This document shows, in pieces, positions 1-64,000 of a stretch of DNA of 64,000 nt; within the stretch, counting starts at the first letter, position 1, and each line of letters starts with the position of its first letter. Source of the stretch: Setoptus koraiensis. Lineage: Eukaryota; Animalia; Arthropoda. The stretch spans positions 9,734,001 to 9,798,000 of the forward strand of contig CM106586.1 of NCBI GenBank assembly GCA_048013815.1, given 5' to 3'. Both the position numbers and the translations under genes were made by a program. The notes under the pieces are model-generated. The model was not told the DNA's origin. It did no database searches and was given only the letters and a program-made list of their open reading frames with translations.

Positions 1-1673
1 GATTGCGTTCGGGATGCGCCGACGTTCTATCGCAAACAAGAGTTTGGCGCAAATCAGGCCGCCCTCCAGACTGCGGCGAGCGGTCGCAATCGGGGCCCGA
101 ACCAATTGCGAGCGAGGCTCGGCACAGGCGCGGGTTCTAGTCCGCCGGTCGCCAGTGATCGCGCGTTTTGATTGTATCAACTTGATATCAAGCTGATATC
201 AACTTGATATAATTGTGCCCCGACACAACTGTGCTTGTGCTGGCATTAATTGCTCGAGTGTGCGTGTCATCATCACCTCATTGTGGCCATCGTATCCAAT
301 TGCATCATTTGTTGTGGTTGCAATTGGAGCGAGCACTTGCGCGCCTCAATCCGGATAATCTCAATGTTGCTCAATGCGGATGTTGCTGCGCGTTCAGTCA
401 GTGCGACGCACATCTTCAGACTGGCGGGCCGGCCGGCCCGCCGCTGGGCGGATGGCAGCCGAGAATGGGCAGCCACCGCAGCGCGACGATCACGCTGCAA
501 CGGTCGCGGGGTGTCGACTATCTCGGGCTCTCGGTGAGCCGCTCGCAGCGACTCGCTCTCAATGAGTCGCTCTTAATGATTAGATTGGCGTTCAGTGGCG
601 AGCCTCTTCTGGCTGACAAACAAACGCACTCGGCAAGAGTCTGTCAACAAGCAGTGACGTTTGGCGTCATTGTTGGTCGGTGGGGGCGCCCGTCGCCGCT
701 GTCTAGCCGCACCGAGCCTCAACGAGCCGCGCTGAGCCGCACACAAATGTCAAATGTCAAGCCGCCTCAATTTCTCGACCGCATCATCATCGTGCGGTAA
801 GACGATACCGCTGCGTGAGTGTGTGTCGTGCCGAGCGCCTAACTATTACATAACACAGGCAGACGATCCGTTGTTGTTGGCGATGCTGTTGTTGTTGCCA
901 GCGCCGTTGTTGCGCAACAACAGCATGGGCACAATGCGACACGCCGGCGAGCGACATGCGGCGGTCGCTCGCCGTTGTTCGACGAGGCTGGCGACATATG
1001 TTGTTGTCGAGACTATTAACTATTACATAACAGAGTCATTTGCAAAACTAACGCGCTCGGCAATGATAATCTTGCGCATCTTGTCGTCGCGCCGCTTTCG
1101 TCATGCCTCCGCCGGGCCGACGAGCCGCCGGGCCGACGGGCCGACGTTGGCCTGTGTGCAAATGTGCCAAGACGCCAATTACGTGTCACTGAGACAGTTA
1201 TGTCATTGGCCGTTCGCACTGCTCACTGTTTGCGCCGATAGGGGCGCCATTTCGGGCCGCTGCGGCGCCTCGGTTACGGCGCTCAGTTGGGGCGCTCGGC
1301 GGCGGCGCTCGGCGGCGGCGCTCGGTTTGGGCGTCTCATGGCCGCGCGCACGGCCGCTGCGGCGCTGCGGGTGCCAATCAAACGCGCGTATAATTGAGTT
1401 ATCATGTTGATTGACCGTTATATTTGATATTCGATCAAATGTGGGGGCGCCTCAATCATCATTAGGCCGGCCAATGTGCGTTGTTACATAACAACAATGC
1501 GGCGCGCAGGCAATTTGATTGCCAGCGAGCGCGCACAGCCAAATGTAAATAACCGATACAAGCATTATTGTGCTGGGCACACAATGTAAACTCGCATACA
1601 CGAACCCAATTGGCCGTCCGATTGTCGGCGGCGTTCACTTGAAAATTTGCTCTTGTCTGTCATTTCGCGGCAC

Positions 1674-1830
1674 CGACAGCGACAACAACAACGACAACAA
1701 CAACGACAGAAGCAACAACGACAACAACAACGACAACAACAACGACAACAACAACAACAACGACAGCAACAACGACAGCGACAACAACAACAACAACAAC
1801 AACAGCAACAACGACAGCGACAACAACAAA
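1674..1830. repeat. Degenerate (CAA/CGA/CAG)n trinucleotide array
   Basis: Directly visible; generates the spurious polyQ/N/V/L ORFs at 1570-1986. Confidence 0.95.
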
Positions 1831-2726
1831 TCCGAGTGCACTATTATTGTAAATAATGGCGCACTCAATTCTAATTTTATTGTGTGTCGTATGTCGATGC
1901 GCGCTGGTTATGTAACCAGTGTCAGCGCGATGCGTCTGCAAACACTGACACTGGCGGCTGTATCAGCGGCTACTTCCATTAAGTAGCCGGCGCGCGTCAG
2001 ACAATAACCATTATCATCATCATTAAATGGCGCTAGCCGTTGTTGTCGTGCTCGCACAGCCAACCGCCGACACAACAACAGCCGCAACCGCCGACTGCAG
2101 ACGCAACGACAGCGCCAACAACAACGCCAACGACAGCGCCAACGACAGCGCCAGCAACCGCCGCGCTGGCAAACAATTGGGGCCCGATGACAATGATTTG
2201 CATATAAACTCTTTATGTTTGGGCGGCCCCGTCTCCAGTGGCAGATAAGACAGCCATTGATATTGTTGTTGTCGTCTCCGGCGGGGCGCCGTCGCTCGCC
2301 CGTCCGCCTGCCCGTCCGCTCGTCTGCTCGCCCTCTCGCCTGCCCGCCCGCTCGCTTGTCGCGCAACTAATTGTGGGCCCACCGGTCGGCGCCAATGCTC
2401 GTCCGTTGCAGCGAGCAACTCGCTGCTGAGAGGGCTCCGGCGAGAGCGGGCCCACTCCCACTTTGAGCAGCCCGCGCACTCTCGAGCCCATTCAACCCGT
2501 GAAAGGGCCCGGCCGCGGGCCCCAGGGGCGCTCCGGCGCAACGTTGCAAAGTTAAAAATATATAAATGGCCAGATATCGAGCACTATCGGGCCACGGGCA
2601 CACCGAATCGGCGAGCGAGCGGCCTGATTTATGGCCGCGGCCGGCGCGAATATCCGGCCCGACGGCTGGCTGGCGCGGCGCCGTCGGGCCAGCGCTTAAT
2701 TCTTTTTCCATGTTTCCATGTTGCCC

Positions 2727-2840
2727 GTTGTTGTTGTCGCTGCTGGCTGTCGCTGGTTGTCGCTGGTTGTCGCTGGCTGTCGCTGGTTGTTGCTGGCTGT
2801 TGTTTGTTGTTGTTTGTTGTCGTTTGTTGTCGCTGCTGGC
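2727..2840. repeat. (TTG/CTG)-rich degenerate tandem array (GTCGCTGGTT units)
   Basis: Directly visible. Confidence 0.9.
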
Positions 2841-4324
2841 TGGCGGCGCCCGACGAGGCCCGGCACGCTCTGGGAACCGCACCGACCACTGCCACGGGCT
2901 GCCCGATCTCGAACGGGCCCCGATCGAGATCGTTCATATACGTTGCAGGCAGAGGCAACGGCGGTGCGATATTTGGCGACACGCGTTCGCTCCGATGCGA
3001 TTGCTGGCTGTTTCGCACGTGCTCCTCAAACGCACTTGCCGGTCGCTGTTCATTACGCACTTGATAACAGTTGATAAACTGGCCCCGCGCTGGCTCGCCG
3101 TACCGAGCGGCGGGCCCGCCGCTCGCGGCGCTCCCAGCAACTACTGACAGTGGCTGACTAATGGCGAAAACACCAATAGCGCAAATGGCGCAACCGGGCA
3201 ACAAGCAACGGTGTAACGGGCACGTAACGCGCCCGAGTGACGAAAAAAGTGATAAAACCCGCTGACCCGTTGCACATTCGCAAATTTGCGCCTCCTTTGC
3301 CCGTTGTGCCTCTATCCTCATTTCGCCCGTTGTACCTCTATCCGCATTTTGCCGCCGCGCAATCAAGTGCCGCACCGGTCGCCGGGCCAGACTGCGCGTC
3401 AGCGACGAGCGCGGCCGGAAGTGGGTCTGCCCGTGCAGGCAGCGCTCGTCGGGCACGCGCAAATTATGTTATGTGACTCAGAGCCTTGCAATTGATGCAA
3501 TGCCCGAGTCTAGGCGCCGCATTCTTGGCGAGAATTTCTTGCATCGGTGGCACCGTCGGCACCGTATGCACCATCGGCACCGTCGGCAGCGCCGGTGCGG
3601 CCCGGACTCCGGATGGGCCTGCGACGTGAGCGGCCCCCAAAGTGAGTCTCGAGAGTCCGGGGCGGGAGTGCGCGGCGCCGACTGGCCGGCTGCCGCGCGG
3701 ATTAGATTAGCCGCTGAAAGATTCGAGCGGCCCGAATCTTTCAGCGGCTAATCTGAGTTGTAGCCGAGCTGTCGGGCGAATTCTCCCGAATGTTGCACTG
3801 GCGGGCGAATTCTCTCAAATGTTGCTCTGGCGGACGAATGGCACAAATCAATAGAATGTCGTATTAGCCGCTGACCTCTGGCGTCTTGTCGCGCGTCGCC
3901 CGAAGACGCCCCCTGGTTGCGAATGCAGCCAGCGGCTGCTTGCAATTCCGAACGACGAGCCGCCAATTTCCCGCTCAGACAAATCAAGCCGCGAGTGGGC
4001 GCCAGTTGGGGCCCCAATCGAACTGCGCAACGACAACTGCATTTGAATTCGATTTTGGGGGCCCCAAAATCGGGCCCGTTGGCGCCGACTGACATTGGCT
4101 GCCCACTCTCCAGTGTAGACTCTACACTGTAGGGTCGGTGCAGCCAGACAATGGGGCCAGCGTTGGCTTTGTGGCGCGTGATAGAGTGGCCCATAGTTTT
4201 TCAAATGGAAACCTTTGATTTATGATGCAATCACTTCTTATCTGCACAGTGTTGTTGTAGTTGTAGACACATAACACTAACTGCTGCAAATTCTTGCTTG
4301 TCTCTCTCTCTCTCTCTCTGCCAG

Positions 4325-4487
4325 AGAGTCTCTGGCGGCTATTTGCCGCTTTGGCCGCTTTTGCCGGGCAATGGCCGAAAGAACTAACGGCCGACAGAGC
4401 GAGAAATTCTTGCTCGCCCGCTCTATCCGGCCGTTGTCATCATCGTGTCCAGTCATCATCAATACGCACACAAGATGTGCCTCACAA
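4325..4487 (+). other. Candidate upstream (5' UTR or N-terminal) exon
   Basis: CACTAAC 4275-4281, 30-nt pyrimidine tract 4291-4320, CAG 4322-4324. Donor GTGAGC 4488 is one mismatch from consensus. ATG 4371 in good context. Confidence 0.3.
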
Positions 4488-4678
4488 GTGAGCGTGGGCC
4501 CCACTCGATGCTGGGCCCGCCCGACGCTGGCCCCTTCCACGCAGCCGGCACACAGCAATATTTTGGGGCCCGTTTTCTCAGAGTTCACTTTAATATGACC
4601 AGTGCGTGTGACGACACCAACAAGCTGCCAAAACGGCCAAATGGCGCCCCAATTTACGTTTCGCCAAATATATATCAG

Positions 4679-4702
4679 CGCCAAATATATATATATTTGG
4701 CG
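4679..4702. repeat. 24-bp perfect palindrome
   Basis: CGCCAAATATAT|ATATATTTGGCG. Confidence 0.95.
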
Positions 4703-5881
4703 ACCAGCAGTCGCCAGTGGGCAGTGCGCGCGCCGAGTGATATATTTGCTTCATATATATGCTTTTGGGGCGCCACTTCGTCAAATCATCTAATGATAAT
4801 AAGAGGAATAAGAGGCCCAAAAGGCAATATAGTGACTTGTTGTTGTTTCTCGCTGGCGGGCCCCGCTCGTTGGCCGGCCAATGGTCGCCAACGAGATGAA
4901 ATAATGATGATCATCGCTATTCCTATTTCCACCAGTCGCCTATTAACTGGCCGCGGCGCTATCACCATTTGTTATACACACAATACGACAACAATATTAT
5001 GTAATTTCGTTCGCGCGCCCCCTGGCGGCCCGCCAATGCGCGCCATCGGGGGCGGTTATTGATTGCCTAATCACATTAGAGAGCCAGAAGAGGGCCGGCA
5101 CTGAATCGCGCGCCGATCTAGCCCTAGTTAGGCCCCAACTGTTAGGGGCCCCAGCCGGCCGGCCAGTGTTAGCGATGGCCAGTGCCCCCATAATTCAATT
5201 CCTGCAAATACCCCAAATACCAACTGGCTGCTCTCAGAGCGGATATATGCAGTTTGTGTACAGTCTCGGGCCTGCATTATACAGGCTGTATATCACTGTG
5301 TCGCTGATTATGCTGCCCGCTGGCTAGTTGTGCTCGGAGAAACTCGCGCCAGTCGGCGCGAGTTCGGATCGGTTGCGATCCGATCCCAATCGATCCCGAC
5401 CGATCCCGACCGATCCGATCCAATCCGATTCTGGCCCGATTGTATCAGTGTCTTTCATCTTAATTTACTCAATTCACAGCAACATAATTCAAAAAAGAAA
5501 CTGCCCCCGCTGGCCACCCTCGAGACGCGCCCCGCTCGCCGCAACGCCAGCCGAGCCACTGACAGGCCCCAGACTCTGAGGCCCAGAGTCGCTCAGATCG
5601 ATGAGTCGGATGGCGCAAATCACAAGTTGTGACCGGCCGCCAATGTGGGCCCGCAATCCAATTTCGGCCGATACGATATTGTATGGCCATACAATGTCCA
5701 GCCAATATCCGACGGCGTATAATGGCGCCCACGAGCGGCGGCCAATCAAGCCGCTTGAGCGTCGGCCCGCGAGCCAGTGTTTGTTTTACCAATTAATAAG
5801 CGGGCGACTTTATATTGGCGCTCTATTTGTCTTGAATGATGCATTCGGCGCCGCATTCGTTTGATTCGCCCCATTTCGGCC

Positions 5882-5945
5882 AGCCGTTCGGTCAGTCGCT
5901 CGGTCAGCCGTTCGGTCAGTCGCTCGGTCAGCCGCTCGGTCAGTC
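5882..5945. repeat. 12-bp tandem repeat (CGGTCAGCCGTT/CGGTCAGTCGCT)
   Basis: About 5 copies visible. Confidence 0.9.
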
Positions 5946-8745
5946 GGCCGCCCCGACCGACCGAGCAGCGCTATAGCGAACAAAGAAGCGGAGCGCTCGC
6001 GCCAGAACTCGCCAAAGCGACGCACATCGTAGAGACCGGCGCAGAGACACTGGCAATAGATTGTATCGCTTACGTAACGATTGCGACCATTGCACCATTC
6101 ATCAATCGCGCGTTTGTTGGTGCCATCAATGGGTGTCTTGGCGCGCCGTTTTTGGCGATTCTGGTGCGGTTTGCACGCGACCACGTGACGCCTCTTGGCC
6201 CGCAAACAAGGAATACGGGGCGCACTTTTGTGTATGCGCGGCCGTTGGCCAAATGGGCCCCACAATGGCGAGACTGGCCACCATTAATCTAAATTTTCTC
6301 TGATCACTTGGCGTCTGGCACGAGCGCCAGGCCTCGTTTGGGCAACAAACACACACTATGCGCCACCAGCGGACAGGTAATATGCCAATGCGTTGCGTTG
6401 CAGCGTCGGCGGCGCCCCATTCGCCCAATCGTGTGTGTGTGTATGACATCATCAATTTCTAAGCTGGCCCCCGTTCGCGTTTGTTGTTTTGTTGTCGGCT
6501 CGTTTCGTCGTCGGCTCGCTCGGCTGTTGGCTCGCTCCGTTGTGGCTCGGTTTGTCGTTGGCCCGCTCGTTGGCTGACCATCGGCCGGCCAACGCAGAGC
6601 CAGAGAGGGGCCAGCGCAGAGCCCGGAGAGGGGCCCCGCCGACAAGACGTTGCGTGGCGATATTTATATACGTGCCATATATATTGCGGCCATAAGCAAT
6701 GGACGCTGGGCCGTGACACTCGGCGCACACAACAGACAGATAATTGAGATTACCTGGCGGGCGCCTATCGCTGGCCAGCTCACTAACTGTCTGTCGCAAG
6801 CTGCCTCGCATCGGCCATTGGTGAGATCGGTGCGATCGGTGCGAGGGGCCCCCAGATAGGTGAGAGGGGCCCCAGATAAACGGGCGCACATAAAGTTTGT
6901 TGCTGTCAGTGGGTTCGTTTGTTTGCAGCGCTAATGTGCTCGTGCGCCCGTCGCGCACACACACACACAGATATACGGCCAGATATCCGGCTAGATACAC
7001 GGCCAGATATTCTGGCGAACATATATACTGCCAAATACGCGAACAGATACACGATTCGATACGCGATTCGACGCGCAACCCAAATAGCGACCAAACAGAC
7101 ATATTACCGAGCTGACCAGCACGCAGAACAAGTGTCGCGAACCTCTTATTTAAACGACTTAATAGTTGGCGTAATGTCTCTCTCCGCGTTGACGCTGGCC
7201 TAATTTTGCATATTATGCAACCATTACTTTCTTTTTCTTACTTTTGTCGGCCCGTGCGTTTGCATTGACACACCCGCCCGAATCGGGCGGCCCCATAGAG
7301 CCGATAGAGCGCACTGTATCAACGTGTGTGTGTATCATTATGTCACTCTCGGGTTCAATCATTTCGACAGACACAAAGTTTGCGCACTCCGGCATAATAA
7401 AACGGCGCATTAACATTGAAGTGGGCCAGCCACTTGGCACGGCTAGCTTGCCGATGCAAAACAAGGTTTGAGCCGCGCCAATTCCGTGAATCCGGCCCGC
7501 GTTGTTGTTAGTCGATTTCGAACAGTTGTGCCCTCTCGCCCGTGTGCACCGCGCCGGCGCTCGGGTAGGTACGCGTGCAGTTGTGCGCGGGCCCCACAAC
7601 GCCTGTTATCGTGCCTTATATTGGCTGCGAGCTGGCGACAATTGTTGTTTAGTGTGCGCATCGCGTCGGCCAAACCGACCCGACCCGAGCCAAACCGAGC
7701 CGAACCAGACCAAACAGATATTTGTCGATGATATATATTCCTGCGTGATGGCGCCACCATTTGACACCCGCCCGCCGGCCCGGCAAGCGCGACAAAACAC
7801 TTTTGAGCCGGGCCCCAATAAGTGTCAGTTGGCATGGATTGAGGCCCGTCGCGTCTTGTTTGTGCTGGCGACGACAAAAGCGCATCACTTTCATCACGCT
7901 CACATAATGCTCACTTCAGACTCTCGCAGCCATTATCCGCCGATAAGGGCTCCTCGGCTGTTTGGGCCTCTTTTTGGCCCCCTTTCCCGCGCTATCGGCG
8001 CTGCTTTGGCTCCACTGTTTGTATCGGCGCTGCTTTGGGGCCCTCTCCTCCTCACTCACCCATTCCAAACCAAACCAACGTTGTCACTGCCGCCGCTCTG
8101 GCCCCAAAACAGCGGTGATAACGTGCCCAATTGGCCAATCGCATCTACGAGCGGCTACGACGAGCCGCCGCCACGACGTACACGCCAGAAGTAATAACAT
8201 GATCAAGACGATGTTAATACTTTTGGCGCCCGCCACTCCCGTCTCACATTACAAATCTCTGTTCGGCCGGCTGGCTCGGGCCACTTGGCGCCACTGTGCG
8301 CCAGAATTGGGGCCCCGGCCGGCGTTGAGTCAACACCTAAATCGGCGCCAAGCACAGTAAGCCAACAATGGCGCTCGCAACAACTCTTGTCGGTTGTCGG
8401 CGACGATGGCTTTCGCGCTGGCTCGTCGGAAATCCCCCAGACTTGCTGTGATAGCGGCCCCAGACTTGCTGTGATAGCGGCCCCAGCCCAGTGAGCTCAG
8501 CGACAGCTCAGTAATGAGCAGTAAAGATGGCTCGATAAAGGGCCCAAATGGTGGCCGCTCGAGAGCACATTCGGCTCTCGAGCGGCTCTTTTAAGCCGCC
8601 GGAGCCCCATTCCGGCCCATTCCCGCGCCCGTCGGCGGGGCCAGATATGGCAACTAGCGACATTAATTACGTTCTTGGCTCGTGGGCGCCTCGCAGGGCC
8701 CCGTGCCGTCGCCGCCCGCCCGCAAGCAGCTCATAATTGACTCAG

Positions 8746-9136
8746 TGCGCACACATAACTAACACTTTCTATTCCCATCTCCCGCCTGCATCTCTGCACC
8801 CTCCAAATCGCTGCACCCTCGGACTGGCTGCACCCTCGGATTCGCTGCACCGCGCGACTGGCTGCACCACCGCATTCGCTGCACCGTCCAATCGTCGGAT
8901 TCGCCCCATCGACCCAAAAAATGATCATCCCGTGGCTCGACGCAATCACCTGCGCACCGGCCCCGAAAACGCCGCCCACGCGCTACCCGCTGCATCATCA
9001 TTCATTGGGTACTTACCATATAACTGTTTGACGTACCCGTCCGCCGCACCTGTCCGGCGTTGGACTCGGTGACGCACGCAACGCGCACACAAACCAATTT
9101 GGGCCAATTCTAACTTGACGGACATAACAGGTGAGT
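8746..9136 (+). other. Candidate recursive splice site: CTAAC 8759-8763, pyrimidine tract, 383-nt AG-free zone, second CTAAC 9110-9114, then CAG|GTGAGT
   Basis: Directly read from the sequence. Same acceptor design as the real Eph exons, but the AG is immediately followed by a perfect donor. Confidence 0.5.
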
Positions 9137-10901
9137 CATTATAATAAATCTGCGTCTCTCTTTGTTGTGACTTTTTTGTCAAGCCCGCTGGCTTGCTGGC
9201 CGGCCGATCAGCTGGTTGCCAGTGGAGTCGTTGTCCGACAAACACCGGGCTTAGTGTCTACACATACGGCAATAAATGTCACGAGCCAAAGTCGACTATT
9301 AATCAGGTGCAAGCGGCTCACAAAGACAAACGCGCCGCGTCACGAGCAGTACGTGCCCGACGGGCTCATCGCGGGCCCATGCTAATATACGCGCGCGCTG
9401 CACCGGATGCTGCCGGCCGACAATGTAACAGACAAATCCGGGGCTGCTTACACTTGTCACTTGCACAGGTTGCGCAACTGGCGCAACTCGCCCAACTGGT
9501 CGGGCCCCCAAATCCCCCAACAATGCGAGCTAATCCTCGGCTCGCTGCTGCCAATTTCGGCCGGCCCGATGGCCGGCTAATTAATGATGATACCAATCGG
9601 CGTATGTGTGCCGCCAGTCATTAGCGCGCTGGGGTATTAGCCCCAAAACGGGCCGCACAACAAACCGCACACACTAACCTGAAACGTGCCCGACCATGTC
9701 TGGCAACGTGTCCACTTCCGGCCGGCAGCAGCCATGCGGGCAAACGTTGTTGTGCCGGCCGCTTTGCGTGGCGCTGTCCGTTCGTCTCGTGTTTGGTTTT
9801 GTGTTTAGTTTTGTGTTTAGTTTGCCGGGCGTTTTTCGTCGGTGCGGCCGGACGGTCCGGACCCGGCACTCCGGACTCTGGACTGCGGACCCGGGACGCC
9901 CGACTTCAGACTGCGGACTCGGGACTGCGGAGCCAGTCGTCGCAACAATATACATATCGCCGCGCATGATATTTTGGCGACTTCAGCAGCGAGTGTCACA
10001 CATTAATTAAGATTTGCTCAACAGATTAAGTGCGGCACGGGCGGCGTTAGCCGGCCCGAACGGCCGGCCAAATATCGGCCGCTCGGTCGCGTGCGCCCGT
10101 CGCTTGTTTTTGATTTTGCAGCGAGCACTCGCATTAATGGATAAATGCCGGATAATGTCGTATATTTATCCATTACTCGTGCGGGTCTTGGAGTTAGCGC
10201 GCTTACCGGCCCGCTGGCCGGTGTCTGAGTGCTGGCAATTTGCTCGCAACTCGGTGACATTAGCGGCGCCGGCGTCGTTGTCCGCAGCGACTGGCGCCCC
10301 TTATCAGGGTTACTTTGCCACGAGAGCCAAGTGAGACACATTAAGAGACACTAACTAAAAAGTTGGGCCCATTTAACTGGCCGCCGATCACTGCCAATTC
10401 GCACACGAGGGGCGCTGTTGCTGCTGGTGGGGCCCTCACCTAATGCGCACTTAATGGCGCAGTCTATTAACTAATCTATCCGTTGGCTGCAGTGTGTGCG
10501 CGCGCCCCCCAGTGCAGTTTGCATCACTCAAAGCGATGATTATGTAATGTTTATTCAGTCCGCTATTAGCGTTGGTTCACACGGCCACTATCGGCCAATG
10601 TCTAGTCATTATGTAACATTTAGTTTGGTTTAGTAACAGTTACAATACACTGAATGGCATTGTGTGTGCCATGACACCTGTCTGTTTGCTCAGTTGGGCA
10701 GTTAAATCGCGGGGCGCCGAGGGTGCGATCGCGAAACGCGGGGCCCCCGCGACACGTCGACATATATTTATATATACGATGTATAAGTGTGCAAAGTTTG
10801 CCACGTGTTTGCAGCTTTCGCAAAGTGTCAGCGAGTGTGAGAAGAGCCGCTACAAAACTGGACCAGTCAATAATTTGCCTACGCGCACTGTGCCCGTTTG
10901 C

Positions 10902-11032
10902 GCGTTACGTAACGCAACGCGTGCACCAGAGGCGACACTCGCTCGCGAACAAAGTCAATACAAACTCAATACAAAATTGCGCAACGACAGAATTACGCAA
11001 CGACAGAATTACGCAACGACCGAATTACGCAA
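10902..11032. promoter_or_regulatory. Cluster of bZIP-type (C/EBP / PAR) sites: TTACGTAA 10905, TTGCGCAA 10977, TTACGCAA 10993, 11009, 11025
   Basis: Five TTRCGYAA octamers in 130 bp, four at 16-bp periodicity. Function is inferred only. Confidence 0.3.
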
Positions 11033-13910
11033 CGACGAAAGTGACTTTTAACGCGCAGCGTGCCGGCGACACGTTGATACGGGTATCAGTTGCACGTGTT
11101 GCCAGTTTGTGGCTGCTGGGCGCCAGCCGCCAGTTTGACTCCGATTTTGTCAGACGCTGACGCGCCAGAGATTTTGTCGGCCCGTCGGCCGGCCCGCTCA
11201 CAACAAACTCTGTTGCACAACAAACTCGGTTGCACAGCAAACTCCGTTGCACAACAAACTCTGTTGCGCAAAGTGAGAGGTATGAGATTTTTGGCGCGTG
11301 TCAAACGGGCCCGATTTGATTCATGTCATGAATGTCGGGGGCGCACGAAAGCCGAAACCGACCCGGGCGACGGGCCCGACTTTCGAGTCAATTGTCAAAT
11401 TGACGTCTCAGCCGATGACGCGCCTGTCAGTGCGGGCCCGATCGGATGGCGCCCGATCGACACAATCAGTGCGCTGCAATGAACCCGACGCGACACAGCG
11501 CGGACTCCGCTGAGCGCGCTGGCGACAGGAAACGAGTGCAAATTGGGCGAGCGCCCACAATTTTGTGAGCCAACTTTCTCTGGCCAACAGACCGGCCACT
11601 TTCTCCAATGTCGTCCCGCGTCGCGCCAGATTGATGGGCCGCCGGCCAAAATAATGAATAAACTAGCGGGCCGTCGCGCCCGTCGCGGGCCCCAAATGAA
11701 GATAAATGCAAATTAACGTCCGCGGCGGCTTATACGCGGTGCGCGTGTGATTAGGCGACAATTCAGTTGGCGCAGTGGCTCCGCTGGCGCCCGTTCACTG
11801 GACCATGCCCGGCCCGCTGACCGGGTCCGCTGACGGCCCGTTACTGGGCGCCATTGTGTGTGCTCTAATTTATTTCAAACTTGTATTAGCCGCCGCTCTC
11901 GCGCCATATCGCGCCCCCATCGGCGCGGCGAACGGGCCCCACTGTGCACTTTGCAACACACGACGGATATATGAGTTGTCGCTCTGGCCGCCAGAGCGTC
12001 TGGCGTATTTATGTGCGGCGCAATCAACGTTGCGCGATGATTTGCAGGCGCCCGCCGAAATAAATGGGCCCAAAATTGATGTGCGCACGCCGGAGCGCTG
12101 GCAATTTCGCGGCGCGGCGCGGCCCGTCTTGATCGCGCGCATTGTGCGGGCCGGCTCGCGTACGGGGCCGCCAACAGGCGGACAATGGGGGATTACGGCG
12201 TGATTCATTCGCTGGCGCTGGCGCGCCCGTCGCGGCCCGATGTCTGAGACGCGCCGGGCCCCGACAAGAAGCCAATCGCGTCGCGAACAATCGCCCGAGC
12301 GCCGAACTTGGAACTTGGAGCGCCGACGCCGAACGCTCGACGCTCGAATGTCGGAGCAAGGCGGCGGCAGCGATGTGTTGACGTGCCCGCCCGAGCGCGG
12401 GGCTGCACGTGTTACCACGCGCTGTCACTCACCGGGGCCCCGGTGACATTTGTCGGCAAGTGTGGCGCTGCCAGCGCACTCCAAGTCGCAACGACTCGAA
12501 GCGAATGGCAACTAACTAACGAATGGCCCCCCCCCATTCGAATATTCGAACGCCGCGCAATGTCAGCGCAATCTTGCGGGCCCAGCCAACCGATGCGACC
12601 CCCGCCCCCTGCCTACCGACCCATCGCGAGCCGCTCGCTCGCATTGTCGCCCGACAAACATCGTGAGGCAATTGAATGGGGCCAGCCAATCGGCAAAGAG
12701 TTGCGCTCGGGGCCCCGCTGAGAGGGCGGCCCGAACGGCGCCCTTTGTTTGCGCGCTGGCTTTGGGCGGCCTGTTTGCTGTTTGCACTGCCTTTGAGAGC
12801 TCGGGTTTGTCGGGCCCATAGCGGGCGCGCCCGACAAACCGCAACGAGCAGCGGCAAAACACTGTAAACAAGCGGCGGCGACACACTGCAAACAATATTT
12901 GCGCCGCGTCGAACGCCCTGTTTCGCGTGTCAATTAAACGCTAATTAGCGGCCCGTTTGGTCGGTCGGCGCGCCGCCGCGTCCGAGTCGGCGCAGCCGCG
13001 CACCACTCGTGCGGCGACCGCTCGGGCCGCTTGCACTTTGCGGGCTCGCAGTGGCGCCGACAAACGATGCCCGTCAATTGGCGCGGCACGGCGCGGTTAC
13101 GGGCCGTAACTTACGGCGACGGCGCTCGGCCGCAAACTGCGCGCTTCTCGCACGATTCTCGCACGATTCTCGCCGCGACAATCTCGCGAGAATCGTCAGA
13201 ACCGCCAGAATCTCGCGCCTCTCCCGGGCAGATCCGCCCGAGCCGATCCGCCCGCTTCGCCCGAGCTAAATCCCTCGTTGTGCCGGAGCGGCTCCGCTCG
13301 GGCAAGTTCGTACGGCGGCGCAGAGACGCCGCAGAGGAGCACGATTCAAATGACGACGATGAGCTGTGATGATGATAGATTGAGCAATAATTGCCGCGCT
13401 AATGACAAACAATGGTGCTCGCAATGGCAGTGTCGTCTCATGCGAGCGCCATCGGGCAACGCGCCAGCGACTCGGGATTTTGTGCGCGAATTAATCTCCG
13501 CTTTGCGCCGAAGCGGCGGCGCATTCGGCGGCCGTACCTAGCCGAACGGCGGCGACCATTGGAGTGACTCGGGTGATTCCAATCGATAAATTGGCCCGAT
13601 TCGATGTAAGGCGCCGCCGATTGATGCTTGTGCCGCTGATGCGGCCCGACGTTCCATCAATCATGGGCTCCATTGTTGCGCTGTCCGTAAATGTTTGTTC
13701 TTGCAGCGGCCGACGAGCGGCCGGCGACAACAGCAGCAGCAGCATCGATTGGGCGACCGACGACGACAACAGCAGCGAGCGTTTACTGCGCGCTGCCCGA
13801 CGACCATTGCGCAACCTATTGATGCTCCGATTCGAAGCCTTCGAATTCGAAGATGCGTCAATCGGACGCGAATTATCTCTGGCCGCTGTCGTTCGGCGGT
13901 TCGTTCGCTC

Positions 13911-14015
13911 GTTGTTTCAGCGCTTGTTTCGGCGCTTGTTTCAATGGTTGTTGCGGCGGTCGTTGCGACGGTTGTTTCAATGGTTGTTGCGGCGGTCGTT
14001 GCGACGGTTGTTGCG
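13911..14015. repeat. 12-bp/36-bp nested TTG-rich tandem repeat
   Basis: TTGTTTCAATGGTTGTTGCGGCGGTCGTTGCGACGG x2 plus shorter units. Confidence 0.9.
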
Positions 14016-14868
14016 CTGCGCGCCGGTTGCGGGCCGATCGGCGCACTTGTTACCGGACAATAAATAGGCAACAATCGTAAGCCAATTATTGTTGGCGCGG
14101 CCGGGCGGCCGGACCGACGGACCGAGCGACGGCAACAATCGATCGCTTGCAGTCGGCGGTTGCAAGTTGGCGAAACTCTTGATTGTTTAGCTCAGGCGGC
14201 GCGGAACAGGTTGTCGCGTCGGGCCGCGCGTCCGCCGTGTCCGTCGCTGGCGCGCAAGAGAGTGTGTCGAGGCGACAGTTTGTGTCCCGCTTGCGTCTCG
14301 TTTGGCCTTGTTTGTGTCTCGTGGCCTTCGAGTGGCAGGGTCGCTTGCGTCTTGTTTGGTCGCCGGTTGTTGTCGAGCTCTGCCCGCGCCCTGCCGGCCC
14401 GACGGACATTGTCGGCCCGGGACTGCCGGCCCGACTGACGAGCAGACCGGCGAGCCGACTGCCGGCGAGCGAGCGGTCGCCTTGCGTGCTCGCGATCGGC
14501 CGCTGCGAGCAATAACACACGAGATACGCAAGCGCAATGCAGGATGTTGCGTGATTAATGAACATGACCGTGATTATTATTACATAATGTCGGCCGGCCG
14601 GCAGTGCGCGTAGGCGTCGCTGGTCGCGACGCCGGCCGAGCCGGTGAGTGCTCGCAGCGCTCAATTGGTCAGCGTCTCGGACGGTGTCGTCGTTGTGCGA
14701 GTTGTGCGAGTTTTGCGAGTTGTGCGAGTGACAATTTCGCTGACAGAGCCGACGGATCGGAGCGAGCTGACAGCGCTCGACGAGCTGACAGTGGGCACGA
14801 AATTGTCGTTGCTGTTGGCGAGTCGCCGCTCGAAATCGGACGCATTCAATGGGCACTTTAATTGCGGC

Positions 14869-14975
14869 CGCGAACAACGACAACTACAACAGCGACAGCA
14901 CCGACAACTGCGACAACAACAACGACAACAGCAACGACAACAACTGCGACAACGATAACAACGACAACGGCGACA
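14869..14975. repeat. (CAA/CGA)n degenerate array
   Basis: Directly visible. Confidence 0.9.
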
Positions 14976-17900
14976 TTCAAATGACGCAGCGGACACTCGA
15001 GCGATCGCGAGCGATTTCGAAATTCGAATCGATTCGAGCCGTCGTGTCTGCGGGCCGCGCTGCGAAGGGCCGATCGCAGCGCGACGGCCGACGACGACGA
15101 CAGCGACCGAGCCCAGAGACGACACACAACGACGACACAATGCACATTGTGATCGCTGTCGAGCGAGCACTGGTCACTTTTGGATGTCGCCCGGATTGCG
15201 CTCGGGTCGCGCCCGGATTGCGCTCAGATCGCGCCCGAATCTCGCTCGGATCGCGCCTGGATTGCGCTCGGGTCTCGCCGGCCGCTTGTGCATTCGGTCG
15301 CGATCTATGCACACAAACTCATCGTGTTGCGTCATGCAAAAGATACAATCTTGCCTATGACATAACATTTGTTATGTAATAACTTTTGTGTGTGTGTGTG
15401 TGTGTGTGCAAGCTGGCAAGCTCGCCGTGAGACGAGCACAAAACGAGTGGCATGAGTAAGCCCAGTTAATGCCAATTGAGCAAGACCCGAAATGACATGA
15501 CTATCATTGTTGTTGTTGTTGTTGTTGTTGTAAACGGATTATTTCTGGCCAGCTCAATGCGTTTGCGAGCCGATTTTTACCGATTGTTGCCACATTCTGG
15601 CAAGACTGGACGTCGCGAGCATCGTTGCCGGCGTCGGCCGTTGTACAGCGAACAAACAAGCGCGACACCAGCGCCAACAACGACAAGCCCGACGCCGACA
15701 GCAACGACAGCAACGACAACAACGACAACAACGACAGCAACGTCGACGGCGCCGATCGCTGCAACAATTGAGCAAAAAAGCGCCAGCGCCAAACGAGAGC
15801 GAGCCACCGAAAACGAGCCAACGACAGCGAGCCAACGACAGCGAGCCAACGACGACCAGCCAACGACGACCAGCCAACGAAACGAATGAATGCGAACGAA
15901 CCAATCACCTGGCGGCCAATCAAATCTCGATCAGATCGCTCGATTCGAATGTGTCGATCGGCCGAGCGGTCGCAGCCCCGCCGACGCATCACAATGCCGC
16001 CGCAGCAGCGCTCAATGTCGCTCGGTGATGCGGCCGGCCATAAGTCACGCCGCTGGCTCCATTCAACTTGAACGAAGCAACTCGAATGACGCAACTCCAA
16101 CTGGATGCAGCCCGAACGGTGCAGCCCGATTGGTGCAGCCCGAATGACGCAACTTCAACGATGCAGCTCGGATGGTGCAACTCGAGTGACGCAACTGTTG
16201 TTCATTGGCTAGTCACTGCACTGTTGGCAGCAATCACAAATGAACAGCGCGCGGGGCACCTATAAACAGACAGCGAGGTAACCGCAGATCGGAGCGAGTT
16301 TGTTGCTGCGGCCGCCGCCGACCCACCGAGCGCCAGACCGAGCGGCCGATTGAGCGGCCGGCCGTCTGGCCCGACGCTCGCTTTGTTTGCATTCATGCGA
16401 TTGTGCCCGGCGAGCGATTGTGCGATTGCATAATAGCGCCCGGCGTTTCAATGCGCGCTGCTCGAATGAATGCGATCGGTGGCCCTGCGCTCGATTCGGA
16501 TTCGAATTCGAGCTCGAGCTCGAGAAGTGAATTGATTTCGATTCAATTCGCAGCCCGTTGGAGCTGGCAACGCTGCCAGTGGCCGCTTGCGTCGCTTCGA
16601 ATCGAGCCGGCGCTGCAATTGAAACAAACGCTGCCAAACTGAGCCAATTCGACGCCAATTCGAAGCCCATTCGAAGCCCATTCGAAGCCGAATAAAAGCC
16701 GAACGCTGGCGACAGCGCTGGCAAAAAACAGCCTTACAAGTGGACAACGTTTTTGCGATCGCTCCCTTGGCGTTCGCTCGCGACTAACACAATCATGCCG
16801 GCAACACGACGGATAAACGCGCTGTAAACGGCCCGGCGAGCCGCGTCTGTCTGTCTCAATTTAATGAAAGTTAATCAAATCGATGAGACGACGAGCGCCA
16901 TTGAGCGGGCCGGCGTCTCGCCAGCCGGCCGAGCGTTGATTCGAGCCGGCGAGATTGTTGTTGTTCGCGTTGTTTGTGCGCAGCGAGAAGAAAAAACGAA
17001 TTGCCAATCAAATTAGTCGCTGTTGGCACTTGTTTCTGGCCGCTTCTGGCCGGCGTGCGGGCCGACTTTCGACGGCCCATTGAGAACGCGAACAATCGAC
17101 TGGCCTTCAACTCGCAATGGCCGGCCCGACCTCGCGAGAGCCGCACGGGCGCCGTCGAGCCAGTGGCCGCGCCCTCGACTCGAGCTGCTCATCCGGCTCG
17201 GGCTGTGAGCCGCCCAACTGACCGCACACAGGGCCGGCCGACGCCTAACTGACCGACCCGACCCGACTCGAATTTGCCGGCGACGGGCCGACTTTCGGCG
17301 GCCCAAATCGAGTCGGGCCGGCGGCGGCCGAATCAATCATCGATCCGCTCGGCGCGGCCCGAACGTCCGGCGCGGACGAGCGGCGGCCCGGCTCGGGCAA
17401 GCGGCCGGGACGGTGCGTGCTGCCAATAGCAATTGCAGCAGCGGCAAGCGGCGGCAATTAGCAGCGTTGTTTGTGTGGCGAATTGGGCACCAAATGATTA
17501 GCTCATTAGTGTGCGCGAGTGCGAGCCGGCACGCGTTATCTTATGCCGGCGCTGGCCGCGCGTGCCGGCGCCTTGTTTGCGGGCCGCTCGCGCCAGCGCG
17601 TGCTGCCACGGCGAGCTGGCCAACGGGCCCGGCTCTAATTTGAATGAAACCCGCCACCGCTCCGCTAAAGTTATATCACATAACTCGCATGTATGTGCGG
17701 GCGCCCGTGTTATATCTTGTGCGGCGTGTATGGTCATCTTGTGATAACTATTATTCTGTCGGGTAGCTGTCATTGTGGCGGTCAGCGGCCAGCGGCGGCT
17801 AACGGGCCGGTGATAAGGGCACTGGGAGCGGCAATCATGACCGTGTAATGCGGTGACTGCATAATGCGGCCGGTGAGTCAGCGACTGACCGGCGCAAGTT

Positions 17901-19298
17901 GGCTCATTAGCGTCGCGTTGCATTGTGTTGCGCTCGTTGTTTGTTGCCGCAGCACGCGAATTAGACGCGACGGCAGCGGCCACTGGCGAGACTCATTATG
18001 CAAATTGAGCGCCGCTGCTCAGTATTTGTCATCATGCGCAATTATTGGGGCCCCACACTGCATACTCCATGTGCACTACGCGTGTGTTATGAGCATAAAC
18101 ATACTCGCGCAGAGCGCATTTGGCCGCCAAATTGTGGCGGCGATCTGCACGAGCAACGCGTGCCGTGGCGTGCCTCGCAGCCTGTGAGTCACAGGCCTGA
18201 TTGTGGCTGCTCGAGGCCGACCGGGCTGATTGGGGCCCCACAGTGGCCAGTCATTCCGTTACAAACTGTACGCATACACACTGTGCGTAATGCGCACAGT
18301 GGATGATATATAATAAGGATATGGAGGCGCGCGCGCAAGAATTGAAATATAACATGTGATCGGTCGGCTGCGGGGCCAGATAACTGTCAGCGGTGCCCCT
18401 GTTTGGCCCGCTATCGCGCCATGGATGGGGCCCTGCGATATGTCGTCGCCAGTTGGCGGGACCCGGCGCCAGTTGGCGGGCCGAGCGACAGAGACGGAAC
18501 GGCCTCATTGGGCAGGTGTCGCTTTCGCGCTCTCCAACTGACGGCTGGCTGGCCTGCAAAGTCGCCAGACAAATATTGTATATATATATTTGAAATGCAC
18601 CGTCGGCAAACATAAATATGGCGCACGACGTCGCATCGACTATTGGCGTCTATTGGCGCAAAATAAATATATTTGCGTCAACCGAACTCTGAGTCAATAT
18701 TTAAATATTCAAATGTTTCCTCTGCCGACTGGCGTCTCGGCAGCGCTGCCGAGACTCTCGCAAATCGCGCATATTTGGCATATCTCAAATGTCTCATATT
18801 GTGTGTCTCATCTCATGTGTCTCATCGTATGTGTCTCATCGTATGTGTCTCATGTGGCTGCACGGCTCAGACTGTGGGGCGGCCGTCGCTGCATTGTTGC
18901 AACTTGCTGCGCCCGCCAACTATGGGCGCCACCATCGAGCCCCAGCGAGCATCGAGCCCCACTAAACTGCATCGACTGAGACGAGCGATGTCGGCACTGC
19001 GAGGCCCGAGGTAAACTGACAACTGACTTGTGATCGGGATATTCACGGGTGAATACGGCAATGTGCACCGAGTGCATGATGGATGACGAGCGCACTGGCC
19101 ATGCAAATCGATTCCCGACGCCGAGGCGCATCCGCAAGCGGGCGCCCGTAAGCCACCCGGCGCAAGCCACGTATGAGACGTTATGCTACGCAAGTCGCCA
19201 TGACGCATCGCTAATATTATGTATAACTCATATATATCTATCGTGTGTGTCTCGTCATCGACATGCCGGGCCCGCTCCAGAGTTTGGTCGAGTCGCCA

Positions 19299-19400
19299 GA
19301 GCAAAAATAAGAGTGGCGAGAGCAAAAATAAGAGTGGCGAGAGCAAAAATAAGAGTGGCGAGAGCAAAAATAAGAGTGGCGAGAATGAAAATAAGAGTCG
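19299..19400. repeat. 21-bp purine-rich minisatellite GAGCAAAAATAAGAGTGGCGA, 4 perfect copies plus 1 degenerate
   Basis: Head-to-tail copies with no spacers. Confidence 0.95.
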
Positions 19401-19800
19401 CAAAAGAATCGGAATAAATAAAATTTGCGCTGCACCGATGGCGCCATCAGTTCATTGAACGGCTCAGTTCATATATTTCTGAGATGCCTCCAACTTGAAA
19501 GTTCCAAGGGGCCGATGGGGCCAAGTTGCGCAACAGACACACACGGCACGCACGCAAGCAAGCAAGTGACTCGCTCGCCAGCAACGCTGTGTGTTGCGCA
19601 ACAACTTGCTCGCCAACATGTTACTTGCACAATTGCTGTGCCTGATTCAATTACGTAACCTGGGGCCCGGAGGCCCCGTGTGCGTGCATTGTTTGTTTGT
19701 TTGCTGGCTGTTTGGTTGATGCGCCGCTGGTGCCATATTGGCTGCGCTTCAGGCCGTTCGAAACAGTTATCATTCGGAGCGGTTACCCTTCGACGACGGC

Positions 19801-19866
19801 TGCTTCGAAGTTCGAGCTTCGAAGTTCTGAGTTCGAGCTTCGAAGTTCGAACTGCGAACTCCGAAG
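19801..19866. repeat. 7-bp TTCGAAG/TTCGAGC palindrome-rich tandem repeat
   Basis: Directly visible. Confidence 0.85.
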
Positions 19867-21409
19867 CAGCCGTCGCCGGGAACAGCCGCGCTGCCGTGGG
19901 CCCACTCCGATGCCTGATTTGGCGCCCGGCTGCTGCAGCGAACGGCGGCCAGTCGCCAGTTTGCAGCGGCAGCCAACGCGGGTTCACTTTTGTGAAAATT
20001 CTTTGATGATGCAATTTTTTGCTTCGATTCATCCGAGTTATTCAAGCCACACACTGTCAGTCTATCTGTGCTGTGCTGTGCTCGCGAGCTTAATTACCGG
20101 GCCCCAGTCGGCGGTGCAGTCGGTGCATCGGTCGGGGGCGCAGTCGGTGCCCCAGTCGGTGCACGAGTTTGCTCGTGTCAGTGCACCGACATGAGAAGGC
20201 GAGTCGGGCAACGTGACGCCAGTTCATCCCTGGCTCAGCGTGCACCCAACGACCATCCGCTCGCCAGTCGGTTGCGTAATACGCAATGCGTATGAGTCGC
20301 TGGCGAGGATAACTCAAACGGAAAGGGGGCCAGCCAACGAGAGTAATGAATAATTCTTGTCTGATTCTTGCGGGCCGGCGGCGCGGCATCGGCTCGGGCT
20401 AAACGGCTCCGCCGGGCCGACGGTGCGAGCCAAATCGCGGCCAGCCAGCCGGCCGGCCCGACGCCCGCTGCCCGCTGCACAGTGGCGAGTATTTGTCGAA
20501 ATTGAGAGTACGAGAGCGCACCAAATGAATCAAGATTCGTCCACATGAATGAGCACACGCGCGCGGTCCCCAATTCGCCAACTTGGCAGCGCGCGTGCAG
20601 CCTCTCGCGTGCGCACCCAAAAGCCAGCCCGCGAGCCAGGCAAGCGGGCGCACGGGGCCCCCCAATCGCAAGTTCACACATGAATCTCTGGCAGGCTGGC
20701 TGGTGCCCGGCGCAATCAGTGGGCGCACACGTTAGACTGCGACAGTGTGCCGCTCGCGCACTGCACGCGAACGGGGCCCCAAACAAACTGATGCGGACGA
20801 CAATCACTGCCGCATTCATTATAAACAATGAATTTTTTCGCTTCATTCACCCCATTGTGCCGCCGTGCCCGGCGCTATTGGGTATTGCGGGGGCGGCGCA
20901 CCGCTCAGTGCCACTGCGGTAGTGGGCGCAATATTGCGCAAATACTGCGCCACCAAACAATATAATAATATATATATCATATAATCATAAATGCGCGCCG
21001 GCCGCCGCCAATACTGGCGCCCGGTGCCCGACATGTCCGTATCGCCGCACACACATATGACATGTATACATGTTGCCCGATTGCCGTTGTCCGGCTGGCC
21101 AGAAGGGGGGCCAGATTATCGCCGCGATTGCCCGTGTTGGCGCGATTGCCGACAGCGATGATCGGGCCGTGGCGCCCAGTTGACATTTAGTACCCGAAGC
21201 GCCAAGTGCCATGTAACCATGATGACACATAATGGCCATCGCGGCCATTGTGGCCGGCGTGTCATTGGCGCCGGGACGGTCGCCAGCGGCCGCTGACAAG
21301 CAAACATGGGTACTCCAGCGGCGGACCATATATCACCGTCGCGTCGAGCGCGCCCACTCAAGCGGCCACTCGCTCGTCTTGATTGCGCCCGTCTGACCGC
21401 ACACTGACC

Positions 21410-21595
21410 GCCGGTCACTTTTGCGCCCGTGAGCCGGTCGCGTTTGCGCTTTTGCGCCGGTCACTCTCGCACTTTTGCGCCGGTCACTCTCGCACTTTTG
21501 CGCCGGTCACTTTTGCGCTTTTGAGCGGGTCACTTTTGCGCTTTTGAGCGGGTCACTTTTGCACTTTTGAGCGGGTCACTTTTGCACTTTTGAGT
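21410..21595. repeat. CGGTCACTTTTGCRCTTTTG-type tandem repeat, about 8 degenerate copies
   Basis: Directly visible. Confidence 0.9.
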
Positions 21596-24500
21596 CGCAG
21601 GACGGCCAGCGGACACCGGCGGTCGCCAAAAGCCGCGGCTGACCGACCAGACGGGCGCCGACAGGGCCCGTGGCGATTCCCACACTTTCAATATTTTCGC
21701 AATATTTCCCAAACTGTGCAGGCAATACAAAATTGCCCAGAATATTTGCACAGTTTGGGCCGACATTTCAACTGTGGCCCGCATGCCGGCAGCGCGCGCC
21801 AGCAGCACGTGCAACTGGAACTGGCCGGCAAAACAGAGCCCGGCCCGGTTTGCCAGTGGGGCACACTAGGCGCGCGCCAGTGTTGGCAGGGGTTGCCCGA
21901 ACTGAGTTTGCCCGAACTGAATTAGAGCCCCAGGGCGACGTAAGGTCGATTCGGCCGGGGCCAAAGGGGGCCCGGCCAAATCGACGACGAACTGCCGGCG
22001 AACTGGCGCGCATCGAAAGCAATCGCGGCGAAAACATCGCTCCATTCCATTGTTTTGCAAGCGCGATTAGAGTTTGCAATTTTGAAAAGGGGCCCGTGCA
22101 GCTGAGTGCGCTTGCACGGGCCTCGTCGGCGGGCTCGATTGGGCCGGTCGGATTAGACGCTGAACAGAGTGAAGAGGGAAAGAAAAAACGCAAAAGTTGT
22201 TTAAATGTTCCGAAGCGCCAATTGCGTTCGCTGGCTGCTCGCGCGCCGACCCAATGACGCGATCTCGATAAAACTCGATAAAACTCTCGATAAAACTGCG
22301 GATAAACCGGGCCGACGCGGCTCGTCAAATAATGATAATATACTGCATGATCGGCTCAGCAGTCGGGTTATTGGGCTCGGCAGTCGGGTTATTGGGGGCA
22401 CACTCTCAAGCACGAGTGGCGAGCCTCGTGCGAGCTTGATTTGGGGCCAAAAGTAAATGAGCGAGAAAAACAAATGGATTTTGATTTTCAAGTGAATTGG
22501 TGGCGCCCATCGCGGCGAAGCGATGAAAGTGGCCCGACAACGGGGCCCATTCGGTTCACCGGTTACAGGGCCGAGCGGCGAGCCCGCATGCATTACATGC
22601 ATTACATACATTACATATATGCTTATAACGAGCGTTGGAATGGGGCCATAAGTTGAGCGCGATTTAAACGTTTGTTGTCAAACGTTTGTTTAAATGTTTG
22701 CGAGCTGCCAGGCTCAACTTTTGCGAGCTTGCGATGGCCAAAGTCGAGCCAAACAGACATAGGTTGCCTTGCTGGCGGGCCAAAAAAGTTAATAGACTGA
22801 GATGATAATAAATGGATCGCGTTCGCTTCGTTTGTTGTTATCATGTAGACACCATCGCAGCATTGCAATGGTTTATTTTAATGATGGCCACCGGCCTGCT
22901 ATCTGTTACATAATAGCACGAGTTGGCGCTCGCGGGGCCCGCCACTGACTCAGTGGCATTGAGCTGGTATGCATTTCGAGCTGGGCGACAGGCAGTCGCC
23001 TGTCGCGCGGCCCGGCCGCGCGGGCCGCCGGAGCCCGGCGGAATGCGAGGGAACGCGGGCGAAATGCGAGCGACGCCGGCAACCCTTCGGTGCCGTTCAA
23101 GCGGCTTCCCGGCGCCAGTGCGAGCGGCCTTGCTACCTGAGCTGGCCAACAGCTCGCCAGAGAGCTCGACAAAGGGCTCGACAGAGGCCTGACGAGCTGT
23201 CAGAGTCTGACAATGTCAGCGATAACTCGCCAAAGAATTGGCCAGAGCCGGCATTGGCGCCGCTGATGCCGGCAGCGCTGGTTTGGGCGCGCAATGCGCT
23301 CGTGTGTCGGTGTTGTGACGGCCACGACGAAACGTCGTTCGTCGTCGGCTGTCATTAACGATTGCGACTAATCAAAATGATCGATTGCCAGGGCCAATGT
23401 TGTTAAATGTTGTTGTTGTCCGATGTGATTGCTCATGCCACGCTGACTGGCGAGCGGCCGCTCGGGAGCCGGCCGGCGGCCCGACAGACAACATCGGCCC
23501 TGTTGTTGTCGATGCTGGTGTCGGCCGCTGTCCATTGTTGGCCTCGCGCGCAACTCGTTTTTGTCCGACCAGCAATCGCGCAAGCCAGTGCCATTGGCCA
23601 ACTCACGACGCCAATGACAACGATCTGATCTATCATGCTAATTAACGGGCGCCCACATTGCATAATAACAATTACGTACGATTACGCAAGTGCAAGTATC
23701 AGCGCAAGTGTTGGCATTGCTGGCCACTGGCGGACAAACATTGCATTTGCATAGTTGGCGCTATCGCCAATTTGCACAAGTTGTTGTGATCACGTCATCG
23801 GCTTGCAATGTCAATGGCTGGCTGGCTGGCCGCACTCGATCAGCTGATCTTGTCAGCCCTGATCGGCCGTATCAGCTGATCTCGTAAGCTCTGATTGGTC
23901 GTATCAGCTGATTAGAGCTCACTGTCAGTGTGTTACAGTTTGATTGATTATTGATTACCTGCGCGGGCACAACACAAAACAGCTGATTGCGATTCCGACA
24001 CTTGGCCGCTGTCACTGACAGTCGCTGGCCAACTGACAGCGCACACTGGCCAGTGACAGCGCACGCTGGCCAGTGACAGCGGCTCACACGGGCAACTGGT
24101 CAGTGGCTGGTTGCGGTCAGCAGTCAGCTGACAGTGACCACAACAACTGGATCACACACAGGTGACACAACGGCAACGGCAACTGCAACAGCTATTTGCG
24201 CGTTGCGCAATGGCAGTTACAATTGTTTGTGCATGTTACGCAACTGCGAGCATTCGCCATTGCAAACATTGGCCAGCGTTAATGTCGCCCGACAGGTGAG
24301 TGTGTCGCTAATGGGCACGCACTCAGGGCACAATGAGCGCCCCGAGGCTCGCTGTGAGATGCTCTCATCAGGGCGATCGTTGTCATGGCGATGGCCGGTG
24401 TCGTAATGAGCGTCATTTTGCTCGTCGTCACCCTTTACCGTCGTCACGTTGTCGGTCGCCATGTCGGTCGTCATGGTGATCGGCCAACTCTACATGTGTT

Positions 24501-25793
24501 TTTGTATGTTTTTGTGCGTATTTTTGTTGTTTGCCTCTGTGTCTGGCCGGCTCAGGTGAGACTCGGGTGAACCGCTCAGGTGAGACGCTCGGGCGAGACT
24601 CGAGCGAGACTCGGGCGAAACGCGGCTGAGACTCGGGTGAACCGCTCAGGTGAGACGCTCGGGTGAGAGATTAGCAAATATCCGGCAACGATCGCCGGCC
24701 GGATCGGCAAGCCGGGCAACAAGTGCCAGTGGTCACAGCATTCCCATGGCGCCAATCGGCCGATTGCGGTGTCCGTGCATCGGCCGGCAATGTATTAGTG
24801 GCAATAATCACTGTAATGACCAAGTGAGTGAGTGTTTGCAACAAGCGCAACAAGTGCGACCAGCGCAACTAGCCGCCGAGCCACTTTGGCCACTTTGGCC
24901 ACTCGCAAGAGTGGCCAAAGTGCAAGTGGCCGGCAAGCGAGCAATCAAACGCAATGTTGTAATGCTGTTTAGCTGTTGGGCCTAGGAAGAGCGCACTGGG
25001 ATGTCGCATTAGCAAATAATAAATTCAAACGGCCAATGCCAATTTAAATTGCCCATCGGCCGTCGACATATCATGTCTAGTGCCTGTTGGCATGTGCCAA
25101 TGCCTTTCAACATGCGACTGGCATAATATAACTTTTACCTTTCCAGTTATATCATCACACATCAGCTTGTGTTATGAAGCTAAAAAGTTGACCACTGGTC
25201 GAATTGCCGGCTGGAAGCGCAAATGATACCGGTAAACAAATGATAAATAATCAACTCTCATTAGCCGCTCTCTCGTTTCGTCTGTTCAACAGACTCTGAT
25301 TGTTATCGTCGTATTATTGTTGTCGTATTATTGTTGGCGTGTTATTGTTGGCGTCGCAGAGCCAACATGATGGCGCAAACGATAACGGAAATGATAGATT
25401 GTTTGCTTGTGGGAGTCGACGAGTGATTGATGGCGCGTCCGACTGTCCGACTGTTCGACTGTCCGACAGCGCAAACGCAAACAATGCAACTCGGCGCCCC
25501 TCAAATCGACGGTCTCAAATCGACAGTTTTGAATCGACAGTCTCAAATCGAGAGTCTCAAATTGACAGTCCCAAATTGACAGTCTCAATGCCCGTCTGAA
25601 TCAGCTGACCGATGGCAGCTCTGTGATCGACAACATCGGCGGCCCCATTAGCCTCATCGTACATATTCCATCTATCTCATATCTAGCCCATGTTAGCATC
25701 GTAATACGATGCGTCGTATGCGTCACTATCTCGGCCCCACTAACCTCGTCCAATCTTGTCGCCCCATGTGCAATTATGCGCGCCATTATTCAG

Positions 25794-25873
25794 TCATCCT
25801 TTTGGACACCACAACCCAGGACTCGCTCGACTGGACCCATCACCCCAGCGGAACGTCGTCGCGCACCCAGGGC
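25794..25873 (+). CDS. Eph: Eph receptor, first resolved coding exon (start of ephrin-binding domain, (V/I)ILLDTTTQDSLDWTHHPSGTSSRTQG)
   Basis: CACTAAC branch point 25738-25744, first downstream AG is CAG 25791-25793, donor GTAAGT at 25874. Phase 1 to 0, in frame with the next exon. Matches the Eph N-terminal VxLLDT...L.W motif. Confidence 0.88.
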
Positions 25874-26084
25874 GTAAGTATACCTTTCACAGCTGATTTC
25901 GCTGCGAGCTCTCTCGTGTCCCGTGTTGACATGTGTCAGGCTTGTGTCAGGCGCCGGTCAGCTGACTCGTGACAAGCTCTGTCGAGTGCGACACGTGACA
26001 AGCGCCGGTCAGCCGACTCGTGTCGTTGCTAATTGTCAGCTGTTGCTCTCTAATAACTCTCTCCCTCTCTCGCTCTCAAATGAA

Positions 26085-26168
26085 TATCAAATCAACATCA
26101 AATCACCGTCAAATCAACATCAAATCACCGTCAAATCAACATCAAATCACCGTCAAATCACCGTCAAA
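26085..26168. repeat. 22-bp AG-free tandem repeat (AAATCAACATCAAATCACCGTC) between the pyrimidine tract and the acceptor of the LBD exon
   Basis: About 3.5 copies. Confidence 0.9.
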
Positions 26169-26186
26169 CTGTTGCGTCACCCGCAG

Positions 26187-26907
26187 TGGATCGAGGAGTC
26201 TTTCACAAACTTTGAGAGCGGCATCAATTGGCGCACCTTCGTCGTGTGCGACGTCGCCCACAAGAGCGTCAACAATTGGCTTTGGACACCCTACATAGAG
26301 CGCGGAAACGCCAACCGTCTCTACATAGAGATCCGCTTTTCTATGCGCGATTGCAACCTGTTTCCGGGCACCGCGCTGTCGTGCAAGGAAACCTTTTCGC
26401 TGCTGTACAAAGAATTGGATCAGCCCGTGCACGCCACTGCCCAGCAGCAGCAGCAACCCGACGCCGGCGCCGCCGCCGCAAGTGCCTCATCGTCGAGCGG
26501 CCAAACGGACAGTTACACCCTTATCGATACCATTGCCGCCGACGAGGGTAGATTTTCCGTCAACAAAGAGGTCATCATAAACACAGAAATCCGCTCTATA
26601 CCCGTCACCAAGCGGGGCGTTTATTTTGCCATCCGCGATCAGGGCGCCTGCCTGTCGTTGATCTCAATAAAAGTGTATCACATTCAGTGTCCGCCGGTCA
26701 CCTCGTCGTTTGCCTATTTCAACGTGACGCCCACGGGCAAGGATCTCACATCGCTGGTACAAGTGGAGGGCAAATGCGTCGACAATGCCCAGCCCGTTGA
26801 CCAGCCCCGGCTCATATGCCAGTCGGACGGAAACTGGACCATCATGTCGGGCGGCCAGTGCAAGTGTCTGCCCGGCTACGAGCCCGACGCCCAGTCCGCG
26901 TGTCAAG
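26187..26907 (+). CDS. Eph: Eph exon: ligand-binding domain and start of Cys-rich region (WIEESFTNF...CKCLPGYEPDAQSACQ)
   Basis: Within ORF 25923-27023. Motifs NWLWTPYIER, RDCNLFPG, CKETFSLLY, DTIAADE, GVYFAIRDQGAC. Acceptor CAG 26184-26186, donor GTGAGT 26908. Phase 0 to 1. Confidence 0.97.
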
Positions 26908-27037
26908 GTGAGTACCCATCCGCATATTGTTATTGTCATACTTGCTGTCATGATCGTCCGCTGACCGTTGCATCCACCCCCGCATTCACTGAAAAACCGA
27001 CCGAAAACCGACCGAAAAACTGACCGACCAACCGCAG

Positions 27038-27193
27038 TCTGTCCGCCGGGCAAGTTCAAGTCCGCCAGCGGCGAGCAGCCCTGTCTGGCGTGTCCCGCGC
27101 ACAGCTCCAGCCTGCACCCGGGCTCCACCGAGTGCAAGTGCCACGAAGGCTTCTACCGCGCCGCCAAGGACGCCCGCTCACGCCCATGCACCC
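27038..27193 (+). CDS. Eph: Eph exon: EGF-like/Cys-rich region (VCPPGKFKS...CKCHEGFYRA...PCT)
   Basis: 156 nt, CAG 27035-27037, GTAAGT 27194, phase 1 to 1, typical Eph CxxCPxxS/CxCxxGFYR pattern. Confidence 0.96.
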
Positions 27194-27328
27194 GTAAGTA
27201 CAAGCGCGACGCGCGCCAAAGTGACCGCAAATCACTATAAATAAATCAATATCACTGTATGCTCATATGAATGTGAACACAATTAATTAATGAAAAATTA
27301 CGCAATATGCCCGGTAACCGCTAATCAG

Positions 27329-27667
27329 AGCCGCCCTCGGGACCCGTGAACCTGTCCGCGAGCTACGTAGACTCGTCGGCCGTGGTGCTGGTGTGGCAGG
27401 CGCCCAAGTATCTGGGCGGCCGCAACGACACCACCTACAAGGTCGTTTGCGACAATTGCGACCAATCCATGGCCACCTATTCGCCAAATCAATTAAGCAA
27501 TTTCAGTGAGACCAGATGCGTCATATCGGGCCTGTTGCCCGCAACCAGCTACAGATTCACCGTGTTCGCCCTCAACGGAGTGTCCGGCTACGACAAGGCC
27601 CAGTCGGCGGAAGTGCTCGTGCAAACCGGCCCGGCGCAACAATCGAGCATCATGTCGGCCAGCAAAC
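27329..27667 (+). CDS. Eph: Eph exon: first fibronectin type III domain (QPPSGPVNL...YRFTVFALNGVS...)
   Basis: 339 nt, CAG 27326-27328, GTAAGT 27668, phase 1 to 1. FN3 motifs W-x-x-P, LxPxTxYxFxVxAxNGVS. Confidence 0.96.
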
Positions 27668-27717
27668 GTAAGTTTCGCCATCTCACAATCTCTTGATATC
27701 TCTTGACATTGACGCTG

Positions 27718-27870
27718 CCATCGTCGGCATCGTCGGCATCGTCGGCATCGTCGGCATCGTTGGCGCCGTTCTCATCGTTTGCATCGTTTACATCGCTGGT
27801 GTGTGCTCGTGCCGCGGCGTCGGGTGCTTGGGCCGCGGCGTCGGGCGTTTGGGCCGCGGCGTCGGGTGCT
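27718..27870. repeat. 9-bp (GGCATCGTC)n then 21-bp (GCCGCGGCGTCGGGYGYTTGG)x3 arrays at the 5' end of an Eph intron
   Basis: Directly visible. Confidence 0.9.
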
Positions 27871-30727
27871 AGTAGCGCACGAGCCGGGCCCCAGAGCAAC
27901 AACAGTTATTGATGATGATCCGGCGGCTAATGATCGCCATTCGCGAACCACTGCAACTGTCACGGATACCTTTTGTGTGGCGCGCCACCAGCGCGCCGTA
28001 AGTGACACTATAACTGCGCGGGTCGGGCGCTCGCAGCGGCCCGAAGCCTCGAGATTCCGTGCCAGCGATTCTGTGCGAGTGCCCGTTCCTTCGAGGGGCA
28101 CTCCGCGCCAGATTCCTGGGCGGATTCTTCGGCAGGCTCTTCGGCGGACTCTTCGGCAGACTCTTCGGCAGATTCTTGGGGCGATTCCTCGCGAGTGAGA
28201 GAGCGAATCAACTTTGACTTGATGGATGATCAACGATCAACGTTTGAGGGGCCCGAACGAGCCCACAATGCGACACAATCGATCGGCTTGTTTAACGGCC
28301 CGGCTTGTCGGGGGCCCGTCGCATGAGTCAGCGCGCACTACGTGACACACGCGCGTTGTCCAATAATAATTGTATAATGCGCACAGAGAGTGACAGAGTT
28401 GAGAGTTGGCAGCGAATTAGATTATCTCTTGTTGTCTTGCTTGGTTGGGGGCATTGACTGAGCGCCGTTGCGGGCGCCCAGCGCAGTTGCATCACGTCCG
28501 TGCGGGGCCCGGCAGACTGTGGCGGGCAGAGGCGACACACGGGACAGGGCAAACAAGTGACTCATTTCTAGATTAGGCGCCCGTTTCATTAGCGACAACA
28601 ACAACAGCGCCATAAGCTGCCAAACGCACCCTTGGGCTAGTGGCCGCTGGCCAGCCCAAATCCACTAGATGCCCATGCCGGATATGTGCCGGGTATGTGC
28701 CGGGTATGGGCTGGATATATTGCCGGCAGACGCCAACTGATATTGTCGGTCTGATAAGGGCGCCGTCTGGCACTACGGCCAGTAAATATAAACATATAGA
28801 TATCGGGCCAGCGAGCCAATAATGACCACGACGATGATGTGCGCTAATTAACTGTGTACGGCGTGCACGTGTAGTGCGCGTACGCGGCACGTTGCTGCAA
28901 TTGGCAATTTCGCTCGTGCCAGCAGCTCTGGCCGTGCCAGCAGCCGCGCCAGCGTGTAATGGACGGTAATTGATGCAATAGGCGCGGTATATTGATGGGT
29001 CATTTGTTATTGTCCGGCCAGCGACAATAACAAGCCACTGGCTGTTTGGCTGGCGCTGCACGTGTTTTCACGTGCCAAAACACGCAAACGTCACACGCAA
29101 ATTGACAGCGCCCAGCGCTAGACACCCAACGCTAGACACCCAACGCTAGACACCTGACGAGCGCCCAAGTAACTGCGCGAGGTACACGAGCTGCTCGTGC
29201 CGGCTCACCGACTCACCGGCGGGCCGGTTGGCCACGAGTCGCCGCCAGGGTAGCTCTGCCCGGGTAACTGCTGGAGTCACTGCCTGGGTAGAGTGAGCGC
29301 GGGCAGAGCGAGCGTGGGCAGAGTGAAAACGGGTAGAGTGAGGGTAGAGTGAGGGTAGAGTGAGGCCGGACAGCGGGAGCGGTGTCGCATATCAGCCGAA
29401 ATTGAGTCTCATTTTTCATGGCTGTCGCTGGCGACTCTCGTCATTGGTGTGCAGCGTGTGCGCGTGTGGGCACGAGTTGGGGCCCCATTGGCGGATTTCT
29501 TCGGGCGCTGCGCGGGCGACGCAACTCTCGACAGTGTCGCCGAGGATGATTTGGCGCGCCAGTGCGTGGCCCATTTATCTCCATTTTAAGATCATTGACA
29601 CGGCGCGCCATTGTTGGCGTTGGGAGCGCACCTATTTGCAGCGGCAGCAACAACAAACGACAATGGTCGTGAGGTTTGTTTGCACGGCGGCTCCGTGGGC
29701 CCGCTGCCAGCGTTCGCTGTTGTCGTTTATGTTAATTTGTTGTTGTGCACCCTCGATGGCGACCGACAACGACAGCGGCACCAACAACGACAACGACAAC
29801 AGCGACAGCGCCAACAACGACAACGGCGACAGACAGCGGCGCCAATAGCGCCCAATGGTCGTTACGCTTGTCGTTATCGATCGCAATTGGCATTAATTAT
29901 TTTGCGCGCCGGCGCAAAACTGTTGCGACGCCTGACATTACATAACCGTGCCAACCGTATAATGCCACTCATGCAAACAAGTCACAAGTATCGCTGTGAG
30001 TTATGCTGTGAGTTATAACTTGCGAGTTATGTAATATATATATGGTGCGATATGATTATCGCAAAGTCGCACGCACAATCATGATTGATGATCGACGCGC
30101 CCACTGACAACTGGTAGCCGGACCGAGTGGCCGTGCGAGCAAAAGTTATAACAGTCAACACTCGTGCTCTCTAATGACTTTGCTATGCAAATTGTGGGCC
30201 AAATCTATATTGTTGTGTATCATCCATACACAGTGTATGGATGGGCCGTTTCCATTGCACTGGTCGGCGGCCGAACAACTGAAGCGCTAATTAGTTTAGC
30301 GCATGAGTTGTTTACCCAAGTCGCTCGGGTCGCTTTAGTGGAGCGGCTTGGGCCCATGTGGGCAACAATTGACAATGACGCAATTTGATGAAACGATCCC
30401 CATTAATCATTCATCTCGTTTGCTCGCCGTTGGCCCGTTCGTTGGGCAAATGGCAAAGGTGCGCCTATGCAACTATTAGTGCCCATGTCGGCTAATGACA
30501 GCCAGTCAGCGAGCGGCTAGTGCCAGTGAGAGAGCTAAGTGAGTGAGTAGCCAAAAGTTGCCAAGATCGCTCGCTTGAGCGCCCACAGTGAGCCAATAAC
30601 GAGCGATCATAATTCATTTCGTTTTCACTCGAGCCATCGCACTTCATTACTGTCGACGACGAGACTAACAAAATTAATCGCTATCGCCCCACTTTTCCCT
30701 CGACTGCGCACCGACCCCATCGGCCAC

Positions 30728-30862
30728 CGACAACAACGACAACCGACAACAACGACAACCGCGGACGACCACGGCGCATCTCGGCAAACTCGACAACAAC
30801 AACAACAACGACAACAACAACGACAACAACATCAACGACGACGACGGCGACGACAACAACTG
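30728..30862. repeat. (CAA/CGA)n array inside the 302-nt AG-free zone of the FN3-2/TM exon acceptor
   Basis: Directly visible. Confidence 0.9.
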
Positions 30863-30967
30863 ACTGTGTGCGCAACAACCGCCTGCAACCCGTAATGAAC
30901 CTGTCATGAACCTGTCATGAACCCGTCGCGAACCCGTCGTGAACCCGCTCCGCTCTTGCAACGACAG

Positions 30968-31993
30968 CGACGAGCGTGCCCAGTCTGCCCCCGCAATCGC
31001 CAGTGATAAACGTGCGCCTACTGAGCGGGGCGCGCAACACCGACATTGTGCTTACGTGGGACGTTATGACAACATCGACACTTGTTAACTCGGCCCAGTC
31101 ACAACTGACAGTTGACAATAGAAGCAGCAGCCCAACAACCACGGCAACAACAGCAACAACAACAACAACAGCCACAGCACTGCAACAACTGCAATCAGCT
31201 GAGCCCGTCTTGTACGAGGTCAAGTATTATCCGCGTTACGCAATATCCGCTGTCAACGGCCAACAACAACAACAGCAACTACCTACTGCCAACAATGCAT
31301 TGCATCATCAGTATCTGAGGCAGGCGCCCACGCAACAACAACAGCAACAACAACAGCAACAACCACTGAACAGTCAGTATTCGCAGGCGCCCATGAGCAT
31401 CACAACAATGGCCAAAACTGTTGCCATTAGCGACCTCAGGCCGCGCGTCGAATATTCGTTTCAAATTCGCGCCAAACTGCCCAACGGCATCTGGTCCAAT
31501 TATACCGAACCCATTCATGAGTCCGTTATACGCGTCAACAGCCTATTGTGGGACACTGCCACGCCCAACAACAACCCGTACACCGCGGGTATGCCCGGCG
31601 ACCCAGCACTGCAGGGCACTGCAACTAATGTTCAGCTAAAACAGCAATACCCGACGCCCGCAAGCGGCGCCACCGCCTGGTTAAGTAGTTTGTTGTTGAT
31701 AATAATAGTGGTGATTGTGTTGGCGGTGTCACTGTTGGCCTACGTCCAATACCGCAAGAACATGTGCATGAACAACGCCTTCGGTACCCTGAGCGCGTAC
31801 GGCGTGTACGGGAGCGGCGCCAGCGCCATAGTGGCCAACGGGGCCACGCTGGCCGGACACACGGGCCAATCGCGGGTGCAAAACTTCATATCGGCCACCG
31901 TGGGCGCGGGCAAGAACAACAGCAAGCTGCGCCACTATCACCAGACCATGATACACCAGGACGACATGTTCAAGTACCGCACCACCAACCAAG
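30968..31993 (+). CDS. Eph: Eph exon: second FN3 domain with low-complexity inserts, stalk, transmembrane helix (LLLIIIVVIVLAVSLLAYV) and proximal juxtamembrane region
   Basis: Within ORF 30976-32139. LYEVKYYP and ISDLRPRVEYSFQIRA FN3 motifs, a 20-aa hydrophobic span. CAG 30965-30967 after a 302-nt AG-free zone, GTGAGT 31994, phase 1 to 1. Confidence 0.92.
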
Positions 31994-32550
31994 GTGAGTT
32001 ACCCCTCCTCCCCCTATTCCTCATATTGCTCCCCCTCGCGCCGGGTCTCCCGTCGACCGGGCGGCCGCAGCGGACGGCGGCGCGCCGGTCGCCCGGTCGT
32101 CGCTCGGGCAGCGCCGACAACGTGTGTCGCGGGCAATGATTAATTGGGGCGATGTTATCGCCTGTTACGCGCCCGTCGCGGCCACTAACCTGAGCGTCGC
32201 CCGAACCGCCGGCCGAAATGTTGCCCGAAATGTTGGCCGAATCTGTTGTTTTGATCGGCGGTTGCGGGCAGCGGATGACGGCGCGAGACTCGCAGCGACA
32301 GCAATTAAAATTATCACAATGTCCCCACTACCTGTCTGGGCGCCGTCCGCTGTCCGCTGATGGCGACCAATGACAGTCAATGAGCGACAGTGTTTAATGG
32401 CGATTTGCGCCAGCCAGTGACACTGGCTATATTTTAATGGGCAGCTCGTATATAATTTCCCTGGCAGCGATGCTATCAGCGCCGGCAAACAATCGCTGGC
32501 CAGCGCAGCGACTGGTTGCACTCGCTTCGAAAAGAATCGGCTTCGCTGCG

Positions 32551-32655
32551 GAGCGATTCTTTGCGCAGCGATTCTTTGCGCAGCGATTCTTTGCGGAGCG
32601 ATTCTTTTTCAAGCGGCGATTCTCTGGACGCGATTCTTCGCGCAGCGATTCTTTT
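32551..32655. repeat. 15-bp GCGATTCTTTGCGCA-type tandem repeat
   Basis: About 6 degenerate copies. Confidence 0.85.
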
Positions 32656-33875
32656 CCAAGCGGCGACCGGCAACTGCTGGCCGTCGGCGCTGTGACCTTG
32701 GTTGCGCGAAGGGACGCTCGGCCATCAATCACCGTGACATAAGCTGCGCCAAATGTCAGCCGGCCACGCTGGCCCGGCACACCGAGAGCCCGAGCGACAA
32801 CCGCACCAGAGCCGGCCATTGTCCTCTGGCGGCAGTCGGCGCGGCGCGCCCGACGCGGCCGAGCGGGTCGCCTTGTAAGCGCTCACATGCCAGCGTAATG
32901 CCAGCATAATACCAGCGTAATGCCAGCATAATACCAGCGTAATACCAGCGTAATATCGGCGCAATACAATGTGCCAGTTGTGTGAGTCGCCAGTCATGTG
33001 AGTTATGTAAGTCGGCTCGCAATGTGTTAATGCTGTGCATTATGTAAATACTATGATGGACGGCGAGCAATTAAAATTAATTAATTACTCGCAATGTTGT
33101 TGTGACACATCCATATTGCGCGCAGTTGTCACTGGCCGCCACCGCCGAGCGAGCTCACCGCCAAACGAGCTCGCCATCGTATGCCGTCGCATACCATTGC
33201 GTAACATTACATACTATTATACGACTTGTATAATACAGGTTCGGCCAGCCGGTGAGCGGCCGGCCGCACCGGTGCCCAGGTAGCCGCCGACAGGTAGCCT
33301 GATGACAAGCGTGTCGGGCAGCCCGAAGTCAGCTGATGGGCCGAAAGTGAGAGTTGGTCAGTGCCAAAGTGTGTGCTGATGAGCCCAATTTGTGTGATGT
33401 GTCCAATCATTGCAATGAGTGCTCAATGAGTGCCCATCGACGCAACACTTTTGAGCTTGCCTTTTGAGCTTGCCAGTCAGCCAGTCAGTCGGCCGGCCAG
33501 CGCGATAATGTTGCCATGCCAACATTATCGCGCTGGGCAACAGGTGACTGGCAGTTCTCAGCTGGCGGATATATCAGCTGTAGCAGATATAGCAGGCAGC
33601 ATGGGCAGGCTTGGCAGATATGTGAGAGATATCAGAAGTATCGGCGATATCCCACTGTGCAACTGTGTTGACCTTTTTGCCTCATCCAATCAGCGACGTT
33701 GTTGTCGGTTGTGCAACTGGCGGCCGGCCAACTGAATTATCATGGTAATATCTTGCCAATCATCGCTTGCAATCGTCCAAAGATCGTCCAGCGATCGTCC
33801 AACGATTGTCCAGCGATCGCGCCAGCGATCGTCCAGCAGCAGCAAACACTGGCCGGCCTCGCACAGCACAAGCGC

Positions 33876-33933
33876 TTACGTAACGCTTACGTAATGGTAT
33901 ATAATGCACACAACTTGTGCCGACATTACGTAA
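33876..33933. promoter_or_regulatory. Three TTACGTAA palindromes (PAR/E4BP4-type bZIP consensus) in 58 bp in an Eph intron
   Basis: TTACGTAA at 33876, 33887 and 33926. Confidence 0.3.
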
Positions 33934-34316
33934 CCGAGAGCCTCACGTAAGTGGACACACAGGTGTGTACAGGTATGTGTGTACAGGTGTATGTGTTATG
34001 TCATGGCAATAATGGCCAGCGTATGCTCATGGCAAGAATGTCACTCGGCGAGCTTATTAATCAGCATGCCGACTATGAATGAACTCGCTGCTGCTGCTGC
34101 CAACTCACGCTGACCAGTGTCAGTGTTTATGTCGGAGTCATTCATTTGCTGCTGGCCGCTCACTGGTCACTAGCAACAGTTTGCGAGTTAATCACTTGTT
34201 TTGTCCGACTGTCTTTGTGCGTATTATATATAAATATAAGTGTGTGAGCCTGTTTATTGACTGCACCAATGTTAAAATAAACAACAACCTGTTGTTGCTG
34301 TTGCTGCTGTTGCTGT

Positions 34317-34346
34317 TGTTGTTGCTGTTGCGCAACAGCAACAACA
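34317..34346. repeat. 30-bp perfect palindrome centred on TTGCGCAA
   Basis: TGTTGTTGCTGTTGC|GCAACAGCAACAACA. Confidence 0.95.
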
Positions 34347-34943
34347 CTGCCAAGTCACCTTGACCAAGCCAACAGCGGCCAATGTTTACAGTTGCATAAT
34401 CGCCAATGCTGCTCATTTGCTCACATGCGCTTCTTGCTTGTTAGTGGGCAGCATAATAAATCAAGATTTGCGCTTCTTTCAATAGCTCAATCAGTTCTCT
34501 CATCTCGTTTCTACTCTTTGCGCGCCTATTCTCAGCTTTCAACTATTACGCAATCTCTCGCAAGCTCCATTACTCACTGACAATACTTGTTGTTAGTGTT
34601 AGTGAGTTTGCGATGCCCACAAACTCACAAACACTATACAACAACAACAACCACCAGCCGTATCCCATAAGGCACCGTGTGTCGGATATTGCGCTGGCCA
34701 GCTTGCTGCATCTGTGCCGCTGGCCGGCCGATCGCACTCATAGCAATACTGTGATGATCCACGCATGAATAGTCCGTGGATGGCATTTGCAGCCAAGCAC
34801 TTATTTATGAATCATTTATGAATCATTCATGAACAACAAGTGCATGAATAACAGCCGCCAATGAATAGTCCCGATCTCATACTCACCTATACTCTTTATC
34901 TCTTCCCATTCTTTGCCTATACTGTCCTTTACTATTACTATTA

Positions 34944-35015
34944 CGCCACTCTAACGCCACTCTAACGCCACTCTAACGCCACTGTTACGCCACTGTTACG
35001 CCGCTGTTGCGCCGC
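34944..35015. repeat. 11-bp CGCCACTCTAA repeat carrying three tandem CTAAC branch-point-like motifs
   Basis: CTCTAACGCCA x3, then CTGTTACGCCA variants. Confidence 0.9.
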
Positions 35016-35248
35016 TATTATGCTCGCTGGCTCCTATTATGACTGTATGACACATATTATGACGTATCATGATGTATTATTGGGTATTATTGCGACGCCA
35101 CCTATGCTACCTGTTGTTGGCCCAACAACCGGTCACGTCGTTGTTTGTTGGCCCTCAACAAATCACAACAATTGACAACTGAACCGATTGTGTGTTATTA
35201 TATCGAATCAAAACGTTATTACATCATATATTATTGTTAAATTGGCAG

Positions 35249-35314
35249 CCAATCTGGTGAACCTTTCGTCGTCCTCGTCAGAGTGCACACCCATCATGTC
35301 CAGCTCGTCTCGCT
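35249..35314 (+). CDS. Eph: Eph 66-nt juxtamembrane exon (ANLVNLSSSSSECTPIMSSSSR)
   Basis: CAG 35246-35248 after a 378-nt AG-free zone, perfect GTAAGT at 35315, symmetric phase 1 to 1, open frame. ECTPIM resembles the TTPLF-type juxtamembrane motif I recall from insect Eph. Confidence 0.8.
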
Positions 35315-37021
35315 GTAAGTTACTCCCTCTGTCGCTCTTTTTTTGCCCCAACCAAAATACTGAACTATGTGAATATTCACAACTGTACACTATGTTGGCT
35401 GACGGGCGAGCCGAGCCGAGCCGCCAGTATCAAGTGAATCAAGTTTGGCTCGTTAGCTAACTAATAAGCGCCGAGTCGATGATTTATTTACTGCTTGTGG
35501 GCTGCCGACCCAGCGACCGACCCAGCGACCGACGCAACAACCGACCCAGCGACCGACGCAACAACCGATACAACGGCCGCTCATTAGTTCGCAGGCTCTG
35601 GCCCCCGTTCTTTCGAGCGGTTGACCGTTCTCAGGCTGCTCGTGCTGTCCGCCGCCCAAATGCCAAATGAGCAAACGAGCTAATGAGCCAATGAGCCAAT
35701 GAGCCAATGAGCAACTGACTGTGAGCAAATGCGCGAATGCGCGAATGAATACAACATAGATGACGTAACAAGGATATATATATATATATAATGATACTGC
35801 ACACTCATAATGTAGTTTTAATGCATAATAATGATGCAATTTAATAACAATACGACAATGGTTGCACAACAGCAACAGCAACAACAACAACAACGACAAC
35901 AACAAGTTTGATGTGTTGTGTGAATGTTAATGTTTGTTTTTGGCATTGTCGTTATTGTTGTTGCCATTGTGTTGCGATCGCTTGCTTGTCGCTGTCGCCG
36001 TTGCTGTCGCTGTCGCCGTTGCTGTGGTTGTTGCTGTCGCTGTCCGGCAGGCCCTCATGAGAGGAATATAGTTGGCGATACAGTTGGTAATATAGTTATA
36101 TAATATATAATGACTAATAGCTAATAGCGGCTGCAAACAGTCGATATTGTGGCGCACTCGATGCAATGTATGCAAGCACAATCCATACAATAGGCCCTGT
36201 GTGTCGTGCCAGCATATTCACACACACAAAGTCCTGCTCCGTCGGCCCAAAAGTGCCGCGCCGTCCGGCCAAAAGTCCTGCTCCGTCGGGCCACACAACA
36301 CACAACACAGCGCACACTCCCAATCACACCTAATGACGCTATATCGAATGGGGGCCAATTACTGGCCAATGGCGGCGGCCATTGTTTCGGCCGTGCCGTC
36401 ATAATGATCGCTAATGATCGCCGAGTGACCGACTGGCTGACTGGCTGAGTCGCCATCTGTCGCGCTTCTTTTCCATGGGGGCGCGCGCTGTGCACAGTGG
36501 CGCGCGATAGCCTCCATCGAAAAGAACAGCCGATATTGCGGCGCACTGAGCAAATACTGAGCTCACTTTGTCAATTTTCTTACGAAACATTGCAAACTTG
36601 GCATCGTTGGCGCAACGCATTGTTAATTATGCAAATAACGCATGCGGCCATCGGGTTGCGTAACACCGGGTTACATAACACTTGTGATTACACAATACTT
36701 GTGATTACATAATACTTGTGATTGTGCCCATACACTGCAGCGCACACGACAAGGCACGACATGCTTACTCCGATTGTCTCACATTCTCGCATTCTCGCAT
36801 TCTCAGCAATTCGAGTGAAAACGAATTTACCTGGCTGAGCTCAAACAACAAACTCTAATGATTATCTCGTTTTCTCTTCTCTTCCACACGATATTCGCGC
36901 CACAATGACGCAACACTACGCACACATTTGCATGGCGACGACGTGACACTGACATCGCGCGACGACCATATCAATCGTCAATTGTCTCGCTAATGACAAC
37001 CCGACCGCAAACAAACGACAG

Positions 37022-37135
37022 GCAAATTCTCCGACCCGCAACTGCACATATACGACGACCTGGACAACGCCGTCAGGCGCTTCGCCAAGGAGATCGACGC
37101 CCAGAACATCACCATCGAGGCCGTGATAGGCGGAG
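37022..37135 (+). CDS. Eph: Eph exon: distal juxtamembrane and kinase start (KFSDPQLHIYDDLDNAVRRFAKEIDAQNITIEAVIGG)
   Basis: CAG 37019-37021, GTAAGT 37136, 114 nt, phase 1 to 1. FAKEID...I.IE.VIG is diagnostic for Eph. Too short to appear in the + ORF track. Confidence 0.95.
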
Positions 37136-38929
37136 GTAAGTAGCGGTTGCGGGCCGCGAACCGGCAACTCGGTCGGGCCGGCGTCCGCCGGTATCCGTGG
37201 AGCGCGCAAGTCCAGGGCTGGATTGCGGCTGAGCTACGGCTCAACTATGACTGAATCATGGCTGAATTAGGGCTGAATTATGGCTGAATTATGGCGAGCG
37301 AGCGACGTGTCAGCGAGCGAGAGAGGGAGCGAAAAGTCGATATTTGAAGGCCAGCGCCGAGTATCAGCGATCACTTTCCGAGCCGATGATTGATTCGTCT
37401 GGCTGCCGTCGGAACGGGCCAGCGCTGAGAGTGTGTAATAATATGATAATATGAGGGCCTTAAAACGAGGCCGTATACACAAGCGTCGAGTTGTGGCATT
37501 TAATAAATTAAATAAAGAGTTGGTCGAGTTAGCGGGCTAATTAATCACTGGCAACTTAGCAGCGGAGCAGCGCCAAGTAGTGAGAAGGCGCCGTTGAGTC
37601 GTGCCCTGTTTGTTTCGCTGGCTGCCAACTGCGCTTCATTAATAATGATGATAACTGGGCCGCTTGCGATGATTATATGTGGCTATGTGATTATATAATA
37701 TTATTATTGTCTTTATGGCAATTCTCTATGAGTATCACACTCACAAGAGTTGTCAGACTGGAGTCGCAAGAGCACAATATCCGCACCGAGTGAGCGATTA
37801 TTATGTATTAGCGTCGTTGGAGATTGTGAAAATTGAATCCGTGTGAGCAAACAAACAGCAGCGATAATGAGCGCCAACTATTGAACTGAATGAATCATGA
37901 TCCAGATTTGCGAAACTCCAATTCGCGAGCGCACCAAACTTGACGATTGATCATTTTCGTTGTCAAAAGCAACAGCCAACGAACGCTGCCAGCAGCGGAG
38001 ATAGCGATGAGATAGCAGCAATGAGGAAGCAATTTTGCATATTCCAGCACACACAAATATGACGAGACGCTGCCGTTGTATCGGCGGCGTTGCATCGGCG
38101 GCGTTGTATCGGCGGCGTTGCTGTATCGGGAGTCGGCCGTCGCTGTTGTTGCGTAACCGCCGGCGAGCGAGATATCAATAAATTATTATTTGAACTGGCT
38201 AACGAGCCACTAACGAGCTCGTCGTGTCTCGCCGCGGCCGCCGACGCTGCCGATGCCGTTGACGCTGTTGATGCCGTTGACGCTGTTGCGTCAGCGGTCG
38301 GCCGCTGCGGGCCCGGAGACTGGCATGATGCGAGGCGGCCCTTCGGGCCGGTTGAGTTATGAGTGGCGCGGCGCGCTCCGGCGGCCGCATGAGCTCGCCG
38401 ATTGCGCCGAGTGCGACGCTCGCTGCCGGTCGCGGCTCATGAGCCCGCCGCAGCAAGCGGCCAGATACAGAGATGCGGAGATAGGGCGACGGGCGATGCG
38501 GAGATACGGCTCTGTGCAGAAGCAGCGACGCAAAGTTGCGGGGACGCGGAGACGCAACGATGCGGAGATGCCCAGATAAAGCGATGCGCTCGCCATTAAT
38601 ATTCATAATCACACCATTAGTCAGCGCAATTTAATTTAAGCCGCACTTGATCGCGATTTAGCGATGCTCCGGCCGACAGTGTGGCCGACAGTGCGGCCGA
38701 CAAGTGCCGCACCGGCCGAGCGCCGCCGGACAGCGCCGAAGCGGGCCTAATCTGGATTAAAAAGTCGCTCATTAGCGCTCATCAGCGCGGCCCTGTTGCG
38801 CCTGTGGCGCAAATTGAGCGGCGTGTGCGGCCCAAATCAATTATCGCTAGACGAGCCAGATGAGTAACTCTTTGTTTGTTCAATATCCATCAATTGTCAC
38901 AACGACAACGACGACGACGACGACAACAG

Positions 38930-39183
38930 GTGAATTCGGAGACGTTTGCAGGGGCCGGCTGCGCAGGCCCGAGCTGAGCGGCGCCGAGACCACGGTGGCC
39001 ATCAAGACGCTGAAACAGGGAGCCAGCGACAAGAACCGGCTCGACTTTCTCACCGAGGCATCCACCATGGGCCAGTTCGACCACCCGAACGTCATTTACC
39101 TCGAGGGCGTTGTGACGCGAACCAATCCCGTTATGATAGTGACCGAATTCATGGAAAACGGCGCCTTGGACGCATTTCTCAGG
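38930..39183 (+). CDS. Eph: Eph exon: kinase N-lobe (GEFGDVCRG...VAIKTLK...[17 protein letters not shown])
   Basis: CAG 38927-38929, GTAAGT 39184, phase 1 to 0. Gly-rich loop, VAIK lysine, alphaC FLTEAS, Thr gatekeeper. Confidence 0.98.
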
Positions 39184-39480
39184 GTAAGTCATCGTCCGGT
39201 GTGCGATATGCGATGCGTGAGATATGCGCCATTTATCTCCATTTATCTCATGTCCGCCGGATCTCGCGTGCGGCCGCATCGCCGGCGAGCCATCACAGTG
39301 GCACGCTATCGCTGGCCAATCCAATTGGCTCCATCTAACACAACTCTCGCTTTTTCTCACGAATATCCCCACCACCGTGAATACCCCACCGCCGTGGACA
39401 TCCCGACCATCGTGAATACCCCAACGCATTGGATGGTGCGACGAACATGATGCTCGCAATAATACACTGCCACCCACCAG

Positions 39481-39579
39481 GGCAACAAGGGCCGCTTCCC
39501 GGTGCCCCAATTGTTGTCCATGCTCCGGGGCATAGCGTGCGGAATGAAATACCTGTCCGAAATGAATTACGTGCACAGG
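39481..39579 (+). CDS. Eph: Eph exon: kinase alphaE to catalytic loop ([33 protein letters not shown])
   Basis: CAG 39478-39480, GTAAGT 39580, 99 nt, phase 0 to 0. Confidence 0.97.
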
Positions 39580-39776
39580 GTAAGTAGCCCCCACAGGGTA
39601 ACATAATATACATACATGAGGCAATATTACGCCATTACGTCACTCTCTCCCATTGGCATGTTATTGGCTTGTTGGGGGCGAGTGGCTGTTCAGCAGCGGC
39701 TGTTGGCACTTGTTGCTGGCGCTATCGCACATTGTGTGATAACATGATGAATGTTATCAAACAATAACATACATTT

Positions 39777-39800
39777 GCTTATATATGCGCATATATAAGC
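39777..39800. repeat. 24-bp perfect palindrome
   Basis: GCTTATATATGC|GCATATATAAGC. Confidence 0.95.
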
Positions 39801-42800
39801 TGATACTTGACGTTATTACGCAATACTTTTACCTGCTAATGATATAATGATAATATTGCGCAATGCTGGCGCGCGATTAGTGTGCCTTATTTTGTTTGCA
39901 TGCTCGCTCAATTGGTGCGCAACAGTGTGCGTGCACACTGCGAACAATGTGGCTCAACAACGTGAGCCGCTCACCTGTCCGCCAGGTGAGCCACTCACGC
40001 GCAATATTATCCGGCCCGGCCCGGCCTGAACCGGACCGAGCGGCGCTCATAAATTGCCCGAGTCACAGTGAGTGTTACGAGAACGGCCAATTGAGTGGCG
40101 CGAAGGCGCGATTAAACGATGATGATGAAGCCGCCTCAGACCGACACAACCGATAATGACCGGACGCTGGCCAGCGCACTGTCTGGCCAGCGTCGTGCCT
40201 AGATCGATTAGATCTAATCGAATCGAAGCGGCTCGGCTCGGCTCGGCTCAACTCGATCCGATGCGATTCGATGCGAGCGAACCCGAGCCAGTGCGAGCCG
40301 CAGCGGCAACTGGCCCGACCGGCCGGCCGCGCTGTCTGGCGGGCACCCATGCGGCCGGCCGTCGTTGTTGCTGTTGCTGTGGTTGTTGTCGTTGTTGCTG
40401 CTATTGCTGCTGTTGCTGCTGTGGTTGTTGCTGATGTTGTTGTTGCCGGCTAATCAAATCAAATTTGCGCCGACGATTGATGGCCGGCAGCGGCGACAGC
40501 AACGCCAGCGAACGGCCATGCAAACAACGCCTGTTGCGGCTACCTGTTGTCGGGCGCCCGCTTCAGTTGGCCAGTTGCGTGTATTTGTGTGTCGGCCGGC
40601 CGCTGGGGCGACGATGGACGCGTTTGGCCATGTTAGGCGATTGGCCGGACGATCTATCATGATGATTGTTGCGTCGCCATGAGCGTGTCTCTCGTCGTGG
40701 TCGCCGGCCGGCCAGCCAGCCAACACAAGCCAACACAAACCAACACAAGCCAACACAAAGCATCATTACGTAACATTTCATTACGCATAGCATCGCGTAA
40801 CATTTCATTACGCATGGCATTACGTAACAGTGTGTGTATGCACTTGTTATGCAACGGCCAGCGCCGATTGGCGTCGCAAGTTGCCAGAGTGCAATCTATA
40901 TACAATTAGAAATGGTTGGCATGAGATGTGTGCGCTGGCAAATAGTAATCACACACATTTATTCGTCGTCAACGACTCGTTAATCACTCTCTCTCCACTT
41001 GTTGCCGTCGCTCGGACGGCGCTCGCCATTCGCAGCAGTTGGACGGCGCTCGAAATGCGCGCTTCCACGACGGCCGAAATTGGCAGTTCGACGGCGCTCG
41101 CCATTCGCGGTTCGGCCGGCAGCGAAGCTCGATTCGAGCTCGAATTGAAGCGGCGCGAATTGAATCTTTTCGGCGGCCGTCGGCCGGCCAACAACAACCG
41201 CGCCAACAACAACCGCACCAGCGGCCGCAATCAGCTGACACACAACGAGTGATGCTGCTTCGGCTGCGGCCAACACATTGCATAATTGATAGCCACCTGT
41301 TGATGGTGTTCTTTTGTGTGCGCTGCTGCTCGGGTTGTTGCTGCGGTTGTTGCTCGTCGTTGTTGCTCGTCGTTGTTGCTCGTCGTTGGCCGCTGCTCGG
41401 TGGTTGCTCGTTGCGGGCTGTCGGCCGGTCGCGGGCCAGCGAAAGGAAAGCGTCTCAATGGGCACGAGGGGCGAGCTTTTGTTTGCATCATGCATCATTT
41501 AGCCCCAGTTGGCCGACTCGTTAGTGCGCCGGCCCGAGCGTCGGGCCGGTCAGCTGATCGGGCACTGGCATGCGCCTGGATTTGAGTCGCTTGTTAATAC
41601 AAGCAACAAAGCCAAAATGAGCAATTTATTTCCATTTCATCATTTGCCAGGCAGCAGCGACGCAGCAACCTGTTGCTGCACTGGCCACTTGTGCGCCCGC
41701 CACGGACACTGGCCGCCAAACACTGACTGCGGCCAGTTTGGCCGGCAGCCAACAGGTTGTGGTCAACATCGTATACAGTTGCGGCGCATTGTGGGGGTCA
41801 TAGCGATCAGCGTCGTTTCAGCGCAGTTTTAGTCGCATCGTTTCGTCAGCTTTAGTCGCGTCGTTAGTCGCTTGGCCAGTCGCATTATTCCACTGCCACA
41901 GAGATAAGATCTGGCAATGCAAACAAGCGCGTCTAACCGGCCGCGGCCGGCAGCGCGGGAGTGTCCGTCACTGGCGCACTGGTCGCTTGCTCGCCGCCGA
42001 TCTGTCGGCCGGTGTACGAGCCACTCTGGTGGTCGCCGCCGCTCGGACAAGTGACCGTCGGTGACCGTCGGTGATCGGGCCTCGCACCGCCGGCCAGTCC
42101 GGTCGCCGGCCCGACCGCCGCGACAATCGAGCGCCGGGAGTCGGGAGTAGCGTTGCGTCAGACCGGCCGCACTCGCAACTGGCCAATGAGTCATCGGCAA
42201 CAAACAAACCAATGACAATAGCCTCACAATGTGAGGCTCACACAGACTGGACACTGGCGAAAACTGGACTGCGCAAGCGATCGCCGGCACTTATGCGCCT
42301 ATCACCTGTATCTGCTATTTATACTGGCCTCTATTTATACTTTATGGTGGCATTAGCGGCCGGCAGTTCGGCCATTGCGAGCCGCGTATCAACGAGCCGT
42401 GCCTATTATATTTTATGGCTCTTGTCGCGGCGCGGCCGCTTGCGTCCGCACACTATCTGCTGCCGGCCGGCATCGCCCGCGATCGGCCGGCAGCCGCGAT
42501 CGGCCGATGTTGCCCGTTCTGAGGTTACCTGTTCTGCGCGACGGTGCGCCGGCCGCGATGCCCGACGGTCGCCGAGTCAATCAATCACTGACTGGCGCGG
42601 TTCGGTTTGATCGATTGGCTCGCCTTCTTCACCTTGAATTCGGCTCATCTCCGCATGAGAATCCAGCGTCGTTGTTGTTGGACCAACGAGCGCAGCTTGA
42701 ATGTGCGCACTTGTGCTCACATTTGCCGGACACACAGCGCTGACATTCAACAGGTGAATGCGGCCGATATCACGGCCGATATCACAGCTGATGATGCATT

Positions 42801-44396
42801 GAGAGGGCCGAAGAAGCGAAGAAAGTGGCCGCATCTTCGCGGCGACACAGCGGCCGTTTCGCGCACTAACGCACTAACGGCTGTAGGCGAAACAGATGCC
42901 CAGGTGAGATAATAGTTGCTCCAGTTTCGCCAATTGGGTTACGTGTGTTTGTGTGTGCGACTGCGCCACAACCAACCACAACCAACGGCAAACTGGGCCT
43001 GTCACAACAAAGGCGTCACACAAACGCCTGACCAAACAATTTCACGACATTGTTGCCGGTGTCGCTGGGCGCTGGCCAATTGGCAATTGTCGCGGCCGGG
43101 CGATTGTCACAGTTTGACAGCTGTCACATTGGGCGACTGTCACACGCTGACCATTGTCGCATTGGTCGGTGCCTCGCCAGCAACGCGGCCGACAGGTTGC
43201 CCGACGATCACGAGCGCACAGCGATAATTAATTAACTCTGGCTCGATCAAACCGCTGCGGCTGCCCGAATCGCTGCGGCTGCCCGAACGGCGCCCGAATC
43301 ATGGAGTTGTGACTCGCAACGGCCGGCAACCCGCAGCTCGGTCCATCGTCAGTGACACCTGACGGGATGCGCAGTGCCCCGTGCCCCGCAACAAACCACA
43401 ACAAACCGTAACATAACATCGCGGGCGCGGACGAAGGAGGACGGGCGCGGACAGGTGAGGACGGGCGCGGACGGGCAACGCAAACGAGTCGACGGCAAGT
43501 GTAAACAATGCAACAATGTGCCCACTCACCTGTGCTGGCCGACAGTGTCGACACTTGTGTCGGCATAATGCGCACACTGACTCATTATAATCGGTGGTCA
43601 GTTTGTGAAAAGTCCGGCGAGTGCCAACTCACTGTCGACAACTTAAGCGCGGCTGCTACGCCAACGAGACGAGCACCGATTGTGACGACAGCAACAATGT
43701 TTGCGCAATGTCATGTTGCGTTACGCAACAAATCTTGGTTTTGTCTGACAAATGTGTCAGCCGACAATGGGCCGCGCTCACTCACTAAAGTCAACAGAGT
43801 CCACCGAGCCGACAGAGCCGACAGAGCAGATACAATAGAGCACTCGCATCTCGTGCCACGCCAACTGACAGACGAGACAGGTAAACAAGTGCGACATGCA
43901 GTGGTCAGTTGAACCAACTGACTCACAATTGTCAGTTGGCCATTATTAATAAGATAAACACAAAGCGAGCTCGTCTGGCCGTTTGATCTCTCCATCTGTC
44001 CGTTGGTCGGCGTGCACTGTTTGCAACAATGTCCAATCGGCGCGGCCGGCCACTTCGGGCCGGTTCGGTCGATTCGGGCCGGTTCGGGCTGGTTCGGTCG
44101 GTTCGGGCCGGCCCGCTCGACGGCGGCCAAAACGGTAAATCACGACTGGCCGCCGCCGACAATGGCGGCCGCAATGTTGCGCAACGCCGCCGACCAATCT
44201 CGCAATATTGCGCAACGCCACCGACTGATCTCGCAATGTTGCGCAACGCCACTGATTGATCTGTCAGCAACCAACTAATTACTGTATGTCTTTGTATGCA
44301 CACGAATCGCCCACCATCATTAATCAACAATCACGACCGCAATGCAACAACCACAACAACAACCACGACAACAACCACGACAACCACCACCAACAG

Positions 44397-44708
44397 GACC
44401 TGGCCGCCAGAAACATCTTGGTGAACGCCAACAACGTGTGCAAGATAGCCGACTTTGGTTTGTCGCGCGAAATTGAGACCGCGCACGACGGCACGGGCGC
44501 GTACACAACGCGCGGCGGCAAAATACCCGTCCGATGGACCGCGCTCGAGGCGATCGCCTTCAGAAAGTTCACCTCGGCCAGCGACGTCTGGAGCTTCGGC
44601 ATCGTCTGCTGGGAGGTGATGTCCTACGGAGAGCGGCCCTACTCGCAGTGGTCCAACCAGAACGTCATCAAGGCCGTCGAGCAGGGCTACCGCCTGCTGG
44701 CCCCCGAG
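44397..44708 (+). CDS. Eph: Eph exon: catalytic and activation loops (DLAARNILV...DFGLSR...[18 protein letters not shown]...GYRLLAPE)
   Basis: CAG 44394-44396, GTAAGT 44709, 312 nt, phase 0 to 0. HR|DLAARN, DFG, SDVWSFG motifs. Confidence 0.98.
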
Positions 44709-44996
44709 GTAAGTGCACCCGTCAACCGCCCGCCCGTTTTAGCGTCGACCGAGCGGCCCGTTTTAGAGTCGACCGTGCGGACGGCGGTCGCCCGACGCCC
44801 GACAAACGGTCGCACAATTGTTATTTTGTTATTAATTCCCGTTCCCGTCTCTCCCGTTTCTCCCGTTTGTTCCCATCGCCGCGACAACCACCGCGCAACC
44901 GTGTGACCGCTCAATTAAACGCACTCACAATCAAACAATCAAATACCCTCGCAATTAAATACCCTCGCAATTAAATACCCGCGCAATCAAATACAG

Positions 44997-45157
44997 GGCT
45001 GCCCAGAGGCCGTGCACAAGCTGATGCTCGACTGCTGGCTCAAGGACCGCTCGGCGCGCCCGTCGTTCGCGCAAATAGTTAAGACGTTCGACCGTCTCAT
45101 TAGTCCATACGATGCCTGTGATGATAAACTGAGCGCCACCATGACGCAACACACCAG
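44997..45157 (+). CDS. Eph: Eph exon: kinase C-lobe end ([35 protein letters not shown]...QHT)
   Basis: CAG 44994-44996, GTGAGT 45158, phase 0 to 2. CP...LMLDCW...RP.F motif. Absent from the + ORF track. Confidence 0.95.
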
Positions 45158-45299
45158 GTGAGTTTGAATTTGGTGAATTTACTGAATTGGCTGCATAAAA
45201 TCGCGGCGAGAGTCTCGCCCTTTTCTGCCCCGTCCGCTCGTTTCTGCCCCGTCCGCTCGCTTCTGCCCGTCCCCTCGCCGTTTCACCTGTGCGAACGCT

Positions 45300-45395
45300 G
45301 GTCCGAATGCCCGACCCGTTGAATGCCCGACCCGTCGAATGCCCGACCCGCTGAATGACCGACCCGTCGAATGACCGACCCGCTGAATGACCGAC
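45300..45395. repeat. 15-16-bp GAATG(C/A)CCGACCCG tandem repeat, about 6 copies
   Basis: Directly visible, AG-free. Confidence 0.9.
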
Positions 45396-47782
45396 CGGTG
45401 TCAACATTGTCGGTATGCGGCGACAGAATGCGACCCGACATAAACTCGGTCGGTGCCTCGGGTGTGCGTGCAATATCGCGTTTGTCAGCGCTGTTTTTTG
45501 GCAATTTGCATTTTACAGTTGCCGCCGGCCCGGCACTGACAGGCAACAGCAAACTTGCACCGACAACAAACTTGCACTGACGACGGGCACCGCGGTGCCA
45601 GTTTGCGCCGCCAGGCGAGTTTATCGCGGATAAATTATCGGACAAGTCGCAATGACGGCGGCCGGACAAATTATCGCTTGACGGGCCGTATTTTGTGCGC
45701 GGCCGATAACGGGCGCTTGCAAAATGCGGCATAAGCGCTCACTTGATATGCACAGTTGATATACACAGTTGATATGTTCGGACATGTGGCAATAAACGGC
45801 AACAACAACAACAACCGAAATAACTCGTGTTATCCGGGCATTAGGAGAGATAAAAGTTTAATTGTTTTCAGACTGTCGCTTTTATAGCCACTGGCCGGCC
45901 AGTTTGGACACAATTTGCGAACACTGGCGTTTATTTGCCGCCGCCGCCGCTGTTGTTGTTCGCGTTGGGCCGATAAACAAACGCATGGCGATGCACAAAC
46001 GAACAGCCAGATATAAACAAACGGCCAGATATAAACGAACGGCCTGAGACAAGCGAACGGCCAGATATAAACAAACTGGCGGCTTGCAACATCCGTGCGC
46101 CGGCGGTAATTGAGACACTCCGATTGCGAGCGCTCCATTATCTCACACTCGCGCATGTGTTACACTGGTCAGTCGGCCGAAAGGGCGGCCTCTTTGGCCA
46201 CTTCGGCCACTTCGGTTGCTGCGGACACTGCGGACACCGCGGCCGCTGCGGACACACCGCAGCGGGTCGGCTAATTGCGCTCGCGGCAACGTGCCATTTA
46301 TTGCTACGTGACATATCCGTCTCGCCGCGCCGGCGCGTTGCTGCTGCCCTCTACACTCCGCGCCCCATACTCCACTTTGCGCCCCGCGCCCCATACTCCA
46401 CTTTGCACTCCGCGCCGTATGCTCGGGCTCGGCGCCCGGCGCCGGCCTGTATTGGGTCAGTCGATAATATGATTAGCATAATCATGGCCTCGATTGGCCG
46501 CGCAAAGCAGTCGCGCGGGCCGCGGTGCACTCGCGCGGGCCGCACCGGGCTCTCACAAATTTCGTTATCTGCTGCTAGGCCGGCACTGCCTGGCTGGCGC
46601 GGGTCCGGCACAGTTTCCGAGACACACGCACGCCCAACGGCCCGAACCGGCCCGCTCTAATCCGGATGTGCTGGTCAAATAACGGGCTCGCATGGCGCGC
46701 TACAAAGTGGTCAGATAACGCAAACGGCGCCCACATTCGGGCTGGATGTGGGCCGCGATGCGATACAGTTGCGCGGGCCGGACACGATAAATAATGGGCC
46801 GGTGGGCGTATTGAGCCGGCGCCAATGCGACACTTTCACTTTGCGCGCAACATCGCTGACCATTAATCAATTAAACTGTGTTGCATCGGTTGAGAGAACC
46901 GGATCACGGCTATCAATAACGGCGTTGCATTGTTGCGCCGGTTTGATCGGTTGGCTCGCATCACTCGTGCGCATTTTATCCGACGGTTTTAATGCAGCGA
47001 TACTGTATTGGTGGCACACACTACACACAATGTCAACTCGCACGACAACTTGGGCCGCACGCCGCCGCCGCCGGTCACTTCCGGTGGCCGTCGCGCAACA
47101 CAACCAATTGGTGCCAGTGAGCGCGATAGCCAGCGCTGCACGTAATGATGATGTAACTGGGCCGATATCACCGGCACCATATCACCGTTCGCGACAATTG
47201 TTACGTCACGATGTGAGCAGCTCATTTGCAACTGGCTCATCTCGAGCCTGTCGCTGTGCACAGCGTCATGAATAATAATGGGGCCCCACTAATTTGTGCA
47301 AGCCGCCACAGTCGCTCACTGTGCCGCTGGCAGTGACAGGCTGTGCACTTGTCGCGCGGGGGCATCTTGGCTTGATACTATCTATTGTGTAAACCATAAC
47401 AGTGGCACGCCAAGTGGCGCCAATCGGCGACCGATCAGCGCCCTATCGTGAGTTTAGAGGCAGATTTGTGCGGGAGGGCGCTCGGCCCGGCCGAGCGGTA
47501 CCCGCCGAACGGGCCGGTACGATAAATACGGTAAATAATACGGTAAATATAAAGAAAATAATAGAGCGGCCGGCGAAAAGTGACTGTTGTCGCCGCAATG
47601 CGACCACTATCGATGGCGCAATCAGCAAAAAGTTGAGCAGGCTCAGGCCAGATATTCTTCAAAGAGATAATCACAGATGAATCACAGATAAACGGGCGGC
47701 TACCGTCTTGTGTTGCTGATTTATTGCAATTTATCAGTGGATATCGGCCATATTTTAGGCTAAATTGACACTGGCAGCAACA

Positions 47783-47814
47783 TGTGATGGCGACAAATAT
47801 TTGTCGCCATCACA
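47783..47814. repeat. 32-bp perfect palindrome in the last Eph intron
   Basis: TGTGATGGCGACAAAT|ATTTGTCGCCATCACA. Confidence 0.95.
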
Positions 47815-50800
47815 ATGCAGTCTCACGCAGTTATCATAACGCAGTTATCATAACTGCGGAGTTATGTGCAGCTCACCTGTCCGGGTTCGGCTCGGCGCCG
47901 CCAGGGGCTCGCCCCGAGCGCCGACAATCACAAACGTCATTCAATTAATTACTGATATACGTTGTGCCGACTGGGCACAGTATAACATTGGGCGATTATG
48001 CACATTATACACGATTATATATATTATACATTATATAAATGAGCTCGCATGGGGCGCACAACATGCGATGCGGTGAGATTATGCGGCCAGCCAAAGAATG
48101 GAGAATTCTCTTGTCGAAATTGTCAGATTACGCTGGCGATTGGCCGTTTGTCAGTCGGGTCGGCGCGTTTGTCGGGCCCGTCAAGTGACACCCGACAAGC
48201 GCGGCTCGTCTGTGTCTATTGATGGTGGCAGCGATAAAACGCCGAACGCGACACAATAAACTGATCCCATGCACTGGCGGCGCTGGCGGCCAGTTGTTGG
48301 CAGCGAATTCTTTCTTGAGAAAGAATTTGTTTGCTCGGTTTGTTTGCTGACGTTTGTTGCAAATTCCGCCAACGAACGCGATGCGATCGCTGCCAACACT
48401 GCGATCGTCTCACTCTGATCGGATGGCCATTATTTGCGCGCACATCATGACGTAATGATCTGTTTATGCCGTTCGCCCGCTTATGTAACATAAGTCATGT
48501 CGCCTCGATCGGTTCGCCGGCGGCTCTCGATCGTTCGACGGGCGAGCGGTCGAGATTGCGGCTCAAGTGTCACGATCTGCATGCGTTCGCGGGTATCGCT
48601 CGACGTTGCGCCGGACGCGGCGCTGCAACAATGGCCTGGTATCGCATGAGTCGCATGTCTCATGTGTGTGACACGTTTGCGCCGGGCGTCTCAGTTTCGC
48701 CGGCGCCCTCGCCGCGGATCTTGTGCCGACCGCGAGTGTCGCGCAGACCGCGAATCTTTTGCATAGAATGGCCGCGAATCTTGTGCCGAGAGAATCGCCG
48801 CGAATCTTGTGCCGACAGAATCGCCGATACTGTGCGCGGCCGATACTGTGCGCGGCCGAGACTGCGCCAGAGTCGTGGGTGCCTGGCGGGCGTCATTAGT
48901 GGGCGCGTTACGTAAGTGCCCACAAGTGCTCATTTGCATACTGTCTCGCAATGCCGTGCATAAGGTTGCCTATAATATTGTGCCAAAACGTATAATGTTG
49001 CATGAGTGACACTTGGCTTCTTTGCCGGCCACACAGGCACACATGGCGCAATTGTGCGCCGTTGCGGCCGCTTCGAAACCGTTACACAGTTTGGCGGCCT
49101 TCGAAACAATCGGCGGCGCAAGTCGGATCAAGTTGGCCCAAATTGCCTGTCGCGGTGGCGCCCGTGCGAGCGGCCGACGGGAGCTTTGGCCGGTTTTTGT
49201 GTTATGGGCCCATAACACAAAAGCGGCCATGGGCACTGTCAAAAACTGCCAGAAACTGGCCAAAACTGGCCCAGAACCGGCCCAGAACCAGCCCAGAACC
49301 GGCCCAAAACGCTGCCAAAAGCGGCCCGAAACGCCGCCAAATGACGGCCGACGACTAAAAATCACAGCTCGACACGAGCAACCGGGCCGGCTCGGCTGTC
49401 GCTGTGGAGCGGCCGGCGGCTCGACGGGCGCGACGAGCATCATGATGGCGACCATGATTGCGCTGACGGCGATGACCGGCCCGCTGACGACGACCAAACA
49501 AACAAACGCGACATGTAGATCACTATCTGCATCTTGCACATACTTGTATAATCTTGCACATACTTATATAATATTATGCTCGGCGTCGTTGTTGTTGTTG
49601 TTGTTGTTGTAATTTGATGATTTAATGTTGCCGGTTGCCATGGCGATCTCATCTTGTTGTGTTGCGTCATGTGAGAGCGATGCTCGCCAAAGAGACTCAC
49701 AGATCTCACTTGTCGTCGTCGTCGTCGTCGTCGTCGATAATCTGGCTCGCATACGAGTCGACGATGATACGACGTTCGAGGGCAGCCGCGATGTATCGTC
49801 GTGACTGGCCCGTCGCGCCGCCTGAAACATGAGCATCCAATGAAGCGCAAATGATACCGAGACAACAACTGATAAGCCGGCGCACACTGCCCAGCATTAC
49901 ATAATATTTATGTTGCACAACCAACTGCACTAGATCGGCCGCTCGTTTTATCCGCTCGTTGCGCAATCGTCGCTCGTTCGGCTCGCCGGCTCTGCGGCTC
50001 GCTGTCTGGCGTCGCTCGAATCGGCGTTCGCTGCAACATGGCTTCGCAGCGCCAACTTGTTGTCGTCCGCTAATCTTTCATGCGCATTGCGTAACATGCA
50101 GTTTGCCCTCGAGGCCGCCAGCGCCGCCACTTTGTCTTAAGCTGCTCGGTGCGCATTTCTCGGGCATTTCTCGAGCGATTCTCGAGCGATTCTTGAGCGT
50201 TTCTTGAGCGTTTCTCAGACATTTTATGCGGCTTGCACGCCGGCTTGTGCACTGATTCATCCGGCGGCTTGTGCGCCGATTTATCCGCCGGCTTGTGCAC
50301 CGATTTATCCGATTTAGCCGGCTGCATGCGCGATCGGCGTCGCGATAGCGACTGCTGTTGCAGGTTGCGTTTTGTCAATTCAGCTCGCATCGACGTGCCC
50401 GGCGCAATGGTCGCCGCCAAGGTCGCCCTGCGCCCGTCGCCCGTCGCCGACTCGTTGCTTGTGCCGTCTCCGCGGCACAAGCACCTGAGCTCGCCCGATT
50501 CGAGCTGCGCTCACCTGAGCTCACCTGAGCCTCACGGCTGCGTCCAGTGGCGTCGCAGCCCGCAACGTTGCGCAACGTCGTCAGCTGATCAGCAACGCCG
50601 TCAGGTGATCGGCAGCGTCTGACATTGTGAGTCAGCTGATCGGCGTCGCCTGACAACGTGAGTCAGCTGAGCGCCGGCTGCCGTCAGCGTCACCCGACCG
50701 ACCGGTCAGCTGTTTGTTGTTGATGATCCATTGACAGAAATTATCCCTCATTAGAGGTCATGATCGATCTTCGATCGCGGGCCTGCGCTCGGGCAAATAC

Positions 50801-53173
50801 ACACCAAAGCAACATAAAGCGGATAATGCGCAGCGATGCGCCACAGATAAATCAGCTGTCGCGGGCCACAAAGAAGCTTCTCGAAGACGGTGGGCACAAC
50901 GACGGCAACAGCAACAACCAACAAAAACAGCAACAACCAACAACAACCCACCACGGCGACCATATTTCAACAGGTTCTCCCTTTTGTGTGTGCTGTGATG
51001 CGCACGCCACTGCATTATAGAGCCGCCGTTTAGAGTTGAGAGGAATATTTGCGAGAAGAATAAAGAATGAAATGAATTCTTTATTCGGCCAGGAATTCGC
51101 GGCCGGCGTCGTGTCGTTGCGCTTGCGAGCCGCATCATCTAAAACAAGCTGCTCAATATTCAAATGAGCTGCACTTGTTTGAGTATGGCAAGTGCGGCCT
51201 AAAACCAACAACCGGCGCATAATGGAAATAATAATAGAAATATCCACCACTTGAGCATTGTCCGCTGCGCCCGGGCTTGTGCGCGCCGCGCCGCTGCGCG
51301 TATCTCTATGCGCTGCCGGCCCGGCCGGCAGCAGAGTCCGCGCCGCACCGCACCGCGCGCAGGCCGGCGACGGCGGAGTCAAGCGGCGCTGGCGCTCATT
51401 CATCATGTTAATCTAAATTGTGATCGCTTTAATGACGATCATAATGGTATCTGTCTGGCCGCTCCCCATTACTTGTCAATCAAGTCGCTGGCAGGCTCTC
51501 AGCGCCATCGCCGCTCTCACCGGCCCGCTTGCCCGACGGCGCGCTAATGTGCATGCGATACTAGAGCATCGGCCGCAATATGCAAATATTCCGGCATCGT
51601 CCCGACGAGTTCGCAACGACGCAACGCCCGGCCATGGCCGACAAAATCAATATTTAACTTATTTCCATACTCGCCCTCGCTGTGTGTGTTTTGCAGTTTC
51701 TGACAGTGTGTTTTGTTGTACTCTCTGAGAAGCGAATTACCATAAATAATCGCCATTACAGCAGGCCATCGTTAGCGCACCTGTCCGCTAGTCGGCGCAT
51801 CTCACCACCCATTGTCACCGGCAGCAGGCTAGTTGGCGAGTTGGCGAGTTGGCGAGCCGGCTTGCAGTTGCAGTGGTGGCCATTGGTTGATGTGACTCAT
51901 ATCTCCCTGTGCAAACATCATATACTTATTATTGCGGATTAAGCGACCGCCGATCTCAAACAATTATCAGCCCATTTATTCTCATTTTGATCTCTGCGCT
52001 GCCTTTGCGAACCGAGCCACTTGTTGGCCGCGAGCGATGCCATTGCGAGCGAGATTAAAAAAATATTAATCACCCAGAGCGATGCCAAAATATTGTCGTT
52101 GTCAATGACGGCCACCGGCACCATTAATCATCATTAGACGGGGCCGCGCCATCGGCCGGCTCACAGCGCCTTAATTAATAGTGGCGTATTAATGGTCGCG
52201 TATCGATGGTCGCGTATTACTGGTCGCGGGTTGCGGTGGCCGATTGCGCGTTTTGCGGCGCGTTCGGTGCCGCTCGACGGCGTTCGGCGGCGTTCGGCGG
52301 CGTGCTTCGAATCGCAAATCGAAGCGCCGGCGACAACACACACACACACACGAAAGAACAGAGAATTCCGATGCGAATCGATTGGTGTTTGTTTTGTTGC
52401 GAGTTGGGCTGTTGTGGCAACTGGTGCCCTTGTCGCTGTTTGCTCGGGCTGTTTGCGCAGGGCACTTGATACAACGCGCGACAAACAACGACCGACGGAG
52501 CCGGCAAAACGACGCGCCCGCAAGCTGACGCTGCCGACAGCGGGCGGTCGCTTCTTTTTCGGTCGCCTCTCGGTCGCTTCTTCTCGGTCGCTTCCCGGTC
52601 GCCGCCCGGTGACCGCTCAGTGGCCGCTCGGGCCGCGGACACTTTCAACTGTTTCCATTGTGGCCGCCAGAGCCAGCCTGTGTTGCTTTTATTGCTCGCA
52701 CTATCAATATTTGCCCATTTGCCGGTGTCAATACGCTCGTTCTAATTGCTCGCCTCGACGCACCCCGCGACTCGTAGCCTGCGACTCGTAGCCTGCGACT
52801 CGTAACCTGCGACTCGTAGACTGCGAGACGGGAAATGATTAGAAACAACCAAAGGTATATTTGCAGCAACTTGTTGCGCTTGCAGGGGCATTTTCATGGT
52901 ATCGCGAGCCGCGGTTGACGACTAGCGATGATTAAATGATACTTAAACTTAATTGATCACTTAATGATGCTCACCGACGCTCGCCAACTCGAACAGGTGA
53001 ACCGTTTGTGAACAAAAACTCTAACAACGATAGGCCAACCAACCATCTAACATGTCAATATTTAATATATAACCAATAATAATATAAAACTAATATAATA
53101 AATAATCGACTAACCCCCGTTTCACATTTTGCTCTCATTTATCATTTTATCGCTCATGTTATATCGATTGTAG

Positions 53174-53465
53174 ACTGCCAGCGATAGAGCCCACCTACTA
53201 CGAGGCCTTCGGCAACCTCATTCCCGACGTTATACAATTCAAATCGTTAGACGAGTGGCTTCAGTCAATTAAAATGTCCCGATATAGAGACAATTTTGAG
53301 CGTGCGGGCATTTCAAATTTAAACGCCGTGTCGCGTCTCACTCCCCAGGATCTAACGCTCATCGGTGTGACAACTATGCAACATCAAAAGAAGATTATGC
53401 AATCCATTATGGCCCTCCGTTCCACTACAAGCATCGGCAGCCCCGGCGAGGGTTACCTCGTGTGA
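53174..53465 (+). CDS. Eph: Eph last exon: SAM domain and C-terminal PDZ-binding-type tail (…LDEWLQSIKMSRYRDNF…HQKKIMQSI…GEGYLV*)
   Basis: CTAAC 53110-53114 plus pyrimidine tract, TAG 53171-53173. Phase 2 matches the previous exon. EWL..IKM.RY..NF and HQKKI are Eph SAM motifs. Stop TGA 53463-53465. Confidence 0.93.
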
Positions 53466-54016
53466 TACCTATCAACTACCTATGTTACAACTACTACTAC
53501 CACAACCACTCCTAGCACCACTACCGCTCACTGTCTGATCGTACCGAGTGTGCATTACTGTTACAAACGACTATCGATTGTTGCGCAACCGTCCATTGGC
53601 GATGGTCAATTGGCAATGGTCAGTTGGCGATGGTCAGTTGGCGTGGTTGCGCAATTGTCAACTATGCGCTCACAAGAGAGTTGCCCTTCCTATTGGTGCG
53701 TGCATCCTACTACAGTTACGTAATTGTCGCAAGTCGTTCGTCCCGGCTCACGGGCACCATTTGTCTGGTCGCGTAATTAGTGGCGAGACACACACAAACA
53801 AACAAGCAAATTAATTGACTTTCAAGCGGCACGATATGACTAATTATCGGCCGGTCGGTCAGTCGACGGGCCGGTCGGGGGACGACAACGCACACCGACG
53901 ACCACTAACAAGCAACTGTGAATAATCATCTATTTACATGAACAAGCCATGATTGATTTTTAGCTTATATATACCATTATATTGAAGCTAGAGAAACTTT
54001 ACAATTTACAAATACA

Positions 54017-57000
54017 AATAAATAGGCCATCGCTATGCAAATTACCGACTTGAAGCAACAATTGCACACACACACACACTCGATTCGTTGGCGCACCTCA
54101 CCTGTGTGCCCCGTCGGCTCACCTGTCGGCCGGTGGACGCAATCCACGCAAGTCCATTCTGGCAAACAATCAACGACGTGTCTCAACGACATGTCTGTGT
54201 GATATATGCTGTTTAGCTAGATGAGACGAGAGAGAGAGAGAGAGAGGAAAAAGTCAATTAATGTACAATTTATGCATAGCATAACAAGCAAACTGCCACC
54301 GCAACGACCACCACTCACTGCCGGCCAGCAACTTGACCAGGACTGGTGGCGCCATCTACCTATGCATGTGGCCACAAGTGTCCCGCCGACGACCACGACC
54401 ACGACGACGACAACAACAACAACGACAACAACATTTCAATTTACAATTTTTGTGAAACCGTTTCAAATAGCGGCACAGGTGAAACTTACTATTATTAAGA
54501 CATGATCGTGTTACAAATATACTGTATAAACACTGTACAAATCTAGCGCGGCCCGTTGTGCATATCGCAGTATGTACTGTTGACCACAACGAGCCGGTCC
54601 TCCTGATCTTTGTGAATAGCTCAATGCCCGATGTACATAAGAGAGATAAAATTTTTGTTAAATATGTTTGGAGACAACAAGAGAAAAAGTTTTCAAATAA
54701 ATTCGTTTTCTTTCTTACCTGACGCGTCTCGCTCTCTTTCTCTTTGCTCTTTCTCTTTGCTCTTTCTCTTTGCTCTTTCCCTTGGCTCTTTCCCTTGGCT
54801 CCGAAATGTCGCACTGGCCATCTTTTATCCAGTGGCTCGCTTGCCGATAAAAGTGCGACACATACCGCACAACTATGGCCGCTGCCAAATAACCGTGCAC
54901 TAGCCGCGAAACGGCCAAGCTGGTGACAGAATAATGATTTATTTATCTGCCCAAAACTGCCTGTCTACCACTGACCTAATTTAGCTTTTCGTTTTTGCCT
55001 CTCGCTGGCGCTCTCGCAATTGGCGGCTCCACCGACCGATCGCCGTGACGATCGCTGGCTGTTGGTGAACATGCGAACATTCGCTTCATGTTGGCGATTC
55101 GATCTCGTTTGTTGGCGCTTGTCGTTGGCAAAAAGAAACGCCAGAATCGACAAGCGACTGTATTTATCATCGTGTCGGCATTGGCGTATCAAGCCGAGCA
55201 TTCGTCGCAAAGTAAAAAGTGAATTTCCAAATAAATGGATTGGTGTTAACATTACGCTTTGTGAGCACACAAACAGAAACAGGTTGCGCTAACTAAAGTG
55301 TTGACAATGATTAAACATCGACATGTAATTTGAGCCAACTTATTCAACCTTCATGTGACAACATGAGCGAGAGAGAAAGACTGAACAAATATCATTATGC
55401 AACAAACACGATGTGAGCAGTTCAAGTGGTTCACTTAATGAGCAGTTATATCAGCAGTGAGGGCACTTTTATAAAAACAAGTACCACTTGCCACCATTCT
55501 AACTGTTAGCTGGCTGGCTGGCATTAGTGAAAAACAAACTAAATACTAAACTTGTGTAGTGATGGGTGATTCCAGGTTAACTACAATAATGACATAGTTA
55601 ACAGTTAATAAAACAAGCTAACGGTGTGTCTATAATTCAGTCATCAATGTTGTTGTTAGTGTTAAGTTTATGAGCTTAGAGTGGTCACTTCTTGATGAAC
55701 TGAGCCGACAAACTAATGCTAATAATACCAATGTTAATGCCAGGGTGCGCTTGTGTTGGTCTCGGCAGTGTCTGTGGCAAGTGTAGGTCAAATCAGTAGG
55801 CAAGACTGATTAGCATTATTATTTTTATAGCCGCATCTGATTGGTTTGTCGATGGCAGTCATTTGCATATTGTCCACTGTGCGCTTGAATTTTGTGCGTC
55901 CCGATTGCCGATCGTGGTTGTTGCTGTTGTTGCATCACTGACACCAACTAACCAGCTAATCAATGACTAATCGAAGGCGAGCCAATCAGTAACAAGATCA
56001 ACTCCATTGGCCGGCTCGCCCGTCTGCTGGCTTGCATCGGGCTCGACAGGCACTGACAGTGAGATAAATTGAATAATAACGGCGACGCTCACTGCGTAAC
56101 ATCGTGAGTGTAGAGTGGCCATCACTGGTCATTGTAGTGGCCAGTCATATTTGACACCGCAAGACTGTCACAAGACTGTCGCACGGTATCGCACGCCAGA
56201 GCGCGGTATCGCACGCCAGAGCAAGTGTAACGAAAGTGCCATCGGAGTCCGATGATCGGACACACAGTATGTCACACGGTACGGTGATATACTGTGGCGA
56301 CCGTTCGAGTGGGAGGCCAATGCCAAATCGTTGGGCAACTGCAGAAAGTTGCCAGATAAATCAATTAGATAACTTTCCGTTTTGAACTTGCAAATGTGCA
56401 CTGAGCAGCACTGACCGACAGCAACAACCACAACGACAACGACAAGTGCACTGAGTGGACCCTTAATAATCCTTAATACCAGTCGTGACATTATCAGTGC
56501 TTAGTGATCAGTAGTAATGATTTAGTACAGTTGAAAAAGTGTCATAATGTGACATACATGTTGATTGTAATACCTCGTATATAGCATGATACTTGATGTA
56601 TGAGTGCTATCATGGTCGTCATCGTCGTTTATTTTGGTGGTCAGTCGTCAGTGGGCCACTACTCACCGATTGGTACCTGGCACTACTCATACACTCATGT
56701 ATTAATGCAGCCATATTATCATTATCATTGGAGATTATTGTAAGATAAGACCAACGACGCCGACCGACCGAACAGCTCGATCAGCTCTCAGCCTGGTCAG
56801 TTCGTTCAGTTTGTTTTGTGGGCAGCAGCGCCAGAGAGCGATCATCGCTACATTTAATTTTTTAAGTAGACAGTCAGCGGTCACAATTCAATTAGAACAA
56901 CATACAAACAAAAAAGCCAGCCAGCCAGCCAACTACACACACTTAATATAACATCAACACTAATAATATCTATCATCTTAACGATCCTATTCGCTCTATC

Positions 57001-57122
57001 CGCTTTATCTCAATTAACAATCTCAATAATAGTAATAATAATCATCATCATCTTGCTATTGCTGTGCGCTGTCTGTCTCCCTTGGTGTCTCGCATTGGTC
57101 AACGCGCGAGACACTTAATAAA
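54017..57122 (+). terminator. Candidate Eph polyadenylation signals in a long 3' UTR
   Basis: AATAAA at 54017, 54696, 55230, 55607 and 57117 downstream of the stop. Which is used cannot be determined. Confidence 0.35.
54725..54800. repeat. Pyrimidine-rich (CTCTTT-type) tract in the Eph 3' region
   Basis: Directly visible; (GA)n also at 54229-54246. Confidence 0.85.
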
Positions 57123-58396
57123 ACAAGTGCAAGTCCAATATAATACAACCAATATCTATCTTGATGATGATCCATCACCACCAACGTCACCAGCGTTGCC
57201 CATTTGAATTTGACCCATCCTGATTATATCCCCATTATACGGCCAATATATTATGGTGCCAATGTGCATAATAAGCGGTATAAGGCAGTTCGTTCAAGGT
57301 TTGACGCCGTTCGAGAACATCATACATATTTATACATACTGTGTATGTATGTGTGCCAACACAACCAACAATGTCCACTAACCACAAAACCAACAGAATT
57401 GACCGTTTAATGAAACGTCAGTTATCATTGCCAATATATGTATGGCACCATTTATAAATACACGTTGTTGCTTGACCAAACCAGTGTGTAACATCGGTCC
57501 CATCTGACGACGCCAACAACAACACGTAAAGTTATTTACGACGTCGGGCTCATTTTGAGAGATGCCTTGCGAGCCTCACAAAGTAGACAATGATGGAATG
57601 CTGATTGTGTATATTTACTTTTACTTTTACTGTTCTCAACCAATGGCAAATAAACTATCGGATTAGTCGATTGGTGCCTTATTGGTTTATCGGTGACTCG
57701 CTGTCAATGGTCCAGCAAAAACTGAAGAATTTGTTGCTGAACACTCATTCGCGACATCCGATTGGCGCTGCTACTAAAACCCACTACATTTACTTGTCCA
57801 ACGGAGGCAACTGTTCGGAAAGTGTGCAAATAAGCAGTACCAGCAGTTGCCTATGGACAAATTTATATACCGACTACCATTGGAAAAAGAATACGCCTCC
57901 GGCTAATGATACAACGAGTCTAAGGATTCACCTAACGGGCACCTTTTGCCCCGTTCATCTGCTCATCTGCCCTGTTCATAACGTTGCTCAAGATGTTTGT
58001 ACAATAATGATGAATACCTTGTTAGGTTTAATCTAACTGCATGGGTCTGCTGCTTTAAACAATGACAAATCTTATGTAACTAGCACGCCTCGCATTGTTG
58101 TGATGCTCATTTTGGGCAACAATGAGTGTCGTCTCTCTAGCGTCATCAATTTTAGTTCATCTGGTTGCGCGGCTCAAACGGCGCCAACAGCGGCAGTGGG
58201 TCTACTTGGGGGCCCCTCAGGCTCAATTAGATCAGTTTGTTAGCGTTGCTGTCTGATTGGCGACCAATGAGCAAACAAAGACAGGCCAATCGAAGCAGCA
58301 CTGTTCAACAAGAGCCAGCCTTGTGGAGTTGCCTAATTCAAACATCCGTCCGAGCCTTGGATTAAATTGTTGAGTCTAGGATTCTGCTGTCGAACC

Positions 58397-58434
58397 AGTT
58401 TCGACCTATCAATTCGAATTGATAGGTCGAAACT
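58397..58434. repeat. 38-bp perfect palindrome upstream of TAF2
   Basis: AGTTTCGACCTATCAATTC|GAATTGATAGGTCGAAACT. Confidence 0.95.
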
Positions 58435-58839
58435 TGAAACTTCGGTGTGACATTTTCTTTTGCAATTGTGCATCGAAAAGCACAAGAATTTCGAGCCAAA
58501 AAGTTCAAAATAGGCGCCTTCTTGTGGCGCAGGCGTAGACGGGCGCAACGTTCGTTGTTTGTGGACTTGCAGTTTCATTTCGATGTGCGGCCGCTTAGGG
58601 GTGACACAGAGCACATGTGTTTATTTTTGCGCCGAATTTCCATATTCATAACAGGACAAATGAACGTTACAACATTGATATCACCACTATTTATTTACCA
58701 AAATTGCAGCCTTTGTCAGAGGTCAGCAACTTCGCCCAAGGCCTCACCTATCCATTGGAGGAATCACAACAATTTGACCGGCACAAACTATTTAATCACA
58801 CACTAGATCACCGAGGAACAAGCTGGGCGACACAGAAGA

Positions 58840-61800
58840 ATGACTACGGCGACTATAGCGCCCAAACTTCAACCAGATAAGAATGCCTCCCTTGCTCATC
58901 AAAACATTTGTATAACTGAGGTTAATTTCCAAAAGAAACGAATAACGGGCTTTGTTGAGTTGCACCTTTTGCCCATTAAGGACAAATTCGACAAAGTTCG
59001 ACTAAATGCAAAACAATGCAAAATCACAAAGTTACTAATGCGCGATGCTCATTCATCCTACATGTGCTGTAATTTCTACTACAATGATCCACTTCTTGAG
59101 ATTGTATCGGCGGAACAAAATCAAACCTCAGAAAGAACTGTGTCTGCTTTTAATGCCCAACACAAGAATGTTGTTTTCACAACTGATCCCGACTATGCAA
59201 ATGGAGAGGTTATTATACTAATACCGCCCGAGTTAAATAGAGCCATTACCGCCATAGAAACATTGTTCATTCTAATAGAATTTGTCTTGGAAGATCCAGA
59301 CGGCGGCATCCATTTTGTAATACCTGACCCGGCCGCCAGTTTAGACGATCAAGCCTTTCCGGCGCAACCAAACGTAACCCTGCCAAGTGTCAATAGTCAA
59401 TCGAGCGATCAAAATGCTAACAAATCGCAATCTAATGCAAACTCAGCCCAAGATAGCCCAAAGAAAGAAGCTGCCAAGAGTGCTGGTCAGTCAGACGAGG
59501 AAGATACCTCACAAACAAACGAAAACGACCAGCAGGAGCAAAATGCCGCCACCGCTAACTCAACATCGGGCTCACAGCAGAACAACACTGAAGCCAATGA
59601 TCTAAGCCAAATTAGTAATAATAGTAGTAGTAATACTAGTAAATTACAATTTCTCTATAGTCACATGTATACTTACAAACATCACAATTCATCCAGACTC
59701 TGGTTTCCATGCATAGACTCCTACAACGAGCCGTGTACTTGGCAAATGGAATTCACAGTTGATTCTCACATGACCGCAATAAGTTGTGGTGATCTTATTA
59801 GCTCCACCTTGTCCGCAGATAAAAAAAAGAAAACATTTACCTATGAGCTCAAGACACCAACATCCGCTCCAAATATAGGCTTAGTTGTAGGCCATTTTGA
59901 ATCTATGGTAGACCCTAACATCCACGAAATAGTACACTACTTTTTACCAAAGATGCGACCCCTAGTTCAAGATAGTTGTATGTTCCTAAATGAATGCTTT
60001 GAATTCTACGAGGAGATGCTCACACAAAAGTACCCCTATTCATCGTACAAACAAATCTTTGTGGATGAAGCATATGCAGATTATCAAAGTTATGCGACTT
60101 TCTCCGTACTCAACACGAATCTTCTACACTCTAAACATATTATCGATCAAACTTTTTATACTAGAAGAATAATAAGCGAAGCAGTTGCGGCGCAATACTT
60201 TGGCTGTTTCATAAGTATGTCTTCTTGGTGTGGTGCATGGCTCACCAGGGGTATTTCCTCCTATATAGGAGCGCAGTATCACAGAAAAGCCTTCGGAAAC
60301 AACGAATACCGTTTCTATGTTCAAGAGACTATAAAGAAAGTCATAGAGTATGAGCAAAAACATGGTGGAATTGTATTAGATGATAGCTCAAGTTTCATCA
60401 GATCTCGTTCCAATGACGCCTTCCATTTCTCTCTCCAATCACCACACACAATATCTCCGTTCTACGACGAAAACCACAAGTTGAAAAGTTTTCTTGTCAT
60501 CAGGATGCTGGAGGATAGAATCGGACGCCTACTACTCGTACAAGTTTTCAACAAAATATTGTCATTAGCATCAAATGCCTCCCTGCAGACAGCCACGGCT
60601 AACTCTTGGTCAAACATGCTGATTTCAACTCTAACTTTCGAGAAAGCTGTTTTCACTGTGACAGGCAAAGACAAAGAGATAGCCTCATTTTTGGAACAAT
60701 GGATTTACCAAGGGGGACATGCCAAATTTGTTGGCCGCTTCATTTTCGACAGGAAAAGAAACGTTATAGAGCTAGAAATTAAGCAGTCCGATACGACCTC
60801 GCTAGGTATCAGGCCTTACTTCGGTCCAATCTCTGTAACAGTCCAAGAGCTAGATGGAACGTTTCCTCAAAAATTGAATATAGAAGAGAACAAAACTACT
60901 CCCTTCACTATTACATGTCATTCCAAGAGTCGCCGTAATAAAAAGAAAAAAATCCCTCTATGCACAGGAGAAGAAGTAGACATGGATCTGTCGATGATGG
61001 ATAATAGTGACTCTCCAGTATTATGGATAAGAATTGATCCAGATATGCAATTACTTCGACATGTCGTTTTTGAACAGCCAGATCACCAGTGGCAATATCA
61101 ATTGAAGTATGAGCGGGACGTTACTGCCCAAATGGATGCTCTCAAAATCTTAGAAAAGTATCCCACCCCAGCCACCAGACGAACCCTTTCAGAGATCATA
61201 GAAGATGAGCGTTGCTTCTATCGAGTACGATGCGCCGCAACTATACATCTACGAAATGTTGCGAATCAGATGGCAATGGCAATTACAACCGGATGGCAGG
61301 CCTCGACTAATATGATCGGAATATACAAACGTTTGTTTGGATCTGCCTCGTGCCCTAATATTGTAAGACTAAACAATTTCTCAGCCACAGATTTCCAGAG
61401 CTATTTTCTTCAAAAGTCCTTGCCGATAGCCATAGCTGGTTTACGGAGTGCCCAGCACAAAGTTTGTCCACCTGAAGTTGTCAAGTTCCTCATTGATCTC
61501 ATCAAGTATAATGATAATTCCAAGAACAAATTCTCAGACAATTACTATCGAGCCGCACTGATTGAAGCTTTGGCGGAAACTGTCACCCCAGTTGTAGGAG
61601 TTTTTGGTGGGGCATCTCAAACTACCTCAGATCAATTGACTGCAGAAACTAAACTAGTTGCCGAGGAAATAGCTCGTTGCATAAACTTGGAAAAAATTCT
61701 ACCTTGCTACAGATATACAGTAACTGTGGCATGTCTCAAAGCTATAAGGCGCCTTCAAAAGATGGGTCATCTACCTACAAATCCATTATTTTTCAGAGAA

Positions 61801-62322
61801 TATGCCAACTATGGCAACTTTGTTGACGTCAGATATGCTGCCATAACAGAATTGGTTGATGTTGTAAAAACGGAACAAAGTCATGAAGATCTAGATTATC
61901 TATTAGATCTGGTCGAAAACGACAATGTTCCAGCAGTGAGATTCTTCGTCCTTTCTCAACTCTACCAAACTCCCCCCGATGTCCCCTCTTTTATAAACAA
62001 CAAGACCGTCTTTGAGAGATTGTGGGAACTTATGAACTCCAAACTGTCGCATGATTCCAAATTGAGATGCGCCGTTGTGGACGTATTCTACATGTTCTAT
62101 GGTAGGTCCATTAGAGGCGACATGTCGAGCAGTCGACACAGCCATCCAAATTACAAGCCTAAAAAGAAGAAAAAGAAGAAGGACAAGGATAGGGATAAAG
62201 AAAAAGACAAGAAAGACAAAGAAAGAAAGAAACAGAAGAAGCTGGAGAAGCTGAAACTATTGGAGGCCTTGGGCCATCATCAGCCGCAACAGAATTCCGA
62301 ACACGACAAACACACAAACTAG
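58840..62322 (+). CDS. TAF2: Transcription initiation factor TFIID subunit 2 (aminopeptidase-like fold), single uninterrupted ORF, 1160 aa
   Basis: Motifs LAHQNICITEVNFQKKRITGFVEL, SRLWFPCIDSY.E.CTW..EFTV, HSKSRRNKKKKIPLCTGEEVDMDLS, VLWIRIDPD, WQYQLKYERDVTAQ, DNYYRAALIEAL, and a Lys-rich C-terminal tail. Confidence 0.97.
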   Translation: MTTATIAPKLQPDKNASLAHQNICITEVNFQKKRITGFVELHLLPIKDKFDKVRLNAKQCKITKLLMRDAHSSYMCCNFYYNDPLLEIVSAEQNQTSERTVSAFNAQHKNVVFTTDPDYANGEVIILIPPELNRAITAIETLFILIEFVLEDPDGGIHFVIPDPAASLDDQAFPAQPNVTLPSVNSQSSDQNANKSQSNANSAQDSPKKEAAKSAGQSDEEDTSQTNENDQQEQNAATANSTSGSQQNNTEANDLSQISNNSSSNTSKLQFLYSHMYTYKHHNSSRLWFPCIDSYNEPCTWQMEFTVDSHMTAISCGDLISSTLSADKKKKTFTYELKTPTSAPNIGLVVGHFESMVDPNIHEIVHYFLPKMRPLVQDSCMFLNECFEFYEEMLTQKYPYSSYKQIFVDEAYADYQSYATFSVLNTNLLHSKHIIDQTFYTRRIISEAVAAQYFGCFISMSSWCGAWLTRGISSYIGAQYHRKAFGNNEYRFYVQETIKKVIEYEQKHGGIVLDDSSSFIRSRSNDAFHFSLQSPHTISPFYDENHKLKSFLVIRMLEDRIGRLLLVQVFNKILSLASNASLQTATANSWSNMLISTLTFEKAVFTVTGKDKEIASFLEQWIYQGGHAKFVGRFIFDRKRNVIELEIKQSDTTSLGIRPYFGPISVTVQELDGTFPQKLNIEENKTTPFTITCHSKSRRNKKKKIPLCTGEEVDMDLSMMDNSDSPVLWIRIDPDMQLLRHVVFEQPDHQWQYQLKYERDVTAQMDALKILEKYPTPATRRTLSEIIEDERCFYRVRCAATIHLRNVANQMAMAITTGWQASTNMIGIYKRLFGSASCPNIVRLNNFSATDFQSYFLQKSLPIAIAGLRSAQHKVCPPEVVKFLIDLIKYNDNSKNKFSDNYYRAALIEALAETVTPVVGVFGGASQTTSDQLTAETKLVAEEIARCINLEKILPCYRYTVTVACLKAIRRLQKMGHLPTNPLFFREYANYGNFVDVRYAAITELVDVVKTEQSHEDLDYLLDLVENDNVPAVRFFVLSQLYQTPPDVPSFINNKTVFERLWELMNSKLSHDSKLRCAVVDVFYMFYGRSIRGDMSSSRHSHPNYKPKKKKKKKDKDRDKEKDKKDKERKKQKKLEKLKLLEALGHHQPQQNSEHDKHTN

Positions 62323-62404
62323 AATACTGATGCAAAAACATAAACTAGAATCAAAACGGTGATTGTTGGAAAATTCCATTTTTATATAGTAACAAAAAAG
62401 AGAG

Positions 62405-62410
62405 ATTAAA
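62405..62410 (+). terminator. Candidate TAF2 polyadenylation signal ATTAAA
   Basis: 82 nt after the stop, in the 136-bp gap between the convergent genes, followed by a U-rich tract. Confidence 0.45.
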
Positions 62411-62458
62411 TTCATATTCATCTTTCATATTTTTATATACATTATTACGAGTTCTTGT

Positions 62459-63415
62459 TTACATTTTTAGCATTTCTACTTGGACTTTGGACGGTGGCCG
62501 GATTCCGTTGCGAAGATAAAGTACCCCATCTAGTGCTACTATAGGCAATCCATTGTCACGATGATAGACGATTAAATGGCTTATATCATTGAATGTCTTC
62601 TCTTTGGTTCGCACAACGCCCATAGCATCTACGAGCAGGAGGTGACGTTTGACATTATTGTGCATGGCGCTTAGCACAAATTGACCAGGGTTCAGGTATG
62701 ACTCCCTGACCAAGAAGTCGCCGTCCTGCTTGAGTCGAGTCTCACTATCTTCTCGACTTAGATATGGTCCATGATACCACTCTTCATTTTGAAGGGAAGC
62801 TCTGATCACAGATCGCATATCCTCTTGGTTCGCAGATATTTCTAATTTAGGGGTCTTTGGTGGTTCCATGAGATCTAGATCGAGAGTGTTGTGGGTAGCT
62901 AATGCTGAGGGCGTTTTGATCATTCTTCTGTCTATCCTTAGCGTGGTACTGTTACTGGATATCTGCTGAGCCCTCTTCTGAAACGCTTTCGCTATAGTGG
63001 CGAGAACACTTTTCGCCATTTCATACCCACATTCCAGGACGAAGCAAGCTCTACCAAATTTTGGATCCTTTGCCACATAGGCGACGAAATCTACTGTGTC
63101 TTCATCACCACTAGAAGCGAAAGAGACATTGGGCATCTCATGTGTTATAATGATTTCTCTAGTATCACACGAAACTATATTGAGGTGGCTGCTAGTGACA
63201 CATAACTGTACTTTGGTTCCTGAATGTAATAAGTTGGGTGCATCAGCTAGCATTGGTCCGACGTCTTCGTTTCTCTTGATTGATACTGGATTCGTTGGAT
63301 ACTTTCTCAGATTCGTAGCTTTGCACAATCTACTAATGGACTCTTTAGCGACTGCTGATCTAGTTTCTGGCTCCATTTTTCTAATTGAAGTTTTCACTTC
63401 GATACAACCAACATA
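62459..63415 (-). CDS. Shc: Shc adaptor, exon 2: PTB domain, short CH1 linker, SH2 domain
   Basis: PTB motifs YVGCIEVKTS, HEMPNVSFASSGD, FVAYVAKDP..GRACFVLEC. SH2 motifs WYHG, GDFLVRES, HLLLVD. PTB followed by SH2 is the Shc family signature. Confidence 0.95.
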   Translation of the reverse strand, partial: YVGCIEVKTSIRKMEPETRSAVAKESISRLCKATNLRKYPTNPVSIKRNEDVGPMLADAPNLLHSGTKVQLCVTSSHLNIVSCDTREIIITHEMPNVSFASSGDEDTVDFVAYVAKDPKFGRACFVLECGYEMAKSVLATIAKAFQKRAQQISSNSTTLRIDRRMIKTPSALATHNTLDLDLMEPPKTPKLEISANQEDMRSVIRASLQNEEWYHGPYLSREDSETRLKQDGDFLVRESYLNPGQFVLSAMHNNVKRHLLLVDAMGVVRTKEKTFNDISHLIVYHRDNGLPIVALDGVLYLRNGIRPPSKVQVEMLKM

Positions 63416-63508
63416 CTTATTAAATGAAGAGAGAAAGAATTGAGCGTGATTAATTCTTATGATCTGAAAAGACCCTACCAGATCTAGTTCTTGCGGAGAT
63501 TTACTTAC
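63416..63508 (-). other. 93-nt stop-free, frame-preserving intron in Shc (read through by the ORF finder)
   Basis: GTAAGT ... TTAAT ... TTCTTTCTCTCTTCATTTAATAAG| TAT GTT GGT TGT. Removing it gives SVTK|YVGCIEV, matching the PTB start. Confidence 0.75.
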
Positions 63509-63604
63509 TTTTGTTACAGATTTGCTGCCGTCTTCATTTTCTCTCACTGATACATGGCAGTAGTCCTCCTCTTTGAGGGGCGAGTATGAAAAATGCGTTG
63601 TCAT
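63509..63604 (-). CDS. Shc: Shc adaptor, exon 1 (MTTHFSY...GSKSVTK)
   Basis: ATG at 63604 on the minus strand, followed after 32 codons by a perfect GTAAGT donor (63508-63503). Confidence 0.7.
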
Positions 63605-64000
63605 TTTAGATGTCTAGGATGTAACTTGAAATATTGCCTAAGATTACGTTGGTGTAAGATCAATATGAGATAATAACTTGTTGAACAGTCCGGTAACAGT
63701 ATGTGGCTATGGTGTTAATAATAATATTTATAGTTGATTGGACAGACAAAATAAGAACAGTATGTAATCCTATCCAGATTATAGGAGTTTCATCATAAGT
63801 AATTTGATTCCATTAGTATCATGTCATCTAATATTTATTGTTGTGATGGTGATATTTCGTCACACATTTTCCTAGGTCCTAAGTTTGCTATTTTTACAAG
63901 TATTGTGATTTGACCCGTGAAATGAAATAAAAATCGTCAACAATGTCTCCATGCGACACCATTTACGATACGGCTAATTTGATGAAAATGGATATCGGAT

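What the first reader, a model, noticed from the sequence alone, without database searches (positions are those of the whole stretch)
8746..9148. Candidate recursive splice site (ratchet point) in the 25-kb region upstream of the Eph coding exons
Seen: from 8746 to 9128 the + strand has no AG dinucleotide (383 nt, the longest such run I found). The run opens with CTAAC (8759) plus a pyrimidine tract, contains an 18-bp-period GCTGCACC repeat and a second CTAAC (9110), and ends in CAG|GTGAGT (9128-9136). The next two longest runs I found (378 and 302 nt) both end at true Eph exons. Known: in Drosophila and vertebrate long introns, a 3' splice site directly abutting a 5' splice site (AG|GTRAGT) marks recursive splicing. 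Inference: this is a functional acceptor that regenerates a donor after splicing. That would make the upstream 25 kb a long Eph intron removed stepwise, which I am not aware has been described in this kind of arthropod.
Basis: partly seen in the sequence, partly recalled or inferred. Interest (0 to 1): 0.78.

Follow-up and report, generated by a model that had tools for sequence, protein, structure and literature searches.

The report
Candidate recursive splice site, mite Eph
In a mite's Eph receptor gene, an "end-of-intron" signal built like the gene's real ones sits directly against a "start-of-intron" signal in the middle of a predicted 41-kb intron, so the intron is probably removed in two steps, but no RNA data could be consulted.

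Summary
The + strand has no AG from 8746 to 9128, the longest such run in 344 kb of this genome apart from one 5.7-kb run. The depletion is specific to AG: 0 seen, 16.5 expected, and the other 15 dinucleotides are normal.

The run opens with ACTAAC plus a pyrimidine tract and ends in CAG|GTGAGT. Ten verified or likely Eph acceptors in this window are built the same way, with AG-free gaps of 65-380 nt and no pyrimidine tract next to the AG.

I found a likely Eph exon 1 15.3 kb upstream of the window. It has a signal peptide, an AGG|GTAAGT donor and the right phase. This makes intron 1 41.1 kb, and the site splits it into 24.5 and 16.7 kb. No coding exon can end at 9130 or start at 9131.

Best reading (about 0.5): a zero-length recursive splice site with this mite's distant-branch-point acceptor. 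Main rival: a cryptic last exon, because AATAAA follows 12 nt downstream.

The scan flagged similar sites before on other DNA of this genome (s1-314234). One of them shares the full layout, AATAAA included.

The parts
8744..8745 (+). Last AG before the AG-free run. It lies inside TCAGT (8742-8746), which also resembles an arthropod initiator.
8758..8763 (+). Distal branch-point-like ACTAAC (branch A at 8762), 15 nt after the opening AG and 368 nt before the closing AG
   Evidence: Only 4 sites on + and 2 on - in 64 kb have CTAAY followed by at least 73% pyrimidine.
8764..8804 (+). Pyrimidine tract that follows the distal branch point (80% C/T in the first 30 nt)
8746..9128 (+). AG exclusion zone of 383 nt with no AG
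8790..8886 (+). AG-free tandem repeat inside the zone: period 17 (34), about 5.6 copies, core GCTGCACC
9110..9114 (+). Proximal CTAAC (A at 9113), 17 nt before the G of the AG. A possible second branch point with no pyrimidine tract after it.
9128..9130 (+). CAG, the candidate 3' splice site. It is the first AG after the distal branch point.
9131..9136 (+). GTGAGT, a consensus 5' splice site directly after the AG. After the first step the junction would read AAGG|GTGAGT.
   Evidence: Eph donors in the window are GTRAGT.
9143..9148 (+). AATAAA 12 nt after the junction, overlapping in-frame TAA TAA stops and followed by a T/GT-rich stretch (9149-9180). A possible poly(A) signal.
25794..25873 (+). 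Eph exon 2 (VILLDTT...). It starts in phase 1 and needs a G from the exon before it.
26187..26907 (+). Eph exon 3 (ligand-binding domain and cysteine-rich domain)

Best explanation
The site at 9130|9131 is a zero-length recursive splice site (ratchet point) in intron 1 of the Eph receptor gene.

Shown from sequence:
- A branch-point-like ACTAAC and a pyrimidine tract sit at 8758-8804.
- From there to 9128 no AG occurs.
- The first AG (9129-9130) is followed at once by GTGAGT.
- True Eph acceptors in this window have the same layout.

Inferred:
- Transcription starts about 16 kb upstream of the window at a predicted exon 1 (window -15582 to -15330, L008:4418-4670).
- The exon 1 donor AGG|GTAAGT is first spliced to the AG at 9130, which removes 24,460 nt.
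- This recreates a donor, AAGG|GTGAGT.
- That donor is then spliced to exon 2 at 25794, which removes the remaining 16,663 nt.
- The spliceosome would commit at the distal branch point and pyrimidine tract and use the first AG downstream. That explains why selection has kept AG out of 383 nt.
For: 1. The AG-free run is extreme and AG-specific. Runs of 300 nt or more are absent from 200 kb of control strand.
2. Long AG-free runs mark acceptors on the sense strand here. Ten verified or likely Eph acceptors have gaps of 65-380 nt. Of the runs of at least 100 nt on the Eph + strand, 7 of 26 have CTAAY in the first 45 nt, and 5 of those 7 are verified exon starts. On the - strand it is 0 of 13.
3. 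The candidate has the best CTAAC-plus-pyrimidine-tract start of any run in the region.
4. Only 0.088% of AGs are followed by GTRAGT (30 of 34,048). The candidate is the only one among 26 runs of 200 nt or more.
5. The predicted exon 1 has a classic signal peptide, a consensus donor and phase 1 with G, which gives the conserved V of VILLDTT. Its reading frame stops 2 codons past the donor. It lies at the left edge of a GC-rich domain that spans -16 kb to +53 kb.
6. The ten largest ORFs of the intron have no Pfam hit, and window 1-26000 has no Rfam hit.
7. A coding exon cannot end at 9130: there is an in-frame TGA at 9070-9072 and no ATG after it. Nor can one start at 9131: in phase 1 there is a stop after 4 codons.
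8. Cryptic recursive exons in flies are likewise out of frame (PMC8605326).
Against: - No RNA-seq, lariat or RT-PCR data were reachable, and no related genome for conservation.
- Exon 1 is a prediction only.
- The immediate upstream sequence is purine-rich, and positions -6/-5 are TA. In Drosophila 99.5% of ratchet points have TT there.
- The Drosophila-type motif Y9NYAG|GTRAGT occurs twice in the whole genome against 6 for the control.
- CTAAC N8-30 CAG|GTRAGT is only 1.75 times its control. So recursive splicing is not shown to be a general habit of this genome.
- There is no good downstream donor to define a recursive exon. The best is CAG|GTGCAA at 9307.
- AATAAA at +13 fits a terminal exon.
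Confidence: 0.5

Rival explanations
1. Cryptic or alternative last exon. The acceptor at 9130 is real, but it leads into a tiny terminal exon: G-E-S-L, then TAA TAA, then AATAAA at 9143 and a T/GT-rich downstream element. This would give a short exon-1-only transcript. GTGAGT would then act as a U1 binding site that normally suppresses this poly(A) site, or it would be there by chance.
For: - AATAAA lies 12 nt after the junction and a T/GT-rich stretch follows.
- The base rate of AATAAA at +7 to +30 after GTRAGT is 6 of 286. The only two AG|GTRAGT sites of 30 that have it are the two with the longest AG-free runs.
- Cryptic last exons in long introns are a known class, including one in zebrafish epha4b (PMC7997972).
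Against: - Typical cryptic last exons have no 5' splice site at their first base.
- The product would encode only a signal peptide plus about 59 residues.
- CAGGTRAGT N3-8 AATAAA is barely enriched genome-wide: 8 matches against a control of 2, with about 4-5 expected.
- It is not shown that AATAAA is the poly(A) signal used in this mite.
Confidence: 0.17
2. No splicing role. The AG-free tract is a by-product of tandem repeats or of a regulatory element of the Eph locus, and AG|GTGAGT is a coincidence.
For: - A 17-nt tandem repeat fills about 100 nt of the run.
- The region carries many repeats.
- There is no transcript evidence, and no predicted RNA structure (z = +0.63).
Against: Without the repeat, P(no AG) is still 2.7e-6. 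Three independent low-probability features coincide: the run itself, CTAAC plus a pyrimidine tract within 15 nt of its start (about 0.2%), and GTRAGT at its end (0.09%). The - strand shows nothing similar.
Confidence: 0.13
3. Donor of a non-coding alternative first exon. Transcription would start near the initiator-like TCAGT at 8742-8746, and the 387-nt exon would be spliced from 9130 to exon 2.
For: - TCAGT lies exactly at the start of the run.
- CAG|GTGAGT is a perfect donor.
- The G at 9130 would give the V codon of VILLDTT.
Against: - Such an mRNA has no start codon or signal peptide in frame: TGA at 9070-9072 and no ATG after it. The receptor could then not be secreted.
- An exon has no known reason to exclude AG.
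- The real 5' region of exon 1 is rich in AG.
Confidence: 0.1
4. Ordinary acceptor of a poison cassette exon, or of an unannotated + strand non-coding RNA nested in the intron. The exon would start at 9131, and GTGAGT would be there by chance.
For: The acceptor architecture is strong. A weak donor, CAG|GTGCAA, lies at 9307, which would make a 176-nt exon.
Against: The chance of GTRAGT right after an AG is about 0.09%. There is no strong donor within 300 nt. ORFs after 9131 have no Pfam hit.
Confidence: 0.1

Closest known systems
Zero-nucleotide recursive splice sites (ratchet points) of Drosophila long introns (Ubx, kuz and others; bioRxiv 10.1101/006163; PMC8605326)
   Same: A 3' splice site directly abuts a 5' splice site (AG|GTRAGT) inside the longest intron of a neural and developmental gene. 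The piece downstream is out of frame or stops at once. The intron is cut into comparable pieces (24.5 and 16.7 kb).
   Different: There is no pyrimidine tract next to the AG, and -6/-5 is TA, not TT. The branch point and tract lie 368 nt upstream, with an AG-free zone between them. No clear downstream donor defines a recursive exon. AATAAA follows the site. No RNA evidence. The host is a mite (chelicerate), for which I found no report.
AG exclusion zones with distant branch points (my own knowledge: human alternatively spliced exons, Gooding et al. 2006; first-AG scanning from the branch point)
   Same: A consensus branch point with an adjacent pyrimidine tract, then a long stretch with no AG, then the first AG used as acceptor. 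This is the layout of the true Eph acceptors in the window.
   Different: Here it seems to be the norm for a whole gene (gaps of 65-380 nt). Elsewhere in the genome it reaches 5.7 kb. The zones are often filled with AG-free tandem repeats.
Cryptic last exons in long introns (SFPQ-repressed; zebrafish epha4b; PMC7997972)
   Same: An acceptor followed closely by AATAAA inside a long intron of an Eph-family gene.
   Different: Those exons have no 5' splice site at their first base, and they encode a ligand-binding fragment. Here only the signal peptide and about 59 residues would be made.
U1 snRNP suppression of nearby poly(A) sites (telescripting; my own knowledge, mentioned in PMC7997972)
   Same: A strong U1-type site lies 6 nt upstream of an AATAAA.
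   Different: Telescripting sites are not known to coincide with a functional 3' splice site.

Membership tests
Zero-nucleotide recursive splice site (ratchet point) | Juxtaposed acceptor and donor, AG|GTRAGT | tested here: met
   CAG|GTGAGT at 9128-9136
Zero-nucleotide recursive splice site (ratchet point) | Lies on the sense strand inside a long intron of a host gene | tested here: inconclusive
   Predicted exon 1 at window -15582 to -15330 gives a 41,123-nt intron 1. The GC-rich domain matches this unit. No embedded genes were found. Exon 1 is not confirmed by RNA or homology.
Zero-nucleotide recursive splice site (ratchet point) | Prominent pyrimidine tract next to the AG, with TT at -5/-6 (99.5% of fly ratchet points) | tested here: not met
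   The sequence is ...gacggacataacag|, with TA at -6/-5. True Eph acceptors of this mite also lack a proximal tract, so this may be a species difference.
Zero-nucleotide recursive splice site (ratchet point) | Junction reads to and from the site, saw-tooth coverage, lariats | not testable with these tools
Records of the window's own genome are left out of the collections.
Zero-nucleotide recursive splice site (ratchet point) | Strong conservation of the AG|GT core between species | not testable with these tools
   The genome has no relatives in the collections. The best Eph relative is 66% identical at protein level. The 23-mer core has no match in metagenome contigs.
Zero-nucleotide recursive splice site (ratchet point) | Cryptic recursive exon: downstream piece out of frame, with a weaker donor | tested here: inconclusive
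   In phase 1 a stop comes after 4 codons. The only donor-like site within 300 nt is CAG|GTGCAA at 9307.
Distant-branch-point acceptor with AG exclusion zone | Branch-point consensus with a pyrimidine tract at the start of an AG-free stretch, and the first AG as acceptor | tested here: met
   ACTAAC plus an 80% pyrimidine tract 15 nt after the opening AG, then 368 nt to the first AG. Exons at 26187, 30968, 37022, 39481 and 44397 have the same layout.
Cryptic or alternative last exon | Acceptor followed by a stop codon and a poly(A) signal with a downstream U/GU-rich element | tested here: inconclusive
   TAA TAA, AATAAA at 9143-9148 and T/GT-rich 9149-9180 are all present. Cleavage there is untested.
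First exon with donor | Transcription start upstream, and a usable reading frame into exon 2 | tested here: not met
   The frame that leads into exon 2 has TGA at 9070-9072 and no ATG after it. The start itself is not testable.

The most novel reading that the evidence does not exclude
This mite defines 3' splice sites by a distal branch point plus pyrimidine tract and then scans to the first AG over hundreds to thousands of nucleotides. Its giant introns carry a special ratchet element built on that rule: CTAAC and tract, an AG-free zone, CAG|GTRAGT, then AATAAA a few bases on. The poly(A) signal would help define the zero-length exon in the way a terminal exon is defined. The regenerated U1 site would silence it, so that failed re-splicing ends the transcript.
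Probability: 0.15. Interest if true: 0.8.

Novelty: new member of a known kind. Interest (0 to 1): 0.52.

Why it matters
Recursive splicing is documented in flies and vertebrates, and I found no report for mites or other chelicerates. A mite with a 49-Mb genome and only a few giant introns would be a simple system in which to ask why some long introns need a ratchet.

This site also lacks the local pyrimidine tract that marks fly ratchet points. It relies on a branch point 368 nt away, so it would show that the ratchet principle works with a different way of choosing the 3' splice site. The AATAAA next to it, shared with a second candidate, hints at a link between re-splicing and premature termination that can be tested directly.

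Tried and rejected
Steps that led nowhere or were not possible:
- The word search with Eph exon 3 gave no relative above 66% identity, so no same-species protein or transcript fragment.
Exons were handled one by one by reference.
- The 23-mer core in metagenome contigs gave 0 hits.
- RNA folds of the AG-free zone and of two true Eph zones showed no unusual structure (z = +0.5 to +0.7). A fold that brings the branch point near the AG is therefore not supported.
- ORFs in and around the site, and the ten largest ORFs of the intron, gave no Pfam hit. Window 1-26000 gave no Rfam hit.
- A scan for a signal-peptide exon inside 1-25793 found no convincing candidate. The only good one lies upstream of the window.
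- The Drosophila-type ratchet motif is not enriched genome-wide. CTAAC near CAG|GTRAGT is only weakly enriched.
I did not try to read those places by other means.
- A bacterial-type promoter scan at exon 1 is not informative for an animal.

Readings considered and rejected:
- The site is not part of a repeat family. It is single-copy in the genome.
- The region is not a - strand gene. The - strand ORFs are short and have no Pfam hit.

Full report
**Where the window lies.** The window is G000:C2:9734001-9798000 of a 48.8-Mb assembly in two contigs. Earlier notes of this scan call the animal a mite. It carries an Eph receptor gene on the + strand:
- the ligand-binding and cysteine-rich domains in exon 3, 26187-26907;
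- FN3 and the transmembrane helix in 30968-31993;
- kinase exons at 38930-39183, 39481-39579, 44397-44708 and 44997-45157.

TAF2 (+) and a Shc-like gene (-) follow at 58.8-63.6 kb.

AG occurs at 8744 and next at 9129, so 8746-9128 (383 nt) has no AG.
- It is the longest such run in the window. The - strand maximum is 198.
- The run has ordinary amounts of A (83) and G (76). Fifteen dinucleotides are at 0.64-1.44 of expectation, and AG alone is 0 against 16.5 expected.
- The chance of this from composition is about 7e-8. None of 200,000 shuffles was AG-free. Leaving out the 17-nt tandem repeat (8790-8886), it is still 2.7e-6.
- Ten 10-kb pieces spread over the other contig have no run of 300 or more on either strand (maximum 236).
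- In all 344 kb I could read (688 kb of strand), only five runs reach 300: 5701, 385, 380, 309 and 304.

Long AG-free runs are therefore rare in this genome.

**Long AG-free runs mark true acceptors on the sense strand.** In 144 kb around the gene, the + strand has seven runs of 200 nt or more, all inside the Eph unit. The - strand has none. Ten verified or likely Eph acceptors have AG-free gaps of 97, 147, 125, 304, 380, 182, 65, 182, 129 and 228 nt, against a mean AG spacing of about 20 nt. Their last 15 nt are A/C-rich, not pyrimidine-rich.

The branch-point-like CTAAC or CTAAT with a pyrimidine tract sits instead at the start of the run:
- 0-38 nt after the opening AG for the exons at 26187, 30968, 37022, 39481 and 44397;
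- among + strand runs of at least 100 nt in the coding part of the gene, 7 of 26 have CTAAY in the first 45 nt, and five of those seven are verified exon starts; on the - strand it is 0 of 13;
- the 5.7-kb AG-free run noted by the scan elsewhere (s1-362429) is real, opens with ACTAAAT plus a strong pyrimidine tract, and ends at caacag|GACCTG.

The simplest reading is that this spliceosome commits at the branch point and tract and takes the first AG downstream. This is an inference. RNA folding gives no sign of a structure that shortens the distance (z = +0.5 to +0.7).

**The candidate fits this architecture at the extreme end.** ACTAAC (8758-8763) comes 15 nt after the opening AG. An 80% pyrimidine stretch follows. 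The first AG is 368 nt further on. Only four + strand and two - strand sites in 64 kb have CTAAY followed by at least 73% pyrimidine. A second CTAAC lies 17 nt before the AG.

Right after the AG comes GTGAGT, the form of the Eph donors seen here (GTRAGT). Only 30 of 34,048 AGs in my sample are followed by GTRAGT (0.088%). Of 26 runs of 200 nt or more, the candidate is the only one.

**The host intron.** Exon 2 (25794-25873) starts in phase 1 and needs a G to make the conserved V of VILLDTT. No convincing signal-peptide exon lies in 1-25793. In 80 kb fetched upstream, the best candidate by far is at window -15582 to -15330 (L008:4418-4670):
- it has a Kozak-like gccaacATGG;
- it encodes MAAPIQKLLLLPAAAMLVALIASTLTLAQ..., 84 codons plus G|GTAAGT;
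- the open frame stops two codons after the donor.

It sits at the left edge of a sharply bounded domain of 54-60% GC and high CpG. The domain runs from about -16 kb to +53 kb, with about 40% GC on both sides, so it covers the predicted Eph unit. That makes intron 1 41,123 nt, and the site divides it into 24,460 and 16,663 nt. The ten largest ORFs of the intron have no Pfam match, and window 1-26000 has no Rfam match. The 701 nt around the site are single-copy in the genome. Exon 1 is a prediction. Nothing here tests it with RNA.

**Coding exons are excluded on both sides.** The frame that would run from 9130 into exon 2 has TGA at 9070-9072 and no ATG after it. An exon starting at 9131 in phase 1 reads G-E-S-L and stops. 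This argues for a zero-length exon, or for a piece that must not reach the mRNA. That is how cryptic recursive exons behave in flies (PMC8605326).

**Points against.**
- Fly ratchet points have a strong adjacent pyrimidine tract and TT at -5/-6 in 99.5% of cases. Here it is TA in a purine-rich context.
- The fly-type motif Y9NYAG|GTRAGT occurs only twice in the genome, against 6 for the control.
- CTAAC N8-30 CAG|GTRAGT occurs 49 times against 28. A genome-wide class is not shown.
- No good downstream donor exists. The best is CAG|GTGCAA at 9307.
- I had no RNA data and no related genome.

**An unexpected feature.** AATAAA lies at 9143-9148, overlapping the two in-frame TAA codons and followed by a T/GT-rich stretch.

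The scan's earlier recursive candidate in another GC-rich giant stretch (s1-314234) includes a site at C2:14081184, - strand. That site has the same layout: CTAAC plus a pyrimidine tract 24 nt after the opening AG, a 103-nt AG-free run, CAG|GTAAGT, and AATAAA at +11. Further counts:
- Of 30 AG|GTRAGT sites sampled, only these two have AATAAA within +7 to +30, and they are the two with the longest AG-free runs. The base rate is 6 of 286.
- Genome-wide, CAGGTRAGT N3-8 AATAAA has just eight matches, and these two are among them.
- A third look-alike, at C2:14070820 (- strand), has ACTAAC and tract, 309 nt AG-free and CAG|GTACGT, but no AATAAA.

This keeps open a cryptic-last-exon reading, a class known from long introns including zebrafish epha4b (PMC7997972). 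It also allows a hybrid in which a U1-type site guards a poly(A) signal.

**Verdict.** A working acceptor at 9130 is very likely, if the + strand is transcribed there. Given an acceptor, a GTGAGT at its first base is far better explained by re-splicing than by chance. I put recursive splicing at about 0.5, a cryptic last exon at 0.17, no function at 0.13, an alternative first exon at 0.10 and another kind of exon at 0.10.

It is a new member of a known kind, in a lineage and with an acceptor style not described for ratchet points.

Noticed in passing
window 1-53000 and upstream to -16000 (L008-L009): A sharply bounded domain of 54-60% GC with CpG observed/expected of 1.2-1.5 covers the predicted Eph unit, from -16 kb to +53 kb. 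Both flanks are about 40% GC with CpG o/e of 0.8-0.95. The other giant gene-poor stretch, C2:14.065-14.145 Mb, is GC-rich too.
   Followed up: partly
window 9143-9180; L010:6184 (C2:14081184, - strand): AATAAA follows the AG|GTRAGT junction by 10-12 nt at both this site and the earlier recursive candidate of note s1-314234. Genome-wide, CAGGTRAGT N3-8 AATAAA has only 8 matches. The six others are C1:537718-, C1:8449636+, C1:17277641-, C1:19600420+, C1:24045881+ and C2:5048693-. They could not be inspected.
   Followed up: partly
L016:5820 (C2:14070820, - strand): A 309-nt AG-free run opens with ACTAAC plus a pyrimidine tract 6 nt after the opening AG and ends in CAG|GTACGT. It lies 10.4 kb downstream, on the same strand, of the earlier candidate at 14081184. 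It may be a further ratchet-like site of that giant stretch.
   Followed up: partly
window 4277-4321: CACTAAC, a CT-rich tract and CAG|AGAGTC form a classic compact acceptor-like site inside the predicted intron 1. The piece after it is not frame-compatible with Eph: 166 nt to caa|GTGAGC, which ends in phase 2.
   Followed up: partly
L008:4418-4670 (window -15582 to -15330): The predicted Eph exon 1 encodes a signal peptide and then about 55 residues rich in His, Gln and Asn. These contain a dibasic RYKR motif ahead of the ligand-binding domain, which is an unusual N-terminal extension for an Eph receptor.
   Followed up: no
window 26080-26170, 30730-30860, 44930-44995, 45215-45280: The AG-free zones before true Eph exons are largely filled with AG-free tandem repeats (caaatcaMC, GACAACAAC, aaatacccgcgcaat and others). 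The zones seem to grow by repeat expansion that is tolerated as long as no AG arises.
   Followed up: no
window 35249-35314: A 66-nt, frame-preserving, stop-free exon lies between the transmembrane exon and the juxtamembrane exon, behind a 380-nt AG-free run. Skipping it also keeps the frame, so it may be a cassette exon.
   Followed up: no
window 24540-24660: A tandem repeat whose units each contain gctcag|GTGAGAC gives three AG|GTGAGA sites just 1.2 kb before exon 2. The first has a 145-nt AG-free run.
   Followed up: no
window 8435-8486: A perfect 23-nt tandem repeat (CCCCAGACTTGCTGTGATAGCGG, 2.3 copies) lies 260 nt upstream of the AG-free zone.
   Followed up: no
window 38923-38936: The real kinase exon starts acaacag|GTGAAT (codons GGT GAA). 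A true exon can therefore begin with a donor-like GTGA, which is a caution for motif-only calls.
   Followed up: yes
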